This document shows, in pieces, positions 1-64,000 of a DNA stretch of 64,000 nt (its first letter is position 1; the number at the start of each line of letters is the position of its first letter). The translations under genes were made by a program, and so were the position numbers. The notes beneath the pieces are model-generated. The model searched no databases and was not told where the DNA came from. It saw only the letters and a program-made list of their open reading frames with translations. The DNA is from Mobula hypostoma. Lineage: Eukaryota. The DNA is taken from assembly GCF_963921235.1 (NCBI RefSeq), contig NC_086108.1, forward strand, positions 92,816,001 through 92,880,000, read 5' to 3'.

Positions 1-1819
1 ACTGCTAACACTGCCACCCAGCTTCGTGTCATCCGCAAACTTGGAGATGCTGCATTTAATTCCCTCATCCAAGTCATTAATATATATTGTAAACAACTGG
101 GGTCCCAGCACTGAGCCTTGCGGTACCCCACTAGTCACCGCCTGCCATTCTGAAAAGGTCCCGTTTATTCCCACTCTTTGCTTCCTGTCTGCTAACCAAT
201 TCTCCACCCACACCAATACCTTACCCCCAATACCGTGTGCTTTAAGTTTGCACACTAATCTCCTGTGTGGGACCTTGTCAAAAGCCTTTTGAAAATCCAA
301 ATATACCACATCCACTGGTTCTCCCCTATCCACTCTACTAGTTACATCTTCAAAAAATTCTATGAGATTCGTCAGACATGATTTTCCTTTCACAAATCCA
401 TGCTGACTTTGTCCGATGATTTCACCGCTTTCCAAATGTGCTGTTATCACATCCTTGATAACTGACTCCAGCAGTTTCCCCACCACCGACGTTAGGCTAA
501 CCGGCCTATAATTCCCCGGTTTCTCTCTCCCTCCTTTTTTAAAAAGTGGGGTTACATTAGCCACCCTCCAATCCTCAGGAACTAGTCCAGAATCTAACGA
601 GTTTTGAAAAATTATCACTAATGCATCCACTATTTCTTGGGCCACTTCCTTAAGCACTCTGGGATGCAGACCATCTGGCCCTGGGGATTTATCTGCCTTC
701 AATCCCTTCAATTTACCTAACACCACTTCCCTACTAACATGTATTTCGCTCAGTTCCTCCATCTCACTGGACCCTCTGTCCCTTACTATTTCTGGAAGAT
801 TATTTATGTCCTCCTTAGTGAAGACAGAACCAAAGTAATTATTCAATTGGTCTGCCATGTCCTTGCTCCCCATAATCAATTCACCTGTTTCTGTTTGCAG
901 GGGACCTACATTTGTCTTTATCAGTCTTTTCCTTTTTACATATCTATAAAAGCTTTTACAATCCGTTTTTATGTTCCCTGCCAGTTTTCTCTCATAATCT
1001 TTTTTCCCCTTCCTAATTAAGCCCTTTGTCCTCCTCTGCTGAACTCTGAATTTCTCCCAGTCCTCAGGTGAGCCACTTTCTCTGGCTAATTTGTATGCTA
1101 CTTCTTTGGAATTGATACTATCCCTAATTTCTCTTGTCAGCCATGGGTGCACTACCTTCCTTGATTTATTCTTTTGCCAAACTGGGATGAACAATTGTTG
1201 TAGTTCATCCATGCAACCTTTAAATGCCTGCCATTGCATATCCACCGTCAATCCTTGAAGTGTCATTTGCCAGTCTATCTTAGCTAATTCACGTCTCATA
1301 CCTTCAAAGTTACCCCTCTTTAAGTTCAGAACCTTTGTTTCTGAATTAACTACGTCACTCTCCATGTTAATGAAGAATTCCACCATATTATGGTCACTCT
1401 TACCCAAGGGGCCTCTCACGACAAGATCGCTAATTAACCCTTCCTCATTGCTCAAAACCCAGTCAAGAATAGCCTGCTCTCTAGTCGGTTCCTCGACATG
1501 TTGGTTCAAAAAACCATCCCGCATACATTCCAAGAAATCCTCTTCCTCAGCACCTTTACCAATTTGGTTCACCCAGTCTACATGTAGATTGAAGTCACCC
1601 ATTATAACTGCTGTTCCTTTATTGCACACATTTCTAATTTCCTGTTTAATACCATCTCCGACCTCACACTACTGTTAGGTGGCCTGTACACAACTCCCAC
1701 CAGCGTCTTCTGCCCCTTAGTGTTACGCAGCTCTACCCATATCGATTCCACATCTTCCCGGCTTATGTCCTTCCTTTCTATTGCGTTAATCTCTTTTTTA
1801 ACCAGCAACGCCACCCCAT
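1..1819 (-). mobile_element. Young CR1 LINE ORF2 (APE endonuclease + RT), 5'-truncated, runs off the window start
   Basis: Minus-strand translation gives [42 protein letters not shown] and KFADDTK. One frameshift near 1670, then an apparently open frame to base 1. Confidence 0.93.
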
Positions 1820-1884
1820 CTGTTAAACTCACCTCAACATGTCTTTTACAGTCATTTAACCCACCAGGGGCAATAGAAAAGTAT

Positions 1885-2098
1885 CAGATACAATCCTAAC
1901 CTGATCACAGAGCGATTTACAATGACCAATTAATCTTCCAGGCAGTACATCTTTGGACTGTGGGAGGAAACTGAAGCACCTGGAGGAAATCCACGCAGTC
2001 ATGGGAGAAGGTACAAACTCCTTACAGACGGTGGCGGGAATTGAATCAGGGTCGCTGCTACTGTAAAGTGTGCTGACCACTACACTACTGAGCCCCCC
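1885..2098 (-). mobile_element. tRNA-derived V-SINE (HE1-like)
   Basis: tRNA-like head with A/B boxes (tagtgtagtgg; gattcaattcc) followed by V-domain-like gcgtggatttcctccaggtgcttcagtttcctcccaca. Confidence 0.8.
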
Positions 2099-2149
2099 CA
2101 CCAGTCCATCAGATGTACACCTCAGAGATATACCAACACGTACACTAAC

Positions 2150-2392
2150 TGTGATAAGACTGCTGAACGGATCCTGACCCGGATCTGGGCCGTACCCTCC
2201 AAATATCCGGACCTGCATCTCGGGTTTTTTTGTACTACCTTACTTTCCATTTTCTATTTATGATTTATAATTTAAATTTTTAATATTTACTATCGATTTG
2301 TAATCCAGGGAGCGGGAAGCGCAGAATCAAATATCGCTATGATGATTGTACATTCTAGTATCAATTGTTTGGCAACAATAAAGTATAAAGTA
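2150..2392 (+). mobile_element. LINE 3' end (Rex1/Babar- or L2-like)
   Basis: Ends in AATAAA plus an (aagtat)n tail. Starts with gtgataagactgctgaac, resembling the ORF2 C-terminus of this LINE group. Confidence 0.55.
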
Positions 2393-2697
2393 TCATTGCA
2401 TTATATTATTGAATAACAAGTTAACGTCCAGTACATGCAAAATGGGGCCGTATGAACCTTCCCTCTCACCACTCCTGTCTTTTTCTTGTTAAAGACGTGA
2501 AGATTGTTATGTTCATTATTGAGAGACACCTGGATGCCAGCCTTGCCAGATATCTAGCTTTATTGATAATGCTGCTTGTACAATATGTGAACTCCTCCCA
2601 GGTAGGAGTGGCTAATGGAGTGACATAGGAGTAACAGTATTAATTAGCACTACAAAGATCAAGAGGGTCAGTACCCATCCTCCCCCCTTCCACTTAC

Positions 2698-2934
2698 CAT
2701 CAACTCCTTGTCCATGAAGTATGGCTTTTCTGCAGACCCATCATTCGTTGCTAGATCGATAGCATAACACATGAAGAGCACATCGACCACCATCTCAAAC
2801 ACCGACAAGAAGCAGTGAGCCACCAAATAGGCGAAAAAGGACACCAATATGAGAGGGACTCCCCAGACATTCAGGTCATGGTTGTAGTTAAATGCCATGA
2901 GGCCTCCAAAGACTGTGAAACACACAATGAACAC
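2698..2934 (-). CDS. SLC44A3: SLC44A3 internal coding exon
   Basis: Acceptor ttcttttcAG, donor GTaag. 237 bp, phase 0/0. Encodes VFIVCFTVFGGLMAFNYNHDLNVWGVPLILVSFFAYLVAHCFLSVFEMVVDVLFMCYAIDLATNDGSAEKPYFMDKELM. CFTVFGGLMAFNY and NDGSxEKPYFMD favour SLC44A3 over SLC44A1. Confidence 0.93.
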
Positions 2935-3084
2935 CTGAAAAGAACAAAACGTGATGTACATTATATTCACAAACGTCAAGCAAAACATCAGTGCTAACAG
3001 AGGGCAATTCTCTTATCAACCCATTTACAATGTGAGGTTTTAAATGGACATCTGTTTTCTCCATTATTTTATTTACCTTATTTG

Positions 3085-3313
3085 ATTGATACACAGTGCT
3101 GAGCTGTCCAGAAATCCCCTTATTTAATCTGAGCCTAAGCACTGGACAATTTATAATGATCAATTAACCGACCAATCAGTAGGTCTTTGGATTGTGGGGA
3201 GGAACGGGAGCAACCGGGAGAACATACAAACTCCTTACAGGCAGCGACGGGAATTGAACCCGGGTCGCCTGTACTGCAAAGTGTTGTGCTAACCACGACA
3301 CTATCGTGCCGCC
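3085..3313 (-). mobile_element. tRNA-derived V-SINE (HE1-like)
   Basis: Same head (ggttcaattccc B box) and body as the other copies, with an internal deletion. Confidence 0.75.
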
Positions 3314-3685
3314 CATTATCAATGGTTTAGGATGTGGAATCTGACTGCTGCTCCGTACCTCATCCTGGGGACTATATTCAGAGGTGAGGGGATTATCTGG
3401 AGGCAACTCATTACACAAAAGCAACACGTCAGTGCCATTTTTTGGCTCAGTCAGATTTTGGGCTGGATTACTGAGCAACGGCCCACTGTAAGATCATGGT
3501 TCAATTCCTGCTGCTCTCTGTATGGAGTCTGTACATTCTCTCCGTAACCGCACGTGTCTCCTTTGGGTGCTCTGGTTTCAGGTGTTGGGGGAGAGGGCAA
3601 TGAAGTAAGAAGGTGCGAGGTGATAGGTGGAAGACGTAAAGGGCTAAAGGAGGAAGAATCTGGTAGGACAGGAGAGTGGACCATG

Positions 3686-6600
3686 TTCTGAGTTGTGTAC
3701 ACTTCAATGCAAGGAGTATTGTAGGAAAGGCAGATGAGTTCAGGGCATGGATCAACACTTGGAGTTATGACAATGTAGCCCTTAGTGAGACTTAGTTGCA
3801 GTGTCCCAGGGTTCCGTTGTTTTTGATGATAGAGAGGGACGGCTTAAAAGGAGAGGGGTGGCATTACTAATGGGGAAAAATGTCACGGCAGTGCTCAGAC
3901 AGGACAGGTCGGAGATTCATCTACTGAATTATATGGGTGGAACCAAGGAATAAGAAAGGGATGGCCATGTTAGGGCATATTATTGACCACCCAACATTCC
4001 ATGGAGTTCAGAGGAGCAAATTTGTAGAGCGATCGCAGACTGTTGCAACAAAAACATTTGGTTTTGATAGTAGGTGATTTTAACTTTCCACATATTGACT
4101 AGGACTGGATGGGAAAGAGTTTGTCAAATGTGTTCAGGAAAGTTTCCTTAACCAGTACATAGAAGTTCCAACTAGAGAGAGTGCAATATTAGATCTCCAA
4201 ATAGGCCATGAGACAAGGCAGGTGACAGAAGCTTGTGTAGGGGAACAGTTTGCATCTAGTGATCAAAGTGCTATTGGTTCAAGATATTTATGAAAAAGGA
4301 TAGATCCGGTTGCAGGTTGAGATTCGAAATTTATTTAGGTTCTAATATTTGTAAGGAGATTAAATGATTTCATAACAAAACATAATATACTCTGTGAACA
4401 GCAATATGGTTTCAGAAAAAACAGAACCACTACAAGAGCATTAATAGATTTTATAGAAGAAATATCAAATGCTATAGAAACAAATGAGTACACAGTGGGA
4501 TTATTCCTAGATCTAAAAAAAGCATTTGAGACCATTGACCAGAAATTATTATTAATAAAATATGGTATTAGAGGGGTGGTACATGACTGGTTAAGTAGTT
4601 ATTTGGAAGACAGGTATCAGTATGTACATATAAACAACTCGAATTCAAAACTTTTGAGGGTAACTTGTGGGGTTCCACAAGGTTCAGTGCTTGGTCCATT
4701 GCTGTTCATTTTGTATATAAACGATATATGTACGGTCTCTCAGACATTAAAATGTATATTATTTGCTGATGATGCAACTATATTTTGTAGTGGGGAACAT
4801 CTGAAACAACTTTTGGATACAGTAGAGAAAGAACTAAAAATTATAAAGAAATGGTTTGATACTAACAAATTATCACTGAATTTAAGTAAAACTAAATTCA
4901 TAATATTTGGAAACCATGTACCAAACTCATATAGTAAACTTAGAATAAATAATGTTGAAATTGATAAGGTATCTGAAACAAAATTTTTAAGGGTGGTAAC
5001 AGATAATAAATTAAGCTGGAAACCACATATAAATTATGTCAAAGCAAAAATGTCAAAATCTATTGCAATACTGTACAAAAAACAAGAGTTCTTAAATCAG
5101 GAATCTTTGTATACATTATATTGTTCACTTATAGTCCCGTACATGACTTACTATGTAGAGGCATGGGGAAATACATACAAAACAAATACAAACTCAATTT
5201 TTCTACTCCAAAAGAAAGTCATACGAATTGTAAATAAGACAAGTTATTATGAGCCAACCAATCCACTATTTATTCAATTAAACACTTTAAAATTCAGAGA
5301 TTTCATAGACTTTTAAATAATACAAATTATGTATAAAGTAAAAAATGGACAGCTACCACAAAGTATCCAAAGGTTTTTTAAAATGAGAGAAAGTCAACAT
5401 GATTTGAGAGGAACATGTATACTTCAAAAACAAAGGATAAGAACAAATGTAAAAAATCATTGTATTTCAGTCTGGGGGTGAATCTATGGAACAGTTGTAG
5501 TGAGAATTTAAAAACATGCACCACACTTAAGTTTAAAAAATTATTTAAAAATAATTTAATGAACAAATATAAAACACATGATTTAAAATGAATGGGAGTA
5601 ATGTAAATAAATGATACTTGGAATCGGATTTTGTGTTAAAAGGTTATGAAATTTTTTTGTTTTGATGTGATGATTGATGCCAAATATGTTGTTGTATAAG
5701 TAAAAGGGGTAGGTGTAATAAGCTGTAGCTTCAGCCTACACCCTTCCGGTCTGTTTTAAAGGATATCTATGCCTTTTTCTTGTAATTTTGTCCTATGAAA
5801 TCATTGTTGAAAATGATGCTTTTTGTTATGTTTGTACTGACCAAAATAAATTTCATTCATTCATTCATAAATTGATGAAAGGCCAGTGTTGATGGTATCA
5901 TAAAGGATCTGGCTAGTGTGGGTTGTGACAGGTTGTTTTCTGGGGAAGGCATACTTGGTAAGTGGGAGGCCTTCAAAATGAAATTTTGAGATCACAGAGT
6001 TTGTATGTTCCTGTCAAAATAAGAGGCAAGGAAAACAAGTTTATGGATTCCTGGTTTTGAAGAGATAATGAAGCCCTGGTTAAGAAGAAAGAGGAGGTGC
6101 ATAGCAGGTATGAGTAGGAAAGAGCAAACGAGATACAGAAGAGAACACTTGAGAAGGAATTTCAGAGGGCTAAAAGAAGACATAAGGTTGCTCCAGCAGA
6201 CAAGGAGAAGGAGAATCCCAAAGACTTCTACAAATATATTAAGAACAAAAGGATAGCAAGGAACAAAATTGGTCCTTTCGAAGATCAGAGTGGTCATCTA
6301 AGCCTGGACCCAGAAGAGATGGTGGAGAGCTTAAATGGATTGTTTGCATTTGTATTTACTTGGGAGACGTACTCAGAGTCTATCGAAGTGAGACAAAACA
6401 GCAGTGAGGTTACCTGTATCGCGTCCCTATACAGATTACAGAGGAGGTGTTTTCTGTCTTGAGGTGAATTAGAGTGGATTAATCCCCAGGGCCTGACAAG
6501 GTGTTCCCTTGGATCCTGTGGGAGACTAGTGCAGACATTGCAGAGGCCATAGTAGAGATACCTTAGCCACAGGTGATGTGCCAGAGGTTTGGAGGGTAGC

Positions 6601-7760
6601 TATTGTTGTTTTGCTGTTTAGGAAAGGCTCGAAGGTTAAGCTGGGAACTTGTAGGCCAATGAACCTGATATCAGTAGTGGGCAAGTTACTGGTTGGTATT
6701 CTAAGCAATCAGATTGCTGTATAAGTACTTGGATAAACAGGGACTGATCAAGAATAATTAGCATGGCTTCAATCTTACAGAGTTTCTTGAGGAAGTTACC
6801 AAGAATGTTGATCAAGACAAAGCAGTGGATGTTGTCTCCATCGACTTTAGTAAGGCCTCCGAAAGGGTCCAGTATGGGAGGTTAGTCAAGAAGGTTCAGT
6901 CGCTTAGCATTCAGGATGAGGTAGTAAATTGGACTAGATATTGGCTTCATGGGAGAAACCAGAGAATGGTAGTAGATGGTTGTCTCTCTGACAGGAGGCC
7001 TGTGACTAGTGGTGTGCCGCAGGGATTGGTGCTGTGTCTGTTGCTGTTCATCAGCTATATCAACAACCTGGATAATGTAAACTGGATCAACAAATTTGCC
7101 CATGACACCAAGTTTGGGGGTCTAGCGGACAACGAGGAAGGCTCTCAAAGCTTGCAGCAATATCTGGACCAGCTGGAAAAACGGGCTGAAAAATGGCAGA
7201 GAGAATTTAATGTAGACAAGTGTGAGTATTGCGTGCAGTTTTGGACACCTGACTACGGGAAAGATGTCAGTAAGTTTGAAGAAGCGCAGAGAAAATTTAC
7301 AAAGATATTGCTGGGACTTGAGAATTTCAGCATTCTGGAAAGTTAGATAGGTTAAGCCTTTATTCCCCAGAGCATAAGAAGATGAGGGAAGATTTGATAG
7401 AAGTATGCAAAATTATGAGGGTTATAGATAAGGTAAATGCAAGCAAGCTTTTTCCATTGCGGTTGGGTGGGACTACAAGTAGAGGTCATGGGTTACGGAT
7501 GAATGGTGAAATGTTTAAGGGGAACATAGGGGGGAGCTTCTTCAGACAGAGGGTGGTGAGAGTGTGGAATGAGCTGCCAGCAGTACTGATGGATGCAGGT
7601 TTGATTTCAACATTGAAGAGAAATTTAGATAGGTACCTGGATGGCAGAGGTATGGAGGTCTATGGCCCATGTGCAGTTCAACGCGACTAGGCAGATTAAA
7701 AGCTCAACAGGGTTTCGATGGGCTGAGGGGCTTGTTCTTGTGCTGTAGTGTTCTATTGCT
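3686..7760 (+). mobile_element. Degenerate CR1 LINE ORF2 and 3' UTR, interrupted at 4332-5868
   Basis: Fragments of FNARS, GDFNF, DFSKA, GVPQG and RVVRVWNELP motifs with many stops and frameshifts. CR1-type 3' end near 7740. Confidence 0.85.
4332..5868 (+). mobile_element. AT-rich LINE (Crack/L2-group), 5'-truncated, nested in CR1
   Basis: Open frame about 4339-5316 with [36 protein letters not shown] and LFADDAT. 3' UTR has a stem-loop near 5705-5745, AATAAA and a (TTCA)n tail. 5-bp aaatt duplication at 4327-4331 and 5869-5873. Confidence 0.85.
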
Positions 7761-7840
7761 TCATGACATTAGAAACCAATTATTTAGTAGAGCCTGTCAG
7801 AAGTATAACAAGTCTCTCAATGGGCATTGTATGTACTCAC

Positions 7841-7978
7841 CTTTCCCAGAAACAACATAAAGTCTCCAAAGCAATTGACTGTAGCCACATTCAGCGCATT
7901 ACTGACAATGAGAAAGAATGCTTCTTTGGCTGAGCTGCAGAAATTTGTCCCATTGATCGCCGTTGCAATGTATGCATT
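7841..7978 (-). CDS. SLC44A3: SLC44A3 internal coding exon
   Basis: Acceptor tctctttcAG, donor GTgag. 138 bp, phase 0/0. Encodes [46 protein letters not shown]. Confidence 0.95.
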
Positions 7979-8010
7979 CTGAAAGAGAAAGTGGGAAGCT
8001 TGTATGTATA

Positions 8011-8345
8011 CAACAGGAATTCTGCAGATGCTGGAAATTCAAGCAACATACATCAAAGTTGCTGGTGAACGCAGCAGGCCAAGCAGCATCTATAGGAAGA
8101 GGCGCAGTCGACGTTTCAGGCCGAGACCCTTCGTCAGGACTAACTGAAGGAAGAGTGAGTAAGGGATTTGAAAGCTGGAGGGGAGGGGGAGATGCGCATC
8201 TCCCCCTCCCCTCCAGCTTTCAAATCCCTTACTCACTCTTCCTTCAGTTAGTCCTGACGAAGGGTCTCGGCCTGAAACGTCGACTGCGCCTCTTCCTATA
8301 GATGCTGCTTGGCCTGCTGCGTTCACCAGCAACTTTGATGTATGT
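8011..8345. mobile_element. Fold-back (palindromic) Penelope-derived non-autonomous insertion
   Basis: Perfect inverted repeat 8046-8345 centred on gatgc|gcatc. 14-bp TSD agcttgtatgtata (7997-8010 and 8346-8359). Arm nearly identical to the Penelope 3' end at 29767-29920. Confidence 0.92.
8250..8285 (+). ncRNA. Minimal type I hammerhead ribozyme motif (mirror copy on - strand at 8106-8141)
   Basis: agtc-CUGACGA-agggucucggccu-GAAAC-GUC-gact: stem I agtc/gact, intact core, short stem II, loop-less ACGU stem III. This matches the minimal hammerheads known from Penelope-like element termini. Confidence 0.78.
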
Positions 8346-8554
8346 AGCTTGTATGTATAATGAGGTTATTGAAGAAGCATTGTTCAAAGGAACATTTTGC
8401 AAATGCCTCCCTTTGTGCCTTTCTGACCATAAAGTAATTATCACAGCAATTGCAATAAACACACCTACTCAATGTTCTCTATTTGTTGCTCATAACACAA
8501 CATCAGTTAATCTTCACCTCTTCGGCAGCTCATTCAATGGTTCACCTTCAATAT

Positions 8555-9270
8555 ACGCTCAGTGGTGGCTTTAATTGGTAATATTTAAGAGGGAGTTAGA
8601 TATGGCCCTTGTGGCTACGGGGGTCACGGGGTATGGAGGGAAGGCTGGGGCGGGGTTCTGAGTTGGATGATCAGCCATGATCATAATAAATGGTGGTGCA
8701 GGCTCGAAGGGCTGAATGGCCTACTCCTGCACCTATTTTCTATGTTTCTATGTTTATTAGGAGCCTCCTGTACCTAATGAAGTGGCCACTGAGTGTATGT
8801 CCGTGGTCCTTTGCTGCTGCAGCCCACCCACTTCAAGGTTCAGTGTGCTATGCGTTCAGAGATGTGCTTCTTGTAACTGGTGGTTATTTGAGTTACTGCT
8901 TCCTTCCCGTCAGCTGAAACCAGTTTAGCCAATCTTCTCTGACCACTCTCATTAACAAGACATGCTTTTTTCCCCCTTTGGATTTTATTTTTTCCTTTTC
9001 GCACTATTCTCTGTAAACTCTGGAGACCATTTCACGTGAAAATCCTGGCAGATGAGCAGTTTCTGAGATTTTCAGACCACACCATCTGGCACCAACAATC
9101 ATTCCATGGTCAAAGTCACTTCGATCACATTTCATCTCCATTCTGATGTTTGGTCTGAACAACAACTGAACCTCATGACCATGTATGTATGCTTTTATAC
9201 ATTGCTGCCACATAATTGGCAGATCAGACATCTGCATTAACAAAAAGGTGTACAGATGTAACTAATCTAG
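8555..9270 (-). mobile_element. Tc1/mariner non-autonomous derivative with a CR1 3'-end insert (about 8575-8752)
   Basis: TIR-like cagtggccact/ttattagg motifs. ORF 9004-9243 encodes DRSDFDHGMIVGARWCGLKISETAHLPGFSREMVSRVYRE, a Tc1 N-terminal HTH region. Confidence 0.78.
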
Positions 9271-10479
9271 GGCTATGCTCTCTTCTTTTATCAGGAGGTC
9301 TATCAGGAAGGAGGCAGCCTCAGGTCCCACGCCACCAGGTTCAGGAACAGTAATTACCCCTCAACCATCAGGATCTTCAACCAGAGGGTATAACTTCAAC
9401 ACTGAACTATACCCACGACCTATGGACTGACTTTCAAGGCCTCTTTATCTCATGTTCTCAATGTTTATTGCTTATTTATTTATTATTATCATTATTTTGT
9501 TTGTTTTTTGTATTTGCACGGTTTGTTGTCTTTTGCACGTTGGTTGCTTGTCCATCTTGTGTTGTTTTCCATTGATTCTATTGTTTTTGTTTGTATTTAC
9601 TGTGAAAGCCTGCAAGAAATCTCATGGTAGTACATGTCATATGTAGTTTGATAATAAATTTATTTTGAATGTTGAATGTACAGATGAAGGTGGTGTGTGC
9701 CAACAGCCAACTCTATTTAAGGTGCACAGAAACTACTTCTCACAGTATCACTAGACAGCAGTGGTAGCAATGGGCTGATAGGAAAGCCTTTGTATACAGA
9801 AGCATTCAAAAAATCATGTCTCTAGTTTGATGTAAGAAGGGTGCATTTCACTCAGTTTACTTCCAGCATCATAAAGCTAGAAGCATAAAACATAATTGTC
9901 CACTAAGATTTCCATTAATATCAGAAACAGTATCATTACTTCAACTGTCTCTCCATAATGGCTTTCCACTGACACAAGACAGCACCTGTTTTAGACTGTT
10001 CCTTGATCTGTAAGTCTTCATTATTATAACAGGAAGCTGATCATTGAAGATCCCAGTGAAAGTCATTAGCCTGAGCTGCTAACTCTCCCCACAGAGGCTG
10101 ACTGACCTGCTGACCGTCTCCAGCACTTTGTTTTTATTGGTCTTTGACACTGAAAATGCTTGGATGAATTTTCTTGTTGGAGAGAGTAATGCTAGCTGCT
10201 GAAGTGAGGATGTCAGGCTGCCTGGAAAAGCTGAAGATACAGATTCAGAGGCATCATTCTGCTATAGGGGCAGAACGAATCCTGAAGGTTTTACATTCCA
10301 TGCAATCTTTTTCAGGGGGAGCTTGCTAATACCATCTCCCAGTCAGGTGATATTCCTATAGATGGCTTGTTAAACTACACACAGATGTTTGTGCCAAATG
10401 CATCTAATTTACTTCAGGAATCAGTAGGTCGGTATTCTTTTCATTCTATTTTTGATTTTTCTTTCAAATCTTAGAATTG

Positions 10480-11040
10480 CCCAGAACAGAAATGGGCCCT
10501 TCACCCCAACTGGTCCATGCCAGGAAAGATTACCATTTAAGCTAGTCCCATTTGCCTGTGTTTGGCCCATATCCCTCTAAATCTTTCCTATTCATGTAAC
10601 TCTTCAATCATCTTTCAAATATTGTTGATGTACATGTCCTTATCAACTTCCTCTGACAGCTCATTCCATGTACTGACCACCATCTGCGTGAAAAAGATGT
10701 CCCTCAGGCTCATATTAAATCTCTCCCCACTCACCTTAAACCCGTGCCATCTGGTTCTTGATTCCCCAACTCTTAGGAAAAAGATGCATTCTCCTTACCT
10801 ATGCCCCTTATGATTTTATAGAAATCTAGAAGATTACTCCTCATTCTCCAATGCTTCAATGGAAAAATGTTTCAACCTGCTCAATCTCTCTGTGTAACTC
10901 AGTCCTGGCAACATCCTCATAAATCTCCTCTGTACTCTTTCCAGCTTAATGGCACCTTTCCTACAGCAGGGTGACCAAAGCTAAACGTAATATTCCAAAT
11001 ACAGTCTCACCAATGTCATGTAAAACTCAAACATGATTTT
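10480..11040 (-). mobile_element. Degenerate CR1 3' fragment
   Basis: Reverse complement matches the ORF2 C-terminus and 3' UTR of the other CR1 copies. Confidence 0.7.
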
Positions 11041-12149
11041 CCAATCAACATACTATCCAAAAGCATTGACACAGCCCACAATGCGTAAGCCAAGTTAAAA
11101 CCAAGAGTCAAATGAGTGAGCCTGTCTAATACAAGGGCATGCCTGTCAGTGTTAGTATTCAACTATCCTTGTGAGGGCTGCACTCCATTCGTTGTACACT
11201 CCCTGTACATGTTTTACACAGAATTCATAGCAAGAACTGTTCCAACATGTAAGAAAATAAACTATCCCACCTAACATCATTTCTCCTTTCAGACTACTGA
11301 CAGATATAAATCATTTCACATGTTACTTAGAAATGTGTCTTCTTCCACAGCTCCTGAGTATGCTTTTGGTAAATAGTCGGCATGGAAATCAGCGATTGTG
11401 CTTGGTGCAGTGAAGAACCACGGAATCCTTGGCTGTCTTCTCATCAGCCAAGACTTGTGCCAGGAAACAATCCACCCACTGCATTCAGAATTGCAAGATG
11501 TTTGTGCCAACGGCTTCAGCTGTTGAGATCTGTGGAAAGCTTTGTGCTAATTGCCGTCAGCCTCTGAGATAATCACTGGTCTCTGTGGTTTGATGAACTC
11601 TATAACTCTCTCCTCTCACACAGACCAACTTCCAAGAGTTCAAAATCTGCACCCAGTAATATTAGCGAAGTGAACGCAGCACCGACCCCTGACAGCTATT
11701 CAATCTTTCTCATGTACAACTATGAAAAGTGCCGTTGTTCTGAAGCAGTGCTGATCCTCATATTGTTCAGTCCCTTTCTGTTTGACTGGCACCCCCTCTC
11801 CACAGGCATTGACAGAGCCTTCGTGTGCCAAATCATTCTGTGCGGCAGGAGACCGAAAGAGGCAGGGATGGTGATAACTCTTTAATAGGGAGCTGTGTTT
11901 TATTTAAATATAAAAATATAAAGTGACAGTCCCTGTTAGAATTCTGTACTGTGTCCACCTCTGGGCATCACACATCAGAAAGGCATTACCGACCTTGGGA
12001 AGGAGCACAGATAAGATTTACCAGAATTAGGTCAGGGTTAAGGAACTTGAGTTAAATGGAGAGTTGAGAGTACTGAATGGTATGATGAAGCAGAAAAGAG
12101 AGAGATTTAATTGATCAATTCAAATTTATGAGTGAATTTATGAATCTCT

Positions 12150-14750
12150 GGGGAGCATTCTAACTGGCTGCATCACCGCCTGATATTGGGGTGGGGTGGG
12201 GGGAGGGGACTTCTACACAAGATCGAAATAAGCTGTAGAGAGTTGTAAACTTAGTCAGTTGCATCATGGGCTCCAGCCTCCGTGGTATCCAGGTCACTCT
12301 CAAGGAGCGGTGCCTCAGAAAGGCGGCATCCATCGTTCAGGACCTCCATCACCCAGGACATGCCTTGTTCTCATTGCTACCATCAGGAAGGAAGTACAGA
12401 AGTGTGAAGTCACACACTCAATGATTTAGGGACAACTTTATGGAATAATGCCGAAGGTGCAGGATCAGTTCATTCCAAAGAGGAAGAAAGATCCTAAGGG
12501 GAGTAAGGGGAGGCCGTGGCTGACAAGGGAAGTAATGGACAGTATAAAAGTAAAAGAGAAGTATAACATAACAAAGACGAGTGGGAAGCCGGAGGATTGG
12601 GAAACTTTTAAAGAGCAACAGAAGGTAACTAAAAAGGCAATACGTGGAGAAAAAATGAGGTACGAAGGTAAACTAGCCAAGAATATAAAGGAAGATAGTA
12701 AAAGCTTCTTTAGGTATGTGAAAAGGAAAAAAATAGTTAAGACCAAAGTTGGGCCCTTGAAGACAGAAGCGGGTGAATTTATTATGGGGAACAAGGAAAT
12801 GGCAGACGAGTTGAACAGGTACTTTGGATCTGTCTTCACTAGGGAAGACACAAACAATCTCCCAGATATAATAGTGGCCAAAGGACCCAGGGTAATGGAT
12901 GAACTGAAGGAAATTTATATTAGGTAGGAAATGGTGTTGAATAGACTGTTGGGTCTGAAGGCTGATAAGTCCCCGGGACCTGATGGTCTGCATCCCAGGG
13001 TATTTAAGGAGGTGGTTTGAGAAATTGCGGACGCATTGGTAATCATTTTCCAATGTTCTATAGATTCAGGATCAGTTCCCGTGGATTGGAGGGTGGCTAA
13101 TGTCCCTCTCTTCAAGAAGGGAGGAAGAGAGAAAACAGGGAATTATAGAACGGTTAGCCTGACGTCAGTGGTGGGAAAGATGCTGGAGTCAATTATAAAA
13201 GATGAAATTACGACACACCTAGATAGCAGTAACAGGATCGGTCCAAGTCAGCATGGATTTATGAAGGGGAAATCTTGCTTGTCTAATCTTCTGGAATTTT
13301 TTGAGGATGTAACTATGAAAATGGACAAGGGAGAGCCAGTGGATGTAGTGTACCTGGACTTTCAGAAAACCTTTGATAAAGTCCCACATAGGAGATTAGT
13401 GGGCAAAATTAGAGCACATGGTATTGGGGGCAGAGCACTGACATGGATTGAAAATTGGCTGGCTGACAGAAAACAAAGAGTAGCGATTAACGGGTCCCTT
13501 TCGGAATGGCAGGCGGTGAACAGTGGGGTACCGCAAGGTTCAGTGCTGGGACCGCAGCTGTTTACAATATATATTAATGATTTAGATGAGGGAGTTAAAA
13601 GTAACATTAGCAAATTTGCCGATGACATAAAGCTGGGAGGCAGTGTGAAATGTGAGGAGGATGTTATGAGAATGCAGGGTGACTTGGACAGGCTGGGTGA
13701 GTGGGCAGATGCATGGCAGATGCAGTTTAATGTAGATAAATGTGAGGTTATCCACTTTGGTGGTAAGAACAGGAAGGCAGATTATTATCTAAATGGAGTC
13801 ATTAGAAAAAGGGGAAATACAACGAGATCTAGGTGTTCTTGTACATCAGTCACTGAAAGCAAGCATGCAAGTACAGCAGGCAGTGAAGAAAGCTAATGGC
13901 ATGCTGGCCTTTATAACAAGAGGAATTGAGTATAAGAGCAAAGAGGTCCTTCTGCAGCTGTACAGGGCCCTGGTGAGACCACACCTGGAGTACTGTGTGC
14001 AGTTTTGGTCTCCAAATTTGAGGAAGGACATTCTTGCTATTGAGGGAGTGCAGCGTAGGTTCACAAGGTTAATTCCCGGGATGGCGGGACTGTCATATGT
14101 CGAAAGATTGGAGTCACTGGGCTTGTATACTCTGGAATTTAGAAGGTTGAAAAGGGATCTTATTGAAACATATAAGATTATTAAGGGATTGGACATGCTG
14201 GAGGCAGGAAGCATGTTTCCGCTGATGGGTGAGTCCAGAACCAGAGGCCACAGTTTAAGAATAAGGGGTAGGCCATTTAGAACGGAGTTAAGGAAAAACT
14301 TTTTCACCCAGAGAGTGGTGGATATATGGAATGCTCTGCCCCAGAAGGCTGTGGAGGCCAAGTCTCTGGATGCTTTCAAGAAAGAGATGGATAGAGCTCT
14401 TAAAGATTGCGGAATCAAAGGTTATGGGGATAAGGCAGGAACTGGATACTGATTGTGGATGATCAGCCATGATCACAGTGAATGTCGGTGCTGGCTCGAA
14501 GGGCCGAATGGCCTACTCCTGCACCTATTGTCTATAACTTCTTTACCCTTTGCCATCTGATTTCTGAATGGACATTGAACCCATGGCCACCACCTCACTA
14601 CTTTTTTAATTTCTATTTTTGCACTATTTAATTTACAAATTTTATATATTTACTGTAATTCCTGTCTTTTTTCTATTATTATGCATTGTACTGCTGCCGC
14701 AAAGACAACAAATTTCACGAAATACGCTGGTGATATTAAACACGATCCTA
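12150..14750 (+). mobile_element. Rex1/Babar-like LINE 3' fragment split by a CR1 insertion
   Basis: 12150-12438 and 14536-14750 rejoin as continuous sequence (…gacaactt|ctttaccc…), homologous to the copy at 53150-54310. Confidence 0.72.
12439..14535 (+). mobile_element. Young CR1 LINE (5'-truncated ORF2 RT + 3' UTR)
   Basis: ORFs 12448-12927, 13036-13896 and 13793-14452 with [23 protein letters not shown] and LVRPHLEYC; few lesions. 3' end gcctactcctgcacctattgtctat. aactt duplication at 12434-12438 and 14536-14540. Confidence 0.93.
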
Positions 14751-15261
14751 ATACTATTATTATTTTAATAGAATAAAGCTTTCACCAAGAAGGAGGGTTG
14801 ATACAAGAGAATATAGATTAATAGGAGAAGCAAAAGAATTATGGGTTTGGGGGAGGGAAGGTGAGAATACGTCCCTCACTAAGTGCTGTGATACAGAAAG
14901 CAGAACGCTGAAGGGTTCCAGCGGCAGATCCAACGATAAACTTCAAAAGGGAACGAGATGCATACTTGAAAGGGAAATGCTTGGAGAGAGAATCCAGATG
15001 AGTTACAAGGCACCAGAACCATCACGTTTGGGTGAACAACCCCCATCTGTTCAGTACAATTGGATCCATGGTAAAGATGAGGCTGAACTGAACAAGAGTT
15101 TCAGATCGAGGAAGTTTATTGAATTATTTATCCAATTGCACTGTTATATCATCCCCCATCTTGGCTAATACTGTCAATCCCCCTTAAGACCACAATTTGG
15201 ATAAATGAGTGCTCATCTATTTTATATCCTGGGTGTGATATCTGGACAATGTAAAGCTAAT

Positions 15262-15956
15262 GGAGAAGATGGCGGAGGAGAAGATGGTGGCGCGACGGCA
15301 GCGCGCGCGGCCACTTTGGTGGTGATGTCTGTTATCTGTCAAGTAGGGGACCGTGCACAATCCTGATTTGATGGAGACAGACGTGAGAGTACGGAGGAAC
15401 ATCTGGAAAGCTTCTGAAATGCCCGCTTCGCTGCCGCTGCTACTGTGTGGTAACCGGAATCTCCGGAGCAGAACGCCCCGAAATCCTCGGCTTTGCGTGT
15501 TTTAGCGGCTGGGGCAAGGTCGAAGGCGCTCAGCAGAGGATGGCGCTCAGGAGGCTATATCGGAGAGGCTGGTCGGAAGCTCGAAGTTTTCAGATGGATG
15601 GACTCAATGTTGGCTGTGGTCGGCTGCTTCTAAGGCATTGGCAAGTTGATGGTGCCTGGAGGTTTATGGCAGGAAGTTTCTCCCTTTTGCCGCCTGCTAT
15701 CGGGGACTCGGGAGTCGATCAACTCGGGGACTTTTGAGACTTTATTTACCGTGCCCATGGTTTGTTCTTCATCAAATTATGGTATTGCTTTGCACTGCTG
15801 TAACTGTATGTTATAATTATGTGGTTCTGTCAGTGTTAGTCTTTGGTTTGTCCTGTTTTCTGTGATATCACTCCGGAGAAACAATGTATCATTTCTTAAT
15901 GCATGTATGCATTTCTATATGACAATAAAAGAGGACTGAGTGTTCTCATAATCTAA
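15262..15956 (+). mobile_element. Non-coding ~700-bp retroposon (CpG-rich head, AATAAA, taatc tail)
   Basis: Starts GGAGAAGATGGCGG, ends gacaataaaagaggactgagtgttctcataatc. ctaatgga is duplicated at both ends. Second copy at 23789-24399. Confidence 0.8.
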
Positions 15957-16079
15957 TGGAATTTAGATTACATTATTGACTTTCCATTGCACTAAACTGT
16001 ACCTTCAGGGTGGTTGTTTATAGCTCGAGATGGAGTGTCCACAGCAAAACAAATTTAGAGGAATCTCAGGAAATCTAAT

Positions 16080-16545
16080 GACCACAAGACATTGAAGCAG
16101 AATTAGGCCATTCAGCCCATCGAGTGTGCTCCGCATTCAATCATGGCTGATTTATTAAACTTCCCAACCCCATTCTCATGCCTTCTCCCCATAGTCTTCA
16201 TTGCTATTACTAATCAAGAACCCCTCAACCTCCACTCTAAATTTACTTAATGACTTGGCTTCCACAGCCATCAGTAGAAATTAATTCCGCATATTCACCA
16301 CCCCCTGCCTTAAAAAATAATTCCTCCTCATCTCTGTTCTAAAGGGACAGCCCTCTATTCTGAGGTTGTGCCCTCTGGTCCTGGACTCTAGGCCTTTTAT
16401 TATTCAATAGGCTTCGATGAGAGCTGCCCCACCCCCCACCACCATTCTTCTAAACTCCAATGAGTACAGGCCCAGAGCTATTAAATGTACCTCATTTTAA
16501 CCCTTTCATTCTGGGATGATTCTCGTGAAGCTCCCCTGGACCTTC
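16080..16545 (-). mobile_element. Degenerate CR1 3' fragment
   Basis: Reverse complement of the CR1 ORF2 C-terminus (RTRGHNLRI-like) and 3' UTR. Confidence 0.72.
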
Positions 16546-18739
16546 CTTTGTCTTTAGTGGATATCAAAGGGACAATCAATTTAAATCAGCTAGTCCCAAA
16601 TAAATAAGGATAATTATTAAATGCCACACTACCCTAACCAACTCTTTCAAAAATGTGATATCGTGGATAGAAGGTGCAGGGGGAAGAGAGAAAGAATGCT
16701 GTAGCTTCAGCTGGAGACATCTTCCCCTTAATTCTTGTTTTATAGAATCAGATTGACAATGAACAACATCAAGCTTTAGATCCTTAAATAGAATGAGTGG
16801 GCTTTGTCTTCAGTCCTTCTGCTTTGAAGAAAACAAGTTGCTGAGTTACTAAAGCAGGCTGTCCACCACAGAGTGAGAGAGAGCTGGACGATGATTTCTT
16901 TGGAAAAAATCAAAAGTGGCTCAATTGTTCCTCTTCCATTTCACTTTCAATAGGAACTTCTTTGTTCAAATCCAAACTGGACTCCGGCTAATCCCGAACA
17001 GCAAACCGATGACGCTAGCACATCTCTGTTAGAGCAACGTTAGCTTGTTGTTCAGGATTCGAAACAATCGCAAAAGAGGCTAAAAGCATCATAGGGCAAG
17101 GTTTGAGAATTTGTATCACTGCACATTTTATTGGTAAAAGTACGGGATGTGCATGGGATGTACAGAATTTCTGGCCAGCCACCAGCGATGACAATGGCAG
17201 CTGAGAGTCATGAGAACAGCACTGTGGCACATTTTCAGTTCCACTTTTTCCACGGACTGCTTGCTGTGAATAATCGCTGCTTTGTGCAGCAGTTGAACCG
17301 TGCGGTAGAATAAGAGATACGTTGCAATGCATTGAGGCCATGGGTCAATGGCTGTCATGGCAACAGCAGATCCTGCTTTTACAATCTAAGTGTTTACGCC
17401 AGAAGCATACCTTGGAACAACCAAGAGGCCGAAGGAAGCTTCTTGCCATCGTCCAAGATACTAAGTTCTGCAAGGAAACTGGGGGCCAACTGTAAGCACA
17501 GGACAGAAAACATCCCGCAGTATCTAAAACCCAAGGGCAATTGAGCTTCAGTAGATTTCTGGCAGTCATTTCCAACTTCAATAGAGAAATGAGAGCAGTT
17601 AGGTAACCTTACAGCTATCAGCAACACAGTTTTTCTCTGATACATTTGACCCTCTCTGCCTTCTTTGTAGTGAAGACATTTATTATTACATCTTGACATA
17701 GAAAATAACACAAGGAAAGGTGAGTGCAGGTGGCAGATCAAAGAAAAACACATTAAGGAATAGTTGCAAAATTATTAAGCTCTGTTAGAAAGGAGGAATG
17801 AAGATAAGAAATCTAACTTCAAATAGTTTAAAAAATTTTTTTCAAAGAAATAAGATTTAATCTCTTTAAGAATGGCATGGAATGCACTTTGAAAATTAAA
17901 CATTATGGTAAACATACATACCAAAAAAAAGTTAGCAGAAAGATTGAGGAATTAATTTAAAAGTATATTGACTAGAAGACATTTTAAATCTTGATTGAAG
18001 CAGAAAATTGCAATAACTGGTTTAGCTCTTGAAGTTGTACGTAGGGGTATTACAGCTTCAGTACTTGTTGGTCAAAGGGTTCCTCTTTCCCTGGCTCTCT
18101 GATAAACCTTTGACCTTCTACCATTCATACTTGGTCCTCTAGCCATGAAAGGCATAGCTGGATCAATGGGCTTGCTTAGTGCACCATTCAAACCGCAGAC
18201 ATAAGCTGCAGCCTTGAAGTTTAACCAATGGAACAGATTTCAATTTGAAAAGGAGAAATTATGTTTCGGCGTCGAGAGGTAAGTAGGAGAACGGGTGTCA
18301 CTGCTTTCTGCAAAATGTCTTGGAAAAAGGCTGTCACAGTGGAAGGACTTGTTTTCAACTTAAAGGCATGCAGTTCTGTTTAGTAGGGATTATTAGATCA
18401 GTATGCATGGGCATGACCAGTTTTGAAGAGATGCCAGAAACTCTTCTCCCTCATTTCTTTAGATGATCTGTGAAACTTATCCAAGTTTCTATAGTTTGTG
18501 AAAATCAATAGATTTGTACAAGAATGATACTTAAAATGTTTAATTAAAAATGTTAATCAGACACAACATCAAATGTAGACATGAAGAAATATTTTTGTAG
18601 GCCAAAAATTATAATAAAAATGATGGGATCTATTCAACACAGTAGACCGGCAGAGGCTCGACTGAAATATCTTGGTCCTCTAGGACGGAAGAAAAACTAC
18701 TGTCTTTGTCTCCTGCTGGTGACTGTCAGACCATTGACC

Positions 18740-19145
18740 CATCACTGGAATTTAGAAGAATGCGGGGGGGGGATCTCATTGAAGCCTACCAAATGTTTTC
18801 AGGACTAGATAAGGTGGATGAAGAGAGGATGTTTCCTTTGGTTGGGGTGTCCAGAACTAGAGGGCACAGCCTCAGAATTGAGGGGTAACCCTTTAGAACA
18901 GAGGTAAGCAGGAATTTTTTTTAGCAAGAGAGTAGTGAATCTGTGAAATACTTTGCCACAGACTGCCATGGAGACTAAGACTGTGGGTATATTTAAAGGA
19001 AAAATTGATAGTTTCTTGATTGGTCAGGGCAAAGGATATGGTGAGAAAGGAGGTTAATGGAGTTGAGTGGGGTCCAGGATCTGCCAGAATTGGAATGCTG
19101 GAACAGCTGAATGGTCTAATTCTGCTTCTATGTCGTATGGTCTAA
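18740..19145 (+). mobile_element. CR1 3' fragment
   Basis: SLEFRRMRGGDLIEAYQMFSGLDKVDEERMFPLVGVSRTRGHSLRIEG followed by a CR1 3' UTR. Confidence 0.8.
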
Positions 19146-20001
19146 GAAATAGGATAAGGACTAGTGCATCCTTCTCCACACCCTCTTGACAAATCCACAG
19201 TCTACAAAGAACATAAGACATAGCAGCAGAATTAGGCATCTTGGCCCATCGAGTCTGCTCTGCCATTCGATCATTGATGACATTTTCTCTCTGAACCCCT
19301 CTTGCCTTCTCCCTGGATGACCATTTCTTCCCCACGGCAGCCATTCTAAGGGCAATATACGTTGGGGTTAGGGTTGCTGTCTGGACAGGAATAATCTGTC
19401 TGTGAGGGCCCCGTCATTGCCAGCCAGGGTGCTTGTTGGTGATTTCCATCAAGGAGGCATTCTGTGCTTTTCTGTACTGTGTGACTGCACTGTTGCAACA
19501 TAAAGTTTTTCACAACTTGCTGGTGTTTAGAAGAGTGATGGGCGTGGAGGAGGATCTCATTGATATTTGAAGGCCTAGAGAGTGGACATGGAGAGGATGT
19601 TTTCTCTCACAGGGAATCTCGCACTAGACAGCAGAGTCTCAGAATTCAAGGACGTCACTTTGGAACAGAGATGAGGAGGAATTTCTTTAGCTACATAGTG
19701 GTTGAATCTGTGGAATTCATTGCCACAGACGGCTGTGGAGGCCAAGTCATTGGGTATATTAAAAGCGTAAGTTGATAGGTTCTTGATTAGTAAGGATGTC
19801 AAAGGTTATGGGGAGAAGGCAGGAGAATGGGGTTGAGAGGGATAATAAATCAGCCATTTTGAAATGGCAGAGCAGACTTGATGAGCCAAATAGTCTTATG
19901 TGACAATAATAACTAATTTACCAGTTTAAGAGTCTATGTTTTTTTGAACTGTCTTTCTAACAGGAATTGTACTAGCCACATTTTTTCCAAGAGAGATGTA
20001 C

Positions 20002-20085
20002 CTGGTTCAGATATCGAAGCCACTTTTCCCAGCAGCATAGACAACACTGGCAGCACTTGAGTAGACATCTGGCACAGGTATTTTC
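20002..20085 (-). CDS. SLC44A3: SLC44A3 internal coding exon (Cys-rich segment)
   Basis: Acceptor ctctttcAG, donor GTacat. 84 bp, phase 0/0. Encodes ENTCARCLLKCCQCCLCCWEKWLRYLNQ. Confidence 0.93.
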
Positions 20086-20654
20086 CTGAAAGAGAGAGTG
20101 AGAGAGAGAGAGCAGTAGAATCCATGAAATCAAAAATCACCACCAAATCCAAAATATTCCCCATTCCATTTCAGTATTCATTCAAACTTTATTTTGCTTT
20201 GCATGACAGTTTATTCAAACTCTTGAAAAATTCAGAACTCCAGATTCAGAGCCATTTATAATTCAGAATGCTGGATAGTTTAGACATTATAAAGTTGACC
20301 AGGCATGCCATGTTAGGACACTGGCAAAGCCTTTGGAGATATTTGAACTCGGTTCCAGAGTGGCAGAGATCTCCCAGCAAGACAGTAGATGAACAAATCA
20401 TGGTAAATGCCACATTGATGATAAAAGATCAGTCGAAAACTTCTAAAGTGATTGGTATATGGTAGGAGTTTCTAAAAATAAATGAGATTTCAATATAAAA
20501 ATTGGAGGAAATCCAAAATAAAAACAGAAAAAGCTGGAAACACTCAGTAGGTCACACAGGGTCTGTGCAAAGAGAAATCTTTGTATGAGGATCATTCATC
20601 CGAATGGTTCCGACAAAGGATGTCGAACGTAAATCATTAATTTTTTAAATTAAT

Positions 20655-20912
20655 TGATATATAGTGTCAATAAGTCCTCTGGCCCTTCGAGCCACACCCC
20701 CCCAGCAATTCCCCAATTTAATCCTAGCCTAATTACAGGACAATTTACAATTAGCCTACCAACCGGTACATCTTTGATCTGTGGGAGGAAACAAGAGCAC
20801 CCAGAGAAAACCCACGCGGTCACGGGGAGAACGTTACAGGCAGCGGCGGGAATTGAACCTGGGTTGCTGGTACTAGAAAGCGTTGTGCTGACCACTACGC
20901 TACTGTGCCACC
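20655..20912 (-). mobile_element. tRNA-derived V-SINE (HE1-like)
   Basis: Head gggtggcacagtagcgtagtggtcagcac, B box ggttcaattccc, V-domain-like core and CR1-like tail. Confidence 0.82.
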
Positions 20913-22059
20913 CATGAACTCTGTCTTTCTCTTTCGACTGATGCTGCCTGACCTGCTAAGTACTTTCAACATGTTCTCCTTTGATTGGAGCTTTCAAAAG
21001 CACCACTACAAGCACAAGTGCATCAGGGAAGCGACAGCAGTAAAGTAGCATAGCAGGAGATTTCCCTGCACTGTTCTGTCAGTGATGGTTCAGAGTCAGA
21101 CATCTCAAGGACAATGGGAGCAGGAAAATCAGGAGAGAAATCCGAGAATATAGAGGAACAGTGCTTAAAATAATTCACATGATACAGATCTTTACCGGGC
21201 TGATTGATTCAAAATTGATTTTAGCCTGGGTAATTTATGTTTCCTTCCTGGTCAACTTGTACTTATCCTGAGGCAAGTGACAGCCCAAAGGTCATTCCAC
21301 CAAGTGCAGATCATAAGTCAGGAGTTATCCACTTACTCCGATGCGTACGGCAACAGCAGTTCCCAAGAAGTTACCAAGTAGTTGGGGGTTCAAGTCCATC
21401 AATCCCTCAAAGTTACCGCGCAGGCTGAAGGGGTGGTTACGAAGCTCTACGATGTTGATCTTCATTGGTCAGGTGAATGAAGTCAAGAGCCGTGAGGCTA
21501 CGTTGCAGCTCTATGAAACTCTGGCTAGACCCATCCTTAGGATCAGTACTAGTCACCTCATCATGGGAAGGATTTGGAAGTTTTAGAGAGGGTGCAGTGG
21601 AGATCTACTGGGATGCTGCCTGGAACTAGACGGCATGCCTTACCAGGAAAAGTTAATTGAGCTGGAGTGTTTCTCTTTGGAGTGACAGAAGATGAGAGGT
21701 GACGTGACAGAGGTAGATAAGAGGCATAGATGGAGTGGACAGCCAGCGTCTCTATTCCAGAGCGGCGATGGCCAAAACCAGGCAGCATCAGTTTAAGGTG
21801 TGTGGAGGAAAGCTTAGCGAGATGTCAGAGGTAGACTTTATTTTAAACTCACCCACATTGAATAGTAATTGCCTGGAACGCACTGCCATGGATGGTGGTG
21901 GAGCCTGATATAGGAGGGGCATTTTAAAGACTCTGAGATAAGGCATATGGGTGAAAGAAAAATGGAGAGTGATAAGCGGAGTGGGAGGGAACTATATTGA
22001 TTCTGGAGTAGGTCTGGCATGACATTATAGTCCGAATGGCCTGTACTGTTCTGTGACAC

Positions 22060-22625
22060 AAACACAAGGTGAAAGGTGAAACTGGGAGATGGGGGAGGGG
22101 GTGAAGTAAAGAGCTGGGAAGTTGATTGGTGAAGAGACAAAGGGTCCTTTCTCCAGCCTTTCATCTCTTTCACCAATCAACGCCTCAGTTTTTTATGTCA
22201 CCCCACCCCCCCCTCCTGGTTTCACCTGTCCCCTGCCATCTTGTACTTCTTCCACCCTCTTCCCTCCATTTCTTACTCTGACTTCTCCTCTTCCTGTCCA
22301 GTCCTGATGAAGGCTCTTGGCCCAAAACATCGACTGTTTACACTTCTCCATAGATGCTGCCTGGCCTGCTGAGTTCCTCCAGTATTTTATGTATACTGTT
22401 CTATGTTCTAAGTACAGCATCACTGTGTAGGAAGAAAGAATTAAAAGGAATAGTTTGACAACACACGCCAAACACTGGAGGAACCCAGCAAGTCAGGCAG
22501 CATCTATGGAGAGGAATTAACAATCAACGTTTTGGGCTGAAACTCTTCATCAGGACCAATCCTGATGGTCCTCCAGCATTTTGTGTGTTTCGCTCAATGT
22601 TTCTGCATCCGAGGAATCTCTTGTG
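22060..22625. mobile_element. Older fold-back Penelope terminal fragments with degenerate hammerhead motifs
   Basis: 22060-22230 is an imperfect inverted repeat. cagtcCTGATGAaggctcttggcccAAAACatcgactg at about 22299-22336 (+) and a reverse copy at about 22522-22557. Confidence 0.7.
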
Positions 22626-23788
22626 GTTATTAGTTCGGAGTTTAATTCCCAGTTTCATTAGTCTGGCACTGCATCATGGGACAGCGGCCTGTTCCTGTAC
22701 TGTACTGTTCTATGTTCTGCCTGGTAGTGCAGAACACTTTACTGTACCTGCAACCCAGGTTCGACTCCTGCCACTACCTGTAAGGAGTTTGTACACTCTC
22801 ACTGTGTCCTCGTGGGTTTCCTCTGGGTGGTCCGGTTTACTCCCACAGTCCAAAGATGCTGGTAGCTTAACTGGACATAGTAAATTGTCCTGTAATTAAG
22901 CTAGGATTAAATCAGGGAATTGCTGGGCAGCACAGTTTGAAGGGCCGGAAGGGCCTATTGCATGTTGTATCTCAATAAGTGAGTAAGCCTATCAGAAAAT
23001 CCTAGCACTAAGGAGCCAGTTGTAACGTTAAAATAAGGATCGAGATTCAAGGTGGGGCAGAGAGAAGAAAGAATCTAAAATCATCACCAATCCAGATTCA
23101 GATAGGTTCCCTGATAGTTCAAAGTCATTCTGTACAGCACAGCACCTCAGGAAGAGAGAAACATGACTAGAACAACAAAATGCCAAAGAGCAGGTTCACT
23201 TTCGATTGACAGACAGGTAAACGTTCCAGGGAATTCCTTAGTGAGATCATGATAACAGAAGAAAAATAAACTGAAGCGAGCAGGATATGCAGTATCTGTG
23301 GCTCTGGAGATTGAAGCCAGGGAGGCGGAACTTCTGTGCAAACGTAAACATCTCCAGATTCTTTGGAGCAGAAGCTGATGTAAAAGGTGTAAGTGAGAGA
23401 CAGTGGAGGAGGAGGGTAACTGGGACAGCGGATGGACAGTATTCAGGTCACCTCTGTCACTGGCCGAGGAGAAGGTGGTGGCGGCCCTGGACAGTGAAAG
23501 GTTTTGCTGCTGCTTTCCAGCTTTCAAAACCAGCAACAGCTTTGATCACACACAGGTCTTGAGCAGTTAGTTACCATCTCCTTAACAATTCGCCTTGCAC
23601 AACAACACCACCTTACAAGTTGAAAGTTTCAAATTCACAGCCACACTGGATGGTGAGGTTCGAACATGTGGAAGAATGTAGGATTACAGGAGGTCACAGG
23701 ACACAGAGAGTTACAAGCAGTTTCTGCATTCACCATCTGTTTACAGTCCCAAGTATTGATCAAACCCACTTACTAATTAATCTCAGGA

Positions 23789-24399
23789 GGGAGGAGATGG
23801 TGGCATGACGCAGCGGCCACTCCGGTGGTGATGTCTGTTATCTGTTAAGTAGGGTGCCGTGCACAATCCTGATTTGATGGAGACAGACGTGAGAGCACGG
23901 AGGAACATCTCGTGAAACTTCTGAAATGCCTGTTTCGCTGCCGCTGCTACTGTGTGATCCAGAATCTCCGGAGGGGAAGGCCCTGAGTCCTCGGCTTTGC
24001 TTGTTGCTCAGCGGCCGGGGCGGGGTCAAAGCGCTCGGCGGAGATGTTACTTGGTGCTCGGTGTCGGAGGCTCGAAGTTTTCGGATGGACTCAGAGTTGG
24101 CTGCGGTCGTGTGCTTCCAATGGTGCTGCAAGGTTGCGGCACTTCCGTCTGCGTGAGATGATGGGGCTATTGGGACTTGAGACTTTTTTTTACCGTGCCC
24201 ATGGTCTGCTCTTTATCAAATTAAGGTATTGCTTTGCACTGTTGTAACTATATGTTATAATTATGTGGTTTTGTCTGTTTAGTCTTGGTTTGTCCTGTGT
24301 TTCTGTGGTATCTTTCTGGAGGAACATTGTATCATATTTTTAATGCATGCATTTCTAAATGACAATAAACGAGGACTGAGTGTCCTCATAATTTAATCT
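23789..24399 (+). mobile_element. Second copy of the non-coding retroposon family seen at 15262
   Basis: Alignable head and tail. 27-bp flanking duplication (23762-23788 and 24400-24426, 3 C/T differences). Confidence 0.82.
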
Positions 24400-25202
24400 A
24401 AACTCATTTACTAATTAATTTCAGGAAGGCACCATGGGTGAGTTGGGCCGTAGGGCCTGTTACAGTACTGTAGAACTCTACGACTACTAAAGCAGTTGGA
24501 TAGAACTGCAAAGGTCAAATGACACTGAAGGCCTGTTGCTCAAGTGGCTAATCTATGCAATCCACAACAAGAAAATGGCACGTCCATGTGTGTGCACGCT
24601 TGAGAGAAATGCATACGTATGTATGTATGCATGCAAATATGTAAAACCACGTGCACATTGATGCATGTATACATAACATTTATTAGTTTGTCTCTGCTTT
24701 GTGTGTTTGCCTCAGTGCGCTGTATGTTGTGTGTATACCTGTCTGCTTGTGGTGATAAATAAAATGTAACGACAGAATGCTAATCAATCACTTTCTGCTG
24801 TCACTGTTGCTCCAGCAAACCAGGCTCAGGAAGTACAAAACATAAGAAAATCTAGCAAATGAAGATAGTCCAAACATGAGATTTTTGCGGATGATGGAAA
24901 TCCAGAGTAATACACACAAAATATTGCAGGCACTCAGCAGGCCAGGCTGCATTTATGGGAAGGAATGAACAGTTTTGTTTCAGCCTGAAACCCTTCATCG
25001 GAACTAGAAATGAAAGGGGGGGGGGGAAGAACCATAAAAGCTCTGATTCACTTCCTCCATCCTCCTCTCCCATGGTCCACTGGCCTTTCAAATCAGATTT
25101 CTTCATCTTCAGCCCTTTACCTCTTCCACCAATCACCTCCCAGCTGCTTACTTCATCACAACTTCCCCACCCACCTACCTTCCCCCTCAACTGGTTTCAC
25201 CT

Positions 25203-26970
25203 AGAAACATAGAAAACCTACAGCACAATACAGGCCCTTCGGCCCACAAAGCTGTACCGAACACGTCCTTACCTTAGAACTACCTAGGCTTACCCATAGG
25301 ACTCTATTTTTCTAAGCTCCATGTGCCTATCCAGGACTCTCTTAAAAGACCCTATCGTTTCCGCCTCCATCACCGCCGCTGGTAGCCCATTCCATGCATT
25401 CACTACTCTCTGCGTAAAAAACTTACCCCTGACATCTCCTCTGTACCTACTTCCAAGCACCTTAAAATATGCCCTCTCGTGCTAGCTATTTCTGCCCTGG
25501 ATAAAAGTCTCTGACTATCCACACAATCAATGCCTCTCATTATCTTGTACACCTCTATCAGGTCACCTCTCATCCTCCGTCGCTCCAAGGAGAAAAGGCC
25601 AAGTCCACTAAACCTATTCTCATAAGGCATGCTTCCCAATCCAGGCAGCATCCTTGTAAATCTCCTCTGCACCCTTTCCATGGTTTCCACGTCCTTCCTG
25701 TAGTGAGGTGACCAGACTGAGCACAGTACTCCAAGTGGGGTCTGACCAGGGTCCTATATAACTGCAACATTACCTCTCAGCTCTTAAACTCAATCCCACG
25801 GTTGACGAAGGCCAATACACCGAATGCCTTCTTAACCAGAGAGTCAACCTGCCAGCAGCTTCGAGTGTCCTATGGACTCGGACCCCAAGATCCCTCTGAT
25901 CCTCCATACTGCCAAGAAACCTACCATTAATGCTATATTCTGCCATCATATTTGACCTACCAAAATGAACCACTTCACACTTTTCTGGGTTGAACTCCAT
26001 CTGCTACTTCTCAGTCCAGTTTTGCATCCTATCAATGTCTTGCTGTAACCTCTGACAGCCCTCCACAGTATCCACAACACCCCCAACCTTTGTGTCATCA
26101 GCAAATTTACTAACCCATCCCTCTTCTTCCTCATCCAGGTCATTTATAAAAATCATGAAGAGTAGGGGTCCCAGAACAGATCCCTGAAGCACATCACTGG
26201 GCACCGACCTCCATGCAGAATATGACCCGTCTACAACCACTCTTTGCCTTCTGTGGGCAAGCCAGTTCTGGATCCACAAAGCAATGTCCCATTGGATCCC
26301 ATGCCTCCTTACTTTCTCGATAAGCTTTGCATGGGATACCTTATCAAATGCCTTGCTAAAATCCATATACACTACATCTACAGCTCTACCTTCATCAATG
26401 TGTTTAGTCACATCCTCAAAAAATTCAGTCAGGCTCGTAAGGCACGACCTGCCTTTCACAAAGCCATGCTGACTATTCCTAATCATATTATGCCTCTCCA
26501 AATGTTCATAATTCCTGCCTCTCAAGATCTTCTCCGTCAACTTACCAACTACTGAAGAAAGACTCACTGGTCTATAATTTCCTGGGCTATCCCTACTCCC
26601 TCTTGGTCCCGGTGACTTATCCAACTTGATGCTTTCCAAAAACTCCAGCACATCCTCTTCCTTAATAACTACATGCTCAAGCTTTTCAGTCCACTGCAAG
26701 TTTTCCCTACAATTGCCAAGATCCTTTCTCGTAGTGAATACTGAAGCAAAGTATTCATTAAGTACCTCTGCCATCTCCTCTGGTTCCATACACACTTTTC
26801 CAATGTCACACTTGATAGGTCCTATTCTCTCACATCTTCTCCTCTTGCTCTTCACATACTTGTAGAATGCCTTGGGGTTTTCCTTAATCCTGTCCGCCAA
26901 GGCCTTCTCATGGCCCCTTCTGGCTCTCCTAATTTGATTCTTAAGCTCCTTCCTGCTAACCTTATAATCT
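25203..26970 (-). mobile_element. Young CR1 LINE (5'-truncated RT + 3' UTR) inserted in a Penelope terminal fragment
   Basis: ORF 26004-26900 with YMDFSKAFDKV, QGSVLGP and KFADDTK. Internal deletion at KSPGPRG|SRDSPGNYRP. ttctatgtttct tail. Confidence 0.9.
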
Positions 26971-27844
26971 TCACTTGCCCTATCACTTACTAGCCTGTAC
27001 TCTTCCCCTTCCTTTCCAGTCCTGGTCTCGGTCTAAAACATCGACTGTTTATTTCCCACCATAGATGCTGCCTGACTTGCTCAGTTCGTCCATGATTTCA
27101 TGTGCGAAAATGGTCCGAACAAGGCGACTGAGGATAACAGGTCTGATCACTTAAACGCACCCGAGGACACCATCAATCCTAATCACACTGTCACATGTGA
27201 TCATCTGTTATTTAATGTGGGACACACATTGACAACAGAGGACAGAAAATATATTCTTGCCCCAGGGCAAGAACATTTGCCTCCTCACTCACCCTGGCAC
27301 TGCCTTCACTAGCAGCAATATGTCAACTCTCACGGCAAACAGTCATTGATACGAAAGTGCAGCCCGGCATCTCGTCTTGAAAGTATTTCAATTTCACATC
27401 TCGCAATGTGAGAGTACCCTTTTTCTGAAGTAAGTTCACTGGACAAGATGTTCCCATACCAGAAGCAGATGACCAGCTGCTGCATCCCACAGCAATGTTA
27501 CAGCCCACAAACAATAATTGATCTCACAGCCAGATGGAGCACGTTGCTGCCAATAACATTATCGAAACAGAAACAAGCTGGATAAAAGTTAAGCCTTCAG
27601 AATCAAAGACAAAATAAATTATTAGCAGCTGGATTTAATTGAATATGACTTGCATTTTTTTTTAAAAAAGAAACATTATAGTTCATAGAGACCTTCCAAA
27701 TTGCACTCTAATGAAATGCATTGCCCTGAGCCACAGGATATAAAATATTTACTGTAAATGGTAACATTTCCTTTAAATAGATGGGGTATCTTGAAAAATA
27801 TCAGAAGGATTGGAAATGAATCCCATTCCCGGATCTTATCTTAC

Positions 27845-28001
27845 CTTTCCTTTTAGGCTGTTGTGAACGTACAGAAGAACAATCCGTGGAATCCTGACAA
27901 GAGTGATTATAAACGAGCCCTTAACAACCGTTCCCAGATGGTAATTAAAGAGCCTCGAAATAGAAGTGAGGATTGGGTGGCTGGGCAAATTGGTTTTGTC
28001 T
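27845..28001 (-). CDS. SLC44A3: SLC44A3 internal coding exon
   Basis: Acceptor tttcctcAG, donor GTaag. 157 bp, phase 2/0. Encodes (R)[52 protein letters not shown] with the CTL YHLGTVxKGS motif. Not in the ORF track; translated by hand. Confidence 0.94.
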
Positions 28002-29034
28002 CTGAGGAAAGAAATCAGTGATCATATATTAGTCTCAAGCCTGGAAAGAAATGAAGCATTGACGATGCCTGATGCATTAAATATGAGCTATGTTATTCCA
28101 TCAAAGATTAGATGTCTAAACAGTGTGGAACTGAGCCAGGAACACAGCAACATCCTCTTCTGAGCAGCCCGATGAATCGTTCTGGAGCTGGGGGCAACAG
28201 TTCAACTCAGGCCCCAGGGTGGATATAACATCACTAGAATTCTTGCTTCCATTGAAAGGTGTTCACGTTGTCAATTTTTAAAATTCATGGAGTATAATTT
28301 AGGATAATTAGAGTAAATTACAGAGTGATTTTTATTTAAAACACAGAGCAAGATGACTATGTGGAACACGCTGCCAGGGGTGATGGTAGAGGAAGGTACA
28401 TAACGGGCTTTTGAGAAACTCTTACGTTAGACACATGGATGATAGGATATTGAAGGGCTATGTAAGAAGGGTAGGTTAGATTGACCTTAGGAAGGGTTAT
28501 AAGGTCAGCAGAAAATAGTGGGCTGAAGGCTATGCACTCTGCTATAACGCTCTATGTTCAAGATGACTTTAGTACCAACATTGAAAGCAACTGAACATTG
28601 AAAGGCCTATAAAGTGTGGATGTGGAGAGGATGTTTCCTATCAAGGGGGAGTCTAAGACCAGAGGGACAAAACCTCAGAATACAAGGATGTCCCTTTAGA
28701 ACAGAGAAGGGGAGTAATTTCTTTAGCCAGAGGGTGGTGAATCAGTGGAATGCATTGCTGCAGATGGCTGTGAAGCCCATGCCGCCAAGTATACTTTTAA
28801 AGTAGAGTTTGACAGGTCCTTTCTTGATTAGTAAGGGCATCAAAGTTACAGGGAGAAGGCAGGAGAATGGGGATGAGATGAATGCTGGAATGGCAGGGCA
28901 GACACAATGAGCCAAATGGCCCAACTCTTGCTTCTATGTGCTAATGTCATTTGTTGAACAGATCAAACACTTTCAGGATCAATGTGCAAGGAATGGATCC
29001 GTGGTCAGAAACAGCCCACGGACAATAATTTAAT

Positions 29035-29325
29035 TTAGTTTAGTGATACACTGCTCAGTAGACCCTTCCGGCCCTTCGAACCGTGCTGCCCCAGCAACCT
29101 CAACAAACCTGATTAACCCTAACATAATCATGGGACAATTTACAATGACCAATTAACCAACCCACTGCATCTTTGGACTGTGGGAGGAAACCGGAGGACC
29201 AGAATGAAAGCCACACATTCCATGGGGAGGAGGTGCAGGGACTCCTCACAGAACAGCACCAGAATTGAACTCCAAACTCCAGACCGGTAACACCATTGGA
29301 CTAACCGCTACACTTAGCATGGTGC
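29035..29325 (-). mobile_element. tRNA-derived V-SINE variant
   Basis: B box gagttcaattc, ggtttcctcccacagtccaaag core; homologous to 33565-34228. Confidence 0.72.
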
Positions 29326-29766
29326 GATTTTTTTTTTAAAAAGATCATAACACTTAGAATGAAATTTCAGCCCATCAACAAACTGACATCCAGATCCCAA
29401 TCCATCAACATCTGTGCAACTGCATGCCAATCCATCATCACTTCCAGAACTGAGTCCATAAGCACCTTTGGAAAGGGATCACAGTCTGTCAGGAGCTGTG
29501 CATTCAGATCCCAGCCTCAGAGAATTTGTCTGATGCATCCAGATAGAACGCTTTCTATGGTGCACTGATAAATGCAAGATGCCAACTTTCTTTAGCCTCC
29601 TAAAATAGAGGCACTGTTGAACTTTCTTGGCTGTGACATCTAGGACAGGCTATTGGTTATGTTCATTCCTAGAAACTTGAAGCTCTCAACCCTTTTAATC
29701 TCAGCACCATTGCTAGAGAGAGGAGATGTGCGCTGCCACCTTTCCTGAAATCAATGACCAGATCTT

Positions 29767-30875
29767 CAAGCAACATACATCAAAGTTGCTGGTGAACGCA
29801 GCAGGCCAGGCAGCATCTGTAGGAAGAGGTGCAGTCGATGTTTCAGGCCGAGACCCTTCGTCAGGACTAACTGAAGGAAGAGTGAGTAAGGGATTTGAAA
29901 GTTGGAGGGGGAGGGGGAGATCCAAAATGATAGGAGAAGACAGGAGGGGGAGGGATAGAGCCAAGAGCTGGACAGGTGATAGGCAAAAGGGGATACGAGA
30001 GGATCATGGGACAGGAGGGCCGGGAAGAAAGACAAGGGGGGGGTGACCCAGAGAATGGGCAAGAGGTATATTCAGAGGGACAGAGGGAGAAAAAGGAGAG
30101 TGAGAGAAAGAATGTGTGCATAAAAATGAGTAACAGATGGGGTACGGGGGGAGGTGGGGCCTTAGCGGAAGTTAGAGAAGTCAATGTTCACGCCATCAGG
30201 TTGGAGGCTACCCAGACGGAATATAAGGTGTTGTTCCTCCAACCTGAGTGTGGCTTCATCTTTACAGTAGAGGAGGCCGTGGATAGACATGTCAGAATGG
30301 GAATGGGATGTGGAATTAAAATGTGTGGCCACTGGGAGATCCTGCTTTCTCTGGCGGACAGAGCGTAGATGTTCAGCAAAGCGGTCTCCCAGTCTGCGTC
30401 GGGTCTCGCCAATATATAAAAGGCCACATCGGGAGCACCGGACGCAGTATATCACCCCAGTCGACTCACAGGTGAAGTGATGCCTCACCTGGAAGGACTG
30501 TTTGGGGCCCTGAATGGTGGTAAGGGAGGAAGTGTAAGGGCATGTGTAGCACTTGTTCCGCTTACAGGGATAAGTGCCAGCAGGGAGATCAGTGGGGAGG
30601 GATGGGGGGGACGAATGGACAAGGGAGTTGTGTAGGGAGCGATCCCTGCGGAATGCAGAGAGAGGCGGGGAGGGAAAGATATGCTTAGTGGTGGGATCCC
30701 GTTGGAGGTGGCGGAAGTTACGGAGAATAATATGTTGGACCCGGAGGCTGGTGGGGTGGTAGGTGAGGACCAGGGGAACCCTATTCCTAGTGGGGTGGTG
30801 GGAGGATGGAGTGAGAGCAGATGTACGTGAAATGGGGGAGATGCCTTTAAGAGCAGAGTTGATAGTTGATAGAGT
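29767..30875 (-). mobile_element. Young 5'-truncated Penelope-like element (GIY-YIG endonuclease + 3' terminus with hammerhead motif)
   Basis: ORF 30162-30941 contains FTCESTGVIYCVRCSRCGLLYIGETRRRLGDRFAEH...HFNS...EQHLIFRLGSLQPDGVN. Hammerhead core at about 29833-29868 (-). 12-bp TSD tgaccagatctt (29755-29766 and 30876-30887) inside a Rex/Babar-like fragment. Confidence 0.93.
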
Positions 30876-31238
30876 TGACCAGATCTTTAGTTTTGCTGAC
30901 TTTGAGGGAAAGAGAATCTTTTCCCCAGTTGGAGATGTCAAACGTGAGGGGACATGCTTTTTAGGTTAGAGGGCGGAAGTCTAATGGCAACGTGAGGAGC
31001 AAGTTCTTTTTTTAAAAACACAGAGTGGTAGTTGTTTGGAAAAGGTTACCACGGGTAGTAGTGGAAATAGTGTGGTGGAGATTAAGAGACTTTTAGAGAG
31101 TTGCATGATTATGAAGAGAATGGAGGGATACTGATGGCACGCAGGAGGAAGACATTTACTGTAAATTGGCATCAAGACAGCACAACAACCTAGGCCGAAT
31201 GGCCTATCCAGGGCTGTACAGTTCTACATTCCTCCTAC

Positions 31239-31404
31239 CTGTTAAAGTAACAGCACACCACAGCCCCGGCGATGGTCATCTGCTGACAAGCAAGAATAAA
31301 CTCGCTGGTCCAGAGCAATCCAATTAAGTGATACCACCACACGTAGCGAATGCCAGACAGTGACCTGTATTCAACCTGGTTATCTGCGGTTACGTAAGCA
31401 TTAC
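31239..31404 (-). CDS. SLC44A3: SLC44A3 internal coding exon
   Basis: Acceptor tctcttctAG, donor GTagg. 166 bp, phase 1/2. Encodes (G)[54 protein letters not shown](R), the hallmark CTL WWYH...[11 protein letters not shown] motif. Confidence 0.95.
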
Positions 31405-32287
31405 CTAGAAGAGATTTTAAAAAAAAATGTAAAGTACAATGAATTAGAATCTCCAAACAACTGCATTTGAAAATGAGACAAAATAGTAAATGTAAAACAA
31501 AATATTTCAAAAATTGATAAGGATACTCAGCTGCAGTCGAAGGTACTTCAGCAAGGCTTGAACTCATTTAAATTCCACATACAAGTATTTACCATTCGCA
31601 CCATGGGGAAAATGAGAGAGTTGCTAGAAAGTATAACAATCTATTTGCTGTATTTTCCAATATTTTGTAGTAGACAAGCTTGCTCATATTAATAATAGTG
31701 AATATCTCTGACTGAGTTAAGCAAACCCCTACAGCACTTGGAAAGCAAGTCGTTTCTTGTGAAGCACATCGGAGTGCCCAAGAAGCAGCTACAGGGCTTT
31801 TCATGCAGAATGATGTGGATTCAATGAATACGTCAAAATTGGCAACTGATAGACCTTTTCATAACAGTTCTTTACACAGCAGAAACCCTGACAACTGTTA
31901 GGCTGTTCAGCTTCTTTAGCTTTGAACATAAACTATGGATGTACGAGACGCTTGGAGAGAGTAAGAGAAAGATTTGATGGTGGGGGATCGGTGATGAATA
32001 AGAATAAATGGGTTATTTGCCGGTTAGGAAGCTGCTTTCATTGTTGGAGCCCCAGCTGCTCACCATCTGTATCAGTGACATGGTAGAGGGAACCAAGTGT
32101 AATCTATTCAAATATGTAGATGACACAAAGCTACATGGCAAGGGGTGGAGATATTGGCAGGCGAGGTGAATCGGAAAGGGCTTGGCCGAGGTGTATAAAA
32201 TCACACAGGGTGATAGGGTGAACGTGCACAGTTTTTCCCAGGGCTGGGCATTCAAGAACTAGTGAGTAAAGGTTTTTAGGGTGAGAG

Positions 32288-32560
32288 GGGCGGCGCAGTA
32301 GTGTAGTAGTTAGCACAACGCTTTACCGTACAGGTGACCCGGGGTTCAATTCCCGCCGCTGAATGTAAGGAGTCTGTACATTCTCCCTGTGACCGCGTGG
32401 GTTTCCTCCGGGTGCTCCAGTTCCCTCCCACAGTCCAAAGACGTACTGGTTGGTAGGCTAATTGGTCATTGTAAATTGTCCTGTGATTAGGCTAGGGTCA
32501 AAATGGAATATTGCTGGGCAGTGCAGCTCGAAGGGTCTATTCCGCACTGTATCTCAATAA
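32288..32560 (+). mobile_element. tRNA-derived V-SINE (HE1-like), well preserved
   Basis: A box tagtgtagtag, B box ggttcaattcc, V-domain gcgtgggtttcctccgggtgctccag, AATAAA tail. Confidence 0.85.
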
Positions 32561-32589
32561 ATATTGAGATATTGAGAAATAAATATCTC

Positions 32590-33006
32590 AATATGAGAAT
32601 AGGTTGAGTGAACTCGGACTTTTCTCCTTGAAGCGATGGAAGATGAGAGGTGACCTGATAGAGGTGTATAAGATGATGAGAGGCACTGATCGTGTGGATA
32701 GTCAGAGGCTTTTTCCCAGGGCTGAAATGGTTGCCACAAGAGGACACAGGTTTAAGGTGCTGGGGAGTAGGTACAGGGGAGATGTCAGGGGTAAGTTTTT
32801 TTTAACTCAGAGAGTGGTGAGTGCGTGGAATGGGCTGCCAGCAACGGTGGTGGAGGCGGATACGATAGGGTCTTTTAAGAGATTTTTAGATAGGTACACG
32901 GAGCTTAGTAAAATAGAGGTCTATAGGTAAGCCTAGGACATGTTCGGCACAACTCTGTGGGCCGAAGGGCCTGTATTGTGCTGTAGGTTTTCTATGCTTC
33001 TATGTT
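32590..33006 (+). mobile_element. Young CR1 3' end
   Basis: ORF 32604-32930 LGLFSLKRWKMRGDLIEVYK...QRVVSAWNGLP, then a (ttctatg)n tail. Confidence 0.88.
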
Positions 33007-33153
33007 TTCTGAATAAATAAAACAGGAACCTGAGGTGCAACATTTTCCACCAAGAGGATTGTCAGCTTCCAGAACAAGCTGCCAGAAAAAGCGGGTACAT
33101 TAAAACCAGTTAAAAGGCACTTTGACAGGTACATGGATAGCAAAGGTTTAGAG

Positions 33154-33233
33154 CAAGGGTTCCCAACCTTTTTGATGCCATGGACCAACACCACTAAGCA
33201 AGGTGTCCACGGATCCCAGGCTGGGAAGCCCTG
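33154..33233. mobile_element. 80-bp hAT-Charlie-type MITE
   Basis: TIRs caagggttcccaacc / ggctgggaagccctg. 8-bp TSD-like gtttagag / gtctggag, resembling the Charlie NTCTAGAN preference. Confidence 0.72.
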
Positions 33234-33282
33234 GTCTGGAGAGATATGGGCCAAACACTGGCAACTGGGATTAGCTAAGAAG

Positions 33283-33431
33283 CTCAGCAGACACTGGAAA
33301 TCTGAGCAACGCACACAAAATGCTGGAGGAACTCAGCCCTGCTGAAGGGCTTTGGCCCGAAACGTCAATTGTGCTCTTCTCCTAGATGCTGCCTGGCCTG
33401 CTGAGTTCCTCCAGCATTTTGCGTGTGTTGC
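33283..33431. mobile_element. 149-bp fold-back Penelope mini-element with central hammerhead-like motif
   Basis: 36-bp inverted arms (33302-33337 and 33400-33435) around CTGCTGA-agggctttggccc-GAAAC-GTC. TSD ttagctaagaag / ttagctgagaag. Confidence 0.78.
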
Positions 33432-33564
33432 TTAGCTGAGAAGGGAATCTTTGTCAGCGGGGACCAGTTGGGCCAAAGGCCTTTTTACATGCTGTATGAT
33501 TATATTGAAAATATGGATCATCCATTTTGATGGAAGACAGAGAAATGTGGGTTATTTTACTTTA

Positions 33565-34228
33565 CGATTTAGCGCAGAGTGTTCCCTTTTGAGCCACACT
33601 ACCCCAGCAACCCCCGACAAACCCGATTAACCCTAGCCTAATCACGGGACAATTTACAATGACCAATTAGCCTACCCGCTATGTCTTTGGACTGTGGGAG
33701 GAAATCAGAGCACCCGGGGAAAACCCACGTATTCCACGGGTGTAGGAGCCGTGTATTCTATGTTGCGTGTTTATTATGTGTACTATAGCAACTAGTCACA
33801 TTAGTGGGGGCATGGTAAAAGCAAAGGGAATAAATTATGTATTCATGCTTATTTCAGGGCAGTTTGTAGCTTGGGACCGCTGAGGTCATACTTTTGCCGA
33901 CCGCTGAGATAATGCTCAATAATGCTTAATTGTATGTTTGCTAATTGCTAATAAGATATATAAAGGGTCAGAATAGGGAATGGAGAATCAGAATAAGGGA
34001 CTTGACTCTTTGGATTATTCCTTGGAGCTGTGGGCGTGTCAGGCAGGTATAACATCTCCATCTGGGGTTGTAGGCAGGTGGCAATTGTTTTGATTTTGGA
34101 TCAATTTTGCCGCTATAATACGGAAGGTGTACAGACCCCTTACCGATGGCGCTGGAATTGAACCTGCGCACGCTGGAACGCCACGAGCTGTAATAGTGTC
34201 ACGCTAAACGCTGGGCTACCGTAGCACC
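33565..34228 (-). mobile_element. V-SINE variant split by a solo LTR
   Basis: Both halves rejoin to match the SINE at 29035-29325. Confidence 0.72.
33741..34120 (-). mobile_element. Probable solo LTR (380 bp)
   Basis: Clean insertion into a SINE. Minus strand reads TA(TG-like)…CA with a TATA-like tttatata and AATAAA about 30 nt before the end. 4-bp flanks cggg / cgga. Confidence 0.62.
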
Positions 34229-34689
34229 CAAACTGTTCGGTGTGGATTACCTTTAAACATTGAAGAACTTAAAAATGTTGATGTTTAAGAGAGATCCAGA
34301 CTCTGTTCTGAGAATCACTAGAAGTTAATATGCAGGTGTAGCACATAGCTAGGAAGGCAAATGGTATTATGGCCTTTGGGATTAGAGTGGAACAGAAAAG
34401 ACATCTTATACCAATTAAACAAGGCTCTGATGAGACCACATCTGGAATACTGTGTGCTGGTTTGGTCCTCCTTTTTGAAGGATCTACTTGCAGTAGAGGG
34501 TTCACCAAAGGTTCACCAGAACAATTCTTGGAACGGTGGGTGAGAAGAATTTTCTTCACCAAGAGAGTAGCAAACCTGAACCTCTCCAGAGATGGACAGA
34601 TGGCATCAGTATATTCAAGACAGAGATTAATAGAGGAAGGAGGTGTGCTATTATGTGTGTACATAATAAAGAACTTCAGTTCTCAGTGT

Positions 34690-35322
34690 GCAACGCTGGA
34701 AACTGGGACATGATCTCCTCCTGTGTTGGCAGTTTAAAATGTTCTCTCTTGAAGACTATATTGAGATCCCTTGGGTCTAGACATCCCCAAAATGCTCCAC
34801 TTTTCTTTTGCACAGTGACCAGAGAGCTCACCCAATCTGGTGGTTCTTCGATTTTCTGCGTGACATTTATCCGTTCCATGCATGCTAGTTCTTGTTTGAG
34901 TTTGTATCTAAGTGCAAACAGAACTTACTGCACGCATAGACTACTGGAGAAACTGTCTCATCTACATGAATTTTGCATACACCAGTTAAGCATCCAAGCC
35001 CCTCAAAGTCATCTGCATACTCTTCTGTAAGTGAATTGTGGTTATCTTTAGTCTGTGAAGCCACTATGGAAACTCTTTCCACCAGGTTGAGCCTTTCAGA
35101 TTTAGTCAGACCTAATAATGGCTGTATTCTTTTTCCAACAATCAGTAGTTGTGCCTTTAGGTGCTCCCCCTTGTGCTTGAAGGTGATGATACAGCCCCCA
35201 CCCCCCATACTGGAACGTTCTCTCTAGTATAGCCTGTCACTTTTAACTTCACTGGGTAAATCTTGCTTTTTACTTTGAGAGTCTTGTAATCATCCATAGA
35301 CAACAGATTCACCTGGGCACAG
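34690..35322 (-). mobile_element. Gypsy LTR-retrotransposon protease/RT N-terminal fragment, inverted relative to the rest of the element
   Basis: AQVNLLS…LKVTGY, QPLLGL, EYADDFEGLGCL, EEPPDWVSSLVTVQKKSG…CLDPRDLN…REHFKLPTQEEI. Confidence 0.85.
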
Positions 35323-36282
35323 TGGTTAGCAGCACAGGGGCACCTCAGGGGATTGTCCTGTCCCCCTTCCTGTTCACCGTCTACACTTCGGACTTCAGAT
35401 ACAACTTGGAGTCCTTCCACCCGCAGAAGTTTTTGGACCATTTAGCAGTTGTGGACTGTATGAGCCAGGGTCAAGAGGGTGAGTACAGAAGAGTGGTGGA
35501 CAGCTTGGTTGAGTGGCGTGGGCTGAATCACCTGCAGCTCAACATCACTAAGACAAAGGAGTTGGTGGTGGACTTTAGCAAGGTGAAAACACCCGGCATT
35601 CCCATTTCCATCAAGGAAACGGACGTGGAAGTCGTCCGGGACTACAAATACTTGGGAACTGACCCGGACAATAAACTGGACTGAAAACACAGGGGCTCTG
35701 TTCAAAAAGGGACAGAGCAGACTGTACTCCCTGAGGAGGCTCTGGTCACTCAAAGTCTGCAGTGCTATGCTGCAGATGTTCTACGACTCAGTGGTGGCCA
35801 GCATTCTATTCTATGCTGTGGTCCATTGGAGCAGCAGGGTGAGAGCAGCTGATGCCAAGAGGATCGATAAGCTCATCAGGAGGGCTGGTTCTGTTCTGGG
35901 GGTGGGACTGGATTCCCTGTAGGTTGTGTCTGAGAGGAGGATGCTGGAGAAGGTACAGAGCCTTATGGACAATCCTTCTCACCCCCTCCATGGCATACTG
36001 GACAAACAGAGGAGCATCTTTAGTAACTGACTGATTCCACCGAGGGGCACCACTGAACGCTACTGGAGATCCTTTCTCCCTGTGGCTATAAGACTCCACA
36101 ACTCCTCCTCATTAAGTATATGGCTTCATTGCATAACTGCATTTTGCACTATTACTTTTTAATGCATATTTTGTATTCTTTTTTGTACAATGCTTACATT
36201 TGGTATTTTAAAGTATATATTTCTGACTGAGCAACCTTGCAACAATAATTTCCAAGATAAATAAAGTTTTATCTTATCTTAT
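35322..36282 (+). mobile_element. Rex1/Babar-clade LINE 3' portion
   Basis: STGAPQGIVLSPFLFTVYTSDFRYN…HLQLNITKTKELVVDF. Ends AATAAA plus a (tatct)n tail. Confidence 0.87.
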
Positions 36283-38710
36283 GATGGATGACATCAGTGT
36301 TTGGGGGTCCACCAAGGAATAACATGATGCATGAGTGTGACAAGTGCTTGACGTGACATGGAACGTCAATTTGAAATTAAATAATGAGAAATGTGAGTTT
36401 GGTGTTAAGACACTGACTTTTATAGGAGATGTCATACCAGAAGAGAGAGTGAGACCCAAGAAAGACATCAGCCATTGAGAACATGGAGAGGCCCCAAAAT
36501 AAAGAGGGGGTGAGACGTTTCCTGGGGAGGATGATGTACCTGGCCAAGTTCATCACTCGACTATCTGCTGTGTCAGCACCACTTAAGTCACTCGTCGAGC
36601 AGCAAAATGGGTCGATTTGGTCTCATGAGCAAGAAAAGTGCTCCCAGAGGCTGAAAAGGAAGCTAACTGAAGAGATCTTGCTGAAGTTATATAATCCAGA
36701 CGGGTGTACTAGAACCTTGTCTGATGTGTCCTGGCACAGCCTTGGAGCAGTACTGTTACAGCAGGATGATGAGACATGGCATCGGGGTTTTAACATGTAC
36801 GGAAGCCAATTACGCACAGATAGAGGAAGAGTTTCTCACCAGCACATATGCATGCAAACAATCCCATCAGTATATCTTTGGACAAGCTTCGAAATGAAGA
36901 CAGACCATAAACCACGAGTCTCAATTATGTCCAAACCACTGAATACCTGTCCCATGATGACACAGCACATGTGGACAAGGCTGCAGAAATACGACGTGAA
37001 GATGATCTACACACCAGGAAAATATACATCTGCTGCTAATGGGTTCTCTCGATCAGTCAACAAGAAAGAAAAGAGTGACCAAGAGATTACACTGATATAC
37101 AGGCCTAGGTTCACATGATTGTAACTTCTATTCCTGTATCTCCTGATAGAATAGAGAAGGTTAGGACAGCAGCAGGGACAGATGAATCAATAAAAGTACT
37201 CAAAGAGGCAATACAGAAAGGATAGCCAGCAACTAAGAACAGCTGCCCAATGTGTTTTCTGGAGTACTGGGCAGGCAGAGCTGAACTGCCAATAGTGGAA
37301 GATATGGTCTTTGGAGGGAAAAGGTTTGTGATACACAAGGAATTTCCCCAGATTCATGAAGGGCATCTTGGTGAAGAGAAATGTAAACAAAGAGTTCGTG
37401 AAGTGATGTTCTGGCCAAGAATGAACCAAGACATCAGCCAGACCACTGCTTCATGTGAAATATGCCTTACCTAGACTAAAGTGGCAAGTAGAACCACTTA
37501 CACCACACCTGTACCAGACAGGCTGTACGTCAAAATTAGAGTGGATTTGTTTGATTGTAATGGGTAGAGTCACATTGTTGTAACTGACTACTTTTTCCCT
37601 TTACCCACTCCAATCAACATCCAGCAAAGTAGTCATTACCTTCCTGAAAGCTGTGTTTGTGAGGCATGCAGTTGCACGTAAAGTGAGATCAGACAATTTT
37701 CGAGCTGTGAGTTTGAGTCCTTTGCCAACGATTGGGGGTTTCAACATACAACTTCAAGCTCACTTCACGCAAAATCTAATGGCCTAGCAGAGTGTCCAGT
37801 CAAGATAGGGAAGGGCCTCATGATAGAAGGCGCAAGATGAACAAGAGGATTTCCACAAAAGTCTGATGTTTACAGAAGTGCACCACTGCAGAATAGCCTT
37901 TCATCAGCCCAAATTCTGATGGGATGATACATACACACTAACCTTCCGGTCCACGAAAACTCATTGACACCTAAAGGATCACACAAGGTCAAATTGGCTA
38001 AGGAGAAAGGGAAAGAAAAACAGAAATGGTATCACGACAAGTCTGTGAAAGGCCTACCAGTCCTGAAATCTGGAGATCAAGTGTGAATCCAAGATCATGA
38101 TTCTGGCACATAGTCCACGTAAGAATATGTGCAAGAGAAAATTGCTCCACATTCCTACCAGATTCAGATGGAGGGTGGAACAACTTTGAGAAGAAACTGT
38201 GTGGATCTATAACCATAAGCTCCAACTCAGAGCTGTGACACATCACCTGTCCGTCCACCAAAGGGGCCAGCAGGTGGGATAAATGAACTCATTGTTCAGA
38301 GTTCTCAAAAAGACACTAATATTAACACAGAAAGTGAAAGAAATACATTTGTAGAGACAAAAAGTAAAACAAAAAGGATCATCAAGCCACCTTAGAGACT
38401 GACTGAGAGTTGATAAGTGAATGTTCTGTATTCGCTTATTACAATTGAAGTTAATGTAAATACCTTTGTTGGAAAGCATGATTGTGTTTTGCAGGTTTAT
38501 GAGGACATACTATTTGTGTTTGTTTTCTTTAAAGGGGGAAGATGTGTTATCATGTATGCAATGCAGCTTGTTCACCCAGAACTGGAGGTGATGTTGGTGA
38601 ACTGGTAGCATGCACTCAAGTGTGGAGCTAAAGCCATTATGACTGTTAATAAATGTGCTAGTGTTTGAAAATCCACGCAAAGTTTGTCTTTTATCAAGAA
38701 CAAACATAAT
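36283..38710 (+). mobile_element. Degenerate Gypsy pol (RT C-terminus, RNase H, integrase), PPT and 3' LTR
   Basis: MDDI, VRRFLG..YLAKF, SLGAVLLQ, TDHKP, integrase zinc finger HEGHLGEEKCKQRVREVMFWP…CEIC. PPT aaagggggaaga at 38531-38542, followed by TG at 38543 and AATAAA. Confidence 0.88.
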
Positions 38711-39090
38711 AGATGGAGAGGCAGGGAGGAAGACACAGGGAGGGGAGGGAGAGGAAGAGGGGAGAAAGAGTATGAAAGAGAGGAGGAGATAATAGACAAA
38801 GATAGTGTACAAACAAGTGATATGGGGCAGATAGGAATAATGTGGTCAACTTTGCAAGACGTATTGAGAGGAGAGAGAACTGACATTTATTTTACTTCCA
38901 CTCATGCCCAATTATATTGAAAATAAGTCCAACGTAATTAGGCATGAACAGAATTAAAATTATCAGGTAAGGTTTGAAATTGCTGGCAGTTCTAACACAT
39001 CAGTTTATAGTAATTTTTCTAACGGGCTGGAAGAATCTTTTGTATGGATCTGTTAACATCAGCACTTACAGATTCTGACAGGCTGCACAA

Positions 39091-39107
39091 GAGCGCCATC
39101 TGGTGGA
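39091..39107 (-). promoter_or_regulatory. Candidate CTCF binding site
   Basis: Minus strand CCACCAGATGGCGCTC fits the CTCF core consensus CCASYAGRKGGCRS and lies in non-repetitive sequence. Confidence 0.55.
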
Positions 39108-39130
39108 CTCAGGCACAGACCACTGTTACT

Positions 39131-40788
39131 AAGTCCCAGGGACATTTTTCAGTGCCAACTCAAGTCATTTGCCCGAGTTATCAAATGTGGAGGGAATGGG
39201 AATGCCTTTCAGTTACAGTCAGTATGCAACACAAATCCAAACTTCCTTAAAATTATAGCTATAACTAGCAATAATACTGGTGCACCTCAAGGATGTGTGC
39301 TTAGCCCATTGCCCTACTCTCTCTATCTGGGGCGAGGCACTGCTCAAACACCATCTATAAATTTGCTGATGACACAACTATTGGTTGCAGAATTTCCAAT
39401 GGTGACAAGAAAGCATAAAGGAGTGAGATAGCTCAGCTGGTTGAAGAGTGTTGTAGTAACAACCTTGCACCCAACGTCAATAAGACCAAGGAATTGATTG
39501 TGGAAGGGGGAGTTGAGGGAACACACACCAGTCCTCATTGATGGATCAGAAATGGACAGCGTGAGCAGTTTCAAGTTCCTGGGTGCCAACATTTGTGAAG
39601 ACCTGTCCCGGGTACAACATATTGATGCAATTACAAAGAAGGCAGGACAGCAGCAACATTTCATCAGGAGTTTGCAGAGACTCGGTACGTCACCAAAGAC
39701 TCGCGCACACTTCTACAGGTTGCATCACTGTCTGGTATTGTGGCTGTAGGATAGCTGGAGCTGGGAGCTGAAGGTCCAAGGTTACACATTGTAAAGGATG
39801 GATAGGAAGGTAGGCAGAAGGGCTCTGCTGGGACAGAATGGCATCAAATCATTAGAAAGATGTGACATAAGACTGGAAAATGCTGAAACCTTGTTGGCTG
39901 AGTTAAGAAAGTGCACAGGTAAAAGGACCCTGATGGCAGTTATATTCAGACCTCAAAATATTAGCTGGGATGTGCACTACAGATTACAATGGGAAATAAA
40001 AAAGGGCAATGTTATGATAGTCATGGGAGATTTTAACATGCAGGTGATTGGGAAAATCAGGTTGGTAATGGATCTCAGGAGAGTGAATTTGTTGAACGCC
40101 TACCTTTTTAGAGCAGTTTGTCATTGAGCCTTCTAGGGGATCAGTAATAATGGATTGGGTGTTATGTAATGAACTAGAGGCGATTAGGGAGCTTAAGGTA
40201 AAGGAACCCCAAGGAGGCTATATGATTGAGTTCAACTTGAAATTTGACAGGGAGAAAGTAAAGTCTGACACAGCAGTGTATCAGTGGAGGAAAAGAAATT
40301 ACAGTGGTATGAGAGAGGAGTTGGCCAAAGTAAATTGGAAGGAGATGCTGGCAGGGATGACATCAGAGCAGCAATGGCTTGAGTTTCTGGGAAAAATGAG
40401 GAAGGTGCAGGATTAATGTGTTCCAAAAACAAAGAAATACTCAAATGGCTAAACAGTACAAGATTGCTATTGCAACACCACTCAACTGGCTGATCTATCT
40501 TGCTCCTGTATGCCTTCTTGTTACCATTGGAAATTCTGCAAACAATAGTTGCGTCATCAGCAAATTTATAAATTTGAGCTGTGCCTAGCCACACATAGAA
40601 AGAGTAGAACAGTGGCCTAGGCACGCATCCTTGAGGTGCACCAGTATTATTGCTAGTTGTAGCTATTACTCTAAGGAAGTTTGGATTTGTGTTGCATACT
40701 GACTATAACTAAAGGCATTCCCATTCCCTTCACATTTGATAACTCAGGCAAATGAGTTGTGTTAGCATTGAAAAATGTCCTTGAACTT
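39131..40788. repeat. Inverted duplication (~335-bp arms: 39131-39470 and 40456-40788)
   Basis: The reverse complement of the right arm aligns with the left arm across both unique DNA and the junction into a Rex/Babar fragment. Confidence 0.88.
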
Positions 40789-41314
40789 TCTGCATCTCTG
40801 TTTTAAATGGATGCCCCTCTATCCTGAGGCAGTGCCTTTTTGTCCTAGACTCCACTACCATGGGAAACTTCCTTTCCAGATCTACTCTGTCTAGGCCATT
40901 CAACATTTGAAAGGTTTCAATGAGATCCCCCCATCCTTCTAAATTCCAGTGAGTACAGACCCCGGGCCATCAAATGTTCCTTGTATAAAAACCCTTTTAT
41001 TCACGGAATCATCCTTGTGAACCTCCTCTGAACACTGTCCAATGCCAGCACGTCTTTTCTTAGATGAGGAGCCTCTCTGCCAAAACTCCTCAGGATCTTC
41101 TCCAAGTCAATTAAGTCACCTCTCACACTTTTAAGCTCCAATAAATAACATCCAACTTTTCCTCATAAGGCAAGCCACCCATTTCAAACATTAGTAGGCA
41201 GTCCCTGAACTGCTTTCAATTCACTAATATTCTTTTTAAAATAAGAAAACCAATCCCATGCTCAATACTATACATGTGGTCTCTCCAGTGGCCTGTATAA
41301 ATAAATACAGAAGC

Positions 41315-41598
41315 GCAGTGGTTCGCGTTACACTTTACCACCCCAGCCGTAAGATCGGGATGGAATGCCCACTGTTGTCTGTAAGGAGCTTGAACGTTCT
41401 TCCCAGGACCATGCTGGTTCCCTTCCAGTGTTCCGGTTTTCTTCCACACTCTGAAGATGTTGAAGTTAGGTTGTGGGCATATATGTTGTGGGCATGCTAT
41501 GTTGGCCCCTGGTGCACGGCGATACATGCGGGCTACTTGCTGTACATCCTTGACACAAACGACACATTTCACCGTATGTTTTGGTGTACATGTGACAA
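41315..41598 (+). mobile_element. Degenerate V-SINE variant
   Basis: tgtctgtaaggag…ccggttttcttccacac core; related to the copy at 60722-61020. Confidence 0.6.
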
Positions 41599-44500
41599 AT
41601 AGTTAATCTTTATCTTTAACCACAACTTCCCTACTTTCACATTCAGTACCAATAAGCTGAAAACTGTTAATTTTCCTGATTACCCACATTAATTGTTTTC
41701 AGGTGATGCAGCAGGACACTGAATCTCAGAGCTCTAAACTAGATACGATGCTTTCTTTTGTCAAAATAGACTTGTATGGAAAACTCTCACACAATGCTTC
41801 GCAAGACATTTATCAAATAAGACTTGCAACTGAATCAGAAAAAGTAACACATCCCTGGACACACTAGATCACAGTCAAAGTCAAGTTCATTGTCAAGTGT
41901 ACAAGTACGCATATGCACAGGTGCAATGAGAAACTTACTTGCAGCAGCATCACAGGTACATTTTTTTTCCGATGGGAGTCATTAATTGGAGTATTGTGCA
42001 GATGCAACAGGAGCGTTCCCATGCAAGTCCGTCAAAGAGCTTTTAAAAACCCAGTCTCTACAAAAGAGAGGTACCGCCTAGCGGAGCGGTCGTCGTCAGA
42101 GTGGTCATTGTCAGATGGTAAGGCATTGGCTCAACAGGTAAGTTAATTCCTTATTTCTTGTTTAACTCCAGAGAGAATAGGGGGTATGTCTACAGAGCCA
42201 GTGTTCTGTTCTGGGTGTCAGATGTGGGATTTCCAGGAGACTCCCAGCCTCACCGCTAGACACATCTGCACCAGGTTCATTGAGATGCAGCTCCTTAGAG
42301 ACCGTGTTAGTGAACTGGAGCTGCAGCTCGATGACCTTCGGCCTGTAGGGAAAGCGAAACAGCGATAGACAGGAGCTACAGGGAGGTAGTCACCCCAAGG
42401 CTACTTGGGACAGGAGAACTGTCAAGAGAGTGAAGGGAGAACGCCAGATAGTGGAGAGCACCCCTGTGGCTGTCCTTCTCAACAATAAGTACTCCATTTT
42501 GAATACTGTTGGGGGAAGCAACAGTGTCCATACCACTGGCACAGAGTCTGGCCCTGTGGCTTGGAAGGGTAGGGAACTGAAGGGGATGGCAGCAATAACA
42601 GGGTACTCTATAGTCAGGGGGACAGATAGGCGATTTTATAGACATGAAAAGGAATACAGAAGGTAGTTTGCCTCCCAAGGATCAGGGTTCGAGATGTTCT
42701 GGACGCGTCCACAATATCCTGAAAAGAGAAGGTGAGCAGTCAGAAGTCGTGGTACATATTGGTACCAATGACGTGGGAAGGAAAAAGGAGGAGGTCCTGA
42801 AAAAAGAACACAGGGAGTTAGAAAGGAAGCTGAGGATCAGGACCTCAAAGGCAGTAATCTTGGGATTGCTGCCTGTGTCACGATACAGTGAGGATAGGAT
42901 TAGAATAAAGTAGCAGATAAATGCTTGGCTGAAGAATTGGAGCAGCGGGCAGGGATTCAGATTTCTGGATAATTGGGACCTCTTCTGGGCCAGGTGGGAC
43001 CTGTACAAAAGGGACAGGTTGCATTTGAATCCAAGGGGGACCAATATTCTTGTGGGCAGATTTACTAGAGCTGTTGGGAGTGGTTTAACCTAATATGGCA
43101 GGGGGATGGGAACCAGTATGATAGAGCTGAGGTTGAGCCAGCAGGTTTACAAGTAGATGACTGGTGTAACATGAACTTAAGGAAGGACAAGCCAATGATT
43201 GGGTACAAATGCAGACAGAGCAAAGGGTTAAAGGATATACTCTGTATTGAAAGGACAGGCAGGAAGGCATAGGTGGTGGTGTGGCTCTGTTGCTCAGAGA
43301 TGGAATTACATACTTAGAAGAGGTGACATAGGGTCAGAGAATGTTGAATCTCTGTGGGTGAAGTTAAGAAACTGCAAGGGTAAAAAAAACATTATGGGAA
43401 TCGTATATAGGCCTCAAAATAGTAGCCAAGATATAGAGGCAAAATTGCAAAGGGAGCTTGAAAAGGCATGCAATAAGGGCAATGACAGAATTGTAATAGG
43501 GGATTTCAATGTGCAAGGGGATTGGGAAAATCAGGTTGCTGTTGGATCACAAGAGAGGGAATTTATTGAGTGCCTGCAAGATGGATTTTTAGAGCAGCTT
43601 GTGCTTGAGCCTATTTGGGGAAAAGCTATCTTAGATTGGATGTTGTGTAATAACCCAGCTCTTATTAGAGGGTTTAATGTAAAGGAACCCTTAGGAGGCA
43701 GTGATCATAAAATGATTGAATTCATACTACAATTTGAGAGGGAGAAGCATAAGTCACATGTATCAGTATTGCAATAGAATAAAAGGAATTATAGAGACAC
43801 GAGACAGGAGCTTGCACAGGCGGATTGGAGAAGGATACTGGCGGGGATGATGGCAGAGCAGAGATGGCTGAAGTTTCTGGGAATAGTTCACAAGGGTATA
43901 TATGTCCCACAGAGGAAGAAGTTCTCAAATGGCAGGGCAAGGTAACCATGGCTGACAAAGGAAGTTAAGGACTGCTTAAAAGCCAAGAAAAGGGTATATA
44001 AGGTAGCAAAAGTGAGTGGGAACTTGGATGATTGGGATGCTTTTCAAATCCAACAAAAGGCAACTAAAAAAGCTATAATAAGTAAAAAGATGAAATATGA
44101 TGGCAGACTAGCCAATAATATAAAGCAGGATACCAAAAGTTTTTTTTCAGTTATACAAAGAGTAAAAGGGAGGTGAGAATAAATATTGGACCATTGGAAA
44201 ATGATGCTGGTGAGGTAGTAATGGGGGACAAAGAAATGGCAAATAAACTTTGCATCTGTCTTTACCGTGGAAGACACTAGCAGTGTGCCAAGATCCGTGA
44301 ATGTCAAGAAGCAGGAGTGAGTGTCATTGCTATTACAAAGAAAAAAGTGCTACGCAAACTCAAAGGTCTTAAGGTGGATAAGTCACCTGGACCAGATGGA
44401 CTGCATCCCAGAGTCTTGAGAGAGGTTGCTGAAGTGATAATGGATCTTTCAAGAATCAGTTGATTCTGGCATGGTCCCAGAGAACTAGAAGATTGCAAAT

Positions 44501-44979
44501 GTTACTCCACTCTTTAAGAAGGGAGGAAGGCAAAATAAAGGAAATTATAGGCCAGTTAGCCTAACCTCAGTGGTTGGGAATATGTTGGAGTCTATTATTA
44601 AGGATGAGGTTTCAAGGTACTTGGAGAGTAATGATAAAATAAGTCAAAGTCAGCATAGCTTCTATCAAGAGAAATCTTGTCTGACAAATCTGTTATAGTT
44701 CTTCGAGGAAATAATAAGCAGGATGCGCAAAGCAGAGGCAGTTGATGCCATTTACTTGGATTTTCAGAAGACATTTGATAAGGTGCCACACATGAGGCTG
44801 CTTAACAAGATAAAATCCTATGGTATTACAGGAAAGAAATGGCTGACAGACAGGAGGCAGTGTGTCGGAATAAAAAGGACATTTTCTGGTTGGCTGCTAG
44901 TGACTAGTGGTGTTCCTCAGGGGTCAGTATTGGGACCGCTACTTATCACATTGTTTGTCAATGATTTAGATAATGGAAT

Positions 44980-45465
44980 TAGATTAGATTAGATTCAACT
45001 TTATTGTCATTGTGCCGAGTACAGCTACAAAACCAATGAAATGCAATTAGCATCTGACCAGAAGTGCAAAAGAATAGTATTATTTACAAAATAACTGGGA
45101 ATAAAAAGTAAGTGCTACAGCACACAAATATAAATGTATTGAGACAGCACAATATGGGTGCAATACAGCTTAGTGCTGTGATATGAGGTTCAGCAGGGTC
45201 ACAGTCTCAGGGAAGAGGCTCTTCCTGAGCCTGCTGGTGCGGCAGCGGAGGCTCCTGTAGCGCCTACCAGCTGGGAGGAGAGTAAAAAGTCCATGGTTAG
45301 GGTGAGATGCATCCTTGATAATGCTTTTCACCCTGCCCAGGCAGCGTTTATGGTAGATGTTCTTAATGGTGGGCAATTGGGTGTCGATAATCCGCTGGGC
45401 AGTTTTCACCACAAGCTGGAGTGCTTTGCAGTCTGATATGGGACAATTGCCATACCACACTGAGA
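44980..45465 (-). mobile_element. Rex1/Babar LINE 3' end
   Basis: ORF 45170-45487 VWYGNC…KDASHPNHGLFTLLPAGRRYRS. Minus-strand AATAAA plus (tctaa)n tail. Confidence 0.83.
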
Positions 45466-46032
45466 AATTATAGGTCAGATCCCACATGGAGTACTGTGTT
45501 CAGTTCTGGTCACCTCACTACAGAATGAAGGTGGATACTATAGAGAGTGCAGAGGAGATTTACAAGATGTTGCCTGGATTTTAGGGCATACCTTATCAGA
45601 ATAAGTTGAGTGCAATTGGCCTTTTCTCCCTGAAGCAACAAGGGATGAGAGATGACCTGATAGAGGTGTATAAGGTGATGAGGGGCATTGATCATGTGGA
45701 TAGCCAGAGGATTTTTCCCAGGACTGAAATAGTTAACACAAGGGGGCATTGTTTTAAGGTGCTTGGAAATAGGTACTGAGGGGATGTCAGGGGTAAGTTT
45801 TTCACACAGAGAGTGGTGGGTGCGTGGAATACACTACTGGCGACGGTGATGGAAGTGGTTACAATAGGGTCTATTAAGAGCCTCTTAGATAGGTACATGG
45901 AGCTTAGAAAAATAGAGGGCTATGCACTAGGGAAATTCTAGGCAGTTTCTATAGTAGGTTACATGGTTGGCACAACATTGTGGGCCAAAGAGCCTGTAAT
46001 GTGCTGTAAATTTCTATATGTTATGTTCTATG
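45466..46032 (+). mobile_element. CR1 3' fragment
   Basis: Same subfamily as 32590-33006 and 25203-26970; ttctatg tail. Confidence 0.82.
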
Positions 46033-47084
46033 CTATGAAGATAGGTGGAGGGGTAGGTAGTGCTGAGGAAGCAATGTGATTACAGCAGGACTTAGACAAA
46101 TTGGAAGAATGGGCAAAAAATTGGCAGATGGAATACAGTATTGGGAAATGTGTGATAATGCATTTTGGTAAAAGGAACAATAGCACGGATTATTGTCTAA
46201 ATGGGGAGAAGGTTCAACCATCAGAGGTGCAGAAGGACTTAGGAGTCCTTGTGCAAGACTCCCAGAAGGTTAATTTACAGGTTGAGTCTGTGGTAAAGAA
46301 GGAAAATGCAATGTTGACATTTATTTCAAGGGGGATAGAATATAAAAGCAAAGAGATAATGCTGAGGCTTTATAAGATATTAGTCAGGCTGCACTTGGAG
46401 TATTGTCAACAGTTTTGGGCCCCATATCTCAGAAAGGACATGCTGTCATTTGAGTCCAGAGGAAGTCCACGAGGATGATTATGGGAATGAAGGGGTTAAC
46501 ATATGAGGAGCTTTTGGGAGCTTTGGGTCTATACTCACTGGAATTTAGAAGAATACGGGGGGATTTTATTGAAACTTACCAAATGTTGAAAGGACTAGAT
46601 AGGGTGGATTTGGAGAGGACGTTTCTTTTGGTGGGGGTCTCCAGAACTAGAGGGCACAGCCTCAAAAATGAGGGGCAATCCTTTAAAACAGAGGTAAGGA
46701 GAAATTTTTGTAGCCAGAGAGTAGTGAATCTGTGCAATGTTCTACCACAGGTTGCGGTGGAGGCCAAGTCTGTGTGTATATTTAAGGCGGAAGTTGATAG
46801 TTTCCTGATTGGTCGGGGCATCAAAGGATATGGTGAGAGGGGTTGAGTGGGATCTGGGATGAGCTACAATGGAATGGTGGAGCAGACTCAATGGGCTGAA
46901 TGGCCTAATTCTGCTCCAATGTCTTATGGTCTTATATAGCTTCAGATAAGCTGCATTCTCAAAAAAAGCCAAATTATACATTTGTTTTACAAGAAAGAAC
47001 AATCACAATAAAAAAAACCCATGTCCGTTGTAGTACCAGTAGTGTTTCAGCCAGTAACATCTTTAGTACCTCAGTCAGTACAAC

Positions 47085-48105
47085 TCCAATAATTCCAATG
47101 CCACATTTAAGTTTGCTGACAACACCACAGTTGTAGGTCAAATCAAAAGTGATGTCGAGTCAGCATATTCGAGGGAGCGTGAAAGTCTGGTTGAATGGTG
47201 CCACAACAACAACCTCTTGTTCAATGTCAGCAGAGCTGAAGAACTAATTGTTGACCACGGGAAGAAGAAACAAGTGGTATATGAGCCAGTCCTCATCAGA
47301 AAGTCGGAGATGAAGAGGGTCAGTAACTTTAAATTCCTTGCTGTCCATATCAGAGGATCTGTCCTGTGACTAGCATACAAGTGTCATCACAAAGAAGGCG
47401 TGAGGGGACCTCTGCTTTCTTAGAAGTTTGTGTAGATTTGACATGTCATCTAAAGCTTTAACAAACTTCTATAATGGAGAGTATACTGACTGATTGCATC
47501 ATAGTTCATAGTCTGGTATGGAAACATCAATGCCCAGTAATGGAAAAGTCAATAAAATGTGGCAGATAGAGCCCAGTCCATCTCAGACAAAGTTGTCCCA
47601 CCATTGAGCACATCTACAGAGGAGTATCTTTGTGCACGTTGGTAGAAGGAACAAAGGAGCACTGTCACAAGAGAGCAACATCCGTCAACAAGGACTCCAC
47701 TATCGAGGCCATGCTCTCTTCTCACTGCTGCCATCGGGCAGGAGGTACAGGATCCTAACGTCCTACACCTCCCGGTACCGGAACAGTTATTAGCCAACAA
47801 CCATCAGGCTCCTGAACCAACGTGGATTACCTCACGCACCTCAACACAGAGCTAACTCCACAACCTCTGGACTCAATTTCACTCTACAACTCATGTTCTC
47901 AGTATTATTTATGTATTACTTCTTTATTATTTGCACAGTTTGTCTTGTTTTGCACATTACCTGTTTTTCAGTCTTTGTTATTTTTAGTCTTTCATAAATG
48001 CTATTGTATTTCCTTATTTTCCTGTAAATGCTTGCAATGATTTGTATCTTAAGGTAGTATATGATGACATATACAAACTTTGATAATAAATTTACTTTGA
48101 CTTTG
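47085..48105 (+). mobile_element. Degenerate Rex1/Babar-like LINE 3' portion
   Basis: KFADNTT-like motif, FKFL, LLPSGRRY-like motif, AATAAA plus (actttg)n tail. Confidence 0.75.
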
Positions 48106-48119
48106 ACAAACAGGCCAAG

Positions 48120-49680
48120 GTGAGTTTCTGAAACTCCTTTGGATCAGAGAAGAGCAAAGGGCAAGAGGTGGCCTTTTCACCAAATCACCAGGACCAGAAG
48201 GTCTACTCTGCAAGGTTCTGAAAGAGGTAGCTAAAGACATTGTTGAGGCATTAGTAATGATCTTTCAAGAATCACCGGATTCTGGAATGGCTCTGGAGGA
48301 CTGGACTGGAAGATTGCAAATGTCACTCCACTATTTAAGAAGGAAAAGAGGCAGAAGAAAGGAAATTATAAGCAAGTCAGCCTGACTTCAGAGGTTGGGA
48401 AGATGTCAGAGTACATTATTAAGGATGAAGTTTCGGGTACTTGGAGACACAAAGTCAGCCTGGTTTCCTTAAGGGGAAATCTTGCCTGACAACTCTGCTG
48501 GAATTCTTTGAGGAAATAACAGGGGGGAGACTCAATGGATGTTATTTACTTGGATTTTCAGAAGGCCTTTGACAAGATGCCAACATGAGCCGGTTTATCA
48601 GGATAAGAGCTCATGGTATGACAGGAAAGGTATTAACATGGACAGAAGATTGGCTGACTGGAAGCAGGCAAATTGTGGAAATAAAGGTGGCCTTTTTCTG
48701 ATTGGCTGTCGGTAACTAGTGGTGTTCCGAGGGGGTCGCTGTTGGTTCTGCTTCTTTTCATGTTGTATGTCAAGGATTTGTATGACAGAATTGATGGCTT
48801 CGTGGCTAAGTTTGCTGACGATACAAGGATAGGTGGAGAGGCAGGTTGTGTTGAGGAAGCAGGGAGTCTGCTGAAGGACTCAGACTCGGAGAATGGCCAA
48901 AGAAAGGTCAGGTGGAAGATGGTGTAGAGACGAGTATCTTTGTGCACGTTGGTAGAAGGAATAAAGGAGTAGAATGTTTTCTAAGCAGGGAGATAATTCA
49001 AAAATTAGAGGTGCAAAGGAACTTGGACTCCTTGTGCAGGTTGAATTGATGGTAAGGAAGGCAAATGCAATGTTAGCATTCATTTTCAGAGGACTAGAAC
49101 ATTAAAGCAAGGATGTAATGCTGAAGCTTTCTACGGCAGTGGTCACACTGCACTTGGAGTATTGTGAGCAGTTATGGACTCCTTATCTAAGAAAGGAGAT
49201 GCTGGTATTGGAGGGGGTCCAGAGGACAGTCACACAAATGATTTCCAGGAGAGAAAGTATTAACACATGAGGTGCATTTGATGGCTCTGGACCTGCACTG
49301 GCTGGGGTTCAGAAGAACGAGGGGGGGATCTCAGTGAAACCCATCGGATATTGAAAGGCCTAGATAGAGTGGATGTGAAGAGGATGTTTCAGTGTGTGAG
49401 TTTTGGACCAGAGGGCACAGCTCAGAATAGAGGAACATCCCTTTGGAATAGAGATGAGGAGGAATTTCTAGAAGCAGATGGTAGTGAATCGATAGAATTC
49501 ATTGCCACAGACAGCCACAGAGGCCAAGTCACTGAGTAAATTTAAAGTGGAGCTTGACAAGTTCTTGATTAGTCAAGGTGTTAAAGGTTACGGGGAGAAG
49601 GCAGGTTGAGAGAGATAGTAAATTAACTGTGATGGAATGGTGGAGCAGATGCGCTGAGCCGAACAGCCTAATTCTGACAG
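48120..49680 (+). mobile_element. Degenerate CR1 RT and 3' end
   Basis: [17 protein letters not shown] and VAKFADDTRIGG fragments. Confidence 0.8.
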
Positions 49681-50647
49681 AACATTGCTCTGTGCTTCAG
49701 GTTCTAGTTGCGTCAAGTATTTTCCCTCAAACTCCTTTTCCCCAACCTCACCATTTTCACCCCAATCCAAGCACCACCTCAGTTAATATTATAGAAGCTG
49801 GGGCCCTTATTTTAATCGTTACTAAGGTGTACAAGTTACCCAGCTAACCTTATAAATCCCAAATATTAATTTAATAATGTACTGTGTGAAAGAACTGCAT
49901 CTGTGTAACAGATAAACAATCGCAAGATATTTTAAAATTGTATTATCACCGTCAACTATAATGACATTTATTTGAAGTGACGATAATGGTCTGAAACAAT
50001 GGGATTTTCTTACAGTTTCTGGCTTACTGAAATCAGCCCCTTGGCCCCAAGCCTGTGAACATACCACCTACTGTAGCAGCACAACTTTATTCGAATTCCC
50101 ATGTCATTTGTGTCTTGAGAGAGAGCCAAATTTGAAATTCAGTCAGTGTGCACTGTGACAGCACAGCCATTCGAAAATGGTTTTGGCTTGCTCAAGTGCC
50201 TCCCACATACAACCCTTTCAGAGAACTGGCAATGGAGTCTCATCTGGATTCAAAACAGTTCACGTCCTCGAGTGACCCAATCCTCATTACAAGCAATTTC
50301 ACGACTGAGTTTTAGTCTTTTGAACTATAGTTAGAGTCTGATACTTAAGTGAACAGTTTTGGGCCTCCTATTCAGGAAACGTTGTGCTGGCATTGGAGAG
50401 GGTCCAGAGGAGTTTCACAAGAATGATCCTGGGAATGTATGTGGAGCGTCTGATGGCTCTGGGTCAGTACTTGCAGAAGTTTAGTAGAATGAAAGGTGAT
50501 CCCATCGAAACCTATTGCATATTTAAAGGCCTAGATAGAGTGGACATGGAGAAGGTGTTTCCTATAAGTGAAAGATTCTAAGACCAGAGGGCACAGCTTC
50601 AAAATAGAAGGATATCCCTTTAGAACAGAGATGAGGAGGAATTTCTT

Positions 50648-51900
50648 CAACACGAAGAAATCTGCAGATGCTGGAAATCCATGCAACACACTCAAAATGC
50701 TGGAGGAAAGATGATGGAAAGGAATAAACAGTCGACATTCTGGGCTGAGACCCTTCATCAGGACTGTAAAAAAAAATGAGAAGTCAGAGCAAGAAGGTGG
50801 GTGGGGGGGGAGAGAAAGAAATACAAGGTGTAGGTGATCGGTGAAACCGGGGGGGGGGGGGGAGGGGTGAAGTAAAGAGCTGGGATGTTGATTAGTGAAA
50901 GGATAAAAGGCTGGAGGAGGGGGAATCTGATAGGAGAGGGCAGAAGACCATGGAGAAAAGGGAGGGAGGAGCACCAGAATGGGGTGAAGGGCAGGAAGGA
51001 AAAAGGAGAGACAGGGAAATAGGAATGGTAAATGGTGAAGGAGGGGTTTGGGCAATCACCGGAAGTTCGAGAAATCAATGTTCATGCCATCAGGTTGGAG
51101 GCTACCCAGAAGGAATATAAGGTGTTGCTCCTCCAACCTGGTGTGGCCTCATCACGACAGTAGAGAAGGCCACGGACTGACATGGCAGAATGGGAATGGG
51201 AAGTAGAATTGACATAGGTGGCTACCGGGAGATCCCACTTTGTACTGGCGGATGGAGCACAGGTGTTCGGCAAACTACGTCAGGTCTTGCCAATATACAG
51301 GAGGGGCACCGGATACAGTAGATGACCCCAGCAGACTCACAGGTGAAGTGTCCCCTCACCTGGAAGGACTATTTGGGGTCCTGAATGATAGTGAGGGAGG
51401 AAGTGTAGGGGCATGTGTGGCACTTGTTCCGTTTGCAAGGAAAAGTACCAGGAGGGAGATCAGTGGGGAAAGATGAACGAACAAGGGAGTTGCATAGGGA
51501 GCAGTCCCTGCAGAAAGCAGAAAGTGGGGGAGGGAAAAATGTGCTTGGTGGTGGGATCCCTTTGGAGATGGTGGAAGTTACGGAGAATTATGTGCTGGAT
51601 GTGGAGGCTAAAGGAGTGGTAGGTGAGGACAAGAGGAGCCCTATCCCTGGTGGGGCATCGGGAGGGTGGGGTGAGGGCAGATGTGCGCAAAATGGAAGAG
51701 AAGAGGGTGAGGGCAGCGGTGATCGTGGAGGAAAGAAAGCCCCTTACTTTTAAGGAGGAGGAGATCTCATTCGTTCTGGAACGAAAAGCCTCATCCTGAG
51801 TGCAGATGTGGCGAGGATGGAGGAACTGAGAGAAGGGGATGCCATTTCTGCAAGTGCCAGGGTGCTAAGGGGCATAGAACTGATAGCTGTGAGAATCACT
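50648..51900 (-). mobile_element. Older Penelope-like element fragment nested in a CR1 3' end
   Basis: Homologous to 29767-30875 (LVLTYH…IILRNFHHLQRDPTTKHIF). ggaatttctt duplicated at 50638-50647 and 51901-51910. Degenerate hammerhead at about 50729-50766 (-). Confidence 0.85.
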
Positions 51901-53149
51901 GGAATTTCTTTAGCCAGAGGGTGGGGAATCTATAGAATTTATTGCCACAAATGGCTGTGGAAGCTAAGTCATTGGGTATATTGGAAGTATAGGTTGATAG
52001 GTTCTTGATTAGTAAGGACGTCAATGGTTTCTGGGAGAAATTGGGAGAACAGAGTTGAGAGGGATAATAAATCAGCCATAATGGAATAGCAGAGCAGATT
52101 TGATGGGCCAAGTGGCCTATTGCTACTCCTATATCTTATGGTCTGCTACACAAAATTAAGGAGAATGCAGTCTTCTTAATTGGTACAATATCCCCTACTA
52201 AGAAATATTGGTTCTCGTCATTTCATCTGCAGCACCTACCAATGGCAGCAGGTGCATAGCCAACACCGCCACCTGCACGTTCCCCATTAACCCAGCAGGT
52301 GCAAAGCAGCACCACCACCTGCAGGTTCCCCACCCAGTCACACACAATCCCCAGCTGAAGATATATCACTGTTCCTTCACCATCACTGGGTCGACAGCCT
52401 GGAACTTCCTCCTCAATAGAAAGACGGTAGGAAATTAAAATGGTTATCCACCAACATTAACTCTAGGGCAATGGGCGGGGGGGAAGATACACAATAAATT
52501 CTGGAATTGCTGTCAATGTTCAGGATCCACAGGGAAATGAGAAAATAAAGTTAATGGATTACACATTTCATTAGTTCAAGATCCCTGGAAGTAGTGTTGT
52601 GTGTACTGGTGGTAAAGGTGTTTTGTACGCTGGCCTTCTTTGCTTAGGGCACGGAGTAAAAATAAATTAAAGCATCTTTTAAAACAAAAGATTAGATTTA
52701 TTTGTTACATGTACATCGAAATATACAGTCAAGTGCATCATTTGGGTCAATTGCAAATAGTCAGAATATGTGCTGGGGCAGCCCATGTGTCGCCAACATA
52801 CCATGGCCACAGTTTACATGGTCATCTTGGTCAGCATGGATAAGACGGGCTGAAGGGTTGTTTCCATGCTGCATTACTCTATGACTCTAAACAACTAATG
52901 CACACTCAGCAATGGGGCAGGTGTAAGCTACTGAAAAGTTATGTGGCTTTTTAACACATCCAGTGGAATTCTACACCAAGCTAACATGGATCTGTTTGAA
53001 TACAGGCAGCAGCAAATCAAAAAAAAAAATCCCCTTCACTTTCTTCTTCCATTTCCCATTCTGGCTTCCCTCTTACCTCTTGTCTTCATCTGCCTATTAC
53101 CTTCCTCCCTTTCTCCCATGGTCCACTCTCCTCTCCAATAGAAACACCT

Positions 53150-54310
53150 ACAGTATGTCAGGATGCTGTTCTTTGGCTATAGCTCGGCATTTAACACCAT
53201 CATTCCCACTGTCCTGATCGATAGGCTACAGAAACTGGGCCTCTGTACTTCCCTCTACAATTGGATTAACGACTTCCTAACCGTAAGACCACAGTCTGTG
53301 TGGTTTGGTAATAATATCTCCTCTTCGCTGATGATCAACACTGGTGAATCTCAAGGGTGTGTGCTTAGCCCACTGCTCTACTCTCTCTATATCCATGATT
53401 GTGTGGCTAGGTATAGGCTCAAATACCATCTACTGTATAAATTTACTTATCATACAACCATTGTTGGCAGAACCTCAGATGAACTCGATAGGGCATACAG
53501 AAGCAAGAGATACCAGCGAGTTGAGTAGTATCACAGCAACAAGCTTGCACTTGTCAGTAAAACCAACGAGCTGATTGTGGATTTCAGGAAGGGTAAGACA
53601 AAGGAACACACACCAATCCTCATAGAGGGATCAAAAGTGGAGAGAGTGAGCAATTTCAAGTTCTTGGGTGTCAAGATCTCTGAGGAACTACCTTGGTCCC
53701 AATATATTGATGCAACTATAAAGAAGGCAAGACAGCAGCTATATTTCATTAAGAATTTGAAGAGATTTCGTTTGTCACCTAAACACTCGATAACTTTTAC
53801 AGATGTACCGCAGACAGCAGTCTGACAGGCTGCGCCACCGTCTGGTATGGGGGGGTGTGGTGATGGGTGGTAGTGGGGCGACTGTAAAGGATTGAAAGAA
53901 GCTGTACAAAGTTGTAAGATTAGTCAGCTCCATTTTGGGTACTAAGCTCAGTAGTATCCAAGACATCTTCAAGGAGCAGTGCCCCAGAAAGGCGGCATCC
54001 ATTATTAAGAACCCTTATCACCCAGGTCATGCCCTCTTCTAATGTTACCATTAGAAAGTACACACTCAGTGATTCCCCTCTGCCATCCAATTTCTAAACG
54101 GACATTGAACCTATGAACACTACCTCACTTTTTAAAAAAATATTATTTCTCTTTTTGCACTATTTTTAATTTAATTATTTTGTATACATATATATACTTA
54201 CTGTAATTGATTTACTCTTTAAAAGTATATTATCATGTATTGCATTGCACTGCTGCTGCTAAGTTAACAAATTTCACAACACATGCCAGAGATACTAACC
54301 CTGAATCTGA
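53150..54310 (+). mobile_element. Rex1/Babar-clade LINE RT and 3' end
   Basis: [10 protein letters not shown]…[28 protein letters not shown] and FKFLGV motifs. Confidence 0.85.
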
Positions 54311-54632
54311 GGTTCCTTCTTCTCAGACTTTTACATTCTCCACCTATCACTTCCTTGTTTCTTACTTCATCCTTCCCCCACCCACCCACCCTCCTCCTCA
54401 CTTGGCTCCAAATATTCCTTTCTAGTTTGTACTCCTTTCCCACCCCAACCATTTTATCCTGGCGTCTTCTTCCTTCCTTTCCAGTCCTGGTGAAGGGTCA
54501 CAGCCCAAAACATCAACTGTTTATCCATTTCCATGGATACTGCCTGACCTGCTTCCTGCAGCATTTTGTGTGAGTTACTCTAGTAGGATGAGTTGAGTTT
54601 ATCTGGTATGAACAGAAATCAATGCCACCCAC

Positions 54633-54819
54633 CTGCAGTGCCCAGACTTAGAAGCACGGCCACCCAATACGTCCAGAACAAAGCGAGGATAATGAAAGTC
54701 CACAGTGGCTGGAGTAGCAACAGAGGGATGTTTTGGAGTAGCTTACTGGCAATCTGGAACAACTGGATAGTCAGACTGATCTTTTTCCGCATCACCAGGG
54801 TTAGCACTATGACGACAAC
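54633..54819 (-). CDS. SLC44A3: SLC44A3 internal coding exon
   Basis: Acceptor tccctgtAG, donor GTggg. 187 bp, phase 0/1. Encodes VVVIVLTLVMRKKISLTIQLFQIASKLLQNIPLLLLQPLWTFIILALFWTYWVAVLLSLGTA(G). Confidence 0.92.
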
Positions 54820-54964
54820 CTACAGGGACAATAAGTCTTTTAGCACACAAGAAATAAACAACAAAAGCTGAATATATAGAGTCCTTTTCATTCTCTGAGG
54901 TGAATCCAATGGGACTTTACTCATTATTCATGGTTTTGAGTAATCGACCTAACCTGGACCCACA

Positions 54965-55587
54965 TCACCTCCTCATTAGTCAAGACAGTACAGCAGCATC
55001 TATACTTGCTGAGGAGAATGGTGTGCAAAGCTCCTCGGCCCCATTCTAACAACTTTCGACAGGAGCGTGTCCATTGGGAGCATCCTGTCAGGCTGCATCA
55101 TTGCGTGGTCCAGAAGGCCTCGGACCACAAGACACTACAGAGGACAGTAAAAACCACAGGATCTCCCTTACTCTCCCACTTCTGTGATATTTGTCAGCAG
55201 TATTGTTGATGAAGGGCCCGTAGCATTGTTGAAGATTCCTACCACTCTCTTCGACCCACTGCCTTCAGGAAGGGATTACAGAAGCAGCAGGACGAGGAAT
55301 GTCAGACTGGGTAGCAGCTTCTTCTCCCAGAATGTGAGACTAATAAATTCCCTGCCACCACCGAAGATTCGTTACCAGGACAGCGAGCTGTTTACTGTTT
55401 GCCTCTGCTGCACACTAAATGCATTTTAAATTATATTTTAGTAACTTATTTGTGGTAATACTTTGTTTTACTGTATGTGCTGTGTATGATATATGTATTG
55501 TGGGTGCACCACGGGTCCAGAGGAACGTTGTTTCATTTGGTTGTATATACGTACAGTCAGATGACAACAAGCTTGAACTTGAACTTG
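54965..55587 (+). mobile_element. Rex1/Babar-like LINE 3' end
   Basis: LFDPLPSGRDYRS…RLGSSFF motif; (aacttg)n tail. Confidence 0.7.
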
Positions 55588-56399
55588 ATGCTGGCTGCAG
55601 ACATGAAGATGAAGTGACGACAAATAAAGAGGTCAGGTTAAGGGTAAAAGGTGAAAGTTTAAAGGGATCATGAGGGGGAATTTCTTCATTCAGAGGGTGG
55701 TGAGATTGTGGAATGAGCTGCCAGTGGAAATGGTGATGAGGACTTTTTCAATTTTTAAAGAGAAGTTTGGATAAGTACATGGATGGGAGTGGTTTGGAGG
55801 GCTATGTTTGCAGAATAATAATTTGGCACAGACTAGATGGGCCAAAGGGCCAGTTTCTGTGCTGTAGTTCTCTCTAACTCTTTGACTATGACAACTCTAA
55901 ATTCTTGCTGAGTTTCTGCCGTGCGCTTCTGTCCACTTGTCACCTGCAGAACAGAGGTGTGCTAATGGAGAGTCCCTTCACAGTTCTCCCAGACTGGGGG
56001 TTTGTTTTCTGCAGTGAGGCTTGAACCCGTCACCTACTGACTCACTCAGCGATGAGGAGGCTGTCACTGTGCCAAGCGTGAAATGGGAAGGCAGGAAGGA
56101 AACAGTCATTGAGTCATGCATTCATGCAGCATGAAAACAGGCCCTTCAGTCCAACTAATCCATACTGACCAAGACTCCCACCTAAACTAATCCCATTTAC
56201 CTGCATTTGGCCCACATTGTTTTCAAGCTTTCCTACCCATACTCCTGTCCAAGTGTCTGTCAAGTGTTGTTGTTGGATCTGTTTCTAGGACTTCCTCCAG
56301 CAGTCATGCATTCCGAGCATTTAGTCAAAATAAGTCACAGACGAACCACTTTATTAGGGAGGTGAAAAGTGATTTCATCAGTTAGCCAACAAAGTGGGA

Positions 56400-56662
56400 G
56401 GGGGCATGGAAGCATAGTGGTTAGCACAATGCTACAGCGCAGCAGCGGCTTGGGTTCAATTCCCGCTGCTGGCTGTAAGGAGTTTGTATGTTCTCTCCTT
56501 GACCGTGTGGGTTTCCTCCGGGTGCTCCAGTTTCCTCCCAGTCCGTAAGTTAATAGGTTATTGTAGACTGTCCTGTAATTAGACTAGGATGAAATCAGGG
56601 GATTGCTGGTCGGTGCAGCTCAAAGTGCAGGAAAGGCTTATTCCAAGCTGTATCTTAATAAA
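56400..56662 (+). mobile_element. tRNA-derived V-SINE (HE1-like)
   Basis: A/B boxes, V-domain core and AATAAA tail. Confidence 0.8.
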
Positions 56663-57383
56663 TTTTAAAAAATTGCTTTAATTTCGAAGGGCAGAGTTTA
56701 CTGTAGCAAAGAGAACTTCCTGAAAGCAAATTACCAGCAGTGGTTGGCTGGGGTATTGTGGTTTCATATTTTGACACTGCCTCTGCTGAGTAAAATGTAT
56801 TTAGATGAGGAAGCCTTTTAATAAAGGTCACCATTATTCAATTACTACGCGGATAAAGAGCTATGGTTTTTCTATTTGGAGTGAAGGCGGTTAAGAGGTG
56901 TACAAGATGATAAGAGATATAGATTATGTGGACAGCCAGAGACAGTCTCCCCAGGATGGAAATGGCTAATAGTGGAGCCATAATTTTAAGGTGATTAAAG
57001 GAAAGTAGAGCCAGACAGATCAGGGGCTTTTAAGAGACTCTTAGACAAGCACGTGGATGGTAGACAACTGGAGAAAAGGGTCAGAGTGATCTTGGAGTAG
57101 GTTAAAGAGTTGACACAACATTGTGGGCCAAAGGGTTTGTATTGTGCTGTCCTATATTCTATGCATCACCAGAGACAAGTCCGGGAGAGAACTCAGTTTG
57201 GTTTAATCAATAGGTCTGAGGAAGCAAACATTTATAATCACTCAATTTTCATTGTTTCAAGTGCACCCAGAAACCAAGTAAAGAGAATAGAGAACACAAA
57301 AGAAGTCTCATTCATTCATTCTTTGGAAAAACACTAAATATAGCAGCTAAACCATAAAGGTATACAGGAGATGGGTGGATGTA

Positions 57384-57928
57384 TATTCAGCAGCCACTTT
57401 ATTAGGTACCTCCTGTACCTATACGCTGGCCACTCTATGTTCATGGTCTTCTACTGCTGTAGTCCATCCACATCAAAGTTTGACGTGTTGTGCATTCAGA
57501 AATGCTCTTCTGCACAGCACAGTTATAACGTGTAGCTATCTGAGTTACTGTCACCTTCCTGTCAGTGAGAACCAGTCTATCCATTTTCTCTGACCTCTCT
57601 CATTAACAAGGTATTATCGCCCACAGACCTGCTTCTCACTGGATGCTTTTTTTGGTTTATTTCACCATTCTCTGTAAACTCCAGAGACTGTTGTGCATGA
57701 AAATCCCAGATCAGCAGTTTCTGAGATACTCAAACCACCCCATTTAGCACCAACAATCATTCCATGGTCAAAGTCACGTCGATTACATTTCTTCCCCCAT
57801 GTTTGGTCTGAACAACAACTGAACCTCATGACCACATCTGCATGCTTTTATACATTTGAGTATAATGATTAGTTGGTTAGATATTTGCATTAACAAGCAG
57901 GTGTAGCTAATAAAGCGGCCACGGAATG
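57384..57928 (-). mobile_element. Tc1/mariner non-autonomous element with both TIRs
   Basis: TA|tattcagcagccactttattaggtac … gtagctaataaagcggccacggaatg|TA. Interior homologous to the Tc1 HTH fragments at 9004-9243 and 61667-61906. Confidence 0.82.
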
Positions 57929-58075
57929 TATGGTGTTCCCACCAACTTGATAGGCAATTGCAGGTTTAAGGCAGCTAGTAATCTGGCAACTGGCTCTCAG
58001 ATAAACCTCAACCAAACACAAGCTGAACTTGATCACTTAAGATAATCCTGAAGGGGTTGGCCTTCGGGTTCTTAC

Positions 58076-58200
58076 TGTTATGATGGTTGCAACGATAGCG
58101 AAGCCCAGCAGTGCTCTTCTGTTTTCCATCTCTGTTTGCAAGACGACTTTGGGATCATTCACGTTGTCATAGTACAACCACCACAGAACTCCCGACACAA
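58076..58200 (-). CDS. SLC44A3: SLC44A3 internal coding exon
   Basis: Acceptor tttttctAG, donor GTaag. 125 bp, phase 1/0. Encodes (F)VSGVLWWLYYDNVNDPKVVLQTEMENRRALLGFAIVATIIT; GVLWWLYYD is characteristic of the SLC44A1/A3 group. Confidence 0.92.
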
Positions 58201-58369
58201 CTAGAAAAATATCAATGGACAATGGAAATGTGCTCAAGAGAAAACACGACAAGAAGGCAGAACTGGATATCTTGATGAGGTAGCGATGATGGGGTTGAAT
58301 TTACACATTATGCGCTGCAAAATCTTTATCATTTCATCTGATCAGACTCTTGAACCAAAGGGGATAGGA

Positions 58370-58790
58370 GGTGAAGAGGAGGTGTATCTGTTTGGGTTAC
58401 CTGGAGAAATCGGCGGTAGCTGAACTTTGCTTTCGCAATGGTCATAGGATTGACTTGGACAGCACAAAACTACTGTGCCATGTCAATGGCTTTTGGGACT
58501 GCCTGGTGAAGGAAGCCATGGAAATAAAATTACAGGATAAAAATGTTAACAAAGATGAAGGTCTCACTCTAAATAAGAACTGGAATTCGATTGTAAACAA
58601 GGTGGGACAGCAGAAACCTGGTTGGACGAGAACTAACCAATAAGAAGGGACAGACGATGGGGGTATATTTACCACCAGATTAGACATGCCTAGGCATCAG
58701 TCCTGATAAAAATGGCAGAGTTTGTCATCGAAATGTCACTAAAATCAATACCTGTACCTGGCTGGAAGCCCGAGAAGAGTTTACTCTTCC
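58370..58790 (+). mobile_element. Second Penelope-like family 3' end (GIY-YIG C-terminus + degenerate hammerhead)
   Basis: KSAVAELCFRNGHRID…KEAMEIK…NKDEG. Downstream CTGATAA-aaatggcagagtttgtcatc-GAAAT-GTC at about 58703-58738. Confidence 0.72.
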
Positions 58791-58984
58791 TACCACATCC
58801 TTCGAACTAAAGTGCAGGTCATAAGTAAGAGAAAATATAAGCTAGAATATAAAACTTATGGAATTGATGGCTTTGTGGCCAAGTGTGTAGACAATTTGAA
58901 GGTAGGTGGATGAGCAGGTAGTGTTGAGGAAGCAGGGAGTTTGCAGAAAGACTTAGATTGGGAGAATGGACAAAGAAACACTCA

Positions 58985-59970
58985 CCCGGCCACACCGGAT
59001 GCAATAGATGACCCCAACAGACTCACAAGTGAAGTGTTGCCTCACCTGGAAGGACCGTTTGGGGCCCTGAATGGTGGCAAGAGAAGAGGTGTAGGGACAG
59101 GTGTAGCACTTACGCTTACAGGGATAAATGCCGGGTGGGAGGTCCGTGGGGAGGGACGTGTGGACCAGGAAGTTGCAGAGGGAATGATCCCTGCGGAAAG
59201 CAGAGAGGGGTGGAGAGGGAAAGATGTGCTTAGTTGTGGGGTCCTTTTGAAGGTGGCGGAAGTTGCGGAGGATAATGTGCTGGATCTGGAGTTGAGGACA
59301 AGGGAACTCTGTCCTGCTCCTGGTGTGGTCTCCTCTACATCGGTGAAACCCGACGCAGATTGGGGGACCGCTTCGTTGAGCAGCTCCGCTCCGTCCGCCA
59401 CAGCAGACTGGATCTCCCAGTTGCCACCCACTTCAACTCTGCTTCACATTCCCATTCGGATATGTTCACACATGGCCTCCTCTACTGCCAGGATGAGGCT
59501 AGGCTCAGGTTGAAGGAGTAACACCTCATATATCATCTGGGTAGTCTCCAGCCCCTTGGCATGAACATTGAATTCTCCAACTTCCGGTAATTCCCTCCCC
59601 CTCCTTTCCCCCATCCCAGTTTCACTCTGTCCCCTCCCCCGGCTACCTACCACCTCCTTCATGGTTCGGCCTCCTTCTACTACCCATTGTGTTTTCCCCT
59701 ATTCCTTCTTCACCTTTCCTGCCTATCCCCTCCCTGCTTCCCCTTTCCCACCCCTTTATCTTTTCCCTTACTGGTTTTTCACCTGGAACCTACCAGCCTT
59801 CTCCTTCCCACCCTCCCCCACCTTCTATAGGGCCTCTGCCCCTTCCCTCTTCAGTCCTGACGAAGGGTTCCGGCCCGAAACGTTGACTGATCATTTCCAC
59901 GGATGCTGCCCGACCTGCTGAGTTTCTCCAGCGTGTTGTGAGTGTTGCTTTGACCCCGGCATCTGCAGAG
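58985..59970. mobile_element. Penelope-like element with inverted 5' segment
   Basis: 58985-59310 matches the element on the - strand; 59315-59970 continues on the + strand (YIGET…, 3' terminus). Confidence 0.82.
59851..59890 (+). ncRNA. Minimal type I hammerhead ribozyme motif
   Basis: tcagtc-CUGACGA-a-ggg(uuccgg)ccc-GAAAC-GUU-gactga: 6-bp stem I, intact core, GUU cleavage triplet. Confidence 0.75.
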
Positions 59971-59979
59971 AATTTTGCG

Positions 59980-60710
59980 TTTAAAATGGGCAGAGAAACG
60001 GCTGATCGAATATAATGTAGGGAAGTGTATGATCAATCATTTTGGTAGAAGGAGTAAAGGCATATTTTTAAAAAGAAAAGAAAAAAATCAAAAATCAGAG
60101 CTGCCAAGGGACTTGAGAGTCCTTGAGCAGGATTCCCTAAAGGTTAACTTGCAGGTTGAGTTGGTGGTAAGGAAGACAAATGCAATTTAGTATTCATTTT
60201 AAGAGGTCTGGAATACAAGAGCAAGGATGTGATACTGAAGCTTTATAAAGCATTAAGTTAGACTGCACTTGGAGTATCACGAGCAGTTTTGAGCCCCTTA
60301 TCTACGAAAAGATGTGCTGGCATTGCAGAGGATCCAGAGGAGGTTCATAAGAATGATTCTGGGAATGAAAAGGTCAAAATGAGGAGCATTTGATAGCTCC
60401 AAGACCTGTGCTCACTGGAGTTTAGAAGAATAATGGGGGGGGGGGGGAATGTTTCCTATGGTGGGGGATGCTAGGACCAGAGGGCACAGCCTCAGAATAG
60501 AAGGATATTCATTTATGAACAGAGATAAGAGGAAATTTATTTAGCCAAAGGGTGATAAATCTGTGGAATTTATTGTCACAGAGCACTTTGGAGGTAAAGT
60601 CATTGGGTATATTTAAAGCAGAGGTTTATAGGTTCTTGATTAGTCAGGGAGTTAAAGGTTCTGGGAAATAAGTCAGCCGAATGGCTTAATTCTACCCTGT
60701 GCCTTATGTC
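59980..60710 (+). mobile_element. Degenerate CR1 3' fragment
   Basis: YNVGKCMINHFGR and RTRGHSLRI motifs plus CR1 3' UTR. Confidence 0.75.
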
Positions 60711-61183
60711 TAAAACATGTGACATGGTAGCGTAGCAGTTAGTGTCATGCTTTACAGCTGTAAGATCAGGGTTCAATTCCGGCTGCTTTCTGTAAGGAGT
60801 TTGTACGTTTTCCCTGTGACTTCCGGGTGCTCTAGTTTTCTTTCACATTCCAAGGACGTACGGTTAGAGTTACTAAGTTATGGACAAGCTGTGTTGGCAC
60901 TTGAAGCATGGCACCATTTCTGGCTGCTGCCAGCAAATCTCGGACTGCGTTGGTCATTGACACAGAACGACTGATTTCACTGCCTGTTTCGATGTACCTG
61001 TGACAACTAAAGCTAAACTTGTTAAAATAATTCCCAAGGAAGTCTGCTCTGTTGTTACTCCTCATCTTGATTCAAAGCGCTGTTGCTTCTACATGGAGGC
61101 TTTGGGTTTGACCTCCCTATCAAACAGCTTCCAGGAGAACTGCTGTCACTGTAGTGAAATTGGATGGTTGTAGACTCACTTAC

Positions 61184-61273
61184 ACAGCATTCCAAAAATG
61201 ACCAAGGTGATGAAGATATGAACCAGCAGTTCAGCAATAAATCTGAAGATTGCCACCATAATGAAGGTGAGGG
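61184..61273 (-). CDS. SLC44A3: SLC44A3 (choline transporter-like protein 3) internal coding exon
   Basis: Acceptor ttcttttccacAG, donor GTaagt. 90 bp, phase 1/1. Encodes (A)LTFIMVAIFRFIAELLVHIFITLVIFGML, a hydrophobic TM segment typical of CTL proteins. Joins the next exon in frame. Confidence 0.88.
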
Positions 61274-61421
61274 CTGTGGAAAAGAACAGAGAGGCAGATT
61301 CACCAGATTAGCTGTGCATTAGATTCAAATTATTTGTTTTCACTTTCTGCGGTTTGTTAACTTCAATTAAAAGGTGCTTCAATTAAACCGTGGCCAAAAT
61401 TGTTGACATAATAAGATATTA

Positions 61422-61840
61422 TACTCAGTGGCCACTTTAACAGGAACTTCCTGTACCTATAAATTGGCCACTACTGGTCTTCTACTGCTGTAGTTTATAA
61501 ACTTCAAAGTTTTGATGTGTTGTGCATTCAGAAATGCTCCTCTGCACAGCACGGTTGTTATTTGAGTTACTGTCACCTTCCTGCCAGCTAGAACCAGTCT
61601 AGCCATTTTCCTCTGACCTCTCTCATTAACAAGGTATTATCGCCTGCAGAACTGCTTTTGTTTATTTCACCATTCTCTGTAAACCCTAGAGACCGTTGTG
61701 CGCGAAAATCCCAGAAGATCAACAGTTTCTGCAATACTCAAACCACCCCATTTAGCACCAACAATCATTCCATGATCAAAGTCATGTCGATCACATTTCT
61801 TCCCCGTTCTGATGTTCGGTCTGAACAACAACTGCACCTC
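61422..61840 (-). mobile_element. Tc1/mariner fragment
   Basis: TIR tactcagtggccacttt. ORF 61667-61906 contains GKKCDRHDFDHGMIVGAKWGGLSIAETVDLLGFSRTTVSRVYREW. Confidence 0.8.
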
Positions 61841-62419
61841 CTGGATGGAAAGGGTATGGAGAGTTACGGCCCAGTTGTGGGTTGACGGAACCAGACAGAA
61901 TAACATTTTGCCTCAAACTAAATGGGCTGAAAAGCCTGTTTCTGTGCTGCCGTCCAACACATCCTGCTGTGGTTATTTTTCTATGATGGTGGAGGAACCC
62001 AAGGTGTCCAGATGAACGATCCTGACCAGAAATATTGACTGTCCATTTCCCTCCATCGATACTGCTGACGTGCTGAGTTCCTCCATCATTTTGTGTGTTG
62101 TCCCAACCCACCGTGATTCCCTTTTCTCACACCATGAATTCACCATTCCACCCCTCGAATTTTCTCCTTCGCTCTCTGTGGTCCCGTTTCTTTCAACTAC
62201 AAGGGGACCTGTGCAACTGTCACTTTAACAGGGGGCAGCACATGAATGCAGTGGGAGCTGTGTACACACACAAGAGCTTGCAACAGCTTTAATGGGAGAA
62301 AACCCTCAAACTTGATGTCTCAATGCTCCAATTACTTTTGTTGTGAAGGCCGATTTGGAATCAGAGCAAAACATAACTCCACTAAACTAAATCAGATTTT
62401 TATACCAGAAGTTATATTC

Positions 62420-63782
62420 AGGAAAACACACAAAACGCTGGAGGAACTCAGCAGGCCAGGCAGCATCTGCGGAAAAGATGTTTCAGGCCAGGATCCTTCA
62501 TTGGGACTGGAAAAAGAAAGAAGAAAAGTCAGAGTAAGAATGTGGGGGGGGGGGGGAGGAGGGAGGAAGAAGTACAAGGTGGTAGGTGATAGGTGAAAGT
62601 GGGGGAGGGGGAGAAGTGAACTAAACCTTTACCAAACCTATTCTATTTCTTTTTAGTATATGTTGAGGGGAGCGGAGTCAACGACACTAATGGTTCTTTT
62701 TTTTTACGTTTCACAACAGCCCATGTCTTTTTTTTCCTGTAGTTTAGTTGGTTAGTCTTGTTAGATTAGTTTTTTTGGGGGGTATATATATTTTTTTCTT
62801 TTTTTCCTTTTTCATGTTAATTTGTTTATATATAATATTTGTATCCTGTAAGATTGGGAGGTTTAATATCCATGTACTGGGTTTATATTTATATATGATA
62901 ATTACAACAATGTAATCCCAATAACTTTGTATGATTACTATGTTATGTTAATCTTTATCATTATGACACTAATAAAAAGATTGAAAAAGGAAAAGAGAGG
63001 TGAACTAAAGAGCTGGGAAATAGATTGGTGAAAGAGATAAAGAGCTGCTGAAGAGGGAATTGGATATGAAAGAGTAGAAGACCGTGGAAGAAAGGGAAAA
63101 TGGAGGAACACCAGAGGGAGGTAAATGGGCAGGTAAGGTGATAAGGTGAGAGAGGGAAACAGGAATGGGGAATGGTGAAGGGGGCGGTGCATTACTGGAA
63201 GTTCAAGAAATTGATGTTCATGCCATCAGGTTGGAGACTACCCAGATGGAATATAAGGTGTTGCTTCTTCAACTTGAGTGTGGCCTCGTTGTGGCAGTAG
63301 AGGAGGCCGTGGACTGACATGTCAGAATGGGAAGGGGAACTAGAATTGAAATGGGAGATCACGCTTTTTCTGGCAGTAGGTGCTCAGTGAAGATGTCTCC
63401 TAATCTACGTCGGGTCTCTCTGATATACAGGAGGCCATGCCAGGAGCACTGGATGCACTAGGTGACCCTAACAGACTCACAGGTGAAGTGTCGCCTCACT
63501 TGGAAAGACTGGGGCTTTGAATGGTAGTGAGGGAGGAGGTGTAGGGGCAGGTGTGGCACTTGCATGGGTAAGTACCAGGAGGGAGATCATTGGGGAGGGA
63601 CGAATGGACAAGGGAGTCACGGAGGGAGCGATCCCTGTGGAAAGCCGAAAGTGAGGGTGGAGGGATAAGACTGGTGGTGGGGTCCCGTTGGAGATGGCGG
63701 AAGTTATAGAGAATTATGTGCTGGACGCAGAGGCTAGTGGGGTGGTAGGTGAGGACAAGAGGAACCCTATCTCTAGTGGGAT
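62420..63782 (-). mobile_element. Penelope-like element fragment, interrupted at 62626-62994
   Basis: Homologous to 29767-30875 across the GIY-YIG region and 3' terminus. Confidence 0.83.
62626..62994 (+). mobile_element. L1/Tx1-like LINE 3' UTR
   Basis: T-rich UTR ending AATAAAaagattgaaaaaggaaaa. 15-bp TSD gagaagtgaactaaa / gagaggtgaactaaa (62611-62625 and 62995-63009). Confidence 0.68.
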
Positions 63783-64000
63783 GCTCAGGAACTTCATTAG
63801 AATCATGTAAAACCTCACCACAGGTGAATTAAGACCTTATGACAAATATTTCACATCATCAAGGTAACAAGCACTACATGTGGAAAACAGAAATCTCACC
63901 AGCACCTTCTCTAGGTAAATATTGGCCTAGTCAGCAATGCCCACGTCCCTCAACACTAATGAATCAAAACATCAGCATCTTGCAATTGTTATTCCAGTTT

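Follow-up and report, generated by a model that had tools for sequence, protein, structure and literature searches.

The closest described counterparts of the structure analysed here are Penelope-like elements (PLEs) that carry an endonuclease (EN+). In the available parts of Arkhipova et al. 2013 (PMC3846280) and Craig et al. 2021 (PMC8557442), the inverted-pLTR anatomy of these elements comprises an inverted, 5'-truncated copy, a 30-40-bp tail at one end, one target site duplication (TSD) and palindromes at the junction, and the accessible text of the latter paper calls the way in which PLEs make inverted and tailed insertions undefined. According to the accessible sections of Frangieh et al. 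2024 (PMC11167929), the Anolis element Poseidon_Ac cuts and extends both target strands in vitro, its reverse transcription starts at two points of the RNA, one on each side of the tail, the enzyme is modelled as a dimer, and the template is uncleaved hammerhead RNA. Metazoan PLEs also carry minimal hammerhead ribozymes (min-HHR), and pairs of such motifs on opposite strands, 100-700 bp apart, were noted earlier in Schistosoma (available portion of Cervera and De la Pena 2014, PMC4209133). The statement of the sequence-only reading that PLEs give inverted copies and carry minimal hammerheads agrees with what is accessible of PMC3846280, PMC8557442 and PMC4209133.

The locus lies in a 64,000-nt stretch of the Mobula hypostoma genome (NC_086108.1, positions 92,816,001 to 92,880,000; called the window, and the source of all coordinates below that carry no locus label). 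A 335-bp insert stands between two identical 14-bp TSD copies (7997-8010 and 8346-8359) and consists of a 185-nt left arm (8011-8195, element sense on the minus strand) and a 150-nt right arm (8196-8345, element sense on the plus strand, assigned by sequence comparison), both of them the same PLE 3' end and both facing outward. The left arm keeps the tail, 35 nt on the minus strand (8011-8045) that are unpaired in the palindrome; the right arm has none. The rest of the insert, 8046-8345, is an exact palindrome, in which 150 complementary pairs enclose no loop, pair 151 is the first mismatch, and the centre, between 8195 and 8196, has templated sequence on both sides. The perfect loop-less 300-bp palindrome and the exact TSD around the insert, both of which had been reported earlier, were thus found as described. 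A looser palindrome reaches 8037-8354 at 99% identity because the TSD resembles the continuation of the element: on the primer strand the right copy equals it at 7 of the first 9 bases. A scan of the whole window for short inverted repeats returned one other, at 32561-32594 (13-bp arms, 8-nt loop), which is AT-rich and probably a chance occurrence.

As in the inverted-pLTR EN+ PLEs, the arms are arranged head to head within one TSD, the tail is present at one end, and the junction is palindromic (PMC3846280, PMC8557442, as far as their available text goes; a tail is also found in the accessible part of PMC11167929). The locus differs from these elements in that its arms are tiny and have no ORF and that the join is spacer-less; the ray family differs in its TSDs, 13-15 bp as against the 8-10 bp given for rotifer PLEs in the same texts, and in arm lengths that are measurably coupled. 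The two start sites bounding the tail and the uncleaved template of Poseidon_Ac fit the arms of the locus, whereas two-armed products like those of the ray family are not described in the accessible sections of PMC11167929.

Judged by its sequence, the insert can be identified as a young, heavily 5'-truncated two-armed insertion of an EN+ PLE, and the locus is almost certainly an ordinary PLE insertion. The EN+ PLE features found are reverse transcriptase and GIY-YIG in a longer copy, a tail at one end, an inverted truncated copy within one TSD, and a terminal hammerhead motif. The longer family copy (L184) encodes RVT_1 (E 9.5e-6) followed by a C-terminal GIY-YIG (E 4e-4) in one 533-aa frame, with scores just below the Pfam cut-offs (25.9 against 29.6 and 21-22 against 22.6). 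The PLE origin proposed earlier is borne out by these domains and by the published anatomy. The full-length source element was not found among the four long copies examined, all of which are truncated. Another long family copy contains a 213-bp unit in about 3.6 tandem repeats within the ORF region (L185:2927-3702).

The family is large: a 25-nt hammerhead word has 24,528 and 24,337 exact matches, 48,865 in the genome. The left arm is 100% identical to three unlinked genomic loci and shows 97-99% identity to the majority of the 42 listed matches (scores were computed for 40 of 86 candidates). Its identity to 29765-29921 is 96.2%, so the copy at 29767-30875 (minus strand, one tail-less arm, its own 12-bp TSD) is a relative from another subfamily and not the source of the insert. 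The earlier derivation of the arms from the 3' terminus of that family holds for the family and fails for that copy as the source. Older relatives of the element (70-80% identity), some apparently inverted pairs, occur in the window at 22300-22559, 50657-51898, 58993-59969 and 63158-63783.

Head-to-head pairs of the hammerhead word were found at 206, 141 and 82 loci with spacings of 100-130, 131-160 and 300-330 nt, respectively. The first 50 loci of each spacing class (150) were parsed; 38 were dropped as complex or overlapping (35 with unexplained spacers >40 nt, 3 overlapping) and 112 simple ones were kept. One tailed and one tail-less end were present in 104 of these 112 two-armed inserts, the asymmetry of our locus, and this layout is the norm of the family. 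A TSD of at least 8 bp flanked 90 of the 112 inserts, as compared to none of the 112 flank-swapped controls, and in 58 it measured 13-15 bp. A separate sample comprised 56 loci met in succession from the beginning of contig C1; an adjacent inverted partner was present in 32, and the 24 single-armed copies began at either site (10 and 14).

The same layout occurs at twenty times the size in a two-armed insertion on contig C5 with arms of about 2.7 kb, 98.6% identity and a short non-matching centre (L183:222-5955). At the centres of L036, L080, L122, L136, L148, L166 and L181, which were dropped as complex, short arms enclose recurring non-arm sequence common to the loci, possibly the 5' region of the element after a template jump. 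Multiple fold-back arrays of the hammerhead-bearing end were seen at L091/L092/L106 (contig C2, 12242900-12243234), L087/L088, L112 and L126.

Loop-less centres are not confined to our locus. Two of the 56 sampled loci have one (perfect over 34 and 51 bp), and rough extrapolation from this fraction suggests that the genome may hold hundreds to a few thousand loop-less copies; counting from three centre words gave at least 59 such centres, this locus among them. A centre one base away from ours occurs at five near-twin loci, whose inserts measure 329-343 bp, whose perfect arms extend over 154, 63, 156, 143 and 144 bp, and each of which has its own distinct TSD. A second centre word recurs at 53 loci, and a blunt control centre two bases further, the sole blunt control word counted, at none. 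The exact centre of the locus, a blunt join or 2-nt slip and not a microhomology join, occurs once in the genome, even with one mismatch allowed. As centres recur at 5 and 53 loci and the centre of the locus is unique, the palindrome forms anew with every insertion, for the most part where the template has self-complementary words, and the locus represents a blunt or slipped variant. The view of the palindrome as an exceptional structure is not supported, given the near-twins and the many two-armed and loop-less copies.

These counts bear on two further explanations. Perfect palindromes are prone to artefacts, and this one could be a fold-back formed during library preparation or assembly; against this, the inversion stops at the TSD, the insert follows the one-tail rule and TSD length of the family, and the five near-twins have TSDs of their own, so that we consider an artefact highly improbable. 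The occurrence of several inserts of similar size (329-343 bp) could be taken to mean that a MITE-like or retrozyme-like unit moves as a palindrome. Such a unit is hard to reconcile with a centre found once, with near-twins that differ from the locus in centre and tail-less boundary, and with TSDs ranging from 9 to 16 bp, and we give it hardly any credence. As to the specific candidates, a MITE or mobile palindromic unit was rejected on finding no multiple copies with the same centre, ends and fixed short TSD, and a non-LTR retrozyme on finding the two hammerhead motifs on opposite strands with no tandem unit.

Of 1208 subfamily-diagnostic sites, 1102 are alike in the two arms, where 708 would be expected, therefore both derive from one source. 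Their lengths are also coupled. The inner arm ends lie at most 11 nt apart in 20/42, 17/33 and 7/37 inserts of the three parsed classes, compared to 4.6, 2.7 and 1.4 under a uniform null; an alternative null, independent draws from the observed length distribution, gives 0.1-16% per locus. It must be noted that the idea of coupling came from the parsed inserts; it held in the separately drawn sample, which was not selected for pairing. There, with 28 of the 32 partnered loci used and 4 with internal fragments left out, the ends of the two arms are correlated (Spearman 0.64, n=28), with 6 of 28 pairs ending within 2 nt of each other (0.8 expected by permutation, p ~1e-5). Among the 104 inserts with one tail, the tail-less arm was longer in 52, the tailed arm in 44, and the two were equal in 8; either arm can be longer, therefore neither is always a copy of the other. 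Microhomology at the outer junctions came to 1.3 and 1.5 nt against 0.8 and 0.7, a small excess over 71 and 68 junctions. A transcription-start hotspot near element position 184-194, to which the 131-160 class and an initiator-like word had pointed, was rejected: 0 of 89 unselected arm ends fell at 180-200. Our literature search, which covered the main text of openly accessible papers, found no report of arm-length coupling, and bioRxiv 10.64898/2026.07.22.740005 had no passage on palindromes.

Two ways of making such arms have to be weighed. In L1 twin priming one RNA is reverse-transcribed from primers on two target strands, and an inverted segment results within one TSD. The two L1 segments come from separate regions of the RNA, whereas both arms of the ray PLE copy the same 3'-terminal region, and therefore form a palindrome. 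The family data speak for a single RNA primed from both target strands rather than for simple fold-back. Twin priming with joint termination covers in one step the single source of the arms, the coupling, the fact that either arm can be longer, the starts of the single-armed copies, the microhomology and the in vitro behaviour of the Anolis PLE. It fits less well with the centre of our locus, which is not a microhomology join and is unique genome-wide, and fold-back followed by central deletion would likewise couple the arms.

Palindromes can be revised by later central deletions. In the fold-back account, a target-primed cDNA bends back where a short word is self-complementary and serves as its own template until some 30 nt before its start is reached; central deletions at a later time make for the asymmetry of most copies, and the locus is an unrevised survivor. 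Such a course of events would explain the single source, the excess of equal arms and the centres on self-complementary words, and scar-like spacers of at least 10 nt are present at 12 of 25 symmetric junctions; self-priming was, moreover, proposed for PLE junction palindromes in the accessible text of PMC3846280. It needs, however, a second step for the 33 of 104 inserts in which the tail-less arm exceeds the other by more than 11 nt, and again for single-armed tail-less copies with TSDs. Symmetric inserts should also be the younger ones, but their arm divergence is 3.5% as compared to 3.3% in asymmetric inserts, and no age trend in arm symmetry was seen among the parsed inserts. Finally, the tail-less end maps to a reverse transcription start site in vitro (PMC11167929, accessible sections). 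Altogether we think fold-back unlikely, though it deserves serious consideration. Equal-length arms joined via 14-34-nt spacers, several seemingly copied from nearby sequence in the manner of polymerase-theta end-joining scars, were observed at L021, L037, L042, L046, L054, L079 and L147.

The preferred reading, identity as a PLE insertion together with twin priming in broad terms, has in our estimate a probability of about 0.7. In its detailed form, the element endonuclease would nick both target strands 14 nt apart, as the TSD indicates, and each nick would prime reverse transcription on one and the same element RNA. One cDNA would start at the outer start site and keep the tail, the other about 35 nt further in, leaving the tail out. 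Both would stop at the same place, perhaps where the RNA was broken or where two enzymes stalled together, and end joining of the two cDNA ends would give the head-to-head palindrome. The insert would have no selected function, and its hammerheads would be passengers. That this sequence of twin nick, one-RNA priming, common stop and end joining operated here has, we believe, a slightly better than even chance. With more reserve, and at somewhat less than even odds, we propose for the whole family that a dimer of the ray PLE uses both target strands to prime a single RNA at two fixed start sites, that the cDNAs end together and join via 2-4-nt self-complementary words, that hundreds to thousands of perfect palindromes have arisen in this way, and that some of them, possibly this one, alter splicing or yield dsRNA. 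If this is true, the loop-less palindromes preserve a record of the final, unsolved part of the PLE cycle. The locus by itself is of little weight and the family-level result is of more interest: any model of PLE integration has to satisfy the coupling, the one-tail rule and the preference of centres for self-complementary words, and in a family so young, with copies in the tens of thousands, such models can be tested by counting.

The zero divergence of the arms had been ascribed to either a recent insertion or ongoing gene conversion. Recent insertion is supported, since the left arm equals three unlinked loci, as youth predicts. Gene conversion or cruciform repair would also keep arms without a mismatch over 150 bp, but over 113 inserts only 3 private variants are common to both arms against 113 unshared, and identical arms were found in 14 of 112 other inserts. 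Gene conversion is thus largely refuted at the family level and is very improbable here; the young age of the copy is enough to account for the identical arms of the locus.

A minimal hammerhead motif can be read in each arm on core words and stems, as the sequence-only reading had noticed. On the plus strand it occupies 8250-8286, with core words at 8254-8260 and 8274-8281 and a putative cut between 8281 and 8282; its mirror on the minus strand (8105-8141) lies inside the hairpin stem and is the only one in the sense of the SLC44A3 pre-mRNA. Like the metazoan PLE min-HHR, the motif has by its sequence an intact core with an extra base between 9 and 10.1, helices I (short) and II, and a two-base palindromic helix III (15.2-16.2) (PMC4209133, available portion). 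In contrast to the min-HHR of that text, where the pair G10.1-C11.1 is reported conserved, this young subfamily has G-U as the first pair of stem II (8272-8273), and its stem II is only 3-4 bp long. At the corresponding site the G-U allele is present at 95 loci and the G-C allele at 24; the expanding subfamily carries G-U, which suggests relaxed selection on cleavage. The Rfam hammerhead covariance models gave no match, and at its energy minimum 8225-8320 folds into a structure other than a hammerhead (z 0.05). According to the available parts of the papers, min-HHR motifs failed to cleave when present singly (PMC4209133), and cleavage by the Anolis PLE hammerhead required the protein of the element (PMC11167929). 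On these grounds and the G-U pair, the suggestion of a ribozyme masked or released by the hairpin is not supported: the monomeric hammerhead is probably inactive, and cleavage of SLC44A3 RNA by the sense motif appears unlikely. Both arms extend across the putative cut site, as copying of an uncleaved RNA would lead one to expect.

The insert is located next to a coding exon of SLC44A3 (7841-7978, minus strand); on that strand the window has seven matches to SLC44A3 exons. The exon matches Pfam Choline_transpo, is similar to the solved CTL1, and has 100% identity, over 46 aa, with the Mobula birostris protein named choline transporter-like protein 3. Its acceptor AG and polypyrimidine tract (7979-7996, minus strand) read as intact, and 30 nt separate the AG from the insert edge. 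The branch-point consensus is yUnAy. Within 70 nt of the acceptor the inferred empty allele has a single yUnAy, with its A at -34; this candidate branch point, now at 8360-8364 (minus strand), was moved 349 nt further from the acceptor, and the filled allele has none in that interval, while new CAGs appear at -45 and -54. The earlier placement of the insert in the branch-point zone is supported by these positions, and the long pre-mRNA hairpin it had anticipated does dominate the predicted fold, ending about 58 nt before the exon.

It is possible, and compatible with the preferred reading, that the insertion acts as a splicing allele, functional or deleterious, in which the displaced branch point, the two upstream CAGs and 150 bp of dsRNA would cause exon 7841-7978 to be skipped or mis-spliced, or the hairpin to be edited. 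The loss of the sole yUnAy within 70 nt, the new CAGs and the dominant hairpin point in this direction. On the other hand, the polypyrimidine tract and AG are intact and, by prediction, mostly outside the long hairpin, branch-point sequences are degenerate, and the displacement rests on an inferred empty allele; the annotated protein with 100% identity includes the exon, a fact that could stem from either allele. The literature search found no like splicing case, and we regard an effect of this kind as rather unlikely. If the displaced branch point does change SLC44A3 splicing, the insertion would be one more retroelement splice allele. Skipping of the exon, whose 138 nt are a multiple of three, would keep the reading frame.
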